Translations under genes and position numbers: made by a program | DNA from: Candidatus Saccharibacteria bacterium QS_5_54_17 | GTDB taxonomy: Bacteria > Patescibacteriota > Saccharimonadia > QS-5-54-17 | Length of the DNA stretch: 48,501 nucleotides | Reading direction: 5' to 3' | Assembly: GCA_003022365.1 (NCBI GenBank) | Contig: PXOU01000011.1 | Span: 1 to 48,501, forward strand | Part shown: positions 1 to 48,501 of the stretch, in pieces | Layout of the letters: each line of letters begins with the position of its first letter | Position numbering within the stretch: the stretch's first letter is position 1 | Notes under the pieces: generated by a model | The model's input: the letters and a program-made list of their open reading frames with translations, nothing else | Database searches by the model: none | Told to the model about the DNA's origin: nothing

Positions 1-166
1 CCTTTCATGTCTTAAGTTTGTATAGCTAGAGACAAGTATACGGGTGTCGCCCTATATATTTAAACGACGTGTCGCATCGTTAGTGAGAATTATGCGACAC
101 ACGGGTAATTGAACCGGCTACCGGCAATCGATTACCATAAGCTAAAGCTACAAGGGAGGTACCGTT

Positions 167-430
167 ATGGCGAATGTCAAAATACAGGAGTTATCGATTA
201 CCGGGTGCGATAATTGCGCCGCTGTCCGGGGGGTGTTGGAGGAAGAAATCCAGCCCGAATTTCCGGAGGTGGAACTGGAATTTATCGATATGCTATCGGA
301 CGAAGGACAACAGATAGCCGGCGAACACGGCATCATGTCTTCCCCGGGCATCATCGTCAACGGCGAGCTGTTTGCCGTGGGCGGAATGGACAAGAATAAA
401 TTGATAGACAAAATCCGCCAATTGTCTTAA
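167..430 (+). CDS. Thioredoxin/glutaredoxin-like protein
   Basis: CxxC (GCDNC), later cis-Pro motif MSSPGIIVNG; RBS GGAGG upstream. Confidence 0.85.
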   Translation: MANVKIQELSITGCDNCAAVRGVLEEEIQPEFPEVELEFIDMLSDEGQQIAGEHGIMSSPGIIVNGELFAVGGMDKNKLIDKIRQLS

Positions 431-508
431 GTCGCGGGCGGGCACCGGTTTTTCCCGAAGACCACCTTTCCCTGGTTTTAATGTGACAAAAACTTATTGG
501 ACCATCTT

Positions 509-645
509 TGTCATTCCGAACTTGTTTCGGAATCTAATTCTGCAACAGGGAAACGGATCCCGGATCACTTCGACCTTGCTCAGTGCGGGCGGGGTCCGGG
601 ATGACAACAGAAAGTTTGTTATTACGAGGCTACTTTTTTGTCATT
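509..645. repeat. GTCAT-type palindromic (REP-like) repeat cluster
   Basis: GTCATTCCGAACTTGTTTCGGAATC and GATCCCGG..TCCGGGATGAC units that recur throughout the window. Confidence 0.85.
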
Positions 646-682
646 CCCGCCGCCGCGCTCCATCCTTTATAATCGCCCATGT

Positions 683-1972
683 ATGAATCCGGACTCACAC
701 CCCGACATCGACCAGCAACACCTCCGGGAGCGGGCACGGGAAGTTCTGCTGAATAACTACCACGCTACGGGCGACCGCTATATCACACCGGCCTGGCCGC
801 ACTACAAGAACCAATGGGTGTGGGACAGCTCCTTCCACGCCATCGCCTGCGGGGAACTCGGGATGGGCGAACTGGCCAAAAATGAAATCCGCACCTTGCT
901 GGAATTCCAGGACGGCCGGGGATGGATCCCGCACCGGATTTATCACGGCCAGTATAATCTGCTGGATCTGGAACGGCCCTTGTACCGGACTGGCGGCTGG
1001 CACCCGGAAACCAGCCAACTGGTCGGCCAGCCGGTTATCGCTCAGGCCGTGGAGGCCATCAACGAGCCGGCATTTACGGCCGAAGTCATCGAGCAGCTGG
1101 TCACATTTTACCGATATTTCCTGCGTTATCGGGACGCGGAGAATATCCTCTCCATCATTTCTCCCCGGGAATCGGGCCGGGACGCAGCGCCGGAGTTCGA
1201 CTTTTTCCGCCCCGTCATGCCTAAAACTTTCCGGGTCTTGGGCAAATTGCTGGATCCGCTGTACGTATTGCGGCTGGACTGGCGGCTGATGCGGGCCGGC
1301 TGGGACGAGGCGGAAATCTTCCGGCGGAATATCTTCCACGTCAAAGATGTGGCCGAGCACTGCATCTTCATCGACGGGTTGTACGCGCTCGGTAAGCTGC
1401 TGGAGCAGACCGACCGCACGGGGTTATTCCCGGATATCAAAGCGGTGACGCTGCGGTGTGAACGGGCGTTGCTGGAGCAAGCGTGGGATGAGGTTTCCCG
1501 GACGTTTTACCCGTTGCGGGTGGAGCATACCAAGGACGGCCAATGGCGGCTGGAGCCCATCCGGGAGCTGTCTTTAGGCGCCCTGTTTCCGCTGTTATTG
1601 CGCGATTTGCCGGCGGATATACTCGAGCAACTGGTGGCGGATGTGAGTGATCCGAAATCCTTCGGCACGCCGTATCCGGTGCCGTCAGTGCCGGCCTGCC
1701 ATCCGCGTTTCGACCCGTCGGGAAAGTTTCCCATCTGGCGCGGACCCACGTGGATCAACAGCAATTGGTTTCTCATCCGCGGACTTATGCGGCAGGGGCG
1801 AGTGGAGACGGCGCGGCACATTGCCCGTGCCAGTTTGGATATGGTGAGCAGGGAAGGGTTCCGCGAATTTTTCGACCCCTTCGACGGCAGCGGTATGCGG
1901 GTCGATGATTTCGGCTGGAGCACCCTGGTGACGACGTTCCCCGGTCTTGTCGATGACCCGTCCTCGGAATGA
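683..1972 (+). CDS. GH63/MGH1-like (trehalase-like) glycoside hydrolase
   Basis: YxxQWVWDSSFHA, ESGRD, WRGPTWINSNW, FREFFDP and FGWS motifs; ATG 683 lies 9 nt after TATAAT. Confidence 0.85.
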   Translation: MNPDSHPDIDQQHLRERAREVLLNNYHATGDRYITPAWPHYKNQWVWDSSFHAIACGELGMGELAKNEIRTLLEFQDGRGWIPHRIYHGQYNLLDLERPLYRTGGWHPETSQLVGQPVIAQAVEAINEPAFTAEVIEQLVTFYRYFLRYRDAENILSIISPRESGRDAAPEFDFFRPVMPKTFRVLGKLLDPLYVLRLDWRLMRAGWDEAEIFRRNIFHVKDVAEHCIFIDGLYALGKLLEQTDRTGLFPDIKAVTLRCERALLEQAWDEVSRTFYPLRVEHTKDGQWRLEPIRELSLGALFPLLLRDLPADILEQLVADVSDPKSFGTPYPVPSVPACHPRFDPSGKFPIWRGPTWINSNWFLIRGLMRQGRVETARHIARASLDMVSREGFREFFDPFDGSGMRVDDFGWSTLVTTFPGLVDDPSSE

Positions 1973-2008
1973 CGTAGGGGCACGGAAGGACAGAGAGGGT
2001 AACAAAAA

Positions 2009-2125
2009 TTGTCATCCTGAACTTGTTTCAGGATCCTTTTGCAAGGAACGTCCTTGCAATATTAAAAATCGCTACCAAAAGCGCTACTTGGCGCAAAATT
2101 ACAAGGACGTTCCTTGCAATTGCGC
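2009..2125. repeat. REP-like unit plus two TTGCAAGG..CCTTGCAA palindromes
   Basis: TGTCATCCTGAACTTGTTTCAGGATC followed by two imperfect palindromes. Confidence 0.75.
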
Positions 2126-2214
2126 TGTCTCTCACTTACTCCTTACTCCTTGCTTCCTCTTCCTGTCCTCCCGAACCCCGATCATTCCCTCAACTTGACC
2201 TATGTAGTATAGTG

Positions 2215-3036
2215 ATGGGTAATATGTCGGAGAAGTTGTCCAAATACGAGGATGAACTGTTCGGTGAAGATTTTGATCAACGGTTTCACGAACATTTCAA
2301 CGCCTTTCTGGGCTGGGCGCCGACGGTCGCTGAACGGTATAAGCGGGCGTGGGAAATCGCCGATCCCGATTATCAAAATGAAGCCGGCCTCTGGGTGCCG
2401 ACGCACCATATGGGGCACAACACCCTGTTGGCCAACTGGGGGAGCCCGGAGCAGCATTTAGCCCGTGTCTACTACCAACTCAGTGAGTTGAAGCACGCCG
2501 CCAAGGAAACCCCGGCAGGAGAAACGGTTATCGTGGGCGAGCCGCTGCCGGCTGATAGCATGGACACCATCCACCAGATGCCAGGGGAGCAATCCGGCAA
2601 CGAAAACTCCCCGGCGCCCCTCGACGTTTTGAGCGAGCCCATACATTTCCGCATCGGCCGCCTGACTTCCGATTGGGTGGATCATCAATACAGAAGCAGG
2701 CCTGAGGCGAAGGGTACGCGCCTCCGGAACATCGAGCCACCGTTCTTGTTAGCCGCGGCCCGCCTGGAATTGAGCCAGAGCCATCAACGGTATATGTATT
2801 ATGGCCAGTCGCGTCAGGTCGAGGATTCCTGGCGTGATATCGAGCAGACCCGCGTTGTCACCCTCGCTTCCACGCTTTCCAGCCAGCGGGGGAAATACCA
2901 GCAGCAACACTTCGCCGAAACTTCGCCCATCGTCATCGGCAACCAGGAGTGTGCTGAATTTCTCGAGCAACTGGAATATGCCTATGCCATCGATCCCGAG
3001 CAATCCATCAGCGAACAGTATCGGCAGATGCCGTAA
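2215..3036 (+). CDS. Hypothetical protein
   Basis: Long ORF; the upstream extension in the ORF track is repeat-derived; start is ATG 2215 or 2224. Confidence 0.7.
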   Translation: MGNMSEKLSKYEDELFGEDFDQRFHEHFNAFLGWAPTVAERYKRAWEIADPDYQNEAGLWVPTHHMGHNTLLANWGSPEQHLARVYYQLSELKHAAKETPAGETVIVGEPLPADSMDTIHQMPGEQSGNENSPAPLDVLSEPIHFRIGRLTSDWVDHQYRSRPEAKGTRLRNIEPPFLLAAARLELSQSHQRYMYYGQSRQVEDSWRDIEQTRVVTLASTLSSQRGKYQQQHFAETSPIVIGNQECAEFLEQLEYAYAIDPEQSISEQYRQMP

Positions 3037-3074
3037 TCAACAACTATTGCTATAAACTATTCTGGGGATGTAGC

Positions 3075-3355
3075 CAGATTCGGGGCTCGGCGGCCGGAAT
3101 GACAAAGAGGAGTGTCATCCCGGACCCGTCATCCTGAATTTATTTCAGGATCTATTTCAGGACCGGATTCCGAAACTGATCCCGGATCGGGGTCCGGGAT
3201 GACGTCTTCGGAATGACAAAGCGGATTTGCATTTTCCGCTTACTTCCTCTCCCTGTCATCCTGAACTTGTTTCAGGATCTGTTCCAAAGCTGATTCCAAA
3301 ACTTGCTTCTTGCTCCCTGTTCCTTGCTCCCTGTCTACCGTCTACTGTCTACTCC
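3075..3355. repeat. REP-like cluster plus heptamer tandem repeats
   Basis: GTCATCCTGAA..TTCAGGATC units, then cttgctt/cttgctc/cctgttc/cctgtct heptads. Confidence 0.85.
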
Positions 3356-3688
3356 TTTGGGGGACGGCCAAAGCACCTCAGGCGCGCTTGATAATCACGG
3401 TATTGCTAACAGGTATCATAAAAATAAAACAATGCGGTCCGGGAACGTGGAGAAAAGAGAAAAACGGTGGGGTTAGCGGCCTATGGCCAAGGAAAAAGGG
3501 AAATAAAAGCCGGCTGGGACAGTATGAGGTGTGCTCGGTGGTTAGGACTGGTTATTCTGCCAAGGTTTTAACAGATGTTACTCGGAGCGGGCGGACTGGT
3601 TGCTTCTGGGAGAATATTAAGAGGGCCGAAGGTGCCATCAATGCTACGGAGGGGAACAAAGATGACACCCCGGCCGTCGTGATGAAAG

Positions 3689-3841
3689 CTAATCTTCAGG
3701 AACCGTAATGACATCCGGCGGGTAAATAACTCGAAATGGCCTCAAGTGAGGGCGCTTCGAGCTACCCGCAAAGATGAAGCCAAAGCCGGCTTCGGCTTCA
3801 TCTTGCTGGTCGCCACCGCTATTGCTCTGCACTCCCTGCAT
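3689..3841 (-). CDS. Possible 50-aa small protein
   Basis: Strong RBS AAGGAG just upstream of ATG 3841; TTGACA at 4030-4035 on the minus strand; no recognisable motif. Confidence 0.3.
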   Translation of the reverse strand: MQGVQSNSGGDQQDEAEAGFGFIFAGSSKRPHLRPFRVIYPPDVITVPED

Positions 3842-4107
3842 GTTTCTCCTTTGGTTCAGCTGCTGCCGGAATAGCAGCTCGCTGGGTATGGGATACCCAC
3901 TGAGCTGCCATTCCGGAAAACTCCGGACCGCATTGTCAAGGTAGTCCGGCATTATTCCGGACATGGGCGCCTAAATTCCTTCTGAACCTACGCGCGTTAC
4001 CCATAATGTATACAATACGCTAAACTATATGTCAACACTTACAAACGCGGCTCATTTCTAGCTTTTTACGATTATGGCGAATATGGGCTTAAAACATGGC
4101 CATAAAA

Positions 4108-4198
4108 AAGCAAAAACCCCGGCGAACCGGGGATTTGCCGACTGGAAGTTACCTCCAGCCTTGTACTTTTAATATAGTACATATTACGGGTATTTCAA
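4108..4198 (-). ncRNA. Candidate small RNA cassette 1 (promoter, hairpin, terminator)
   Basis: Minus strand TTGAAA-16-TATATT, then GGCTGGAGG-TAA-CTTCCAGTC hairpin, then CCCCGG-TTCG-CCGGGG-TTTTT. Confidence 0.5.
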
Positions 4199-4239
4199 GG
4201 TTTTGCTACAATGGAAGTATAAGAAAAAAGGAATCGATC

Positions 4240-4461
4240 ATGTCTTCACAGCGTCAGAAAACTCAGTCAGGGAAATACCGCAATGAACGCGGCGACATCC
4301 TTGTGGGGTGGGTGGAAGAAGAGTACAACGTTGATTTCGGCGTGCGCTCGGACATGACGCTGAAGACGTATTTGAAAAGACAAGGGGTTCCATCGTTCGC
4401 TAAAGTTTTGGATGACGTAAACCAGACACAACAGAAACAACAAAAACCTAAAAAGAAGTAA
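4240..4461 (+). CDS. Small basic hypothetical protein (73 aa), coupled to the downstream HEPN gene
   Basis: TGcTACAAT at 4204-4212, RBS AAGGA; its stop abuts the next ATG. Confidence 0.75.
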   Translation: MSSQRQKTQSGKYRNERGDILVGWVEEEYNVDFGVRSDMTLKTYLKRQGVPSFAKVLDDVNQTQQKQQKPKKK

Positions 4462-4989
4462 ATGTCCGATACGGCAACGCTATTCCAAAATGCGGAAACT
4501 ACTGTCGAAGAAGTAGTAGTGATGCTCTCTCATGCCCAGCAAGTTACGCACTCGCAGCGAACCACTTACTACCGTTCAGCCCTTTTTCTCAGCGCCTCCA
4601 TTACTGAAGCTATTTTGTATGAACTAATTCGACGACATTTGGATAATAATCCCGAATTGTGCAACGTAAAAACCAGTACCAAATACAAGAAAATCCATAC
4701 GCTCCCCCGGGTAGTGAGGAGCGATAAACAATTAGTAGTTTGCGAAAAAGAAACACATCCCTTTAGGCTTGGTGGGCAAACAGGTTTTAAGGAGATGAAT
4801 GAATTCGCGTTAAAGGCCGAACTTATTACGCGTTCTATATTCAACAGACTGGAAAATGTACGGAAGCGGAGAAATGAGATACACCTTCATGCCTTAAGTA
4901 GCAGTAGACGTAGCTTCAGGAAATATGACATAGAAAAAACTGCTAATGTGACCCACTTACTAGTCAGGCGATTGCTTAACGATTTCTAG
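4462..4989 (+). CDS. HEPN-like domain protein (putative RNase toxin)
   Basis: All-helical appearance; ASITEAIL (conserved E) and RRNEIH (Rx4H) motifs. Confidence 0.65.
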   Translation: MSDTATLFQNAETTVEEVVVMLSHAQQVTHSQRTTYYRSALFLSASITEAILYELIRRHLDNNPELCNVKTSTKYKKIHTLPRVVRSDKQLVVCEKETHPFRLGGQTGFKEMNEFALKAELITRSIFNRLENVRKRRNEIHLHALSSSRRSFRKYDIEKTANVTHLLVRRLLNDF

Positions 4990-5063
4990 CGGACGGATAT
5001 ACAGACGTTCTAAAAATCGAGAAAGATATTTGGGGTAGTAAAATCCGGCACCGGGGGCAAAAA

Positions 5064-5174
5064 TGAAAAACGCCCCTCTGAGGGAGGGACGTTCCCGGAT
5101 GTGATACCCCAACAGTTATGGAGATATAAACTGTTGGACATTTTTATAATAGCAAATTACAAAAGTATTTTCAA
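5064..5174 (-). ncRNA. Candidate small RNA cassette 2 (promoter, hairpin, terminator)
   Basis: Minus strand TTGAAA-17-TATTAT with extended TG; 9-bp stem CCAACAGTT/AACTGTTGG; GC hairpin followed by a U run. Confidence 0.55.
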
Positions 5175-5448
5175 GACTACGTGTCAATGCTAATTCATGT
5201 ATTAATCTGCCGGCATCGCCTCATCCGTCTCGGTTAGGATTTTGGTGATTTTTTAGCAAGGGTTAGCGTTTGGCCGTGGCCAACTCGGTGCTATTGCGGG
5301 CAGCCTCCCGCGCCCGGTCCCAAAAATCGGTCCGTCCGGCTTGGCGGCCATAGAGGCGGAAGGCGAATACCCTGTGGGGAGCGTTTTTTGCTTCATAATG
5401 CTATGGATGTTAGGTTAACTGCTAAGTATCTAATTGTGGAGTGTGAAA

Positions 5449-8400
5449 ATGTTTGATCAATTTACCAACATATATTCACTTGATAAAACACTGCGTTTCA
5501 AACTAAATCCGGTTGGAAACACGCCAGATCTACTCGAGCAGAACCAAGTACTGAAAAAAGACCAAACCATTGAAAACAGCTACCAGCAAGCCAAACCGTA
5601 CCTTGACGAATTGCATCGCAGACTTATCAATGAAGCGCTTACTCCGGAAAACTTGCGAAACTTCCCGTTCAATGAATATGCAGCAGCGTATGAGTATATA
5701 AAAGAAATCAATCGCAACCGTTACTCCGCAAATAACAAAAAAGAAACCGCTGCTTCCAATGAATGGGAGAGCAAGAAAAGCGACTTCAGGAAAGCTGTTG
5801 TGGACATGCTCAACCAGCAAGCGGATCATTGGAAACAAAAGTACCAAGACTTAGAATTCAACAAAGGCGAATTAGAAAGGAAAGGTACTAATTTCTTAAC
5901 TTCTCCCGCCATAAACAAAATCCTCAAAACCGAGTTCCCGCCAGAAAAAGAGCAAGAATTAGTTGATAAGGGGTTCCCTTCACTGCATGTAGACGAAGAA
6001 GAGAATTCTGGTGAAAAACGCTACATTTTTGAAAGCTTTGACAAATTTGCTACTTATTTATCGCGTTTTCAGCAAACCAGGCAAAATCTGTATACCAGTG
6101 AAGATAAGGCTACAGCTATAGCAACACGGGTTGTTGCTAATTTTACTACTTTCATGCAGAACATCCATGAATTTCGAGACAAGCACTCATCGATAGAAGA
6201 TGAGTTGAATTTAAGCCAGGATGAAAAACGTATATTTGAACCGGTATCTTATCGGCATTACGTGTTGCAAGCGGATATTGAGGAGTACAACGCGGTAATC
6301 GGCGACATCAACAAGCGCATGAAAGAATTGCGCGATCAAAAACATAAAAACCCTAACTACAAAAAAACTGACTACCCTCTCCTGAGTACACTCGACAAAC
6401 AAATACTCGGGCTTCAAGAAAAGGAGCACCAACTCATTGAGGACGATGAAGACGTTTGGCCGTGTGTTGAAGAACTTTTAAACATTTCGGAACAACATTT
6501 CCCGGCCCTTCAGAAGTCAGTCAACGCACTTTCGGAAACGTTTTTTGAACCAGAATTACCCAACATTTACCTCAAAGACAAGAACGTTAACACTATTTCT
6601 AACCGCTGGTTTGTGAATGGAGACGATTTCTTGATCAGATTGCCGCAAAAAAACAAGAAAAAAGATGAGAAAGACACTCCAAAAATTAAAACGTTCATCT
6701 CCCTTCAAGACGTACGAACGGCAATCGATGACATGGAAGGGGTGTTATTCAAGGATCGGTTTTATGAAGAAGGTGCAATTAGCCCCGACCAATCAACTTG
6801 GCAGCAATTCCTTGGCATTTTTCAACACGAACTCTCCAACGCCATGGAAGAGTACTATCAATCAGCACGGTCATTGCGTGAGGTAAAGGATGCTGATCCC
6901 GCGTTCGACAAAGAACACCATACACCTGTTATCAAAGAATTCGCGGACGCGTGTTTACGAGTTTACCGCCTACTTGACTACTTTGCGCTTACGCACAGAC
7001 AGTCAAGCCAAATTCCCGATGTGTTCAGTACGGAGTTTTATGAGGAGTTCGATGCTCATTTTTATGAAGTGAATGTGCCGCGATATTATAACGCCCTCCG
7101 GGATTACATTGCCCAGGTGTTTTACGGAGAAGACAAAATCAAGCTTAATTTCGGCAAAGGAAATCTTTTAGGAGGATGGTCGGAGAGTCGTCGCAACGGC
7201 GCTCAATACTGCGGGTATATATTACGACGGCCCCAAACCAACACATACTACCTTGCCATCACGGATAATCCCTGGATTTTGGACACCGAAAAACATTCCG
7301 AGATTAAAGACACCAGCAACGGTATGTATGAAAAAATGGAGTACTCACAGCTTAAGGCACAAACTATTTACGGCCCCAGCTACGAGGGCGAGTTCGGTGT
7401 TAGTTATGATACTGATAAACAAAATTCAACCAACCAGAAGATCATTGAACGTGTTAAACGTCTACTACAGAAAAATTTTGTTGAGCAATATCCAGAACTC
7501 CAGACCATAATAGACAGGGAATACTCTGACGCTGATGCGTTAGCAAGGGAGGTTTCGAACCAAAATCTCTACAGAATCAGTTTCGTCCCTGTTAGCGCGG
7601 AATATATTGAGCAGGGAAGATATGAAGCTAAAAGAGGTGGATATAATCACTTATATATTTTCGAGATCACCAATAAAGATTTGGCCAAGCCCCACTCCGG
7701 GGGCAATCCCAACCTACACACCAGTTACTTCCTCCATTTATTCAGTCAAGAAAACTTATCCAATCCAGTATTAAAACTAAGCGGCAATGCCGAAATATTT
7801 TTCCGTCCCGGAAACCACGATTTACCCACTAAAACCGACTCGCTTGGTAAGCAGGTCACTACGCATAAACGCTACAGCAAAGATACATTGCTGTTCCATC
7901 TACCCGTAAGTATCAATTTTAAAAAAGGAAGCATGAAACCTAAACAGTTTAACGACATAACGAATCAAAAAATCGCTGATCAACCAAAAGACAACCTAAA
8001 TATTATCGGCATAGACAGAGGTGAAAAACACCTTGTTTATTATTCGGTGGTTGATTGTCATGGTCGGATCCTGGATCAGGGCAGCCTGAATGAAATCAAC
8101 GGGATCGACTATCATCGGCTTTTGGACGAACGGGAGAAAGAAAGGATTAAAAACCGCCAGTCTTGGGAACCGATCGAAGACATCAAGAACCTCAAAAAAG
8201 GGTACATCTCACACGTCGTGCACGCCTTATCCCGGCTCGCCGTGGAGCATAATGCCATCATCGTGATGGAAGATTTGAACATGCGGTTCAAGCAGATTCG
8301 GGGCGGAATAGAGAAAGGTACCTATCAACGCTTGGAACGGCAACTTATAGATAAACTGAATTATTTGGTTTTTAAGGACCGTGACGCGCGTGAAACGGGT

Positions 8401-9282
8401 GGTATACTTCGGGGGTATCAACTAACGGCGCCCTTTGAATCTTTCGAAAAGATGGGCAAGCAAACCGGCACTATTTTTTATACCGAAGCCGGGTATACAT
8501 CGGTTACTGACCCGTTGACCGGTTTTAGAAAAAACATATACCTCAAAAACTCCGATACCGTAGAAAATTTGAAGCAAGCCATCAACACGTTCCACACCAT
8601 AGAGTGGGACGAACAACGGGAAAGCTATTACTTCCGATACGATGTCGCCGACTTCAGCAAAAGCAAAGACACTCCTTCCCGAATATGGGAGGTATATGCC
8701 AACGTGCCGCGCATCATTCGCAAGAAAGTGGATGAACGCTGGACAGCCGCACCTGTTAATCCCAATGATTTACTTGCTGAACTTCTTCAAACGTATGACT
8801 TTGAAAACCCCTATGGGGACGTTCTGGAGCAGATTAGAATCAAGGAAGAAGCCGGAGAACTCAAAGGTGAACGTGAGTTCGACGGGGAACAACGTAACTT
8901 TTATAAATCGCTTGTATATATCTTTAACCTGATTCTGCAACTCAGGAACTCCATGAGTCATAAATACCGGGTAGAAAATGACTCGGTAATTACTGAAGGC
9001 GAAGATCTAGATTTCATCGCGTCGCCGGTGCCGCCGTTCTTTACCACCGAAAGTTCTTACTCTACGGCCAATTTCGGCGGATTCGAGCAGCGTTTTATCG
9101 GTAACCCCCAAGCCAGGGAAAAGTTCATGGAAGAATTCAACGGCGATGCCAATGGTGCCTATAACATCGCCCGCAAAGGAGTCCTGCTTCTCGACAGAGT
9201 CCGGGAAAACCCATCTAACCCCGATATTTTCATAACCAACCAAGAGTGGGATCGGGCGGCAACTGAATGGGATACATCGTAA
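5449..9282 (+). CDS. cas12a: Type V-A CRISPR effector Cas12a (Cpf1)
   Basis: N-terminal FTNIYSLDKTLRFKL, KIKLNF, RuvC-I IIGIDRGEKHL, RuvC-II IVMEDLN, RuvC-III DANGAYNIARKG; about 1277 aa. Confidence 0.98.
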   Translation: MFDQFTNIYSLDKTLRFKLNPVGNTPDLLEQNQVLKKDQTIENSYQQAKPYLDELHRRLINEALTPENLRNFPFNEYAAAYEYIKEINRNRYSANNKKETAASNEWESKKSDFRKAVVDMLNQQADHWKQKYQDLEFNKGELERKGTNFLTSPAINKILKTEFPPEKEQELVDKGFPSLHVDEEENSGEKRYIFESFDKFATYLSRFQQTRQNLYTSEDKATAIATRVVANFTTFMQNIHEFRDKHSSIEDELNLSQDEKRIFEPVSYRHYVLQADIEEYNAVIGDINKRMKELRDQKHKNPNYKKTDYPLLSTLDKQILGLQEKEHQLIEDDEDVWPCVEELLNISEQHFPALQKSVNALSETFFEPELPNIYLKDKNVNTISNRWFVNGDDFLIRLPQKNKKKDEKDTPKIKTFISLQDVRTAIDDMEGVLFKDRFYEEGAISPDQSTWQQFLGIFQHELSNAMEEYYQSARSLREVKDADPAFDKEHHTPVIKEFADACLRVYRLLDYFALTHRQSSQIPDVFSTEFYEEFDAHFYEVNVPRYYNALRDYIAQVFYGEDKIKLNFGKGNLLGGWSESRRNGAQYCGYILRRPQTNTYYLAITDNPWILDTEKHSEIKDTSNGMYEKMEYSQLKAQTIYGPSYEGEFGVSYDTDKQNSTNQKIIERVKRLLQKNFVEQYPELQTIIDREYSDADALAREVSNQNLYRISFVPVSAEYIEQGRYEAKRGGYNHLYIFEITNKDLAKPHSGGNPNLHTSYFLHLFSQENLSNPVLKLSGNAEIFFRPGNHDLPTKTDSLGKQVTTHKRYSKDTLLFHLPVSINFKKGSMKPKQFNDITNQKIADQPKDNLNIIGIDRGEKHLVYYSVVDCHGRILDQGSLNEINGIDYHRLLDEREKERIKNRQSWEPIEDIKNLKKGYISHVVHALSRLAVEHNAIIVMEDLNMRFKQIRGGIEKGTYQRLERQLIDKLNYLVFKDRDARETGGILRGYQLTAPFESFEKMGKQTGTIFYTEAGYTSVTDPLTGFRKNIYLKNSDTVENLKQAINTFHTIEWDEQRESYYFRYDVADFSKSKDTPSRIWEVYANVPRIIRKKVDERWTAAPVNPNDLLAELLQTYDFENPYGDVLEQIRIKEEAGELKGEREFDGEQRNFYKSLVYIFNLILQLRNSMSHKYRVENDSVITEGEDLDFIASPVPPFFTTESSYSTANFGGFEQRFIGNPQAREKFMEEFNGDANGAYNIARKGVLLLDRVRENPSNPDIFITNQEWDRAATEWDTS

Positions 9283-9308
9283 ACCAAAAAATATGTATCA
9301 CGAGCACC

Positions 9309-9851
9309 ATGGAACAGTATATCCAGATTTCAACTATCAATGACTTTCTCTTCTCACCGCGTTCTCTATATCTGCACAGTGTCTACGCGAGCTTTAACAC
9401 CAAAACCTATCACGCCTCCTCTCAAATCGCGGGTGACATCAATCATTCCACTCTAGAAAACGCTAACTATTCCTCGTCTACTCGTTACTTGCAGGGGGTG
9501 CCGGTATACAGCGAACACTACGGGATCATGGGTAAGATCGACATCTACGATCGCCATACCAAGTCGCTCATCGAACGTAAAACCAAAATCAAAACCATCC
9601 ATACCGGATACAAGTACCAATTATATGCCCAGTACTTCGGGCTCACTGAGGCCGGGTATGAGGTCGAGCGACTACTCCTGCATTCTTTGGACGACAACAG
9701 AAGGTACGAAGTTCCATTACCCGATCAAGCCGAAGTATCGGCATTCGAGCAAACCCTCCGGGCTATCTGGGAATATGACATCGCCGAACACGATCCTGCC
9801 CATTCCGATGATCGATGTGAGATGAGCATCTATAAGGATCTATCGTACTAA
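9309..9851 (+). CDS. cas4: Type V-A Cas4 (Fe-S cysteines largely replaced)
   Basis: ISTINDF, GKIDIY, ERK and QLYAQY motifs; lies between cas12a and cas1. Confidence 0.93.
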   Translation: MEQYIQISTINDFLFSPRSLYLHSVYASFNTKTYHASSQIAGDINHSTLENANYSSSTRYLQGVPVYSEHYGIMGKIDIYDRHTKSLIERKTKIKTIHTGYKYQLYAQYFGLTEAGYEVERLLLHSLDDNRRYEVPLPDQAEVSAFEQTLRAIWEYDIAEHDPAHSDDRCEMSIYKDLSY

Positions 9852-9854
9852 GTC

Positions 9855-10817
9855 ATGATTTCGTTACCGGACTTTAGAGAAAAACAACTACTGCTAATCC
9901 AAGCCCAGTGGCGTGATAAACCCAAGCTGAAATTCACCAATGAAAACATCGTGTTTACCAAACATGATGAGATTGTCAATCGGGCGTCCTGTCACAAAGT
10001 ATTCGCCATATACGTAATAGGCGACATATCCGTAACCACCAAGCTGATCAGAGAAACGGCAGGTTACGGAATATCCCTCTACTTCCTAAAGCACAACTTC
10101 GAAACGTACTCCAGCTGTCTTCCTCAAGCAGAAGGTCATTATTACTTACGCTCCAAGCAATATACTATGAGTCAGGATCAACAACTCGCCATAGCCAAGA
10201 ATATCGTCCGCGGTAAACTGATAAATCAACAAAGACTTTTAAAAGAAACAGGCATCGAACCCAAAAGCAAGCAATCTATTCACCGCCAAGTTGACGCGAC
10301 TCGTAGTTTTAAGGATTTGCTCGGTGTAGAAGGTAGCCATACCCGGAGCTTTTTTGCTGCCTATTTTAACCCTATAGACTGGCGAAGGCGCGCCCCGAGA
10401 ACCAAAGAGGACATCCCAAACTTTTTATTGGATATCGGATATAACTTGCTATTTAATTTCATCGACGCACTGTTGCGCATGCACGGATTCGATACCTACA
10501 AAGGATGTTATCATCGTTTATTCTTCGGCAGGAAATCACTCGCCTGTGATATACAAGAGCCGTTCCGGTGCTTGGTGGATAAACAACTTGTCAAAGCGTA
10601 TAACCTGGGGCAAATTGATGAATCGGATTTTTCTTTCAAAAACGGCCAGTACATGTTGTCATTCGACAAGAACCAGAAGTATGCTCAGATTTTCATGCGA
10701 TTACTTATGGACAATAAGGAAGACATCTTCAACTACGTCCATGAATTTTATCGACACGTTATGAACCCCGAGGAGAATCCGTTTCCAGAATACAAGGTGA
10801 GGGCAAGAAATCAATGA
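9855..10817 (+). CDS. cas1: Type V-A Cas1
   Basis: LLGVEG, NFLLDIGY, GFDTYKGCYH and LACDIQEPFR motifs. Confidence 0.96.
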   Translation: MISLPDFREKQLLLIQAQWRDKPKLKFTNENIVFTKHDEIVNRASCHKVFAIYVIGDISVTTKLIRETAGYGISLYFLKHNFETYSSCLPQAEGHYYLRSKQYTMSQDQQLAIAKNIVRGKLINQQRLLKETGIEPKSKQSIHRQVDATRSFKDLLGVEGSHTRSFFAAYFNPIDWRRRAPRTKEDIPNFLLDIGYNLLFNFIDALLRMHGFDTYKGCYHRLFFGRKSLACDIQEPFRCLVDKQLVKAYNLGQIDESDFSFKNGQYMLSFDKNQKYAQIFMRLLMDNKEDIFNYVHEFYRHVMNPEENPFPEYKVRARNQ

Positions 10818-11095
10818 TTATTATTGCTTACGACTTTAGTAGCAACAAAACTAGGGCGCAGTTCGCTAAGTTTCTTAAGAAATACGGGCGCAAGATCCAG
10901 TATTCAGTGTACGAAGTCAACAACAGTCCGCGTGTTTTACAAAACATCATGACCGAGATAGAATTAAAGTATAAGAAGCGCTTCAAAGGTTCGGATAGTA
11001 TTTTGATTTTTCAGCTCTGCAAAGGCGACGAAGCGAAAGTCAAACGGTATGGCTATGCGAGCAATGAAGAGCAAGACATTGTAATCTTCGAGTAG
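10814..11095 (+). CDS. cas2: Cas2
   Basis: MIIIAYDF..LKKYGRKIQYSVYE; overlaps the cas1 stop. Confidence 0.96.
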   Translation: MIIIAYDFSSNKTRAQFAKFLKKYGRKIQYSVYEVNNSPRVLQNIMTEIELKYKKRFKGSDSILIFQLCKGDEAKVKRYGYASNEEQDIVIFE

Positions 11096-11128
11096 TGCTT
11101 CGCACATTGATAATTTCATTTCGAAGTA

Positions 11129-11158
11129 GAAGTAGAAATTGTCGTGTAGGAGATTAGA
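11129..11158 (+). other. Anti-repeat (reverse complement of the CRISPR repeat) in the leader
   Basis: GAAGTAGAAATTGtcgTGTAGGagATTAGA versus repeat reverse complement GAAGTAGAAATTGgaTGTAGGtATTAGA. Confidence 0.8.
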
Positions 11159-11209
11159 TATGCAGGAAGCAGCAAACCCTGGTCTTAATATTTTAAGTCC
11201 GATTGATAA

Positions 11210-11280
11210 TGGCTTCACCAAGCAAAAAGTGAGACAAGCATTTATATGCGTCTTAGCATCTTTTTGGCTTGGTGAAGCCA
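11210..11280. promoter_or_regulatory. Long leader hairpin immediately before the first repeat
   Basis: Perfect 14-bp inverted repeat TGGCTTCACCAAGC/GCTTGGTGAAGCCA, extended by AAAAAG/CTTTTT. Confidence 0.8.
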
Positions 11281-11288
11281 AGTTTGCT

Positions 11289-11882
11289 GTCTAATACCTA
11301 CATCCAATTTCTACTTCGGTAGATCTCTGCCGGGATGGGTACATTCTCGAATGTCTAATACCTACATCCAATTTCTACTTCGGTAGATTATCATCCTTAG
11401 GCACCCTTACAGTAGTGTCTAATACCTACATCCAATTTCTACTTCGGTAGATGCGGGGCGGGCGAAGACGTTCATAGGTCTAATACCTACATCCAATTTC
11501 TACTTCGGTAGATACTTTGCGCCTTGGCGAGCGTGCGGGGTCTAATACCTACATCCAATTTCTACTTCGGTAGATTACTTCGGTGGATACCTACGTCGAT
11601 GTCTAATACCTACATCCAATTTCTACTTCGGTAGATGATTGTATTTTTACCTCGCCTCCTCGTCTAATACCTACATCCAATTTCTACTTCGGTAGATTAT
11701 GACACATCCGGCACTGACGGGGTGTCTAATACCTACATCCAATTTCTACTTCGGTAGATAGGTCAAAGAGGTTGCGGCTTTCATCCGGAGTCTAATACCT
11801 ACATCCAATTTCTACTTCGGTAGATAGGCGGATTTGGCTTTTATTTGTCTAATACCTATATCCAATTTCTACTTCGGTAGAT
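11289..11882 (+). CRISPR. Type V-A CRISPR array, 10 repeats and 9 spacers
   Basis: 36-nt repeat GTCTAATACCTACATCCAATTTCTACTTCGGTAGAT at 11289, 11353, 11417, 11478, 11540, 11601, 11662, 11724, 11790 and 11847 (last has one C>T); spacers 28, 28, 25, 26, 25, 25, 26, 30 and 21 nt; Cas12a handle AATTTCTAC-TTCG-GTAGAT. Confidence 0.99.
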
Positions 11883-11984
11883 TTTACTCAGGACCTCGAC
11901 AAATTGTAGCATAGGCAAATTGTTACTTGCTCGATCAAACGGTAAAATGCCGAAAGGTTTCGATTCAGGGATAAAGAATAATTT

Positions 11985-13007
11985 ATGAAAAAAGACTTAC
12001 CATACCAATCACTGCACACCCATACCGTTGATTCGGATGGGGAGGCTACGCACCAGCAGGTGCTGGAGGTGGCGGAGGCTAACGGATTCGGCGCCGTAGC
12101 GTTTACCGACCACGATACCGTGCTCAGTGACGAACGGCTGCGGCAATTACGTGAATATAACGGGCCGGTGGATTGGATCAGCGGCGTAGAGCTTTCCAGC
12201 GGGTTGCCCAAGGAGCAAGGCGGCGGCGCCACCAACAGCCTGCATGTCGTGGGGTTGTTCGTCGATCCGACCAATCAGGATCTGCGCCAGCATTGCCGCA
12301 AGACCCATGAGGCCCGCCAGAAACGGATGAAAGCGGTGGTAGCCAATCTGAATGAGCTCGGCCTCACCATTACCGAGGATGACTGCCTGGAAGCCGCCGG
12401 TGGGGGAAGCGTGGGACGTCCCCACATCGTGGAAGCCATTCATAAACACCAAACCAACCAACGGGTATTGGATGAACTGGAAGCCCGGGTGGCGGAGGAT
12501 GCCAAGCAAGATGAGCAGGCCAAGCAATGGTACGACCGCTACCAGCAAATCATCCGGGAAAGGCCGAGCCAGCGGCCGTTCGAACTGTTCCTCGGCAATG
12601 ATCCCTATTTCCCGGCCTTGGTTGACTTTGAATACTGGCAGGACTTTGACTCGGTAGTAAGTTTGATACGCGGCGCCGGCGGCATTGCCTTGTGGGCGCA
12701 CTGGTGGACAATAGTCAAAGAAGTGGACCGCGGCGGGCTTGCGGACATCGCCGAAGCAGGCCGGATTGATGGCTTAGAAACCAGCTTTCCGCTGGTCAGA
12801 GACGCCATGGACACCCGGGAGGAGACGCTGCAAGAAGTCGCGAAAACCTGCGAGGTTCCTGGCGTGACGGCCGTCGATTTGCATGCACTCCAAACCTTCG
12901 CCGATCTGGCCGCTCAATCCGAAGACGCGGCAACTACCACCGGCACGGTCCAACGCCTGATAGATGCCACCGGCGTGAGCACCGAGTGGAGTAGTCTAAA
13001 TCAATAG
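11985..13007 (+). CDS. PHP-domain phosphoesterase (TrpH/YciV-like)
   Basis: LHTHTVDSDG, FTDHDT, SGVELS, GRPHI, AH and DLH motifs. Confidence 0.92.
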   Translation: MKKDLPYQSLHTHTVDSDGEATHQQVLEVAEANGFGAVAFTDHDTVLSDERLRQLREYNGPVDWISGVELSSGLPKEQGGGATNSLHVVGLFVDPTNQDLRQHCRKTHEARQKRMKAVVANLNELGLTITEDDCLEAAGGGSVGRPHIVEAIHKHQTNQRVLDELEARVAEDAKQDEQAKQWYDRYQQIIRERPSQRPFELFLGNDPYFPALVDFEYWQDFDSVVSLIRGAGGIALWAHWWTIVKEVDRGGLADIAEAGRIDGLETSFPLVRDAMDTREETLQEVAKTCEVPGVTAVDLHALQTFADLAAQSEDAATTTGTVQRLIDATGVSTEWSSLNQ

Positions 13008-13114
13008 CGTCTAAGTCGGGATGAATCACCGAACTACTTTTCTGTGATGTCATCCTGAATTTATTTCAGGATCTGTTTCAAAAACATACCGAACTACTTT
13101 TCCGTGTGGAGATA

Positions 13115-13276
13115 CAAAAAGAGGAAAGGGGGTCATGGCGACGAGCCACACCCCCTTTCGGATAGAGCTACTTTTGTGGAGTCCTGGGCCCTGGATCAAT
13201 GTCCCGTATGACGTTAGTCACAGGATACGTGACCCAGTAACTCCAGTTATTATATAGGATGCACGGGGGCTGTCAA
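13115..13276 (-). ncRNA. Candidate structured small RNA cassette 3 (about 130 nt)
   Basis: Minus strand TTGACA-16-TATAAT; long-range TGGAG..TGGG/CCCA..CTCCA pairing; terminal GAAAGGGGGT/ACCCCCTTTC stem followed by a U-rich tail. Confidence 0.55.
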
Positions 13277-13337
13277 AGTTTATCCACAAGGTATGAAATT
13301 CTAATGCCTCCTACGGATAAACTCCGTGTTATCATCA

Positions 13338-13638
13338 GGATGATCCCGCCACCCAATTTCCAATTCGGTAGATTTGGCCTCCTTTCTTATGATTGCTTTC
13401 TACCTAGGTAAATTTGGTAGTGGACGGGACCGGGGAAAGTCTAATACCTATTCCAGTTTCTACTTGGGGTAAATTTCCGCATGTGCCATCGAACTGAGTA
13501 TGACAGCTAAGTGAATATATGAGATAATATTCAAAGCATCCGGATGGTACATCATTTGGTTCTGCCTCCTTTTTGTTGCCATGCCGGATGCTTCAAGTCT
13601 GATATCTACATCCAGTTTTGCTCGATGCAGATGTAGAT
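13338..13638 (+). CRISPR. Degenerate CRISPR-repeat cluster (orphan mini-array)
   Basis: Repeat-like copies: CCAATTTCCAATTCGGTAGAT (13353-13373), TTTCTACCTAGGTAAAT (13397-13413), GTCTAATACCTATTCCAGTTTCTACTTGGGGTAAAT (13439-13474), GTCTGATATCTACATCCAGTTTTGCTCGATGCAGAT (13597-13632). Confidence 0.8.
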
Positions 13639-13699
13639 GTGTTGTAATTTTTGCCTGACAGGATGTATTGTTGAGCAAACAACGATTGCCTGAGTGGGA

Positions 13700-13922
13700 G
13701 TCAGTAGACGGTAGACGGTAGACTGGGAACAAGGAAGAGGAAGAGGAAGCAGGAAGAGCAAGTAAGCGGAAATAAAAGCGTGTTATTCCTGCCCCCTCCG
13801 TCATTCCGAACTTGTTTCGGAATCCAATTTTGGAATAGATCCTGAAATAAATTCAGGATGACAACTTCAGGATGACATTTTCGTCATTTCGAGGACGTGT
13901 CATCGACAAGACCGGGGAACGT
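13700..13922. repeat. Heptamer tandem repeats plus REP-like cluster
   Basis: agtagac/ggtagac heptads, then GTCATTCCGAA and CAGGATGAC units. Confidence 0.85.
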
Positions 13923-13989
13923 GTCAACCCACCCCGTTACTTTGACAAAACCTGAGCAATAACTTTTAATATAGGCATATAATTCCCAG

Positions 13990-14382
13990 GTGGGAAAGAT
14001 GGAGCGGGCGGAGCGTATCGGCAACCAAAATTATGATTATTTCCTCATGCATCCGGATTTGCCGCACGACATTTCCCGGGTCATCCGAGAGGCGCGGCGG
14101 CACGGAGGCGGCACCTTTTCGGCGGTTATCGGCGTTCAGGAGCGTGAGACTGGCGTGGCAGAAGAGCTCCAGCGGGCAGAGATTGATATAACCGAACTCA
14201 AGTGTTCCGGGCCGGATGATCCTCCGGAAATCAGAGGTGCGGCGGTCGAAGGCGAGTCGGTCACGCTGCGCCTGAGGGAAACCGATGCTCCGGCGGAAAT
14301 CATTTTTCAAGGCAGGGAAGCGGAAGCGGGCGATCCGCCGCGGGCGGAAGAGCCCCGGGCAAATAGACGTCGATCCTCTTAA
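13990..14382 (+). CDS. Hypothetical protein
   Basis: ORF follows TATAAT; weak resemblance to the 16188/16961 paralogs. Confidence 0.6.
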   Translation: MGKMERAERIGNQNYDYFLMHPDLPHDISRVIREARRHGGGTFSAVIGVQERETGVAEELQRAEIDITELKCSGPDDPPEIRGAAVEGESVTLRLRETDAPAEIIFQGREAEAGDPPRAEEPRANRRRSS

Positions 14383-14479
14383 GGGTTTTTGATCGGACCA
14401 AAAGCGCTTAGTTTCCAAAATACTCTTCCCAGTGCCATGACGGGGAATCGCACCCGACACCCCGGGTAAGCAGTGCCAT

Positions 14480-14520
14480 AAAAAAGCCACACGCTTTGAT
14501 GGGGCGTGTGGCTCTTTCGC
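14480..14520. terminator. Bidirectional intrinsic terminator
   Basis: AGCCACACGC/GCGTGTGGCT 10-bp stem flanked by an A run and a T-rich run. Confidence 0.75.
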
Positions 14521-14622
14521 TTTTTGTTTTGTAACTTTTATAGTAACGCATGTGATTGGTTAACGCAAGAGGGATTGTTATAATTTTGGTGTTCACTCCC
14601 AAAAGGTAATAACAGGGGCATT

Positions 14623-15021
14623 ATGGCAGATTTAGTTGTAAATTCATCTACAAATGAGCAGATTTTAGATATTACCGGGCAAATTCAGGACGAGTTGGAA
14701 AACCGGCACCACTCGGGCAGTGGCGCCCTTGCGGTTAACCTGCTGCACACCACTGCCGGGCTGACCATGGCCGATCTGGACCCGGGTACCGACCAGGACT
14801 TTCTGGATTTTCTGCGGGCGATTACGCCGGATATTCAGTGGCGCCATCCGCATGATCCCTCGCACACGCCCAGCCATCTACTCAGCAGTTTGATCGGCAC
14901 CACCTTGACCATCCCGTTCGCGGGCGGCCGGTTGCAGCTGGGCACTTGGCAGCGGATCATCCTGGTGGAACTGGACGGCCCGCGGGAGCGGCGTATAGCT
15001 GTGGCGGGCCTCGGTTCATAG
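14623..15021 (+). CDS. yjbQ: YjbQ/UPF0047 family protein
   Basis: HTTAGL, LGTWQRI and ELDGPRER motifs. Confidence 0.92.
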   Translation: MADLVVNSSTNEQILDITGQIQDELENRHHSGSGALAVNLLHTTAGLTMADLDPGTDQDFLDFLRAITPDIQWRHPHDPSHTPSHLLSSLIGTTLTIPFAGGRLQLGTWQRIILVELDGPRERRIAVAGLGS

Positions 15022-15024
15022 GTG

Positions 15025-15200
15025 CCTCGGGGGCCGGAATGACAAAAAAGTGGTCTCGTAATCACGAACTTTTTTGTCATCCTGAACTTGTTTCAGGATC
15101 TATTTCAGGACCAGCCGATTCCGAACCTGATCCCGGATCGGGGTCCGGAATGACGTCTTCGGAATGACAGAGAGAAGATGATTCCGGTCCCCGAGCCAGT
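15025..15200. repeat. REP-like cluster
   Basis: Same GTCAT/GAATGAC units. Confidence 0.85.
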
Positions 15201-15256
15201 ATCCCAGCCATCCACACATAATTGACAATACGTAAATAAAATGCTAGAGTTTAATT

Positions 15257-16150
15257 ATGTCTACATCTGCTGAAAAGATGTTCGAAAACAAAAATACCGG
15301 AACTGATCCGGAAACGGTTACCAGCCAGGAAATAGACGAAAGCTTCGGCCGGGCTCGGGCCAACCTGATGAGTTTGGTCCAATCGCCGGAATTCCACCAG
15401 GCTTGTGCGGAAGCGGACGTGGATCCCTTCGATGATACCGAGGTGGCCTATTGGCAGGTGATGCAGAACCAAGCCGAAGAAGTATTGGACTCGGCCAAAG
15501 ACGTGGGTGAAATGAATGAAACAGATTATCAAACCAACCGATTGGTCTTCGCCGCGCCCAACTACGTCATGCGCCAGGCCGAACTCGAGGGTGGCGATAG
15601 TAACCCCCCCCAGAACCGGCGGGAAGCCAAAGTGGTGGCCAGTAAATTCAATGATGCCATGCGGGATTTCGCCACGGCTTTCCCTGAAGTCAACGCAAGC
15701 GCATTAGAAGTCAACTTACAAAACGTGGTCAACGAAACCATGTTTGAAGAGGAGATGATCCAAGCCGGTTCGGAATACATCAAACAATCCATCCGCGGAG
15801 CCCGGCATGAAGCAGCCTTCGGCCAGATACTGGCCCAGGCGGGGTTCAATTTCCGGGAGACGACCATCGAGGAGGACCTGAAAGGCGCCGACTTCATGAT
15901 CGAAACCGGTGATGGGGAAGCCCCACTGGACGTAAAAGCCTCTTTGAGCGATATCGAAGCGAGAGGCCAGGAGCAACAACCCTGCACAGTGAAACCGGAT
16001 GGCACGGTGGTTATCTATTCCCACCTGCTGGATTCGGAATTCGCCGGTAAATTGGGCATCTCAGAGGATAAAGCGGCCGAGAAAGCGGAAATCGTGGCGC
16101 CTTCCTTGGAAGAAGCGCTCAACCCGGATCTACGACCCGCAGCTGTGTAA
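15257..16150 (+). CDS. Hypothetical protein with a C-terminal PD-(D/E)XK nuclease-like motif
   Basis: RHEAAF..EEDLKGADF..LDVKAS pattern. Confidence 0.6.
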   Translation: MSTSAEKMFENKNTGTDPETVTSQEIDESFGRARANLMSLVQSPEFHQACAEADVDPFDDTEVAYWQVMQNQAEEVLDSAKDVGEMNETDYQTNRLVFAAPNYVMRQAELEGGDSNPPQNRREAKVVASKFNDAMRDFATAFPEVNASALEVNLQNVVNETMFEEEMIQAGSEYIKQSIRGARHEAAFGQILAQAGFNFRETTIEEDLKGADFMIETGDGEAPLDVKASLSDIEARGQEQQPCTVKPDGTVVIYSHLLDSEFAGKLGISEDKAAEKAEIVAPSLEEALNPDLRPAAV

Positions 16151-16187
16151 TTTTACAAACATCGCATTTGATGCTATTGTATAAATT

Positions 16188-16496
16188 ATGAGTGAAGTAA
16201 AGACCATGTTTTATGAGGTGGTAAAACCTCCGTCTTCCGGGGAAGTGCGGGACGAAGTATTCCGGGCGATCATGGAAACCTCGGGGAGGATCTGCGTGAA
16301 TATGGTGGCCGACAAGGAATTTCCCCCGCCGCAGGAGGAAGAAGTATGCTTCCGAATACGCCAGACGGACCATCCCCAAACCGGGGAGTCGATGGTCGTA
16401 ACGGGACGTGATGACCAGGGCAATTCGGTTCGCGTGGAAACCTACGAACCTCCCGAAACACCTGCCACCGCCAGCCGGGTGGTGACGGAAGAGTAG
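16188..16496 (+). CDS. Hypothetical protein, paralog A
   Basis: Clear homolog of 16961-17284. Confidence 0.8.
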   Translation: MSEVKTMFYEVVKPPSSGEVRDEVFRAIMETSGRICVNMVADKEFPPPQEEEVCFRIRQTDHPQTGESMVVTGRDDQGNSVRVETYEPPETPATASRVVTEE

Positions 16497-16499
16497 AAC

Positions 16500-16875
16500 C
16501 CCTCTTTGTCATTCAGGAGACGTCATTCCGGACCTCGACCCCTCTCTGTCATCCCGAGCCTTCTCCGTCATTCCGAATTTATTTCAGAATCACCTCTGCA
16601 GTAGATCCTGAAACGGATCCTGAAATAAATTCAGGATGACGTCTTCAGGATGACAGGAACAAGAAGCAAGCAGTAATAAGTAAGCGGGAGACGGAAAGTA
16701 GACGGCAGACAGTAGACAGGGAGTAAAAAGCAACGGGCTCTGAACTGTCATTCCGGACCCCGATCCGGAATCTATTAACCCGATATGATCCTGAAACTGA
16801 TCCTGAAATAAATTCAGGATGACCATGGAGGAATATCCTGAAACAAGTTCAGGATGACATCTTCAGGGATGACAA
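16500..16875. repeat. REP-like cluster plus heptamer repeats between the paralogs
   Basis: Multiple GATCCTGAAA..TTCAGGATGAC units and heptads. Confidence 0.85.
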
Positions 16876-16960
16876 ACGAAAGCTGCGGCGGGAAGCGCTT
16901 ACCCCACATCAACGACCCAATGCTTTTACAGAGAGCACATTTTATGCCATTATATTAATA

Positions 16961-17284
16961 ATGGGTGAGGTGAGAACAGTTTTTTATGAAGTTGTGCAAC
17001 CTCCTACGTCAGGCGAGGTTCGCGATGAAGTGCTGGATGCGATCCGCAAAGCAACCGGACGACTTTGCCTAGTCATGATGCAAACGCGGGAAATACCCCC
17101 TACTCTTGCGCTTTCACCCGAAGAGGAAGAGGTATGTTTCCAAATAGGCCAAATTGATCATCCCCAAAGTGGAGAAGCCATGGCAGTAACGGGACAGGAT
17201 GACCAGGGCAATTCGGTTTCCGTGGAAACCTACGAACTTCCCGAAACGCCTGCTACCGCCAGCCGAGTGGTGACGGAAGAGTAA
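16961..17284 (+). CDS. Hypothetical protein, paralog B
   Basis: Clear homolog of 16188-16496. Confidence 0.8.
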   Translation: MGEVRTVFYEVVQPPTSGEVRDEVLDAIRKATGRLCLVMMQTREIPPTLALSPEEEEVCFQIGQIDHPQSGEAMAVTGQDDQGNSVSVETYELPETPATASRVVTEE

Positions 17285-17286
17285 TG

Positions 17287-17740
17287 CTACGAATCGATTT
17301 TTACTTCAAAAACATTTTTATCCAGCTGTTCGGCGCCTTGGCGTTGGTAGAATGCATGGGCCCCGGTTCGTTTCGGATCGGACATCCATACCAATCGCTG
17401 GATGCCGCGTTTCCGACACCATTCCAGTAATTCTTGCCATATGGCGTAGCCGGCGCCTTGGCCGCGCACGTGCTGACTGGTTACGAAATCCTGCAGCATT
17501 GCCCGGCTGCCAGTGAATCCGACCAATATATGTGCTATAGCCGCGCCTACGACCTCTTCACCCTGATAGGCAACGAACACACCGGTGTTTGATTGTTCTA
17601 TAAGAACTCGCAACCGTTCTTCCGGAATTGGTTCACCAGTTTTGCGTTCGCTTAAGTCCGGCATCAACCGGCCGATACCGGCCGCAACCTCCGGACTTAT
17701 ATTCCATCAGCACCTCTACTCGGAAATCTTGTGAGGCCAT
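17287..17740 (-). pseudogene. GNAT acetyltransferase with an apparent 1-nt frameshift near the 5' end
   Basis: VRGQGAG acetyl-CoA motif and AHAFYQRQG; removing one A at about 17697 joins MASQDFRVEVLMEY to SPEVAAGIGRLMPDLS. Confidence 0.7.
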
Positions 17741-17779
17741 ATATCGGTTATACCAAATTCGAAGCCTTTCGTCTGCACG

Positions 17780-18115
17780 AAATGATCCTAAAACGGATCC
17801 TGAAATAAATTCAGGATGACAGGGAGAGGAAGTAGGAAGTAAGAAGTAAGCAGCAATTGGGAGACGGGGAGTAGACGGTAGATAGCAGACAGTATACAGG
17901 GGATAAAGAACAAGGAACAGGAAGCAGGCAGTAAGAAGTGAGAAGCGAGTTGAAATAAAAAGAGTGTTATTCCTGCTTACCCTCTTTGTCATTCCGGCCG
18001 CCGAGCCGAATCCATTAGCCCGATATGATCCTGAAACAGATCCTGAAATAAATTCAGGATGACAGGTCTGGGGTGAACCTCCCCCTCTTTGTCATTCCGA
18101 ATTTAGTTCGGAATC
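17780..18115. repeat. REP-like cluster plus heptamer repeats
   Basis: Same unit families. Confidence 0.85.
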
Positions 18116-18133
18116 GTTTTCATGTTTCTTGGA

Positions 18134-18958
18134 TTAGACTCCGGCCATTTTGCCCAAGACCCAGTCGCGTAGCCGGCCGGGGATGGCAGTGGCTAGCCAC
18201 AGCATGGGCGCGTATGGCCAAAGGGGGCGTACGTAGCGGGTTTTGGGCTTGGTGGATTCCACCGCGTGTATAACCGCCCGAGTAACGCTGTCGGTCGGGT
18301 GTTGGGTGCGGGTGAGTGCCGCCTCGTACTTGGCGACCCGGTCCATGTCCGCCCCGAGGCGAGCATGTTCATCAAACCACTGGTACTTGGTCGCGTTCAT
18401 CCGTTCATTAAATCCGGTATTAATGGCGCCCGGCTCGATGACTGAGACTGAAATGCCGTGATGGGTGAGTTCTCCCCGGAAGGCGTCGCCGGCCGCCTCC
18501 AGGGCGAATTTGGTCATATGGTAAGCGCCGAAGTAGGGGAGGACCAATTTGCCCCCGACCGAGGATAAGATGATGATCCGGCCGCTGCCGCGTTCTAGCA
18601 TACCTTCGAGCACGTCCTGGGTCAGCTCGATCGCGTGGAATACGTTGGTGTCGAAGTTGTCGCGCAGCCGCTCCATGGGGAGCTCGGCCAGCGGACCCGA
18701 TTCGCCGATGGCGGCGTTGTTGATCAGCACGTCGGGCGCGAAGTCCACTGCTTTCTGATGGTCTGCTTGATCGCGCAGGTCCAACCGCTCCACGCGCATC
18801 TGGCGTCCGTTAGTTTCGGCTTTCCGGGCGAGTTCCCCGGCTTGTTCGTCCGTTTCCGTAGTAGCGAACACCTCATGACCCCGGTCGGCCAGCGCGAACG
18901 CGCTGTCACGCCCTATGCCTTGCCTGGCACCCGTAACTAATATTTTTTGCTCTTTCAT
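18134..18958 (-). CDS. Short-chain dehydrogenase/reductase
   Basis: TGARQGIG, NNAAI and YHMTK motifs. Confidence 0.93.
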   Translation of the reverse strand: MKEQKILVTGARQGIGRDSAFALADRGHEVFATTETDEQAGELARKAETNGRQMRVERLDLRDQADHQKAVDFAPDVLINNAAIGESGPLAELPMERLRDNFDTNVFHAIELTQDVLEGMLERGSGRIIILSSVGGKLVLPYFGAYHMTKFALEAAGDAFRGELTHHGISVSVIEPGAINTGFNERMNATKYQWFDEHARLGADMDRVAKYEAALTRTQHPTDSVTRAVIHAVESTKPKTRYVRPLWPYAPMLWLATAIPGRLRDWVLGKMAGV

Positions 18959-19012
18959 GCCGGGTATTTTAACAGGCTGTCCTAGTTAGCGCAGTTTCGC
19001 GTGTTCATGGTG

Positions 19013-19669
19013 CTACTGGCGATCCGTTTTACCTGCCATTTCCACGATATCTCCAGGAGAGGCATGAACCAGCGTGGCCGGTGTGTCAGTCGTATGGTTG
19101 GCGAGCGCCTGATCGACGATGTAGGTGCCGACCCGGTAGCCGATCCAACGCCTGTCATCGGAGCTGAAGAAAAACCAGCTGCCGTAATCGAAGTCCGTTT
19201 CGTCTTTATGGGCGAGCAGCTCCTCCGTCCATTCCTGGATCGGCACCCGTGAGTAATCACTCCACAAAGGCGGATGCTCCGCGTAGTCGCGTTCGAATAC
19301 GGAAGCCAATCCTTCCATGACCGCGTTACCCAGTAATGATTCTTCTTCGGGATATTTTTTGTATCGGGCGCAATGGTGGGCTTCGTGGAAAACCGTGGCG
19401 TATACGTGCCTATCAACCACCCAGTCTATTCCTTTTTCGAAATCGGGATTGATGTTCAGGTTCAACAGATCCTTATGGACTGCCATCGCCGCCTCTCCCG
19501 TTTCGGGAATCACTCTATCACTGGGTTGCACGGTGATATTCAATTGCTCTGAAAGCATGGGGAGTAAATGCTTGGCTTCCCCGTATGCGTTTTCAGTGAT
19601 TTTTGCTATTTTAGCTTGTTCGTTTTGACTGAACTGATATTCTTCCGTATTAAGGAAATGGAGGTGCAT
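19013..19669 (-). CDS. DUF2268-like putative Zn-dependent protease
   Basis: HEAHH, EGLA and IGYRVG motifs. Confidence 0.8.
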   Translation of the reverse strand: MHLHFLNTEEYQFSQNEQAKIAKITENAYGEAKHLLPMLSEQLNITVQPSDRVIPETGEAAMAVHKDLLNLNINPDFEKGIDWVVDRHVYATVFHEAHHCARYKKYPEEESLLGNAVMEGLASVFERDYAEHPPLWSDYSRVPIQEWTEELLAHKDETDFDYGSWFFFSSDDRRWIGYRVGTYIVDQALANHTTDTPATLVHASPGDIVEMAGKTDRQ

Positions 19670-19991
19670 ATGAGCCTCTCTTTCGTTTTATGGTTATGTA
19701 GTCGCGAGAAAATCAGGACTTACGCGCTTGGATGAAGCGCAAGGCAGCAGCGAAGGGCGAACGGAGGCGTACCCAGAAGTACGTCGAACGGAGCAATGGA
19801 GCTGCTAACGCAGCGATTCGCCAAGAACACCAGCCTGCCTGATGGCTTTGCCAGCAGACAGACTGGTGTGGCGCCTAAGTCCTGAGAATCTATACACGAG
19901 TGCTCATGATCTCCGCTCCGTTCCGTTGCATTGTAACACGATAAAAGGCAGCATTGACCGATAGTACTGGGCGCTGCTAGACTCAAGGGAA

Positions 19992-21266
19992 ATGGCCAAC
20001 GACAAAGATTACGAGATGTTCCAGCTTTCCAACGGCTTGGACGTGCTGCTGGTGCCGAATCGGTACGTGGAATCCGTGTACGTCTGCCTGAAGGGCAAAG
20101 TCGGCCGGCGGGCGGAGCGTGATGATGAAGTCGGGGCGGCGCATTTTCTGGAACACTTGTTTTTCGACGGCACCCAAAAACGGCCCAGCGCGTTGGAGAT
20201 CAATCGTTTCATCGAATCGGTCGGCGGCAGCAGGCAGGGGTTTACTACCCCCGAAGAAGTCGGTTATGAGAGTCGGGTTATCAAAGACAATGCCGAGTAT
20301 ATGTTCGACTTTATCTCCGATATTTTTCAAAATTCATTACTTGAAGAGTTTGAAAAAGAAAGAAAAGTAATCGCCCAGGAGGCTGCCGCAGACCGGGATG
20401 ACCCGTTTGGCTCTTTGATGAGGCAACGTACCAAAACCATGTTTCCTCGTCAGAATGTCGGACGAACTATCTTCGATGAAGAAACAAACCTTCCGAACAT
20501 GACTCCGGATATTCTGCGGCAGTATCATCAGCGCACCTATACGGCCAACAATTTCGTTTTGGCTGTAGCGGGCAACATCGAAACGGAAGAAGCTCACGCA
20601 CTTGCCGAAAAATACTTTTCCTCCATTGCGCGTGGAGAATCTGTTCATCCGACATTGGCAGAAACCCGGGGCGAGAAAGTGATTGATATTGAAAATAGAG
20701 ATACGAGTCAATCCAAGCTGGCCATAAGTTTTACGGGGTTACCCTTAAATCACGATATGCAACCGGCGATGCATATAATGCGGAATCTATTAGGCATGGG
20801 TTCGTCTTCCAGGCTGTATAATAGGTTGCGACATGAGATGAATATTGCCTATTTTACAGGGATACGCACACTTGATCTTGCCGATGCCGGTGTCTTTACG
20901 ATCCTGACATTCGTAGACGAAACCAATCTGCAAACCGCCTGTGACGCCATCATTGAGGAGATACAGAAACTGTTGGATGAGGGAGTAACGGATCAAGAAC
21001 TGGAGCGGGCAAAAAATATGTACCTTTCAGATGTCACATTTAAATCGGATGATCCAGACTATGTTGTGAATAATTACACAAGCCAACACGTGTTGACTGG
21101 CCGCATAACAAGTACCAGTGAAAAAATAGAAAACGCCCGCAATGTCGGCCAAGCGGATGTCATGAAAATCGCCCGAGAGATATTTGCTGACCAGCCGAAA
21201 GTGAATGTCATCACGCCTACCGCGGGCGAAATCACCATACCGGAAATCAGCGTTCATAGGCAGTAA
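19992..21266 (+). CDS. M16 family (pitrilysin-like) peptidase
   Basis: GAAHFLEHLFF inverted zinc motif; SSRLYNRLR. Confidence 0.93.
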   Translation: MANDKDYEMFQLSNGLDVLLVPNRYVESVYVCLKGKVGRRAERDDEVGAAHFLEHLFFDGTQKRPSALEINRFIESVGGSRQGFTTPEEVGYESRVIKDNAEYMFDFISDIFQNSLLEEFEKERKVIAQEAAADRDDPFGSLMRQRTKTMFPRQNVGRTIFDEETNLPNMTPDILRQYHQRTYTANNFVLAVAGNIETEEAHALAEKYFSSIARGESVHPTLAETRGEKVIDIENRDTSQSKLAISFTGLPLNHDMQPAMHIMRNLLGMGSSSRLYNRLRHEMNIAYFTGIRTLDLADAGVFTILTFVDETNLQTACDAIIEEIQKLLDEGVTDQELERAKNMYLSDVTFKSDDPDYVVNNYTSQHVLTGRITSTSEKIENARNVGQADVMKIAREIFADQPKVNVITPTAGEITIPEISVHRQ

Positions 21267-21334
21267 AAGCCCGGGTATAAGCAAATTTATAATCGACACT
21301 CATCGGTTATACGACGCTTTATGACCGAAACACC

Positions 21335-21510
21335 AGATCCTGAAATAAATTCAGGATGACAAAAAAGTGTGTCACTGCGAACCTGCCTTGCCGGTAGGCA
21401 GGCTTGTTTCGGAATCTAATTCTGCAACAGGGTAACGATCCCGGATCACTTCGACCTTGTCCGCCTAAGGCAGACAGGCTCAGTGCGGGCGGGGTCCGGG
21501 ATGACAGCCA
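21335..21510. repeat. REP-like cluster
   Basis: Same unit families. Confidence 0.85.
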
Positions 21511-21622
21511 ATCTATTACACTACGTTTCATGACTGAATACACCCTTTCTAGTCGGGTGTTCGGATCACAAATAGAACTTACGATGCAACCTCGAAACCC
21601 GGCTATCTGTTACACTGTAGGC

Positions 21623-21826
21623 ATGAAGGAATATGCGGCGATCGTGACCAGAGAAGAAGCGTGGTATGTAGCACTCAACCCTGATACCGGAGTGGCGAGC
21701 CAGGGAGCGTCGGTGGAAAATGCGTTGGAAAACCTGGAAGAAGCACTCTCCCTCTATTTGGAAGAAACGGATGATGATCAGCCGGAATCAACGGGCCCGT
21801 CCTTACTGACCACGGTCAAGGTCTGA
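21623..21826 (+). CDS. hicB: HicB-like antitoxin (orphan)
   Basis: YVA..GVASQGASVENALENLEEALSLYLE motif. Confidence 0.85.
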   Translation: MKEYAAIVTREEAWYVALNPDTGVASQGASVENALENLEEALSLYLEETDDDQPESTGPSLLTTVKV

Positions 21827-21834
21827 TGAGAACG

Positions 21835-22010
21835 CCAGATCCTGAAATAGATCCTGAAACGGATCCTGAAATAAATTCAGGATGACGTCTTCAGGATGAC
21901 AGAAAATTTGTTATTACGAGGCCACCCTCTTTGTCATTCCGGCCGCCGAGCCGGAATCCATTAAGCCGATATGGTTCTGGGACGGATCCTGAAACAAGTT
22001 CAGGATGACA
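21835..22010. repeat. REP-like cluster
   Basis: Same unit families. Confidence 0.85.
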
Positions 22011-22029
22011 TCTGCTATACTGACGGGTA

Positions 22030-23868
22030 ATGAGCAGTAAAGAGAAAAACGCGGACCAGCTGCACGCCATGCGCCATTCGCTGGCGCATATCATGGCCGC
22101 GGCCATTCAAAAATTGTGGCCGGAGGCCAAGTTCGGCGTGGGTCCGGTAACCGAGACGGGATTTTATTACGACGTGGATTTAGGCGAGGCCACGCTGACT
22201 CCGGAAGATTTACCCAAAATCGAAGCAGAGATGCGGAAAATTATCGAGGCCGACCTGCCGCTGGAGCAGTTCGATCTGCCCATAGCGGAAGCGATCGAGC
22301 GGGAGAAGCAAGCCGGGCAGGATTACAAAGTTGCCTTACTCCAAGATTTGCAAAATAAGGGGACGACCGCGGCCGAAGAAGTGGAAGCAAGTAGTCTCGG
22401 AGTTGATGAGGAGAACAAAGAACAGGGTCCGGAATCCGTCTCCTATTACCAACTGGGCGATTTCGTGGATCTCTGCCGCGGGCCGCACGTGGAATCGACC
22501 GGCCAAGTCGGTGCCTTTAAATTACACCAACTGGCCGGTGCCTATTGGCGCGGAGATGAAAACAACCCGATGTTGCAGCGTGTGTACGGTGTAGCTTTTC
22601 CCACGCAAGAAGAGGTGGACGAATATTTTGAACTACTGGAAGAAGCCAAAAAACGTGACCACAAGAAGCTTGGGAAAGATATGGAATTGTTCTTTTTCGA
22701 TGAAACTGCTCCCGGCATGGCGTATTGGCTACCCAAAGGTTTGGGCATGAAGAATTTGCTTATCGAGTATTGGCGCCAATACCACAAGGAAAGGGGGTAT
22801 ATGGAAACACAAACACCCCTTTTAAACAAAAAAGAACTTTGGGAAACATCCGGGCATTGGCAACATTATCAGGACGATATGTTCACTACCCAAACCCATG
22901 ACGGCGAAGTGTGGGGCTTGAAGCCCATGAACTGTCCGAACGCTATGACAATTTTTAAATCTCGGACCCGGAGCTATCGAGACTTACCGTTAAGACTGTC
23001 GGATGCGGATACATTACACAGGAATGAACCGTCCGGAACTTTGAACGGATTGTTACGGATTAGGAGTTTTCAGCAGGATGATTCGCATAATTTCGTAACC
23101 GAGGACCAGGTGCAAGCAGAAGTGCGCAACATCGTTGCCATTATTAAGGATTTTTACAAGGCCTTCGGATTACTTGATGGAGTAAAACTTAAGCTGGCTA
23201 CTCGCCCGGAAGACTATATGGGCGATAAAGCAACCTGGGAGCGTGCAGAAAGCGAACTTCGATCAGTATTGGAAGAGTCGGGCATGGAATACGGGGTCAT
23301 GGAGGGAGACGGTGCTTTCTATGGGCCAAAGATCGATATTTACTTGATGGACGCACTAAAACGTGAATGGCAATGCGGTACGGTGCAGCTTGACTTTCAA
23401 CAACCCAGAAATTTTGATTTGACGTATACTTCAGAAGATGGAAGTTTAAAGCAGCCGATAGTTATTCACAGAGTGATATACGGATCATTGGAACGATTTA
23501 TCGGCATCATAACCGAACACTTCAATGGTCGTTTTCCGTTCTGGTTTGCGCCCGAACAAGTACGCATCCTGACCATCAATGATCAAGTGTTGAGTTATGT
23601 TGCAAAAATTACAAACGAACTGTCCGCCACTGTTTTGATGGAACCCGTAAAGTATAATGAAGTACGATTTACAACGGATGACCGCAATGAATCACTCGGC
23701 AAAAAGATCCGGGAGGCCGAGACCGCCAAGGTGCCGGTGATGCTGATTGTGGGCCCCAAGGACGAGCAGGCCGGCCTAGTCAGCGTGCGCACCCGCGACG
23801 GCGAGCAAAAAGTAAAGCTGGAAGAGCTGCCTGAGTTTTTGCAAAACCAAGGGAGCGATGAAGCATAA
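22030..23868 (+). CDS. thrS: Threonine--tRNA ligase
   Basis: RHSLAH, DLCRGPH, KPMNCP, GAFYGPKID and HRVIYGSLERF motifs. Confidence 0.98.
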   Translation: MSSKEKNADQLHAMRHSLAHIMAAAIQKLWPEAKFGVGPVTETGFYYDVDLGEATLTPEDLPKIEAEMRKIIEADLPLEQFDLPIAEAIEREKQAGQDYKVALLQDLQNKGTTAAEEVEASSLGVDEENKEQGPESVSYYQLGDFVDLCRGPHVESTGQVGAFKLHQLAGAYWRGDENNPMLQRVYGVAFPTQEEVDEYFELLEEAKKRDHKKLGKDMELFFFDETAPGMAYWLPKGLGMKNLLIEYWRQYHKERGYMETQTPLLNKKELWETSGHWQHYQDDMFTTQTHDGEVWGLKPMNCPNAMTIFKSRTRSYRDLPLRLSDADTLHRNEPSGTLNGLLRIRSFQQDDSHNFVTEDQVQAEVRNIVAIIKDFYKAFGLLDGVKLKLATRPEDYMGDKATWERAESELRSVLEESGMEYGVMEGDGAFYGPKIDIYLMDALKREWQCGTVQLDFQQPRNFDLTYTSEDGSLKQPIVIHRVIYGSLERFIGIITEHFNGRFPFWFAPEQVRILTINDQVLSYVAKITNELSATVLMEPVKYNEVRFTTDDRNESLGKKIREAETAKVPVMLIVGPKDEQAGLVSVRTRDGEQKVKLEELPEFLQNQGSDEA

Positions 23869-24457
23869 GTACAGCCAGGAATTCCGGACGCTCATAAGTT
23901 CGGGGGATTCGTTGCACGATTTGCTTACCAACAGTTCGTTTTCCGGAACGTTCGAAGCTTGGGAACAACGAAAAGCGTTCATTGCCAACGCTATTGACAA
24001 ATCCGGCACGTTCCTGGATATCGGCAGCGGTAATGGCTTCTTGCTGCGCTGTTTACAGGAGTGGGCGGATTACGACATTACGCCCTACGGCATCGATATC
24101 AACGAGGAATATATTCGGAAAGCCAAGGAGTTGTTTCCCAACCAAGCGGACAATTTCGCCGCGGTTAACATCAGAGAAATCAGTCGTATCGGCGAATATC
24201 TGCCGGATGTATACGATTTCGTCTACTTCAGTGCTGATTGGTCGCAAACCGAGCCGAACGAAACTGACGCACGGTTAATCAAATCATTGGAGCAGCTGGT
24301 AGCTTCCGGGGGACGTTTGATCATCGGATTTTACGGAGATGATGTAGCTGTTAATCAGCAGAATGTGAATGCGCTCGTCTCAGCCGGCGCGCGACTGGAC
24401 CAGACACTTTACAATCCCGAGGGCACTAATCTGGTTACCGTCACAGGGGTAGAATAA
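23858..24457 (+). CDS. Class I SAM-dependent methyltransferase
   Basis: FLDIGSGNG, YGIDIN. Confidence 0.88.
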   Translation: MKHKYSQEFRTLISSGDSLHDLLTNSSFSGTFEAWEQRKAFIANAIDKSGTFLDIGSGNGFLLRCLQEWADYDITPYGIDINEEYIRKAKELFPNQADNFAAVNIREISRIGEYLPDVYDFVYFSADWSQTEPNETDARLIKSLEQLVASGGRLIIGFYGDDVAVNQQNVNALVSAGARLDQTLYNPEGTNLVTVTGVE

Positions 24458-24496
24458 CAGTATGCGCTCCCGTTATAATCAGGGCAAGAGGTAAAC

Positions 24497-25330
24497 ATGG
24501 GTGAGTTTCCCAAAGAGCCAACGGAAAGCGAATCCGGCCAGGAAATCAGGCAGGAGCTGAATGAGATGCTTGAATCCGCGGATGGTTCGTGGAGCGTGTA
24601 TGTACGATCATTCGACCAAGAAGAAGCCGCCTTCGAGTATGGGCGCGACAAAGTATTTTACGCGGCCAGCATTAACAAACTTCCCATCGCCTTATATGCG
24701 CTTTCCCAAGTAGAAGAGGGAAAGATAGGCCTGAGTGATAAACTGGAGGTAACCGAGGAAGTAAAACGCCCGGGTACTGGCATTTTACGGTTATTGCACG
24801 AAGGTTTGGACGTGACCGTGGAAGACGCGTTGACGCTGATGATGGCCGTTTCAGATAACACGGCCGCCAAGCTGATGGTGCGTAAAGCCGGCCCGGAAAA
24901 CATAAACCAATACTTGGAAGCTTCAGGGTTGGCGGACACGCGGCTGGAAGTACTGCCGGAAGGCAAGTTTTCTTACGGCTATACGACGGCCAAGGAGTCC
25001 GCGCAATTGCTGCGAGGGATCCATAATGCCGAATACGTTTCCCCGGAAGCTTCCCGGAAATTGCTCGGTATGATGGGGAGGAATCATTTCAGTCACGGAG
25101 TGCGCAGATATTTACCCAAAGACCTTAAAATCGCCAACAAAGAAGGCAGCTTGGAAGATAACCGTCATGAAATCGCCGCGGTTATGGCTGAACGTCCATA
25201 TGCCATATGCGTGTTCGCGGATGAGCTGGCCGACCAGTCATATCATGTCGATAATGCCGGTGTGCTGCAACGGGCGCGGATAGCCGAAAAAGTTCACGCT
25301 TTAATGCAAGAGAATGGAGAGAATACGTGA
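24497..25330 (+). CDS. Serine hydrolase, class A beta-lactamase/PBP-A-like fold
   Basis: SxxK (SINK), SDN and KEG motifs; no signal peptide. Confidence 0.85.
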   Translation: MGEFPKEPTESESGQEIRQELNEMLESADGSWSVYVRSFDQEEAAFEYGRDKVFYAASINKLPIALYALSQVEEGKIGLSDKLEVTEEVKRPGTGILRLLHEGLDVTVEDALTLMMAVSDNTAAKLMVRKAGPENINQYLEASGLADTRLEVLPEGKFSYGYTTAKESAQLLRGIHNAEYVSPEASRKLLGMMGRNHFSHGVRRYLPKDLKIANKEGSLEDNRHEIAAVMAERPYAICVFADELADQSYHVDNAGVLQRARIAEKVHALMQENGENT

Positions 25331-25860
25331 AAAGTGATAACTACTTCCAACACGATTCCGGCGGTCTGTACCACCTTTCTGCCGGTGCGCTGGTATATGA
25401 CAACCAAGGACAGATACTGATGCACGTGTTCAGCAAAAATGTGGAACGCAATCCGTTCGACAGCGATATTTACACGCTTATCAGGGAGACCATCGAACCG
25501 AATGAGCCGATAGAAGACGCTATACATCGCGGGATAAAGGAGGAAACAGGAAGTGAAACGGAATTGGTTGATTACCTTGGGGCTATTACAGGCAAAGCAC
25601 GCAATTTTTCAAGTGGTGTTAGCTTTGAAAAAACCACGCTTTACTTTGCCGCTCGGCTTATTGATTGGCAGCCCGACCAGCGCGACCAGCATGACGAAGA
25701 GATAGACAGTGATTTGCGGTGGTATGAACCGGAAAAACTGATTCCTCTTATAAAGGAGCAGAGGGAAATAACCGGTTCTGATGATTTGGACGAATCACTC
25801 ATCGTGGAACGATTTTTAGATATGGAAGCATCTTCTAATAGCAATAATACAAACCCGTAA
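25327..25860 (+). CDS. NUDIX hydrolase (divergent box)
   Basis: SAGALV; ETIEPNEPIEDAIHRGIKEETG. Confidence 0.75.
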   Translation: MKSDNYFQHDSGGLYHLSAGALVYDNQGQILMHVFSKNVERNPFDSDIYTLIRETIEPNEPIEDAIHRGIKEETGSETELVDYLGAITGKARNFSSGVSFEKTTLYFAARLIDWQPDQRDQHDEEIDSDLRWYEPEKLIPLIKEQREITGSDDLDESLIVERFLDMEASSNSNNTNP

Positions 25861-25865
25861 CGTAC

Positions 25866-26258
25866 ATGAAACTTACTGATGACTTTAAACAAGCGGTGTT
25901 TGAAGTGGTGCGGCAGATTCCCCAGGGCCGGGTGATGACCTACGGCGACGTGGCGGTGGCGGCCGGTGCGCCCGGGGCGGCGTGGGAAGTCGGGCAAATC
26001 GCCCACTGGGCGCCGTGCCGTGACTGGGAAACATGCGATTCAAGGATGGAAACGACTGGCACGCTATCGCCCGATGTGCCATTGGCGGATATCTGCCCAG
26101 CCTGTGATTTACCGTGGCAACGGGTGGTCAATAAACAGGGCGGCTTAGCCCGCGGTTATCCTTACGGCGGACTGGATGGCCACAAACGTGAGCTGGAGTC
26201 AGAAGGTGTAACGGTGGGTGAGGAGTATAAAGTCGATATTAATAACCTGATGTGGTGA
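25866..26258 (+). CDS. Alkyltransferase-like (ATL/MGMT family) protein with a Cys-rich insertion
   Basis: IPQGRVMTYGDVA, PWQRVV and LESEGV motifs. Confidence 0.88.
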   Translation: MKLTDDFKQAVFEVVRQIPQGRVMTYGDVAVAAGAPGAAWEVGQIAHWAPCRDWETCDSRMETTGTLSPDVPLADICPACDLPWQRVVNKQGGLARGYPYGGLDGHKRELESEGVTVGEEYKVDINNLMW

Positions 26259-26260
26259 CC

Positions 26261-26309
26261 GGGACAGGAGGCTGGAGACGGTAGACTGGAGTCAGGAGAC
26301 AGGGAACAG
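26261..26309 (+). repeat. Heptamer tandem repeat upstream of the four-helix-bundle gene
   Basis: gggacag gaggctg gagacgg tagactg gagtcag gagacag ggaacag. Confidence 0.8.
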
Positions 26310-26366
26310 ACAGATTGAATTCAATATCTGATAGTGTATTCTAAAGTCAGTAATAGGAGCCGGTAA

Positions 26367-26729
26367 TTGGCGGTACAAAAGTTTACGGATTTGAATGCGT
26401 GGCAGGAAAGTCACAATTTAGCTCTGAACATATATCGGATTACTGATTTGTTTCCGAAAAAGGAGACGTTTGGTTTATCAAGTCAAATGCAAAGATGCGC
26501 CGTTTCAGTGTCTTCTAATATCGCGGAAGGATTCAATCGTTTTTCCAAAAAAGAAAAGGCTCAATTTTACAGTATCGCGCTTGGATCAGTATCTGAGCTG
26601 CAAAGCCAGCTTTTATTGGCGAAAGATTTGAATTATGCTTCCCAAGAAGATTGCAACCAGTTGTTGGGTGACATAGAAACAGTACGGAAACTCATCACTG
26701 GTTTAAGCAAGAGCTCTAAACATCAATAA
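26367..26729 (+). CDS. Four-helix bundle protein (23S rRNA IVP/bAvd-like family)
   Basis: FTDLNAWQ, FPKKETFGLSSQMQRCAVSVSSNIAEG, IALGSVSE; TTG start with GGAG RBS. Confidence 0.93.
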   Translation: MAVQKFTDLNAWQESHNLALNIYRITDLFPKKETFGLSSQMQRCAVSVSSNIAEGFNRFSKKEKAQFYSIALGSVSELQSQLLLAKDLNYASQEDCNQLLGDIETVRKLITGLSKSSKHQ

Positions 26730-26733
26730 ACTT

Positions 26734-27636
26734 ATGGATGAAATTACCCAGTCTGCCGACTCCAGAATGCAGACTTCACGATTTCCCTCGCTAATCGCCA
26801 TTGTGGGCCAAACGGCCAGTGGCAAGTCTGCCGTCGCCGCCGAAGTCGCCCGCCAGTTCAGCGGGGAAATCATCAATGCCGATTCCTGGCAAATTTATAA
26901 GCATATGGACGTCGGTACGGCTAAGCCTTCCCAGCGGGAACGGGAAGAGATTCCACACCACTTGATAGACATCGTGGAACCGGATGCAGAATTTACCGCC
27001 GCCGTCTACAAACGGATGGCGACAGAAGCCATCGAGGACATCGCCTCCCGCGGCAAACTACCCATCATGGTCGGCGGTACGGGGCTGTATATCGACGGCG
27101 TGCTGTTCGATTACAGCTTCGCGCCCCAAGGTTACCCGGGTCAGCGGGAAGCGTTGCGGGAGAAGTCCATACCGGAGCTACTGGAATTAATCCAGCAGCG
27201 CGGCATTGACCTCAGCGGCATCGACACCCGGAACAAGCGCCGGCTGATGCGCTTGCTGGAGACCAACGGCGTCAAGCCGGAACGGGCGGACTTGCGCGGC
27301 AACACGCTGGTGCTGGGCGTCACTACCTCGCGCAACCAACTCCGGGAGAACATCGAAAAGCGCACCGAAGCCATGTTCCGGGCCGGTTTGAAGCACGAAG
27401 TCCGGGAATTGGCGGAGCGCTACGGCTGGCAGGTAGAAGCCATGAAAGGCATCGGCTACCGGGAATTCAAACCGTACTTCGAAGGTGAGCAGTCACTGGC
27501 CGAAACCAAGCGCCAAATCACCAAAAACACCTTGGAACTGGCCAAGAAACAACGCACCTGGTTCAAACGTAACCGGCATATCCAGTGGGTAGAAAGTGTA
27601 GAAGAAGCGAAGGAATCAGCCAGGCAGTTCGTGTAA
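26734..27636 (+). CDS. miaA: tRNA dimethylallyltransferase
   Basis: GQTASGKS, DSWQIYKHMDVGTAKP, VGGTGLY and KKQRTWF motifs. Confidence 0.96.
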   Translation: MDEITQSADSRMQTSRFPSLIAIVGQTASGKSAVAAEVARQFSGEIINADSWQIYKHMDVGTAKPSQREREEIPHHLIDIVEPDAEFTAAVYKRMATEAIEDIASRGKLPIMVGGTGLYIDGVLFDYSFAPQGYPGQREALREKSIPELLELIQQRGIDLSGIDTRNKRRLMRLLETNGVKPERADLRGNTLVLGVTTSRNQLRENIEKRTEAMFRAGLKHEVRELAERYGWQVEAMKGIGYREFKPYFEGEQSLAETKRQITKNTLELAKKQRTWFKRNRHIQWVESVEEAKESARQFV

Positions 27637-27772
27637 GATATGGAACGTATTAATATTGATATTTGCAATCTCCCTTCTGTTTGAATCGCTTAATAACGCC
27701 TTTTTGCAAGGTGGCACCCCGGGAAAACGAATACGAGTAGTTTTTTAGAAAAACCAGATAACTTTTGTATAC

Positions 27773-28336
27773 TCACTTTGTTTTTGGATGGGTTATGTAT
27801 ACCGTTAGGTTGTCTGATGTGAAATATGAAACTGAAGCGAATGTACTTTCCAGTAGCCCGTGGGTTTTTTCATGGTTGACCGCGATAGCTTGTTTTTCCT
27901 CTTCTACTTGTTCGAGCGTCGGCGTGATAATCACGAAAGCCCCATTATTCCTCAACAGTTTCTTTACTTGTTCAATGAATTCTTCAGGGTTTTTGACAAA
28001 GGCGAAAACCAACTTACAGGTAATAAGATCGAATTTCCCGGTACCAAGTTTTCCAGTCGGATCGGACTCGAAATCCATTTCCCTATAGTCGATGTATTTA
28101 CTGGCTGATTTAGCTGCTTTGATTGCTTCCGGCGATATGTCTATACCTGTTACCGAGAACCCCAAGTGATATAACTCTCTGGTAAGTTGTCCGGTTCCAC
28201 AGCCGATATCCAATACATTATTACCATCAATATCTGCTGTTTCGATAATCTGCCGTAGAGTTTGATTTTTAATAAAGCGGTAATCCCTACCACTGTCATA
28301 CATCGAATCCCAAAATGATTTTGTCTCTTGTGGCAT
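27773..28336 (-). CDS. Class I SAM-dependent methyltransferase
   Basis: VLDIGCGTG, GIDIS; start chosen at MPQETK. Confidence 0.88.
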   Translation of the reverse strand: MPQETKSFWDSMYDSGRDYRFIKNQTLRQIIETADIDGNNVLDIGCGTGQLTRELYHLGFSVTGIDISPEAIKAAKSASKYIDYREMDFESDPTGKLGTGKFDLITCKLVFAFVKNPEEFIEQVKKLLRNNGAFVIITPTLEQVEEEKQAIAVNHEKTHGLLESTFASVSYFTSDNLTVYITHPKTK

Positions 28337-28356
28337 ATATTTTCCAAATTGGCGGG

Positions 28357-28632
28357 TTATTCCTGATAAGACACCCAATTTCTTCTTCTTTTTTGTGCTG
28401 ACCTCTGCTCGAATTTTGCTATGATTTTTCCGACCTGTTCTTCGTCAAGGTCTATTCCTTTTTCCAATTGCCGTTTCAGGGCATGTAAACCGTCTTCTTG
28501 GTCGACACTGCCTACGTAGGCGAGTGCGATCAGATAATCCTCATGTATATCGGCCGGGGTTTCAATTTCTGGTATTATCGCGGCTTCGTGGTTAGGCGGT
28601 GGTCCGAGTTCGGACTGAAATTGCTCATGCAT
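28357..28632 (-). CDS. Hypothetical protein
   Basis: RBS AAGGAG before ATG 28632. Confidence 0.6.
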   Translation of the reverse strand: MHEQFQSELGPPPNHEAAIIPEIETPADIHEDYLIALAYVGSVDQEDGLHALKRQLEKGIDLDEEQVGKIIAKFEQRSAQKRRRNWVSYQE

Positions 28633-28704
28633 TTTGTCTCCTTTCGGATTCTTACCCCTAGCATACATCATGCCATAAAGACGAAACCCCTGTACCATCT
28701 TTCA

Positions 28705-28905
28705 TTTGCAAGGACCGTCCTTGCAATCCGGACCCCGCCTGCACTGAGCCTGTCCGCCTTGGGCGGACAAGGTCGAAGTGATCCGGGATCAGTTTCGGAA
28801 CCAGCTCTGAAATAGATCCTGAAATAGATCCTGAAACGGATCCTGAAATAAATTCAGGATGACATCTTCAGGATGACAGTTCTCTTTCGTCGCCCTCTTT
28901 GTCAT
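28705..28905. repeat. REP-like cluster
   Basis: TTGCAAGGACCGTCCTTGCAA palindrome plus GATCCTGAAA units. Confidence 0.85.
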
Positions 28906-28948
28906 TAATCCAGTGATGACGGGCGCCTGATGCTTTATACTGAATGAT

Positions 28949-30271
28949 GTGCATCGGTTAATCGTAATTTGGCTGGGGAAAATGTTACTTTGGGCGACCC
29001 GCCTTCGTGGCGGCGGTTCCGCCTTGCCCGGTTTGGTGGTGGAGAAAATCGCGCCCTCGTTTCTGGAAAACTGCCCCGACCACTTCGATATGACGGTGCT
29101 GGTAGCAGGCACCAACGGCAAAACCACCACCACCAAGATGATGCGCTCAGTACTGGAGTCCGACGGTAGGCAGGTGGTTACCAACGCGGCCGGCAGCAAT
29201 ATGCCCCGAGGCATCATTTCGGCCATCATTGCCCGCATGGATTGGCAGGGGAATCTCCAGGCGGATCTCGGCCTGTTCGAAATCGATGAAGGGTTCGTCG
29301 GCCATGTTGCCAAGGGCTTGGAGCCGCGGGCTATCACGGTGCTGAATTTATTACGCGACCAACTGGACCGCTACGGGGAACTGAACCGGACTGCCCAGTT
29401 GATAGCCGACGCCTTGCCGCATGCGGAGACGGCCATTTTGAACGCCGATGACCCACTGGTGGCCGAGCTTGGGGAAAACGCGGCGCATTCCATATACTTT
29501 GGTGCTGACGAGCACATCCGCAGCCAGGTGCCCCATGACGGGGCCTTACACCAAGCTGATATACACCAGGCTGATGCGACCGGTGACGTCCGGGAAATGG
29601 AAAGCGAAGAAACAGACACGCTGGTGCGGGTGCGCTCCGCTGAAGCGGGGGAAAGTGGTCAGCATCTGGAATTGGACGTGGCGGGCGATGCATGGTCGGT
29701 GGATCTGCAAATGGCGGGCGTGTTTAACGCCTATAACGCCGCGGCCGCGGCCACGCTCGGCTACACGCTCCAAGTGCCGGGGGAAACGGCCGCCAAAGCG
29801 CTGGAATCGGTGGCGCCGGCTTTCGGCCGGAGCGAACGCATCCAAATCGGGGAGAAGCAAGTTACCTTATTACTGGTTAAAAATCCGGCCGGTTTTAACC
29901 AAATTATCGACACCTATTTATCTGGTTCATCCAGTTCACCTGGGGGTAGCGGCATTCCCACCTTGATATCCATCAATGATAATTATGCTGATGGGCGGGA
30001 TGTGTCATGGCTCTGGGACGTGAACATCGAGAAGCTTGCCGGAACCGGGGAGTTCATTACCAGCGGCATCCGCGGTTATGATATGGCGCTCAGGTTGCAC
30101 TATGCCGAAATCGCCTCCCAAACCGAGCTGGAACCGGAGGTCGCCCTGGAGACCTTGCTGGAACGCATTCCCGAAGGCGGGGAAGGCTACATTGTCCCCA
30201 CCTATACGGCCATGCTTCAGTTGCGGAAATTGTTATCCAAATACGCCAGCTTGCCGGAGGCGGGAGAATGA
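28949..30271 (+). CDS. murT: Lipid II isoglutaminyl synthase subunit MurT (Mur ligase plus DUF1727)
   Basis: GSALPG, GTNGKTTT, RDQLDRYGE, KNPAG, DGRDVSWLWD and TYTAML motifs. Confidence 0.95.
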   Translation: MHRLIVIWLGKMLLWATRLRGGGSALPGLVVEKIAPSFLENCPDHFDMTVLVAGTNGKTTTTKMMRSVLESDGRQVVTNAAGSNMPRGIISAIIARMDWQGNLQADLGLFEIDEGFVGHVAKGLEPRAITVLNLLRDQLDRYGELNRTAQLIADALPHAETAILNADDPLVAELGENAAHSIYFGADEHIRSQVPHDGALHQADIHQADATGDVREMESEETDTLVRVRSAEAGESGQHLELDVAGDAWSVDLQMAGVFNAYNAAAAATLGYTLQVPGETAAKALESVAPAFGRSERIQIGEKQVTLLLVKNPAGFNQIIDTYLSGSSSSPGGSGIPTLISINDNYADGRDVSWLWDVNIEKLAGTGEFITSGIRGYDMALRLHYAEIASQTELEPEVALETLLERIPEGGEGYIVPTYTAMLQLRKLLSKYASLPEAGE

Positions 30272-30305
30272 CCAGAGAGGAGGCGGGAGAATGACCAGAG
30301 AGGAG
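30256..30305 (+). repeat. 23-bp tandem duplication at the murT-gatD junction
   Basis: GGAGGCGGGAGAATGACCAGAGA twice. Confidence 0.9.
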
Positions 30306-30313
30306 TCCCGGGC

Positions 30314-31027
30314 GTGAAACTGACCATTACGCATTTGTATCCAGCCGAACTGAACATCTACGGCGACTGGGGGAACATCATCACCTTGCGGAAGCGGCTA
30401 AAGTGGCGTGGCGACACGGTCGAATATCAGCCCATACATATCGGTGATGATTATGATTTCACCCAAACCGACATCGTCTTTGGCGGCGGCGGCCAGGATA
30501 AAGGTCAGATCGCCGCGGCCGATGATCTGGCCGAGCGGGCGCCGAATATACATCGGGCCGTCGAAGAAGGCGTCGTGTTCCTGACCGTCTGCGGCACCTT
30601 CCAACTGTTCGGTAATTCCTTCACCACCGCCACCGGGAGCGAATTACCCGGCGTCGGGGTATTCGACGCCGAAACCGCTGGTTCCCAGGAGCGGTTAACC
30701 GGCAATATGGCCATCCAGACCCGGTGGGGCGAACTGGTCGGCTTTGAGAACCACGGCGGTAAAACCTATCTGAGCGCCGGGCAAAGCGCCTTGGGGCGGG
30801 TCGTCTACGGCAACGGCAATAACGGTGAGGATCGATTTGAAGGTGCCATAGACAAAAATGTATTCGGCACCTATCTACACGGTCCATTGTTACCCAAAAA
30901 CCCCCACTTCACGGATGAGTTGCTGAAGCGAGCCATTGAACGTCGGGGCGGGGATACAGCGCTGGAACCCCTGGATGATTCCCTGGCTGAGCGGGCGGTT
31001 GAGGTTGCCAAGCAGCGACCGCAATAG
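30314..31027 (+). CDS. gatD: Glutamine amidotransferase GatD
   Basis: LNIYGDWGN, GGGQD, VCGTFQ, GFENH and YLHGPLLPKNP motifs. Confidence 0.95.
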   Translation: MKLTITHLYPAELNIYGDWGNIITLRKRLKWRGDTVEYQPIHIGDDYDFTQTDIVFGGGGQDKGQIAAADDLAERAPNIHRAVEEGVVFLTVCGTFQLFGNSFTTATGSELPGVGVFDAETAGSQERLTGNMAIQTRWGELVGFENHGGKTYLSAGQSALGRVVYGNGNNGEDRFEGAIDKNVFGTYLHGPLLPKNPHFTDELLKRAIERRGGDTALEPLDDSLAERAVEVAKQRPQ

Positions 31028-31044
31028 CAGGACAGCCGATCAAT

Positions 31045-31530
31045 CTGAGGATGACGTCTTCGGAATAACAGAGGGTGTAGGAAGGAATAACACTCTTTTA
31101 TTTCCACTTACTCCTTACTCCTTGCTTCCTCTTTCTGTCATCCTGAACTTGTTTCAGGATCGCTTTCAGGGTCATTTCGGCTTGATGGATTCCGGATCGG
31201 GGTCCGGAATGACAGAGGGGTAACATCGTAATAATCGACTCTCTTTTTGTCATCCTGAAGACGTCATCCTGAATTTATTTCAGGATCCGTTTCAGGATCT
31301 ATTTCAAAGCTGATTCCGAAACAAGTTCGCAGTGACAGAGGGGATAACGGAAAAATGTCATCCTGAATTTATTTCAGGATCTATTTCAAAACCAGATTCC
31401 GAACTAAATTCGGAATGACAGAGGGGTAACATCGTAATAACAAACTCTCTTCCTGTCATCCTGAACTTGTTTCAGGATCTATTTCAAAGCTGATTCCGAA
31501 ACTTACTTCTTTCTGCTTGCTTCCTGTTCC
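31045..31530. repeat. Large REP-like cluster
   Basis: Several tandem GTCATCCTGAA..TTCAGGATC..GATTCCGAA units. Confidence 0.9.
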
Positions 31531-31627
31531 AACCATTCCTGCCAGACAGATGGGTAATATCTTATACGCAAAAGTCGCTCAAGTTTGCTACAATGAAGTG
31601 AACACTAATATATGGGAGCTTAAATAG

Positions 31628-32317
31628 GTGATCGAACATTTATTTGGATCAAAAACCCGTGTCAAACTGCTGCACGTATTTTATACCAATCCCAACCGGA
31701 GTTTTTACGTGCGGGAAGTCACCCGGAAGGTGGATGAACAAATTAACTCCGTCCGGCGCGAGCTGTCCAACCTTTTGAGTATCGGCGTGATCCGCTCGGA
31801 TGCCAGCGGCAACAAGGTTTATTATGAAGTTAACCAGGAACATCCGTTTTACCAGTCGCTGCACACCATTTTTACCAACCTGAACGCCGACCAGGAACCC
31901 ACCATTAGTTCGGAAATCGATTCGGCCTCCCGGTTTGCCGCTATCGGCAATGTCGACTACGCGATTTTAAGCGGTATATTCACCCTGGACGCTACCGCGC
32001 CGGTCGATGTCTTGATCGTGGGGAATGTCAATCGGACCAAGTTGGAAAATCTGATCGCTGAGCTGGAAGCCGAAGAAGGGCGTGAACTCCGCTACACGGT
32101 GTTGTCACGGGAACAATACGATTACCGCCGGGATCTCAACGACCGGTTTCTCTCCTCGGTCATGGACTCCAAACATACCGTGGTGGTGGACCGGATCAAC
32201 GTCAAAGTTTCCACCGACCGGGACGGGCAGCAAAACACATCGGATTCCCCGACCAAAAAGAAAGGCGGCAACTCGCCCGGTAAAAAAGGGGCTGCCGCGG
32301 GGAAAACCGGTGAGTAA
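31628..32317 (+). CDS. Winged-helix transcriptional regulator with a nucleotidyltransferase-like C-terminal domain
   Basis: LFGSKTRVKLL..YVREVTR..NSVRREL wHTH; SG..VDVLIVG. Confidence 0.75.
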   Translation: MIEHLFGSKTRVKLLHVFYTNPNRSFYVREVTRKVDEQINSVRRELSNLLSIGVIRSDASGNKVYYEVNQEHPFYQSLHTIFTNLNADQEPTISSEIDSASRFAAIGNVDYAILSGIFTLDATAPVDVLIVGNVNRTKLENLIAELEAEEGRELRYTVLSREQYDYRRDLNDRFLSSVMDSKHTVVVDRINVKVSTDRDGQQNTSDSPTKKKGGNSPGKKGAAAGKTGE

Positions 32318-32405
32318 GCATGTCATCCCGGACCCCGCCCGCACTCAGCAAGGTCGAAGTGATCCGGGACATGATAGGATAAACACAGAAAAGGAGTAAG
32401 AAGCG

Positions 32406-33038
32406 ATGGAATTAACCTACTACGGTGGCGGGTGTGTGCAGATAGCCTTAAAGAAATTGAAAATACTGGTCGATCCGTTAACCGGTGCCTACGGTCCCGA
32501 TCCGAAGACCAAAGCGGACGTGGTGCTCTACACCCAACAACCGGATCGCCCGGCTTCCACCAGCGCCGACGTCACCATTGATTCCCCGGGTGAATATGAG
32601 ATGAAAAATGTCAGTATCGAAGGAGTGGCCGCCCGGCTGCACACTGAGGAAGACGAGTCAAAGCAGAATGGCGCCTCATTTATCATCAGTTCCGGCGGCA
32701 GCAGAGTATTGGTGACCGGTAATATTCACTCCGAACTGTCCGAGAGCCAGATTGAGCAGTTGGACGGGGTGGATGTCATGGTCGTCCCGGTGGGCGGTAA
32801 TGGCCTCACCCTGGATAAAGACGGGGCTGCTTCGGTGGTACGTCAATTTACGCCGGACGCGGTGGTACCGGTCCATTATGATGACGGTGTTACCGACTAT
32901 CCGGTGCCGCAAACGGGCGTTGATGAGTTCTTGGGAGAAATGGGCGCTTCTGACCGCGAACCTCAAAATAGTATGAAAGTCAGCGGGCGGGACAGCAACG
33001 AAGAAGTCCAGGTGGTGCAGTTGGCGGTGCAGAAATAG
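32406..33038 (+). CDS. MBL-fold protein (metal motif degenerate)
   Basis: ILVDP, PGEYE, VPVGG and VVPVHY motifs; no HxHxDH. Confidence 0.75.
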   Translation: MELTYYGGGCVQIALKKLKILVDPLTGAYGPDPKTKADVVLYTQQPDRPASTSADVTIDSPGEYEMKNVSIEGVAARLHTEEDESKQNGASFIISSGGSRVLVTGNIHSELSESQIEQLDGVDVMVVPVGGNGLTLDKDGAASVVRQFTPDAVVPVHYDDGVTDYPVPQTGVDEFLGEMGASDREPQNSMKVSGRDSNEEVQVVQLAVQK

Positions 33039-33039
33039 T

Positions 33040-33226
33040 CAGTAGACAGGAGACGGTAGAAGGTAGACAGGGAACAGGGAACAGGGAGCAGGGAGCAGGG
33101 AGCAAGTGGGAAAATGCACATCCTCTCTGTCATTCCGGACCCCGATCCGGAATCCATTAATCCGACATGATCCTGAAATAGATCCTGAAACAAGCCTGCC
33201 TGCCGGCAGGCAGGTTCAGGATGACA
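33040..33226. repeat. Heptamer repeats plus REP-like cluster
   Basis: agtagac/gggaaca/gggagca heptads and GTCAT units. Confidence 0.85.
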
Positions 33227-33235
33227 GGAACTGAG

Positions 33236-33457
33236 CTACTTTTCTTCGCTTTTGGCCGGTAACGGTTGGTAACGGCCCTGCTTCTTGAGGGTGCGAAGGC
33301 CTTGGGAGCTGATTTTCATGGTGACTTTTTCGCCATCGAGCAGGAAGGTTTGCTTATGTACGTTGGGCTTCCACTGGCGCTTGGTGCGGCGCTGTGAAAA
33401 ACTGACATTGTGCCCGCGCTGAACGCCTTTGCCGGTAACCTGGCATTTCCGTGCCAT
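33236..33457 (-). CDS. rpmB: 50S ribosomal protein L28
   Basis: MARKCQVTGK..GHNVSFSQRRTKRQWKPN. Confidence 0.96.
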   Translation of the reverse strand: MARKCQVTGKGVQRGHNVSFSQRRTKRQWKPNVHKQTFLLDGEKVTMKISSQGLRTLKKQGRYQPLPAKSEEK

Positions 33458-33639
33458 ACTGGGAGAAACTCCTGTTGATTGCTTACTAAGTTTATATACT
33501 AGCGACGTGCGACGGTATAGTCAAATGATGTTCTCCCGCCCACTCCCCGCAACCGGTTACCGGCTTGATGGGAATATAGAAAGTCGGGGCAAATTATTAA
33601 CAAAGCGCCGGTGGGGCTTTTACCTAGCTCACTTTGTAA

Positions 33640-33770
33640 TGTCATCCCGGACTCCGATCCGGGATCAGTTTCGTATGTCACTGCGAATTTAGTTCGGAAT
33701 CGACTCTGAAATAGATCCTGAAATAAATTCAGGATGACAAAAGAAAGTGTGACATCTTCGCAGTGACAAA
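33640..33770. repeat. REP-like cluster
   Basis: Same unit families. Confidence 0.8.
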
Positions 33771-33916
33771 GCGGCTAGGCATGAATAACACTCTCTTCCT
33801 ATAGCCTTACTTAACCTGGGCAAACGCCAGCGGCAATCCCGATTCCGGTGCAGCAATCCCTGGCGCGCCAGGTTGGGTTCGCGCGTCCCGCCCGGTATGC
33901 GTTATACTAATGTCCT

Positions 33917-34582
33917 ATGGGTTCGGCCACCATCATCGGTCTTATCGGGATTTTCGGGACGCTGGCGATTTCCGCCACGTTGCATGAGTTCATGCACGGG
34001 TATGTGGCGCATCGGCTGGGCGATAACACGGCCAAGTACAGCGGTCGATTAACGCTCAATCCGCTGGCACACGTGGATCCGTTCGCCACCGTCTTGCTGC
34101 CGATCATTCTGTTCATCATCGGGGCGCCGTTGTTCGCGGCGGCCAAGCCGGTCCCCTTCAATCCCAGTAATTTTAGGAACGGCGAAACCGGGCTGGCGAT
34201 GGTTTCGCTGGCCGGACCACTGACCAATCTAGTGTTGGCGATTATGGGCGGTGTACTCTTTCAAGCCCTGAGTCTGGGGATCGCGGTCACCTACATTCTG
34301 GCGGTATTCATTCTGTTAAATATCGGTCTGTTCGTCTTTAATATGATCCCGTTCCCGCCGCTGGACGGCTCGCGCCTGTTGTACGTACTAGCGCCGGAAA
34401 GCGTTCGCCGTTTTATGCAAACCATAGAATCGGGGGGCATATTTTCCATCGGCATTCTGATATTGATCCTGTTCCCGCTGGGGCTGGGATCTCTGCTGGG
34501 GGAGGCCATCACAGTAGTTTCCCAGTGGATAACCGGCACCGATCTGCCTCGAGTGTTGGTCCAATTGCAACAGTTACTGTAG
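33917..34582 (+). CDS. Site-2 protease (M50 family)
   Basis: HEFMH, AGPLTN and NMIPFPPLDG motifs. Confidence 0.93.
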   Translation: MGSATIIGLIGIFGTLAISATLHEFMHGYVAHRLGDNTAKYSGRLTLNPLAHVDPFATVLLPIILFIIGAPLFAAAKPVPFNPSNFRNGETGLAMVSLAGPLTNLVLAIMGGVLFQALSLGIAVTYILAVFILLNIGLFVFNMIPFPPLDGSRLLYVLAPESVRRFMQTIESGGIFSIGILILILFPLGLGSLLGEAITVVSQWITGTDLPRVLVQLQQLL

Positions 34583-34764
34583 CGCCTCCCGAAACCCGGC
34601 CGCTTGACGAATAATCTCCCGGAATCACGGCCGTTTGGTGAGCGGGGCGGTGGCATAAAAAAGCTCGAGCCCGGCGCTACGTGATCAGTAGTGGCAGGTG
34701 CTAATCCTTAACCGAGGGTTTAAGTGCACTGTTAACCGAGTCGCGATTCGTGCTATAATACGGG

Positions 34765-34931
34765 TGTTCCCGAGGAACGGAACCTGAGGCAATGTTTTCC
34801 TGATTAAAAGTTTCAAAGGGAGTCCAACATCAGGCGGAACTGGTGATTCGTTCACGGTTTCGTGCTTGCGGACACCCACCTGTCATACGGCGGGAAGAAA
34901 CTGCCCTGGTAGCCGAACTCGGGAACTTTTT
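34765..34931 (+). ncRNA. ssrS: 6S RNA (SsrS)
   Basis: Follows TGCTATAAT; closing stem GTTCCCGAG/CTCGGGAAC; GGGAG and CACCCACCTG..GCGGG motifs as in Firmicutes-type 6S RNAs. Confidence 0.72.
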
Positions 34932-35167
34932 ATTACTCGCCACACAGCAACGTTTTTACTCACCACATGAGGAATCACCGGAAACCGGTAAATAAAGCGG
35001 TAGAAAACCGGTAAGTTTATTACCGGTTTAGACAATCGCCTCTTTGCTTCCAAGTGACATGTCCCGTTGATCATGGTTCATTTCTTGGTTGCCGGCTTTC
35101 ATGGGTACGAGGAAATACTCTATACTGCGGGCACTGGGGATTAATGCCCCGGTTCTGGATTTCATTT

Positions 35168-35244
35168 CGGGGTGTGGCGCAGTCAGGTAGCGCGTACGGC
35201 TGGGGGCCGTAAGGGCACCGGTTCAAATCCGGTCACCCCGACCA
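35168..35244 (+). tRNA. tRNA-Pro(GGG)
   Basis: Acceptor stem CGGGGTG/CACCCCG; anticodon arm TACGG-CTGGGGG-CCGTA; GGTTCAAATCC; encoded CCA. Confidence 0.95.
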
Positions 35245-35425
35245 TCCGCCGTCGCTCAACCCTTGCGGTTGAGCTATGGCGGATCCGTCAGCGGTAGCTG
35301 ACGATTTGAATCGGACATTTTGCGAAGCAAAATCGGTTCAGGCGCCAAGGAGCAGCGCGCACCCGTGCCTTGCAAGGTACGGGGAGCACTGCGACTGCGC
35401 ATCGCCCGCCGTCAGGCGGGCACTT

Positions 35426-35443
35426 ATCCGGTCACCCCGACCA
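35426..35443 (+). repeat. Direct repeat of the tRNA-Pro 3' end
   Basis: ATCCGGTCACCCCGACCA is identical to 35227-35244. Confidence 0.9.
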
Positions 35444-35564
35444 GGAAATTTACGACTGCCGACAGGTGGTCGTAAGCTTCCTGAATCAGCGATAGCTGAC
35501 ATTTGAACCGTTTATTTTGCCAAGCAAAATCGGTTCAGGCGCCAAGGAATAGTGTCCTTGTGCC

Positions 35565-35740
35565 ACGGATTCTGAAACAGATCCTGAAACAAGTTCAGGA
35601 TGACATTTCAGGTGGGATGATCCTGAAACTGATCCCGGATCACTTCGACCTTGTCCGCCCAAGGCGGACAGGCTCAGTGCGGGCGGGGTCATAGCCTGTC
35701 CTGAACTTGTTTCAGGAATGACGTCTTCAGGATGACAAAT
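35565..35740. repeat. REP-like cluster
   Basis: Same unit families. Confidence 0.85.
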
Positions 35741-35910
35741 ATGCACTCGATTATCACCCGAACACCCTGTTAGATAAAAACCTCATGTCATCGAAGGCAA
35801 ACACTTCTTGTGTTTTGCCAAGATGTGATACACTAGCAGGGAAATGTAACCGGTCCGGCCCAAACTGACCGGAAAAGAGGGCGGGCCGAAAGAGAGGATA
35901 TGCGGAGGAT

Positions 35911-37011
35911 ATGCGCCGCGCCGAGCACATAAAGTACTTGCCAGTAATAATCCTATTGCTGCCGGTGGCCGTTATGCTTATGGGCGCCGGCCTGCCCGAA
36001 GTAAAGGCACAGTCGGACAACAGCGGCCAACCCCAGGAAGGCCAATCCCAGGAAGGGCGCGGCCAGGGGATCGAAATATCGCCGCCCCGGCTGCAAATTG
36101 ATGCCGACCCGGGCGAGACCGTTACGACCGAGATCAAAGTCCGCAACATCACTGATCTCAACATGCGCGTGGAGAGCACCGTGAATGATTTCGTGGCCGG
36201 TAATAAAAGCGGCGAGCCGCGAATTTTGTTCGGCGACGAAGAGTCACCGTATCCGCTCAAAAAATACATCAGCGACGTTCCCAGTTTAACCCTGGAGCCC
36301 AAAGAGCGCCGCGCGGTGACAATAGAGATCAATGTACCCGATGACGCGGCACCCGGCGGACACTTCGGGCTGGTACAGTTCAAGGGTGTTCCCGCCGGTA
36401 ATGAGGATCAATCGAGCCAGGTCAACGTGGCGGCAAGTGTGGGAACCTTGATTCTGCTGAGTGTGTCAGGTGAGATCGAGGAGCAAATGGTGGTGGACCG
36501 CTTGGCGGTTTCCCAGGATGGAAACAGGGGCAGCTTTTTCGAGAATGGTCCCTTTACGCTGATAACCGAATTGGATAATACCGGCAATGTCCACCTGGAA
36601 CCCACGGGAAGTTTGACCATTACCAATCTGTTCGGCCAGGAAGTGGCCGGGGCGGCATTCAACAAAAACAAGGGCAACGTATTACCCGGCAAGATCCGGC
36701 GATTCGAAAATGCCTTCGGGGAAAAAGATCGGTGGGTCGGCCGATATACCGCCACGGCTCAGCTGCAGTACGGCTCGGATAACACGGTCTTAAAAGAACA
36801 AGTGGCCTTCTGGGTAATCCCCTATAAAATCATCGGCATTATACTTCTGATGCTGGCAGCGATTATCTTCTTTGGCCGGCGGGCGCTCACCGCCTACAAA
36901 CGCAATATCCTCCGCCAGTATCAACAGCAACAGCAAAATAGCGACCGCTCAGCCAATTCCGATACCGACGACGATAACCGCCGCAGCGACCAGCATCCGC
37001 CGGGGGAATAA
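35911..37011 (+). CDS. Secreted, membrane-anchored DUF916/DUF3324-like (WxL-interacting or chaperone-like) protein
   Basis: Signal peptide, ISPP..PGE..V.N, NTGNVH, C-terminal transmembrane helix. Confidence 0.65.
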   Translation: MRRAEHIKYLPVIILLLPVAVMLMGAGLPEVKAQSDNSGQPQEGQSQEGRGQGIEISPPRLQIDADPGETVTTEIKVRNITDLNMRVESTVNDFVAGNKSGEPRILFGDEESPYPLKKYISDVPSLTLEPKERRAVTIEINVPDDAAPGGHFGLVQFKGVPAGNEDQSSQVNVAASVGTLILLSVSGEIEEQMVVDRLAVSQDGNRGSFFENGPFTLITELDNTGNVHLEPTGSLTITNLFGQEVAGAAFNKNKGNVLPGKIRRFENAFGEKDRWVGRYTATAQLQYGSDNTVLKEQVAFWVIPYKIIGIILLMLAAIIFFGRRALTAYKRNILRQYQQQQQNSDRSANSDTDDDNRRSDQHPPGE

Positions 37012-37091
37012 CATTTCCGCCTCGCCCCGCGGGTTCAATTGTGCTGCTGGCCTGGTCTCAGGTACAGTATTGAAAACGGACTATACCAGCG

Positions 37092-37985
37092 ATGCCAAAA
37101 CACATACCCATGACTAACCTCGCCAGATACGTTCCGTTCCTGTTGCTGGGGGCGGTCCTAATGGCCATCGTCCCGCTGTGGGTAAGCGGGGTGTGGGGCC
37201 AATCGAATCCCGACAACCCTCAGGAGGGCTCGGTGGGGCTTTCCGGTGTCGTGCCGGGTGAGCCGCCCAGCCAAGCTCCCGCCATCAACTCACCCGTCGA
37301 CGGGCAGACATTTAACCAAACTCCCATCGAAGTCTCCGGCACCTGTCGGTCCGGCTTGATCGTGGAAATATACACCAACGACGTCTTCGCCGGTTCTACC
37401 GTTTGCCGCGACAACAATACCTTTACCATCGATACCGGGCTATTCTTCGGGGAGAACGTACTCCGGGCTCGGGTACAGGACGCGCTTGGCCAGGAGGGGC
37501 CGGAATCCGATCCAGTGACCGTTACCTATGATCCGCCGGTCAGCGAAAGCGGGCAACAGATCGACCAACAACTACTTATCCAAAGCGACGTCAGCTTCCG
37601 GGGGGCGCCGCCTGGCCAGCCCATCACCTTTCCGGTGCGATTATCTGGCGGCCAGGGTCCGTATGCCGTCAGCATTAATTGGGGGGACGGCGATAGCAGC
37701 GTCATCAGCCGGACGGATACGGGTAATTTCGACATTTCCCACACCTATGAACAGCCAGGGGTGTATCGGATCGTCATCCGCGCCACCGACGACAACGACC
37801 AAACGGCCTTTTTACAGGTAACCGCTGCCGCCAACGGGGACATTGAGGCGGGCATCCAAGATGAAGATGCTCCAGATACCCGGACTGAGCAGGTTTACGT
37901 ATTGTGGCCGCTGTATATCCTGGCAGCCATGGTTCCGTTTGCCTTCTGGCTGGGCATGCGCCACGGCAAACGGCGGCAGCAATAA
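37092..37985 (+). CDS. Secreted Ig-like/PKD domain protein with a C-terminal transmembrane helix
   Basis: Signal peptide; INWGDG..HTYEQPGVY PKD motif. Confidence 0.8.
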   Translation: MPKHIPMTNLARYVPFLLLGAVLMAIVPLWVSGVWGQSNPDNPQEGSVGLSGVVPGEPPSQAPAINSPVDGQTFNQTPIEVSGTCRSGLIVEIYTNDVFAGSTVCRDNNTFTIDTGLFFGENVLRARVQDALGQEGPESDPVTVTYDPPVSESGQQIDQQLLIQSDVSFRGAPPGQPITFPVRLSGGQGPYAVSINWGDGDSSVISRTDTGNFDISHTYEQPGVYRIVIRATDDNDQTAFLQVTAAANGDIEAGIQDEDAPDTRTEQVYVLWPLYILAAMVPFAFWLGMRHGKRRQQ

Positions 37986-37989
37986 GTGG

Positions 37990-38415
37990 GGTCAGTAGAC
38001 AGCAGACAGTAGACGGTAGACAGGGAACAAGAGGCGGGGAGTAAGCAGCAAGGAGCAAGTGGCAAGTGGCGAGTGGCAACAAAAAGAGTGTTGTTTTTGT
38101 TTTCCCTCTTTGTCATTCCGAATTTAGTTCGGAATCCGGTTTTGAAATAGATCCTGAAACAAGCCTGCCTACCGGCAAGGCAGGTTCAGGATGACAGGTG
38201 CGGAGTGAAACCCCCTCTTTGTCATTCCGAATTTAGTTCGGAATCCAATCCTGCAATAGATCCTGAAATAAATTCAGGATGACAACAGAGGATGATCCTG
38301 AAACTGATCCCGAATCACTTCGACCTTGTCCGCCCAAGGCAGACAGGCTCAGTGCGGGCGGGGTCATAGCCTGTCCTGAACTTGTTTCAGGAATGACGTC
38401 TTCAGGATGACAAAG
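37990..38415. repeat. Heptamer repeats plus REP-like cluster
   Basis: Same unit families. Confidence 0.88.
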
Positions 38416-38492
38416 GTCGAGAATTTCGTTGCTTATGCTAAAACTGCTACAATGCTTGGCGACAGTAAGATTTGGGTAACAGGAATTGAACC

Positions 38493-39950
38493 ATGGCGGA
38501 TAAGAGGCGGAATTTGGCGGGCAACCGGCGTTTCTCGGGTGAGGATGTGCGCAAGAGTGCGGGAAACCCGGCGCGCGACCGAGAAGCGGGCAGTCGCCGC
38601 AGCCGTAATGGTCCAGGGCGTCCAAGGTGGAGCGTGCAATTCTCCGTGTTGCTGGTGTCTTGCGTGTTCCTGGCGGCGCCGCTGATTGCCGTGGCCGAAG
38701 AACCGCTTACCAGCGACAACTATCGACTGGAGCCCAACGCCTCCAACTCGTTCGGCGGGCTTTCCGATAATGATCAATACTCGCTTCTGGGCTCCGGCGG
38801 CGAAGCGGCCGTCGGCTTGGGCGACAGCCCCAGTTATAAACTCTCCAGCGGCTACGTGGAGCAGTTGGAACAAGCTATCCAGTTGAACGTACTCCCGGCC
38901 GGCTTGGACGGCTATTGGCCCATGAATACCGGCGCCGGCATCCAGGCCTATGACGAAACCGCCAGTAATAACCGCGGCGTGCTGGTGAATAGTCCGGCCT
39001 GGGTAGACGGTCGGGTCGGCGGGGGCGCTTTGGATTTTAACGGATCTAACAAAACAAACCAGGGTGACAGCAACGATCAAACCGACAGTTTCACGCTTTC
39101 GGCCTGGATTAACCCCGACGATGTCTCCACGTCCGGCCAACGTATTATCTACAAAGACGATGGCACCACCGGCTGGGCTTTATCCCTCGGTGATCCCGGC
39201 TCCGGACGGCTTCGGTTTTATACCAGGGAAACCAGTCCAAGACTTACTGATACCGGCGACGTCATCTCGGCCAATAATTGGTATCACGTGGTGGCAGTAT
39301 TTGATAACTCAGCTGACACCAAATCCATTTATGTCAATGGCACCGAAGAAGCTCGAACCACGGGTGTTTCAGGTTCTCAGTCTGGCAACGGAGATGATCT
39401 GGAATTCGGCCGAAACTTCGACGGAACCATTGACGAAGTCCGGATTTACCCGAAAGCACTCACTCAGCATCAAATCCGGGACCAATACAATGCTTCGGAC
39501 GCCAACATTCCCAGCGCCTTGACCGTACCGGAGATCTCCCCCGATGCTTCCCAGACTGTCAGAGCCAATGCCGTGGTCCGGACCGATGCCGGCGGGTATG
39601 ACCTGGCCATCGAGCAAACCCAGGATCTTACCCGGGTAAACGGCAGCGAAACCATCCCGGCGATCAGCCCGGGGACCATCTCCAATCCCGAGCCGTGGAA
39701 TGAAGGCAGTACCACCGGTTTCGGCTTCACGGTTACGGACGCGGTCCAGCGGGATAGCAAATGGGGGACGGATCCGGATTATGAATACGCCGCCATACCG
39801 GGAACCAAGACCACCTTCCATAGCCGCAGCGGCCTCTCCGGCGCATTCAAGGAAACCGCCACCATGGAGTTCCGCTTGGGCGTTGACTATGAACACACCG
39901 CCGGTGTTTACACGAATAAACTCGGCTTCACCGCCACATTGAAACCATGA
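38493..39950 (+). CDS. Secreted LamG/concanavalin-like protein with a WxL/pilin-like C-terminal domain
   Basis: FTLSAWINP, WYHVVAVF, IYVNG and FDGTIDEVRIY motifs; ends GVYTNKLGFTATLKP. Confidence 0.8.
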   Translation: MADKRRNLAGNRRFSGEDVRKSAGNPARDREAGSRRSRNGPGRPRWSVQFSVLLVSCVFLAAPLIAVAEEPLTSDNYRLEPNASNSFGGLSDNDQYSLLGSGGEAAVGLGDSPSYKLSSGYVEQLEQAIQLNVLPAGLDGYWPMNTGAGIQAYDETASNNRGVLVNSPAWVDGRVGGGALDFNGSNKTNQGDSNDQTDSFTLSAWINPDDVSTSGQRIIYKDDGTTGWALSLGDPGSGRLRFYTRETSPRLTDTGDVISANNWYHVVAVFDNSADTKSIYVNGTEEARTTGVSGSQSGNGDDLEFGRNFDGTIDEVRIYPKALTQHQIRDQYNASDANIPSALTVPEISPDASQTVRANAVVRTDAGGYDLAIEQTQDLTRVNGSETIPAISPGTISNPEPWNEGSTTGFGFTVTDAVQRDSKWGTDPDYEYAAIPGTKTTFHSRSGLSGAFKETATMEFRLGVDYEHTAGVYTNKLGFTATLKP

Positions 39951-39978
39951 GAGAGCAAAAACACACCCGGAGTCATAG

Positions 39979-40905
39979 ATGAATCGATTTATGCGAAATT
40001 TCGCTTACTTGCTAATTCCTGCTTCTTGCTTCTTGATGATAGCAGCTATCATACTCATGGCGCCTTCGGTTGAGGCCCTGGGCTTGAAGGTTTCTCCGCT
40101 CAAATATGAGGAACAGATCGAACCCGGCAGCCAAAAGACCGGTTATGTGGATGTCTCCAATCCCAACGACGGCACCGTAACCGTTAACACCGACGTGGAG
40201 GCCTTCCGCCAGACCGACATTGATGGCAACCTGGAATACTACGAGGCTGAACGGATCAACAAAGGCATCCAGTTCGATGTCGACCAATTCCAGCTGGCGC
40301 CGCGGGAAGCCGCCCGGATATTCTTCGCCATCGATGGCAGCGCCTTGCCGGAAGGCGGCGTCTACGCGGCCCTCTTGTTCAGCGTGGACAGCGAGCCCCC
40401 CGACGAGGGGGAAGCCTCTTCCATCGGGACCACCAGCCGAGTAGGAACGTTGTTGATTTTACAAAATGGCGACAGTGGGGTCAGAACGGGGGAGATAAGC
40501 GGGGTCGACGTGCCGCTGTTGCAATTCGGGGATGGCATCCAAGGCAATGTTGAGTTCACTGCTGCCGATAAAGCGCGGTCCATCGCCTTCCAGCCCAAGT
40601 TGGATTCATCGCTACCCATCGTGGGCGAGCGGGAGATGGACACCGGACTGGTTTTTCCCGGCAATACACGCCGTTTTGAACTGGACCGGACCGGCAGCTA
40701 CATCGGCGTGTTCCCAGTGGAGGTAACCGAGGGGGCAACAGGGGACACCGCCCGCAGCTGGGTGGTGGCGGCCACCGGCATCTGGCAAATTCTGGCGCCG
40801 CTGATCCTGGTGGTACTGATTGCCAACCTGGTGCTCTTGCGCCGTTTCCAAAAAACCTCTTCCCTTAAGAAAACCGCTCCCCGAAAGAAGCGCCGCCGCT
40901 CCTGA
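39979..40905 (+). CDS. Secreted, membrane-anchored DUF916-like protein
   Basis: Signal peptide, VSPL..PG..V.N, RVGTLLIL, C-terminal transmembrane helix; resembles the 35911 protein. Confidence 0.62.
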   Translation: MNRFMRNFAYLLIPASCFLMIAAIILMAPSVEALGLKVSPLKYEEQIEPGSQKTGYVDVSNPNDGTVTVNTDVEAFRQTDIDGNLEYYEAERINKGIQFDVDQFQLAPREAARIFFAIDGSALPEGGVYAALLFSVDSEPPDEGEASSIGTTSRVGTLLILQNGDSGVRTGEISGVDVPLLQFGDGIQGNVEFTAADKARSIAFQPKLDSSLPIVGEREMDTGLVFPGNTRRFELDRTGSYIGVFPVEVTEGATGDTARSWVVAATGIWQILAPLILVVLIANLVLLRRFQKTSSLKKTAPRKKRRRS

Positions 40906-40964
40906 CCCCGGCCCACGATACAAGCGAGCCCCGAGCGCAGGCATAGCGAGGCGGGTGCGCGGAA

Positions 40965-41230
40965 ACCAAGGACCTTTAGTCCTTGCAAAAGGAGGGCCTT
41001 CTCTCTTTTTGTCATTCCGAATTTAGTTCGGAATCCAGTCCTGAAACAGATCCTGAAACAAGTTCAGGATGACATCTTCAGGAATGAAACCCCTCTCTGT
41101 CATTCCGAACTTGTTTCGGAATCTAATTCTGCAACAGGGAAACAATCCCGGATCGGGGTCCGAAATGACAATTCAGAGCCCGTTGTTTTTTACTCCCTGT
41201 CTACTGTCTACCGTCTGCTGTCTACTTCCT
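40965..41230. repeat. REP-like cluster plus heptamer repeats
   Basis: Same unit families. Confidence 0.85.
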
Positions 41231-41232
41231 GT

Positions 41233-42267
41233 TCAGCGGGCGATGAAGTAGTCGAAGGTGTAATTAGTGCCACCGGCGGGTGCCGAGTCGCTGCCGATGG
41301 TGAAGCCGCTGGCCGTGCGGGTGACGTACCAATCCAGGCTGCCAGTATCGGAGCCGACCGGGGTTACGTTGACCCGCGGCGTGTTGGGATAATTGCTGCC
41401 GAATTGGACGTTAACCAGCGTACCCCGCGATGGAGCACCGCCGGTGTTGACGTTAACCGTACCGGCCGTTCCATTGCCGCTGACAGACACGGTGCCGCCG
41501 CTACCGATGCTGCCGCCTGGGCTGGCGCCGGTTTGGGCGCCGCCGGTAATCAGTTTGCCGTTCATGGTCAAATCACCGCTGAAGGATAGGCTGCCCGTTT
41601 CGATGGCCTGGGCGTTCAGGGTTCCGGCAAAGGTACCCCCACCCGCCACGGTCAGGTCTTCATTCACGCTCAGGCCGCCCTGAACGGTGGCCGTGTTCAG
41701 CCGGGTGTCGCCGCCGACGTTCAAATCCTGGCCGACGTCCACGTTATTGAGCGTTGCTTGGCCGGAGGCGGCGATGTCTTTGAGTGCCAGCTTCTGGCCG
41801 ACGCGTAATTGGCCTTGGACTTCCAAGCTGCTGCGAACCAGCATGGTGCCGTCGAAGACGCTGTTGGCTTGGACGTTCAGGCTTTTGTTGGTGTTGTCGA
41901 TCTCAGCTTGTTCTTCTGACAGTGAGGCGAAATCCTCCTCGTCGATGCTGGCAGCGGGAAAGTCCTCACCGTCTATGTTGGCCGATTGATTGTTGCTCTG
42001 GACGTAGCCGATGATGCCCGCCACTAAAGCTAAGACTACCAGGAATGCCCAGATATAGGGATTTAAAAACCATTTCTTTGACCCGCTAAAGGGAAGCCGA
42101 CCCCATAATTTTTTCAGTTTGGAAGGGGGGTTGGAATCAGACCCGCTGCTTCCGGCTTGTTGTCCCGTCTCGGGGCCGGCAGAGTCGCCGCCAGCGGCGG
42201 AAGTAGTATTCCGCTGATCGCTGGCGCCCCCTTGGGTCTGGTTTGATTGATTTTGTTTAGGCGGCAT
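41233..42267 (-). CDS. Membrane-anchored beta-rich (fibre-like) surface protein
   Basis: Low-complexity N-terminus, one transmembrane helix, repeated L.V.G.L.V strands. Confidence 0.75.
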   Translation of the reverse strand: MPPKQNQSNQTQGGASDQRNTTSAAGGDSAGPETGQQAGSSGSDSNPPSKLKKLWGRLPFSGSKKWFLNPYIWAFLVVLALVAGIIGYVQSNNQSANIDGEDFPAASIDEEDFASLSEEQAEIDNTNKSLNVQANSVFDGTMLVRSSLEVQGQLRVGQKLALKDIAASGQATLNNVDVGQDLNVGGDTRLNTATVQGGLSVNEDLTVAGGGTFAGTLNAQAIETGSLSFSGDLTMNGKLITGGAQTGASPGGSIGSGGTVSVSGNGTAGTVNVNTGGAPSRGTLVNVQFGSNYPNTPRVNVTPVGSDTGSLDWYVTRTASGFTIGSDSAPAGGTNYTFDYFIAR

Positions 42268-42314
42268 GGTGTTTCATGTTCATTGCAATGATGTCTATGC
42301 TTACTATAAAGGAC

Positions 42315-42920
42315 GCGGGAAGCAGGTGGCAAGGAGTAGACAGCAGACAGCAGACAGCAGACAGCAGACGGTAGACGGGGAACAAGGAAGAGGAAGCAGG
42401 AAGTAAGGAGCAAGAAGTAACAGGCTCTAAACCTGTCATTCCTGAAACAAGTTCAGGACAGGCTTTGAATTTATTTCAGGATCTGTTTTAGGACCAGTGT
42501 CAGGATTGGATTCCGAAACAAGTTCGGAATGACAAAAAGAGAGGAAGCCCTCCTTTTGCAAGGACCGTTCTTGCAATGACTAAAGCAGCCAGCGCAGTAT
42601 CCAAGAACCACGGAAACCCACTACACGCCGGAGCAGAGTAGCCTAACATATTACAAAAACTGACGATCATCAGCAAATGTAATAGCTCGGCGGGTGCGTG
42701 AAGAGTAGGAAGTAAGCAGCAAGAAGTAAGAAGTAAGAAGTAAGCGGATCTTAAGAGGGGTGGCGAAAATGTCATCCTGAACCTGCCTGCCGGCAGGCAG
42801 GCTTGTTTCAGGATCTATTTCAAAACCATGTCGGCTTAATGGATTCCGGCCCGGTGGCCGGAATGACAAAGAGGGGGACAGGATACAGGGAATAAGAACC
42901 AAGAAGCAGGGCGTAGGAAG
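42315..42920. repeat. Heptamer repeats plus REP-like clusters
   Basis: agcagac run, agtaaga run and GTCAT units. Confidence 0.85.
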
Positions 42921-43030
42921 GAGTGTGTTTCCCAAATCCGCCTGAGGTGGACGAGGCGCAGACCGGTGAAAAACACGGGGTGACCGGTGTAAAATCGCAT
43001 AAAAACGGGATAAAAATCGTGCCTGAGCCG

Positions 43031-44080
43031 TTAAAAGGTGGCGGTGCAAATGTAGGTAAGGGTGGTCGAGTAGGTACCCTTGGCCTGATCGGGCGGGACA
43101 TTGACGATATAGGAAGCCGTGTAGGTGTTGGGGCGGGTTTCTTCGGCGGATCGAGCCACGACGTCGCCGCTGGCGAACCGGAATTGGTCGGCCGCGTTGT
43201 AATTGGGGTGGGCCGTTCCGATGCCGGGACCGGTGGGGTCGGTGCCCACATCGGGGTTGGTATTATCCCGCAAATTCATGCCGAACTGGCCGGTGCCCGG
43301 CGTGGAGGCGGTCTGGCTGGAGAGGGCGGGGATGGAGTTGGTGCCCGAGGTCATGGTGGTTCCCCGGACGGTGACCGCGTAGCCGTTCCCATAGTTGGTG
43401 TTGGCGCGGAATTGGGAAGTTGCCACGGAGGTTGCCCCGGCGGAAAATTGGCCCAGATCCAGACTGTTACCAGTGGCGCTGGCGCAATCGCCGGGGATGC
43501 GGTTACCGACGCAAAAGTTCAGGATGGGAGGTACGTCGGCACCTACTTGGACCGCTTCGGCGGTAGCAAAGGTTACCACTCCGGTGTCGATGGGGTCGGT
43601 AAAGTCGGCATTCCCGTAGGTGCTGATTCTGGCGAAGTAGCTGGTATTGGTATCCGAGGGGTTGGTGACGCCGGTGAAGGTAACCGATTGGGAACTGCCC
43701 GGCGGCGTGGCATTGGTGTCATTGCTCATGCGCAGTTGGCCGGCATCGTTGTTGTTGGCCGTCCAGCCGATGGGACTGCCGAATCCGTTCGGCTGGCTCA
43801 GCAGCGTGGCGCTTCCCGCGTCAAATCCGTCCGGCGTGGTGCACTCGTTGTAACCGCTCGTGCATATCCGCGCGCTAAAGGACTTAATAATATCATTAGA
43901 AGGTACGGTGAAATTAAAGGTGTAGTTGACGTTGTCGGCGCTCGGGGTGGAGTCGGTAATGGTCAGGCTCCGGTCGGTAATGTCGGCGGCCAGAACAGGC
44001 CCCGAGATTACCGTGAATCCCAGGACCACGACCGCGACCAGGGCGGCCAAATGTTTGCTCAGGATACCCAAGCGACGCAT
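43031..44080 (-). CDS. Secreted WxL/pilin-like protein, paralog 1
   Basis: Signal peptide, paired Cys, QFGMNL; ends GTYSTTLTYICTATF. Confidence 0.8.
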   Translation of the reverse strand: MRRLGILSKHLAALVAVVVLGFTVISGPVLAADITDRSLTITDSTPSADNVNYTFNFTVPSNDIIKSFSARICTSGYNECTTPDGFDAGSATLLSQPNGFGSPIGWTANNNDAGQLRMSNDTNATPPGSSQSVTFTGVTNPSDTNTSYFARISTYGNADFTDPIDTGVVTFATAEAVQVGADVPPILNFCVGNRIPGDCASATGNSLDLGQFSAGATSVATSQFRANTNYGNGYAVTVRGTTMTSGTNSIPALSSQTASTPGTGQFGMNLRDNTNPDVGTDPTGPGIGTAHPNYNAADQFRFASGDVVARSAEETRPNTYTASYIVNVPPDQAKGTYSTTLTYICTATF

Positions 44081-44088
44081 TCTATCTT

Positions 44089-45189
44089 TTAGAAGGTTGC
44101 GGTGGCAACGTAGGTAACCGTTGTCGAGTAGACACCGGTCGGGGTGGTGGAGTTGACGTTGCCCAGATAGGTGATGTCGAAGAGGTTATTGCCGACCGGA
44201 TCGGTGGAGCTGGCAATGGTATTGGTAGTTGTGCTGTCGCCGCCGTCCTGAACGGTCGCCCCATCCACGAAGGCGTAACAAGTACTTGCGTTGCAATCGG
44301 TGCCCGAATAATCGCCATCCAGGGTGACGCCCGAACCGCTGTTAACGGAGATGTTCATCCCGAACTGTTCATTGCCGGGACTGGAGTCGGTACCGGTGGC
44401 GCCGATGGCGTCAATGGTGTCGGTTCCGTTGCTATGGGTCAGGGTGGTGCCGGCGTATTGGATGGTAAAGCCGTGCAGGGCGTTGGTGGCGACCACGGAT
44501 TGGTGCTGGGCGGTACGTTCCGAGGAAGTGCTCAGTACCCCCAAGTCAAGACTGGTATCACCGGGAGTCCCGCAGGAAGCACCGGTGGCGTGAATACAGA
44601 AGAGCAAATTTTCCTCTACCCGGGCCGTGACGTCGACCGTCTCGGCGGTGCTGAAGGCAAGGCCGCCGTCATCTACTTTTGTGACGCCGTCGTCCGAGTA
44701 GGTATACAGCCGGACGAAGAATTCCGAGTTGGGGCTGTCGGGGTTAACCGCGTTGCCGAAATCGAAGGTAACGGTGGTACCGGAGCTGATGCTTTCGGCG
44801 GTCCGCTCAATCACGATTTCATTGGTGGTGGTATTAGTTCCGTCGATGGTGAAGTCATTGGTGCCGCCGTGGCTCTGGGCATCCAGGGTGACGTTGCTGA
44901 CGTCCAAGCCGGATGGGGCGGTGCAGCTCTGACCGGGGAAGGGGTTATTGGCGCAATACTCGAATTGAATTTCAGCGACGCTATCCGAAGTAGCGATGGT
45001 GAAGGAATAATTATGACCGGTCGTGGCGCTGGCGGCCGAACTCTCCAGGGTCAGTTGGCGATCTTCCAGCTGGGCAGCTTGGACTGAGGAAACGGGAACC
45101 ACCGTGCCTACGACCAAAGCCGCGATGCTGGCGAACACGGTCGCCCGCTTCCGGGTGAATGAAGTTTTCTTGTCTAATTTATGCACCAT
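44089..45189 (-). CDS. Secreted WxL/pilin-like protein, paralog 2
   Basis: Signal peptide, paired Cys, QFGMNI; ends GVYSTTVTYVATATF. Confidence 0.8.
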   Translation of the reverse strand: MVHKLDKKTSFTRKRATVFASIAALVVGTVVPVSSVQAAQLEDRQLTLESSAASATTGHNYSFTIATSDSVAEIQFEYCANNPFPGQSCTAPSGLDVSNVTLDAQSHGGTNDFTIDGTNTTTNEIVIERTAESISSGTTVTFDFGNAVNPDSPNSEFFVRLYTYSDDGVTKVDDGGLAFSTAETVDVTARVEENLLFCIHATGASCGTPGDTSLDLGVLSTSSERTAQHQSVVATNALHGFTIQYAGTTLTHSNGTDTIDAIGATGTDSSPGNEQFGMNISVNSGSGVTLDGDYSGTDCNASTCYAFVDGATVQDGGDSTTTNTIASSTDPVGNNLFDITYLGNVNSTTPTGVYSTTVTYVATATF

Positions 45190-45397
45190 AAAATACCTTC
45201 TGTGTTAACTTTTGTTTTTAATTCTATACAAAGTCTGACAAGAAAATATCATGAGAATTATCTAGTCGTCAACCAATTATGACTCCCAATTATGACCCGG
45301 AGATTAACTTTAAACCTAAGCGGGACTCGTGTACAATAACATCAGTCGGACTCAGGGGTTCCAAAGCCGCCAGGTAGTTGCCCATCATGAAATTGAT

Positions 45398-46237
45398 ATG
45401 AAATACATACATAATCTTACACATACACAGACAATCGGGTGGTTGGTCGGTATCTGCAGCTTGGCCATGGCGGCCGTCAGTATGCAGCTGGGCCCCGTTT
45501 TGGCCCAGGAGTTTTCTTCCGGTTACCAATCGGAAGCGCCCGTTTCGGCGGGTATGGCGGTCAGCATCGCATCCGAGCAGAACAGCACGGTGGAGCCGAC
45601 CAACCGGGAAAATCTGGATAACGTGCTGGGGGTGGCCGTCAATGGCAGCTCCTCGTTGTTCGCCGTGACGTCCCGGGAAAGCGATGTGCAAGTGGTAACC
45701 CAGGGTGTGACGGATATGCTGGTCAGCGACCGCAATGGCGCCATCCAGGAAGGGGATTACATCACCGCTTCCTCGGTAAACGGCATCGGTATGCGGGCGG
45801 ATGACAACCACAACAAAATTATCGCCAGAGCCCGGGGAGACTTCGCCGAGGCCGACACCCGGACCATACAAACGGAAGGGGAAGATTCGCGCTCGCTTTC
45901 GGTCGCCCGGATTCCGGTCGTCATCCAGATCGGCGGCAATCCGGAAGCGGCGGCCCGGGATTCGGTCCTTCCCAATTTCGTGCAAGGGGCGGCCAATACG
46001 GTGGCCGGCCAGCCGGTCGCCCCGGGCCGGATCATCATCGCTTTGCTGGTGGTGGCCGGCGGGTTGGTGGGTGCCATGGTGTTACTCTACGGGGCAGTCA
46101 GCAATACCATCATTTCCATTGGCAGGAACCCGTTGAGCAACAAGTCGATCTACGCCGGGCTTTTCCGGATGGTGATTATCGCGCTGATCATCATTCTGCT
46201 TTCTCAGGGCCTAGGGTACGCCATTATTACGGTCTAG
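45398..46237 (+). CDS. Hypothetical membrane protein
   Basis: Signal peptide, NGAIQEGDYITAS..GIGM, two C-terminal transmembrane helices with SIGRNP. Confidence 0.75.
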   Translation: MKYIHNLTHTQTIGWLVGICSLAMAAVSMQLGPVLAQEFSSGYQSEAPVSAGMAVSIASEQNSTVEPTNRENLDNVLGVAVNGSSSLFAVTSRESDVQVVTQGVTDMLVSDRNGAIQEGDYITASSVNGIGMRADDNHNKIIARARGDFAEADTRTIQTEGEDSRSLSVARIPVVIQIGGNPEAAARDSVLPNFVQGAANTVAGQPVAPGRIIIALLVVAGGLVGAMVLLYGAVSNTIISIGRNPLSNKSIYAGLFRMVIIALIIILLSQGLGYAIITV

Positions 46238-46283
46238 CGCTAGGTAGGCAGCCAGTGCCGGGCGGTCTGCTATACTAAAGGCC

Positions 46284-46937
46284 ATGAGCCGCCAAAAAAC
46301 CGCTCCGCCCAAGCGGCAAACCGTCGCCCTGGAGGCATTACGACAGGGGATGGCCGTCATCCGGAGGGGGAATAATGTCTATACCTTGCACCTGGATGGC
46401 TCCACCAAACTGCTTTCGGCCAGTCATAGTAGACACGCCGTGTGGCGGGACGCCCTGCAGGCGCTGCAATCCGAAAGCTCATCCAGCAGCGCCGGCAGCC
46501 AGTCCGCCGCCGGAACCAAAAACCTAATCCTTTATACCGACGGCGGCTCCCGCGGCAACCCGGGTCCCTCGGCCAGCGGATATGTCATTTTTAATGGTGA
46601 TGAGTCCCGGGTGCTGGAGCAGGGAGGTGAATACTTAGGTCTTATGACCAACAACCAGGCTGAATACCAGGCGGTTATACACGCCCTCCAAGCGGCCGGC
46701 AAGTTCCGACCCCGGGAGCTTACCTTCTACGTTGATAGCTTACTGGTCGTCAATCAGCTCAACGGCCAATACAAGATAAAAAGTCAAGAGATGCGCTCAC
46801 TGTATGAGACGATAAGCGATCTATCGGCCGGCTTCGCCTCGGTCGAGTTCCACCACGTCAACCGGGAACACAACCGGATGGCCGATGAAGAAGTCAATAA
46901 GATTCTCGACGCCCGGCAAGAAAAAACTGATGGATAA
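46284..46937 (+). CDS. rnhA: Ribonuclease HI family protein with an N-terminal extension
   Basis: YTDGGSRGNPG, TNNQAEY, DSLLVVNQ and NRMAD motifs. Confidence 0.9.
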   Translation: MSRQKTAPPKRQTVALEALRQGMAVIRRGNNVYTLHLDGSTKLLSASHSRHAVWRDALQALQSESSSSSAGSQSAAGTKNLILYTDGGSRGNPGPSASGYVIFNGDESRVLEQGGEYLGLMTNNQAEYQAVIHALQAAGKFRPRELTFYVDSLLVVNQLNGQYKIKSQEMRSLYETISDLSAGFASVEFHHVNREHNRMADEEVNKILDARQEKTDG

Positions 46938-46967
46938 AAAGAACCCCCACTATATATAGTGGGGGTT
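46936..46967 (-). terminator. Intrinsic terminator of rnpB
   Basis: AACCCCCACTAT/ATAGTGGGGGTT hairpin with a U run on the minus strand. Confidence 0.75.
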
Positions 46968-46974
46968 GGGGTGG

Positions 46975-47416
46975 GCACGCACGCCTGTAAGCCGGATTCT
47001 GTCCTTGGAGATGACTATCTATCTGGGCCCGATGTCGCCACCGGGCTCGAGCGGTTCTTTGCTATGACATCGGCCGGGCCGGCCATGGTGATGTCATATT
47101 CCTTGCAGCCGGCAGGGTTTACCCCTTCCCGATGTCGCCACCGGGAACTGTGCGCTCTTACCGCACGCTTTTCACCCTTGGTCCTACTGCTTTGCAGCGG
47201 TTACCGGTATGGTTTCTGTGGCACTTTCCCTGGGATTACTCCCGGTTGCCGTTAGCAACTGCCGTGCCCTGTGCTGTCCGGACTTTCCTCCCCGCAACTT
47301 GCCGCTGGCAACCCACCAAAGGCAGCAGGCGAAAGCGATCTTTGCTCCATATTGCCCCTTGCCGCTTGATGGGCTCCAAAAAAGCAAGGTGCGGGGTAGC
47401 CACCCAGCGTACGTGC
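46975..47416 (-). ncRNA. rnpB: RNase P RNA (type A-like)
   Basis: Minus strand GAGGAAAGTCC, AGTGCCACAGAAA, GGTAAACCC and ACAGAATCCGGCTTA; P1 GCACGTACGC/GCGTGCGTGC; TATAAT 7 nt upstream. Confidence 0.95.
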
Positions 47417-47459
47417 AAAATTTATTATAAAACAGGTAAGCAACTGGCGCCAATGAGCG

Positions 47460-47740
47460 AGATGTCATCCTGAACTTGGTTCAGGATCTTCCTCTTCCTG
47501 TCATCCTGAATTTATTTCAGGATCCGTTGCAGAAACGATTCCGAACTAAATTCGGAATGACAAAAAGGCTTTGCATTTTCCCCACTTGCTTCTTGCTTCT
47601 TACTGCTTGCTTCCTCTTCCTGTCATCCTGAATTTAGTTCAGGATCTATTTCAGGACCGGATTCCGAAACAAGTTCGGAATGACAAAAAGGCTTTGCATT
47701 TTTCACTTGCTTCTTACTTCTTACTGCTTACTTCTTGTTC
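47460..47740. repeat. REP-like cluster plus heptamer repeats
   Basis: Two tandem units of GTCATCCTGAA..GAATGACAAAAAGGCTTTGCATTTT followed by heptads. Confidence 0.88.
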
Positions 47741-47743
47741 CGG

Positions 47744-48091
47744 CTACTCCCCGGAAGCGGTTTGGACAATTTGCTCGAACACGTGGGGCTGATTAACCGC
47801 CAAGTCGGCCAGAACTTTCCGGTCCAGTTGGATGCCTGCCCGGTCAAGCGCGTTTATGAGCTGAGCATAGGAAGTGCCGTGTTGCCGGGCGGCAGCGTTG
47901 ATGCGGGAAATCCACAACCGGCGAAAGTCGCGCTTTTTGTTCCGGCGATCCCGGTATTGGTAGGCTTCGGCGCGGGTAACCGCCTGGCGTGCTCGGCGCG
48001 GGCTGGAGCGGTGGGTATGCTGCATACCCTTGGCGCGTTTTCTGACTTCCGCGTGCTGTTTATGTCTGGTGGTTCCGCTTTTGACTCTCAT
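47744..48091 (-). CDS. rplT: 50S ribosomal protein L20
   Basis: [38 protein letters not shown]. Confidence 0.97.
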
Positions 48092-48142
48092 GCTGGTTCC
48101 TCCTTACAAAGTCGGATGGGCTTTGCCTCGGTGCTGCGTACG

Positions 48143-48337
48143 TTACCGCCGCAATCCCCGGCGCACGTTTTTGGCGTCACTGCTGTGGAACGGGAATTCC
48201 TTGGTGTAATTACGCTTCCGTGAATTCCGCTTTTTGGTCAACAAATGCGACCGATAGGCGTGCCGACGCCGCAGCTCACCCTTGCCGGTGACTTTGACGC
48301 GCTTATGGGCGCCCCGGTGTGTCTTCATCTTCGGCAT
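48143..48337 (-). CDS. rpmI: 50S ribosomal protein L35
   Basis: [20 protein letters not shown]. Confidence 0.97.
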
Positions 48338-48427
48338 GCCGATGCTCTCTATTTATAATCACGCCCCGGCATTTTACGGACTTTGGGCGGTATATGCAAC
48401 AGGCGCAAAGTCTCACCGCAAATGCGA

Positions 48428-48501
48428 CTACCCGTACACTTTCTCTAAGGCTACTCTAGCATGTTCGGGGTCTCGGTCGTACCATTCTTGGAACTGAGCC
48501 G
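48428..48501 (-). CDS. 3' end of an unidentified gene (partial)
   Basis: Open frame ..AQFQEWYDRDPEHARVALEKVYG* entering from the window edge. Confidence 0.4.
   Translation of the reverse strand, partial: AQFQEWYDRDPEHARVALEKVYG

Follow-up and report, generated by a model that had tools for sequence, protein, structure and literature searches.

Introduction

Self-targeting spacers are a familiar feature of CRISPR biology, and the CRISPR array is itself a hot spot of spacer uptake. Discrimination between self and non-self through the PAM is usually told as a matter of the array having no PAM beside its spacers. In type V-A systems, crRNA-like guides with short matches can direct Cas12a to bind DNA without cutting it. 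According to the main texts of two reports, CracrVA1, a viral V-A guide with 10 consecutive matches beside TTTA, binds the cas12a promoter (by EMSA), represses it without cleavage and, in shifting promoter DNA, roughly equals a full guide (bioRxiv 10.1101/2024.10.29.618823), and CreR shows the same binding and repression without cutting for MbCas12a (bioRxiv 10.1101/2023.03.10.532045). RacrVA1-3 inhibit a V-A system (PMC10651486). Measurements on AsCas12a put the requirement for stable binding and cleavage at 17 matched nt, and dAsCas12a offered 11, 13 or 15 matched nt is reported to dwell only briefly (PMC6050341). On the side of adaptation, V-A spacer uptake with Cas4 is reported to enrich TTTV, with Cas4 required for that choice (PMC9419969), and V-A integration to obey a ruler (PMC13034035).

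Here we describe a V-A array in which one spacer, the fifth of nine, opens with a near-copy of the tail of the array's own repeat, in a register set by a PAM that lies inside that repeat. We ask how this spacer could have arisen, what its crRNA could do at the ten repeats of its own array, and how it relates to the systems above.

Results

A complete type V-A locus in a small-genome bacterium

The window, by which we mean the whole 48,501-nt stretch of DNA that was analysed, carries a complete type V-A CRISPR-Cas locus consisting of cas12a, cas4, cas1 and cas2 and an array, and all four cas genes exceed their curated NCBIfam cut-offs:

5434–9282, + strand: cas12a, 1282 aa (TIGR04330, 620.9 bits, cut-off 300)
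9267–9851, + strand: cas4, type V (TIGR04328, 188.5 bits, cut-off 70)
9855–10817, + strand: cas1, type V (TIGR04329, 319.9 bits, cut-off 300)
10814–11095, + strand: cas2 (TIGR01573, 48.6 bits, cut-off 24.5)
11289–11882, + strand: type V-A CRISPR array, nine spacers between ten 36-nt repeats

Solved Cas12a chains also match the protein, at E values of 1.6e-125 at best, and the alignment takes in its IGIDRGE stretch. The array lies downstream of cas2 and on the same strand. Its repeats 1–9 are identical, repeat 10 differs by a single C>T in the 5' part, and the spacers measure, in order, 28, 28, 25, 26, 25, 25, 26, 30 and 21 nt. The 3' end of the repeat forms the usual V-A handle, a 5-bp stem closed by a TTCG loop, and the 36-nt repeat contains an internal near-duplication. 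Towards the leader, spacer 5 is preceded by four younger spacers, which indicates that the array went on working and growing after spacer 5 had arrived.

Repeat-like sequence also occurs outside the array, in the interval between cas2 and the array and in a second, decayed array beyond a PHP-family gene:

11121–11158, − strand: inverted, degenerate repeat-like relic in the cas2–array interval (scoring 32 when aligned locally with the repeat), whose tail part holds a tandem duplication of 6 nt
11985–13007: PHP-family gene, between the active and the decayed array
13300–13840, + strand: decayed second array, made up of repeat relics
13355–13373, 13397–13413 (tail only), 13439–13474, 13597–13632 and 13822–13840: the relics of the decayed array

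The host genome (816 kb in 21 contigs, 90% complete) belongs to a bacterium of the small-genome CPR type, as seen from its genes for a bacterial ThrS, MurT and a CPR-type pilin, and the array at 11289–11882 is the only one in that genome. Cas12a scored above the cut-off in 14 of the 401 genomes of a phylum sample; in another family, reached through L047, 401 genomes held just 62 handles, in 12 genomes; and the tail of the host repeat was found in none of 100 relatives.

Spacer 5 opens with the tail of its own repeat

A first-pass annotation of the window had singled out spacer 5 as matching the array's own repeat from the base directly after a TTTC PAM, and this observation is confirmed. The features concerned are:

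11540–11575, + strand: repeat 5, source of the 5' handle of crRNA 5, with TTTC at nt 20–23
11576–11588, + strand: spacer 5 nt 1–13, a 12/13 copy of repeat nt 24–36
11587–11600, + strand: spacer 5 nt 12–25, resembling repeat nt 6–19

The spacer occupies 11576–11600 and its 25 letters are as first described. Its nt 1–13 differ from repeat nt 24–36 at position 10 alone, where a G replaces the A and would form an rG-dT wobble with the target strand, and TTTC (repeat nt 20–23) directly precedes the copied tail, so that all ten repeats present TTTC plus 12/13; at repeat 4 the match does extend 2 nt further, to 14/15. The + strand of the repeat contains exactly one TTTV and its − strand none; the copy begins at spacer nt 1, the base after this only TTTV. 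The repeats on either side (5 and 6) are perfect, and a length of 25 nt is the commonest in the array (three of nine spacers; range 21–30).

The second half of the spacer had likewise been said to resemble the 5' part of the repeat. Matches of this kind do exist, at 9/12 between spacer nt 14–25 and repeat nt 8–19 and at 10/11 between spacer nt 12–22 and repeat nt 6–16, and the whole spacer can be written as a repeat tail joined to a repeat 5' part that lacks its first seven letters, accounting for 21 of the 25 letters. Of 40000 random 12-mers from the genome, 688 reached 9/12 at some register of the repeat (~1.7%), and this likeness is therefore only suggestive. By eye, the second half also resembles the repeat tail, at 7/8; this follows from the internal near-duplication of the repeat, which blurs the question of which part the second half copies.

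For the first half, chance likeness was ruled out by four measures. At fixed register, a match of at least 12/13 has a probability of 40/4^13, or ~6e-7, by arithmetic; only 24 of 100000 shuffles of spacer 5 equalled its local score against the repeat; that score is 21, against at most 14 for the other eight spacers of the array; and outside the array the only 25-mers of the window to score 21 lay in other repeat relics and at one weak site near 28360.

What crRNA 5 could do at its own repeats

At each of the ten repeats crRNA 5 meets TTTC followed by 9 contiguous matched nt, 12/13 overall, and its best partial target is the one at repeat 4:

11497–11515, + strand: TTTC of repeat 4 plus 14/15 matched nt, running into spacer 4

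At the other nine repeats the match stays at TTTC plus 12/13. Cutting is not expected, because no PAM-proximal run exceeds 9 nt and no site offers more than 14/15, with the mismatch at position 10, against the 17 nt needed by AsCas12a. As to binding, the first-pass annotation had treated it as established that Cas12a binds without cutting when pairing is limited to a short PAM-proximal stretch. The 10-nt viral guide supports that statement and the 17 nt needed by dAsCas12a tells against it; it holds in some contexts only. Judged from its letters, crRNA 5 could physically serve as a self-binding guide.

How far crRNA 5 shares the features of the CreR and Cracr guides differs from feature to feature. 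Like them, it has a handle followed by a PAM-flanked, PAM-proximal partial match, here of 9 contiguous nt where about 9–10 nt or more mark such guides, and it has no full match. A cas or toxin promoter target is absent, since a scan of the leader yielded no promoter-like site above shuffles and the targets are the bodies of the repeats, and so is a stand-alone degenerate unit, spacer 5 of 9 lying between perfect repeats. We also considered the second half as a viral guide to a host promoter and obtained no support for it, as TTTV-flanked matches with at most 2 mismatches numbered 0 in the genome, against 0.93 per shuffle. In silico folding of three repeat-spacer-repeat units was uninformative, all three pairing repeat with repeat.

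Searches for a source and for sequencing reads

Within the host's own genome (816 kb, 90% complete) there are no further spacer 5 sites at ≤6 mismatches; with nothing but spacer 5 itself found at that threshold, an autoimmune full self-target was rejected. The first 19 nt of spacer 5 had no match among IMG/VR viral contigs, and BLAST of the spacer against phages and plasmids gave nothing better than E 0.6. Metagenome contigs held one match, at 19/25, without a PAM and in what by eye is an apparent gyrase ORF, and we take it as chance. The first-pass annotation had proposed to trace the spacer through viral and metagenomic data; the search returned neither a full-length protospacer preceded by TTTV nor a perfect one in an ordinary gene. 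Most spacers of uncultured small-genome bacteria are without a known match.

We also looked for the tail variant that carries the G. In 185,579 species genomes TTTC plus the spacer 5 tail was found 44 times, always once per locus, and none of these 44 sites was repeat-like upstream, lay in an array or continued with the spacer's second half. Among 45 TTTC-plus-tail sites there was no tandem truncated mimic with the G-variant tail, and the best upstream likeness to the second half was 7/12. No array bearing the G-variant tail appeared across the genome, viral, metagenome, phage and plasmid searches, and no phage or plasmid repeat mimic matched spacer 5 (L014, L111, L106, L107, L117 and L119 all fail). 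The decayed array in the window was rejected as the source, its relics matching spacer 5, by eye, in shared repeat letters only.

Among public sequencing runs, none has a read or contig spanning the array. Two DNA runs from one study contain a small share of the sequence words of the locus and have contigs that cover just 11100–11164 and 11903–11995, at ~96–97% identity and diverging on both sides, and no public RNA run is listed as containing sequence of the locus.

Repeat-like spacers in kin arrays

The kin comparison covered 12 V-A arrays with 176 distinct spacers, each spacer being set against its own repeat and units with masked letters being excluded; the kin arrays in the phylum bear repeats different from the host's. 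It yielded no tail copy in the PAM register, the best match there being 9/13. In other registers, two kin spacers do resemble their repeats. In L103, spacer 22 opens with a 16/19 copy of the entire handle (equalled by 49 of 100000 shuffles, p 4.9e-4), and spacer 17 of L081 resembles the 5' part of its repeat (397 of 100000 shuffles, p 4e-3), a likeness that is borderline given 176 spacers tested. Such spacers suggest that routes that ignore the PAM also produce repeat-like spacers.

Handle-plus-tail units in phages

A first scan of IMG/VR, for a V-A handle followed immediately by a second tail copy and with no requirement for equal loops, found two contigs with exact 13/13 tail copies. One of them, L106, is a fragment of a tailed phage with portal and terminase genes; the other, L107, has replication genes grouped in a module, among them those for a DnaB-like helicase and a Sak4-like protein; in both, the unit is co-oriented with the flanking ORFs. 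A full handle followed by TACT occurred at three distinct loci, and in two of the three all nine remaining tail letters follow. A wider scan, in which the second GTAGAT was permitted 2–12 nt past the handle, returned 7 loci:

L106: 13-nt copy in the PAM register, 13/13
L107: 13-nt copy in the PAM register, 13/13
L117: 13-nt copy in the PAM register, 12/13
L119: 12-nt copy
L118: 8-nt copy
L116: doubtful 9-nt case within a true array
L115: not a copy

A control scan for copies starting one to several bases earlier gave 3 loci and no copies. In L106, two strong hairpins directly follow the tail copy (z −3.3), so its guide would be essentially the tail alone. By their letters, the units of L106, L107 and L117 share the design of repeat 5 plus spacer 5; they may be guides aimed at V-A repeats, or remnants of tandem mimics. 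The 12-nt copy of L119 is identical to the tail of another mimic on the same contig, which suggests the tandem-mimic-remnant route for the phage units.

Other V-A handle mimics are also present on mobile elements. L014 has a handle identical to that of the window at 19/19 positions, followed by ~30 nt and a terminator hairpin, and in a Capybara microvirus a handle is followed by 20 nt and a terminator. When the units of L106, L107 and L117 were compared by BLAST with cultured phages, and that of L106 also with plasmids, only handles were recovered, apart from a weak site on a Moraxella bovis plasmid. A search for a viral relative of the host Cas12a gave 4 pattern matches, 0 of them confirmed.

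Discussion

Proposed capture through a PAM inside the repeat

We lean, with reserve, towards the view that spacer 5 was taken up by normal acquisition, through the PAM inside the repeat, from DNA that carried diverged repeat copies, and that it is now an orphan whose partial self-matches are harmless. The first-pass annotation had offered two readings, a self-binding guide and capture of the spacer from a related array on another element, and its interpretation is supported in part: of the two, capture from repeat-bearing DNA fits the anatomy best. The ordinary length of the spacer, its perfect flanking repeats, its start right after the sole TTTV, the motif enriched in V-A adaptation with Cas4 (PMC9419969), and the V-A handle mimics of mobile elements (PMC10651486; bioRxiv 10.1101/2024.10.29.618823; L014 and the Capybara microvirus) argue for capture; the searches, which found neither a protospacer nor an array with the G-variant tail, argue against it. 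We infer the route and the source from this anatomy and register.

The TTTC lies in the crRNA-handle part of every V-A repeat, and for that reason any repeat-bearing DNA offers a PAM-flanked protospacer that begins with the 13-nt tail. Spacer 5 would be such a protospacer, in which a 13-nt tail with slight divergence is followed by 12 nt of downstream sequence, presumably inserted by the Cas4-Cas1-Cas2 of its own locus from DNA that bore this repeat family and was probably not an ordinary phage gene. Because the last 12 nt resemble the 5' part of the repeat, the source probably had two diverged repeats nearly back to back. Phage contig L119 has two truncated repeat mimics 6 nt apart, and this tail-beside-head layout is what the source of spacer 5 would need, since ordinary arrays never join tail to head. 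Candidate sources are a tandem repeat mimic of the Racr or Cracr type on a phage or plasmid, or a decayed array, which could also be the source (the example at 13300–13840 in the window includes a tail-only relic); an ordinary related array would be a possible source if the second-half likeness were chance. The A>G of spacer 5 leaves the handle stem pairable, by eye, as a wobble, and the identical A>G is present naturally in the terminal repeat of the kin V-A array G184. Today, crRNA 5 would bring Cas12a to dock briefly at most on the host's own repeats, a consequence that we infer from the length of the match.

Less likely alternatives: rearrangement, misassembly or selection

Spacer 5 could instead have been made in place, by slippage, by unequal or microhomology recombination or by faulty integration, with later drift supplying three A>G changes and the loss of 1 nt. 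The locus is rich in partial repeats, among them the inverted relic at 11121–11158 with its 6-nt duplication and the tail-only relic at 13397–13413; kin arrays contain repeat-like spacers outside the PAM register (L103 spacer 22 and L081 spacer 17); the phage tail copies of 8 nt (L118) and 12 nt (L119) point to slippage or deletion; and the two halves of spacer 5 share, by eye, the dinucleotide AT, as in a microhomology join. A 13-nt duplication should, however, lengthen the spacer by 13 nt, and its length is the array's commonest; both neighbouring repeats are perfect; no slippage model predicts a start right after the only TTTV; and the 13-nt PAM register recurs in three of the six phage tail copies (counting the doubtful L116), out of 11 allowed unit lengths. 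We consider an origin in place unlikely. It is highly improbable that the unit from repeat 5 to repeat 6 is an assembler's chimera in a repetitive array: although no read or contig of the public runs spans the array and two runs reach its flanks only, a chimera of perfect repeats cannot yield the variant letters of spacer 5, which the reads must contain, and the spacing is regular and the repeats intact.

A different proposal concerns present function, and as such is compatible with an origin by acquisition: crRNA 5 would have been kept by selection since it parks Cas12a on the PAM-flanked tail of every repeat without cleavage, with the effect of damping transcription of the array, as a feedback on crRNA supply, or of blocking integration at the first repeat. 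Such a guide would act like CreR or Cracr, but on repeats and not on a promoter. In its favour, 10/10 repeats give TTTC plus 12/13, and the strand that crRNA 5 pairs with is, from the sequence, the template strand for array transcription; a viral V-A guide of only 10 matches is reported to bind and repress without cleavage (bioRxiv 10.1101/2024.10.29.618823), and CreR to do likewise (bioRxiv 10.1101/2023.03.10.532045); and the same handle-plus-tail design in three phage contigs, L106, L107 and L117, lends indirect support. Against selection, stable binding of dAsCas12a is reported to take 17 nt, with 11–15 nt giving a short dwell (PMC6050341); two of the three phage copies are perfect, in contrast to the host copy with its mismatch at position 10; the repeat occurs in 0 of 100 relatives and the design in 0 of 176 kin spacers; spacer 5 sits mid-array between perfect repeats, with no stand-alone degenerate unit; and no target overlies a promoter-like site. 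Taken together, we find selection for this role quite improbable.

Implications of a PAM inside the repeat

The V-A repeat itself carries a canonical PAM 13 nt ahead of each spacer, and it follows that an array, like a repeat mimic, can be both acquired from and addressed by a guide. We regard it as doubtful, while worth stating, that repeat-directed guides form a class of their own, in which a tail-guided crRNA could send Cas12a to every repeat of its repeat family without cleavage. In that event phages L106, L107 and L117 would use their units as RNA anti-CRISPRs, through silencing of the array or blocked spacer uptake, and with spacer 5 such a guide would for the first time be known from a host array, where it would be either a brake on crRNA supply or raw material for phage units. 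A sister reading, to which we give equal standing, is that spacer 5 may be host immunity against a phage tandem repeat mimic, acting via a PAM that the mimic cannot lose.

Each outcome would matter in its own way. If such spacers derive from phage repeat mimics, RNA anti-CRISPRs have a built-in weakness against Cas12a. Should tail-guides dock Cas12a on repeats, this would amount to a new regulation or sabotage of arrays, by host or phage, and the guides would offer a natural, compact solution to binding by Cas12a without cleavage. If spacer 5 is a mere by-product, V-A adaptation can sample CRISPR-repeat DNA, and the resulting spacer would be tolerated because 13 nt cannot trigger cutting. What makes the locus of interest is mainly the logic of a PAM inside the repeat, together with the fact that phages show the design again.

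Comparison with known systems

Spacer 5 would have CRISPR-locus DNA as its source, which links it to self-targeting spacers and to the array as a hot spot of spacer uptake; classical self-targeting spacers match the chromosome fully, whereas nothing in the host genome, at 90% completeness, matches spacer 5 over its full length. Stand-alone repeat-like sequences are reported in ~49–56% of V-A loci (PMC10120712), and the relics at 11121–11158 and 13300–13840 are of the same kind; as described in that paper's main text, those units lie outside arrays and have no conserved target, whereas spacer 5 is in a spacer position. Racrs, or solitary repeat units, are repeat mimics of phages and plasmids that load Cas proteins (PMC10651486), and spacer 5 resembles the protospacer of one. 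A V-A mimic must keep its handle and thereby keeps TTTC, which makes it an acquirable and targetable protospacer. Racrs sequester and need no target, and the main text of PMC10651486 reports no spacer against a Racr.

In the literature searched, supplements aside, which includes PMC10651486, PMC10120712, PMC11656645 and the two bioRxiv papers, we found no spacer or guide directed at CRISPR repeats. The nearest relatives of spacer 5 are the crRNA-like guides. CracrVA1 and other viral Cracrs consist of one repeat-like handle with a short guide and a terminator behind it (bioRxiv 10.1101/2024.10.29.618823), as do L014, L111 and L106, and the phages that bear them are repeat-bearing DNA and thus a possible source of spacers. 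The known Cracrs, as far as that report's main text describes them, target cas or creT promoters, whereas L106, L107 and L117 use the repeat's own tail as guide. CreR, which is reported to bring about binding without cutting (bioRxiv 10.1101/2023.03.10.532045), joins a Cas12a handle to a partial, PAM-proximal and PAM-flanked match to host DNA, as spacer 5 does. It is described as a stand-alone degenerate unit upstream of cas12a that targets the cas12a promoter, whereas spacer 5 lies within the array and has the ten repeats as its partial targets. Set beside these systems, spacer 5 is a variant of the crRNA-like partial-match guides.

Phage units joining a handle to a copy of its tail

Among viral contigs from IMG/VR, we found loci in which the type V-A handle, the 3' part of the repeat that is kept in the crRNA, is followed by a copy of that repeat's tail (the 13 repeat nt after TTTC), together with repeat mimics of other makeup:

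L106 (IMGVR_UViG_3300006840_000103), 5025-5056, minus strand: full V-A handle, then a 13/13 copy of its own 13-nt tail
L107 (IMGVR_UViG_3300025030_000715), 4627-4658, minus strand: full V-A handle, then a 13/13 copy of its own 13-nt tail
L117 (IMGVR_UViG_3300037400_003964), 1762-1793, minus strand: full V-A handle, then a 12/13 copy of its own 13-nt tail
L119 (IMGVR_UViG_3300025135_000018), locus 1, 5034-5064: handle with a 12-nt tail copy
L119 (IMGVR_UViG_3300025135_000018), locus 2, 11040-11125: two truncated repeat mimics separated by just 6 nt, a tandem with almost no spacer
L118 (IMGVR_UViG_2731957642_000002), 848-874, minus strand: solitary full-length repeat-like unit, then an exact 8-nt copy of its own end

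In L106, L107 and L117 the tail copy directly adjoins the handle and keeps the register that TTTC in the handle defines; in L106 two strong hairpins come next. The two L119 loci are paralogous and lie in a single phage contig. The 8-nt end copy of L118 shows that tail duplications of lengths other than 13 nt therefore exist.

Repeat-like spacers and variant repeats in other V-A arrays

Two kin V-A arrays carry repeat-like spacers outside the PAM register, that is, with copies that do not start right after TTTC: spacer 22 of L103 (G458:C28) opens with a 16/19 copy of the handle, and spacer 17 of L081 (G212:C2) holds a gapped 17/20 copy of the 5' part of its own repeat. In a third, L072 (G184:C1), the last repeat has an A>G change in the 3' stem strand, GTGGAT for GTAGAT, as in spacer 5 of the window's active array. 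One array is carried by a contig that was classified as viral:

L116 (IMGVR_UViG_3300045988_159908), 1295-1883: true V-A array of 10 repeats

One of its spacers begins with an 8/9 copy of the repeat's final 9 nt, a likeness that may be due to chance.

Repeat relics and flanks of the active array

The window holds further repeat-derived and flanking features on both sides of the active array:

11121-11158, minus strand: inverted degenerate repeat-like sequence between cas2 and the array
11161-11295, plus strand: putative 44-codon ORF, read by eye
11263-11282: terminator-like hairpin just 5' of repeat 1
13300-13840, plus strand: decayed second array of at least five irregularly spaced repeat relics
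13397-13413: tail-only repeat relic within the decayed second array

The inverted sequence has a 6-nt tandem duplication within its tail part; because it lacks an intact stem, it probably does not function as a handle. As read by eye, the putative ORF fills the leader, is preceded by a Shine-Dalgarno-like AGGAG and stops at a TAA inside repeat 1. Downstream, a PHP-family phosphoesterase-like gene (11985-13007) separates the active array from the decayed one. A 93-nt stretch just 3' of the array and into the start of this gene (11903-11995) shares ~97% identity with contigs from two runs of one study, which diverge on either side of it; the stretch is possibly a short element that is conserved or mobile.

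Other handle units on phages and a plasmid

Handle-like units also occur on further mobile elements:

L110 (Moraxella bovis plasmid NZ_CP087786.1), 1501-1531: degenerate handle, then a 13-nt tail-like copy (weak match, E 0.2)
L111 (Capybara microvirus Cap1_SP_161, MK496734.1), 601-619: V-A handle, ~20 nt and a strong terminator
L014 (IMGVR_UViG_648276715_000004), 433-451, plus strand: solitary unit with a 19-nt handle identical to the window's

The weakly matching plasmid site lies in a 63-nt gap between a T4SS coupling-protein gene and virB11, antisense to the genes, and the microvirus unit sits between annotated genes of the 5-kb genome. Handle-like matches are also present in unannotated DNA of Leptospira LE1-type phages and Methanosarcina virus MetMV. 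In L014, the handle is followed by ~30 nt and a terminator hairpin, all within an AT-rich intergenic stretch, an architecture like that of Cracr and Racr, the crRNA-like or repeat-mimic RNAs of phages and plasmids that act on Cas systems.

Follow-up and report, generated by a model that had tools for sequence, protein, structure and literature searches.

The degenerate CRISPR repeats that lie downstream of the type V-A array of Candidatus Saccharibacteria bacterium QS_5_54_17 are probably a leaderless, decaying leftover of that same array, yielding no loadable guide RNA. In the course of events that we propose, a piece of the array would have lost its leader and, therefore, its further spacer acquisition; its handles would then have decayed or become masked by local hairpins, for which terminal V-A repeats offer a reported precedent, while recombination between the repeats may be shrinking the cluster.

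The analyzed window comprises 48,501 nt and is one of the contigs of a source genome of 816 kb that is 90% complete. Its relevant features are the following.

5434–9282, + strand: cas12a, RuvC motifs DRGE, MEDL and DANG present
9267–11095, + strand: cas4, cas1 and cas2
11129–11159, + strand: leader anti-repeat, complementary to repeat positions 1–29 and, by prediction, forming a long hairpin together with repeat 1
11289–11882, + strand: main CRISPR array, 10 repeats of 36 nt with the handle intact in all
11985–13007, + strand: PHP-domain gene between array and cluster, also present on a relative's contig without the cas module
13249–13276, − strand: sigma-70-type promoter, a perfect match (one of two genome-wide) pointing away from the cluster
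13300–13321, + strand: R0, stray 5′ repeat fragment, not significant alone and variable in relatives
13338–13373, + strand: R1, degenerate repeat with diverged 5′ half and two stem mismatches, retaining the rare TTCG loop of the local array
13344–13428, + strand: long predicted hairpin (z −2.6), in which the R1 5′ arm pairs with the R2 end and the following spacer, burying both handle remnants
about 13395–13413, + strand: R2, 3′ part of a repeat only, with a stem C-A mismatch and C at −18
13439–13474, + strand: R3, best-kept copy, with G at the invariant A(−18) and a stem C-A mismatch; the sole copy predicted to pair with the leader anti-repeat
13475–13596, + strand: 122-nt interval that contains a strong hairpin; one relative's contig skips it and joins R3 to the end of R4
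13597–13632, + strand: R4, terminal copy with TTTGC/GCAGA and G at −18, its 5′ half pairing with downstream 13631–13640

The order cas12a-cas4-cas1-cas2-array, the RuvC motifs and the handle hairpin place the locus in type V-A, and the effector scores as a Cas12a (TIGR04330, 621 bits against a cut-off of 300). The contig is chromosomal, carrying a tRNA-synthetase gene, a tRNA and RNase P. Close relatives of this Cas12a were found neither in single-protein scans nor in 400 genomes of the same class, the nearest protein being 50% identical, and a search of plasmids found no Cas12a. Among further features of the locus, spacer 5 of the array (11576–11600) opens with nine bases of the repeat's own sequence after TTTC, the PHP protein (11985–13007) matches RNase RNM and nucleoside bisphosphate phosphatase models far under their cut-offs, and the gene at 24497–25330 matches the Pfam family Beta-lactamase2. 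Most contigs of the genome end in one of a small number of multi-copy termini that resemble insertion sequences, and palindromic repeats are frequent between genes, including those at 13048–13082 and 13799–13871 of the window.

The initial annotation had described four repeat-like copies with irregular spacing about 1.5 kb past the array, and this description holds: the gaps measure 23, 25 and 122 nt, and R1 begins 1,456 nt past the last array repeat. With the array masked, seven of 54,316 genome tiles score at least 30 against the repeat, six of them in the cluster and one in the leader anti-repeat. R1, R3 and R4 reach tile scores of 38, 44 and 32, compared to 28 for the best unrelated tile; R2, with a score of 22 (91 tiles as good), is not significant on its own. 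The same is true of the stray at 13300 (score 16, 3,626 tiles as good). It does resemble the 5′ end of the repeat, as had been noted, without reaching significance, and its predicted pairing with the anti-repeat amounts to −20.3 kcal/mol, only about the 5th percentile (−21.1) of random 36-mers. When 87 Cas12a repeats were compared, the local repeat gave the best summed match to the cluster, ranking first for R1 (tied), R3 and R4. R1 also keeps the TTCG loop, for which C at that loop position occurs in only 3/86 other repeats. The cluster thus consists of repeats of the cognate family in direct orientation and, as neither a leader motif nor an anti-repeat was found near it, without a leader, as is expected of a relic array. 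No Rfam match was found in the cluster region.

Of 45 other non-redundant Cas12a loci for which 2 kb or more of downstream sequence exists, none has a detached multi-copy cluster of this kind. Two loci (L036, L113) carry extra contiguous trailer units and three further loci single copies. Other irregular arrangements were seen as well: the array of L069 (21791–23448) is split by a 1.6-kb gap, the repeats at the array end of L094 are interrupted several times by one and the same inserted sequence, and L086 has one repeat unit with an intact handle directly upstream of cas12a (9660–9720), a CreR-like candidate. In the window itself, 13553–13580 in the R3–R4 interval resembles 13372–13396, the R1 end with its spacer (p 0.03–0.04), perhaps through an internal duplication.

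Can these copies serve as guide RNAs? Three handle bases that lay outside the search pattern, A(−18), T(−10) and T(−1), show no variation across 86/86 distinct related repeats, all other handle columns being fixed by the pattern and hence without weight. At position −18, R3 and R4 carry G and R2 carries C; in addition, the handle stem has two mismatches in R1 and one each in R2 and R3. Folded with their downstream sequence, R1 and R3 show a stem-pair probability of 0 and R2 of at most 0.2, and the outer two pairs of R4 reach 0.03–0.04. For the array repeats the value is 0.8–1.0 in 8/10 but just 0 in repeat 1 and 0.4 in repeat 7, so that handle folding alone is not decisive. R4 had attracted attention for a compensatory change in its stem. 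TTTGC/GCAGA is indeed present: one pair has changed on both sides (A-U to G-C), another is a wobble, and the loop has 5 nt; however, the fold of R4 is dominated by a stronger hairpin of −14.8 kcal/mol between its 5′ half and downstream bases. In simulation, a stem given three random changes retains every pair and includes a double change in about 6% of trials, so that one compensatory change among four copies is weak evidence.

Further evidence for decay comes from related strains. Cluster DNA matched none of 40 related genomes, and 13095–13300 none of seven genomes of the family; the strain evidence therefore rests on metagenome contigs, namely halite contigs from different strains within one study, with depths of mostly 4–15. 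Compared with 13300–13431, a contig of run X3 differs at no fewer than 15 and at most 19 of 132 bases and has a 3-nt insertion; it then passes directly from 13431 to 13629, with one repeat copy at the junction, a collapse of R3 onto R4. A second X3 contig has 68 letters in place of 13306–13393, and a contig of run X1 joins 13159 to 13626 with 90 other letters, most of the cluster being deleted. At depths of 4–8, the divergence of the cluster (11–14%) is near the 12% estimated at third codon positions of the PHP gene (26 of 38 differences, on another contig). Run X6 gave no cover of the locus. The collapse and the deletion, along with the match to the local repeat, agree with the suggestion of the initial annotation that the cluster is a decayed piece of the array. 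The decay is, against a relic, not polar, R3 being better kept than R1 and R2. We considered whether the cluster persists without cas12a, as X1, X3 and X4 lack cover of cas12a at 80% likeness and X1 and X3 hold pieces of the cluster; a gap in cover proves nothing, and we make no such claim.

As to the origin of the leftover alone, one long array may have lost its tail when the PHP gene was inserted together with its promoter and terminator; a split by the PHP gene had also been proposed in the initial annotation. The shared repeat and strand and the cluster's lack of its own leader are what such an event would leave behind, and L069 offers one other case of a split array. The relatives speak against it. 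An X4 contig of 8,097 nt follows the left flank to 5366, continues with 5,316 other letters, then enters the PHP gene, and is unlike the window after 13159. From this layout it follows that the cas module occupies a replaceable slot and that PHP can be present without CRISPR DNA to its left or right, an arrangement that lends no support to an insertion of PHP into an array. Moreover, the cluster spacers match the array spacers at low scores only, and PHP homologues were found in 0/160 Cas12a loci. We therefore regard a split by PHP insertion as rather unlikely.

A second alternative, which we consider improbable, is that the cluster acts as a structured RNA or decoy, in which RNase III would cut its hairpins or R3 would bind the anti-repeat, damping guide maturation without DNA targeting. 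The cluster region does fold better than shuffled sequence (z −2.4), the hairpin of the 122-nt gap (13535–13592) reaches z −5.4, and every significant copy lies within a predicted hairpin. In the 13344–13428 hairpin, all six changes, among the differences listed, at places paired with P ≥0.8 keep the pairing, against an expectation of about 0.44 per change, a post hoc count from one haplotype with a C-rich arm. These changes argue against pure drift. Positions 13332 and 13340 change together, while the change at 13341 breaks a pair. In addition, R3 and the leader anti-repeat have a predicted pairing energy of −25.8 kcal/mol, below the 1st percentile (−24.4) of the random 36-mer background. However, this pairing is predicted to be weaker than that of an array repeat (net −9.5 vs −14.9), and the anti-repeat is predicted to be taken up in cis by repeat 1. 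A + strand promoter scan for the cluster gave nothing except a 10-of-12 match inside it at 13500, the content of the cluster varies between strains, and no such cluster was seen at the other loci. A decaying leftover remains our preferred reading.

The surroundings of the cluster hold some further candidate elements. On the − strand, the promoter match at 13276–13249 precedes a candidate small RNA of ~130 nt (13115–13243), with a closed 68-nt stem followed by a U-tract hairpin (z −4.4); it is partly present in the X1 and X3 contigs, has no Rfam match and was found in none of the seven family genomes. Adjoining the −35 box, TTATCCACA at 13280–13288, with nine copies in the genome, is what we take to be a DnaA-box-like motif. 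Within the R3–R4 hairpin, 13460–13555 on the − strand holds a Shine-Dalgarno-like AGGAGG 9 nt before the ATG of a 31-codon hydrophobic frame, which has no NCBIfam match and whose interval is skipped in one relative's contig.

The weakest alternative, CreR- or scaRNA-like guides that steer Cas12a to a promoter via a short seed match, is very unlikely and largely refuted: the spacings of 23 and 25 nt are guide-sized, R1 retains 17/19 handle bases and a V-A CreR exists (10.1101/2023.03.10.532045, as far as its accessible text goes), but that tested CreR has a 5′ handle identical to the array's, which no cluster copy has, the arrangement recurs at none of the other loci, and a relative shows three differences within the first putative guide, including one at position 3. 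A genome-wide search for PAM-adjacent matches, the check named alongside this proposal, used eight candidate guides (six from the cluster), 21,542 TTTV sites and 60 shuffles each; no guide exceeded the shuffles (lowest p 0.07, in the 90% complete genome with the PAM assumed to be TTV/TTTV). Seed matches were likewise absent for any guide from five candidate promoter regions (cas12a, array, PHP and flanking). The first guide matches a multi-copy element at 15 of 20 positions, but with a seed of just 2 nt, and its CCTCC motif occurs at insertion-sequence-like contig ends without any relation to a PAM; both were rejected. Phage searches gave chance matches only for the cluster and none for the array, and viral contigs held no exact match to five patterns.

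The maturation of the array's own guides is of wider interest. The WED segment at ~7789–7884 of the window's Cas12a comprises 21 aa between the motifs EIFxR and RYxxD, and in an alignment the His-bearing segment of three solved Cas12a proteins is 17–19 aa longer. The window protein lacks the His…IKD motif and thus appears to have no WED RNase site of its own. The available portions of two sources place the FnCas12a RNase residues H843, K852, K869 and F873 in WED-III (10.1101/122648, PMC11127173). A structure model of the window protein from its single sequence was unusable (pLDDT 33), and our Cas12a tree is a quick build with four long branches. The Fn residue numbers presumably correspond to the segment missing in the window's Cas12a; the protein might use other residues for RNA trimming.

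This loss coincides with a feature of the leader. The anti-repeat at 11129–11159, pointed out in the initial annotation, is not a local accident and recurs in related leaders: an antisense score of at least 26 was reached in 54/91 non-redundant leaders, compared to one in sense orientation and 0/54 trailers. Among 90 loci with array and leader, a ~29-nt anti-repeat 95–240 nt upstream was found in 76/79 loci without the RNase motif and in 0/11 with it, using a cut-off chosen after the data were seen; a shuffle-based duplex test gave 66/79 versus 0/11. As all 11 motif-bearing proteins form one clade, the association represents a single evolutionary contrast. In an even sample of the same phylum, 12/12 Cas12a proteins examined lacked the RNase motif (13 strong matches, one at a contig edge being left out), and the loci with an array had the anti-repeat in 6/6, four of which are already in the main count. 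Two near-identical motif-bearing loci have a shorter anti-repeat, covering positions 1–17 in the one aligned and leaving the handle free. The archaeal-labelled locus L027 (genome G403) encodes a Cas12a without the RNase motif alongside an RNase III gene; this may reflect a binning error.

On the transcribed strand, the anti-repeat is predicted to form a duplex with the repeat, as in tracrRNA-dependent maturation. Across 67 loci, 140 of its mismatches are G-U-compatible on the + strand vs 50 on the − strand. In the window, leader and repeat 1 are predicted to form one hairpin of −103 kcal/mol, with 27 of the first 29 repeat bases paired, and pairing above 0.5 between repeat 1 and the distal leader is predicted for 60/77 motif-lacking vs 0/9 motif-bearing loci. 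The anti-repeat frequently mismatches the repeat at four handle positions (identity about 0.6). Its rank for the cognate repeat (median 9/86) does not separate from that of the control group (10/86). An RNase III gene is present in the source genome and in 5/5 hosts of each group and, being found in both, does not discriminate between them. A leader motif AAACC-n-GTCTT (11174–11186) was also seen, in 65/92 motif-lacking and 7/11 motif-bearing loci.

Read from the sequences, these data suggest a tracrRNA-like, RNase III-assisted maturation in a Cas12a branch, and the host Cas12a likely matures its guides through the leader anti-repeat duplex and host RNase III. The leader anti-repeat would pair with the repeats, RNase III would cut the duplex, and the handle would refold after cutting, aided by the mismatches at the four handle positions. 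Of the cluster copies, R3 alone would still be able to pair with the anti-repeat, and less strongly than a repeat of the array. More tentatively still, a large Cas12a branch, dominant in small-genome Patescibacteria-like hosts, may be unable to trim its guides and use a tracrRNA-like leader anti-repeat with host RNase III instead, the cluster being a by-product of this pathway, either silenced by hairpins or acting as a decoy. Taken by itself, the cluster is of little importance, as relic repeats near V-A loci are already described. Self-processing without a helper RNA, in contrast, is treated as a defining trait of Cas12a, to which an RNase-less branch with a conserved leader anti-repeat would, if true, be an exception and would suggest an intermediate between tracrRNA-using Cas12 and self-processing Cas12a. 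Such enzymes would then be expected not to work with plain repeat-spacer arrays and to need the leader or pre-cut guides, which would bear on mining RNase-less Cas12a enzymes as tools. Our literature search, which covered few subscription papers, found no Cas12a branch without the RNase segment or with a leader anti-repeat; nor did it find the link between leader anti-repeat and RNase loss.

Several known systems resemble parts of this locus; the comparisons below refer to the accessible parts of each source. Shmakov et al. (10.1101/2023.03.03.530964) describe repeat-like sequences that stand alone, present in about half of V-A loci and in most cases located upstream of cas12a, as well as remnant repeats at lost V-A loci, with a remnant in Francisella that may aid recapture. 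The cluster is like these remnants in being degenerate repeats outside a V-A array without a conserved target, but its four to five copies follow a non-cas gene, where theirs is one unit preceding cas12a, and it is not conserved in other loci. The V-A CreR of Moraxella bovoculi (10.1101/2023.03.10.532045) is likewise a degenerate mini-CRISPR near cas12a; it lies upstream of that gene, its 20-nt handle is identical to that of the array, and its target, flanked by TTTA, is at the cas12a promoter, whereas the cluster has none of these. The RNA anti-CRISPRs RacrVA1-3, for which PMC10651486 is our source, are also repeat-like RNAs without a target and could compete for Cas12a; they are located on viruses and plasmids, while the cluster is chromosomal with broken handles.

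The leader resembles in one respect the leader-repeat hairpins of types II-A and VI-B (PMC13187072), in which a leader segment is also predicted to pair with the first repeat. There, the hairpins block extraneous crRNA, whereas the V-A anti-repeat tracks the loss of the RNase motif; because in V-A the newest guide belongs to the first repeat, a purely blocking role would make little sense there. The same source, citing Liao 2019, describes the last V-A repeat as silenced by mutation. The portions of PMC9067536 available to us report no V-A anti-repeat. Types V-B and V-E mature their guides with tracrRNA and RNase III (PMC11127173), and the window resembles them in that an anti-repeat lies on the pre-crRNA strand between cas2 and the array, and the host has an RNase III gene. 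V-A is described in that source as self-processing; the window's Cas12a is without the segment that presumably holds the RNase residues, yet its repeats have kept the canonical handle.
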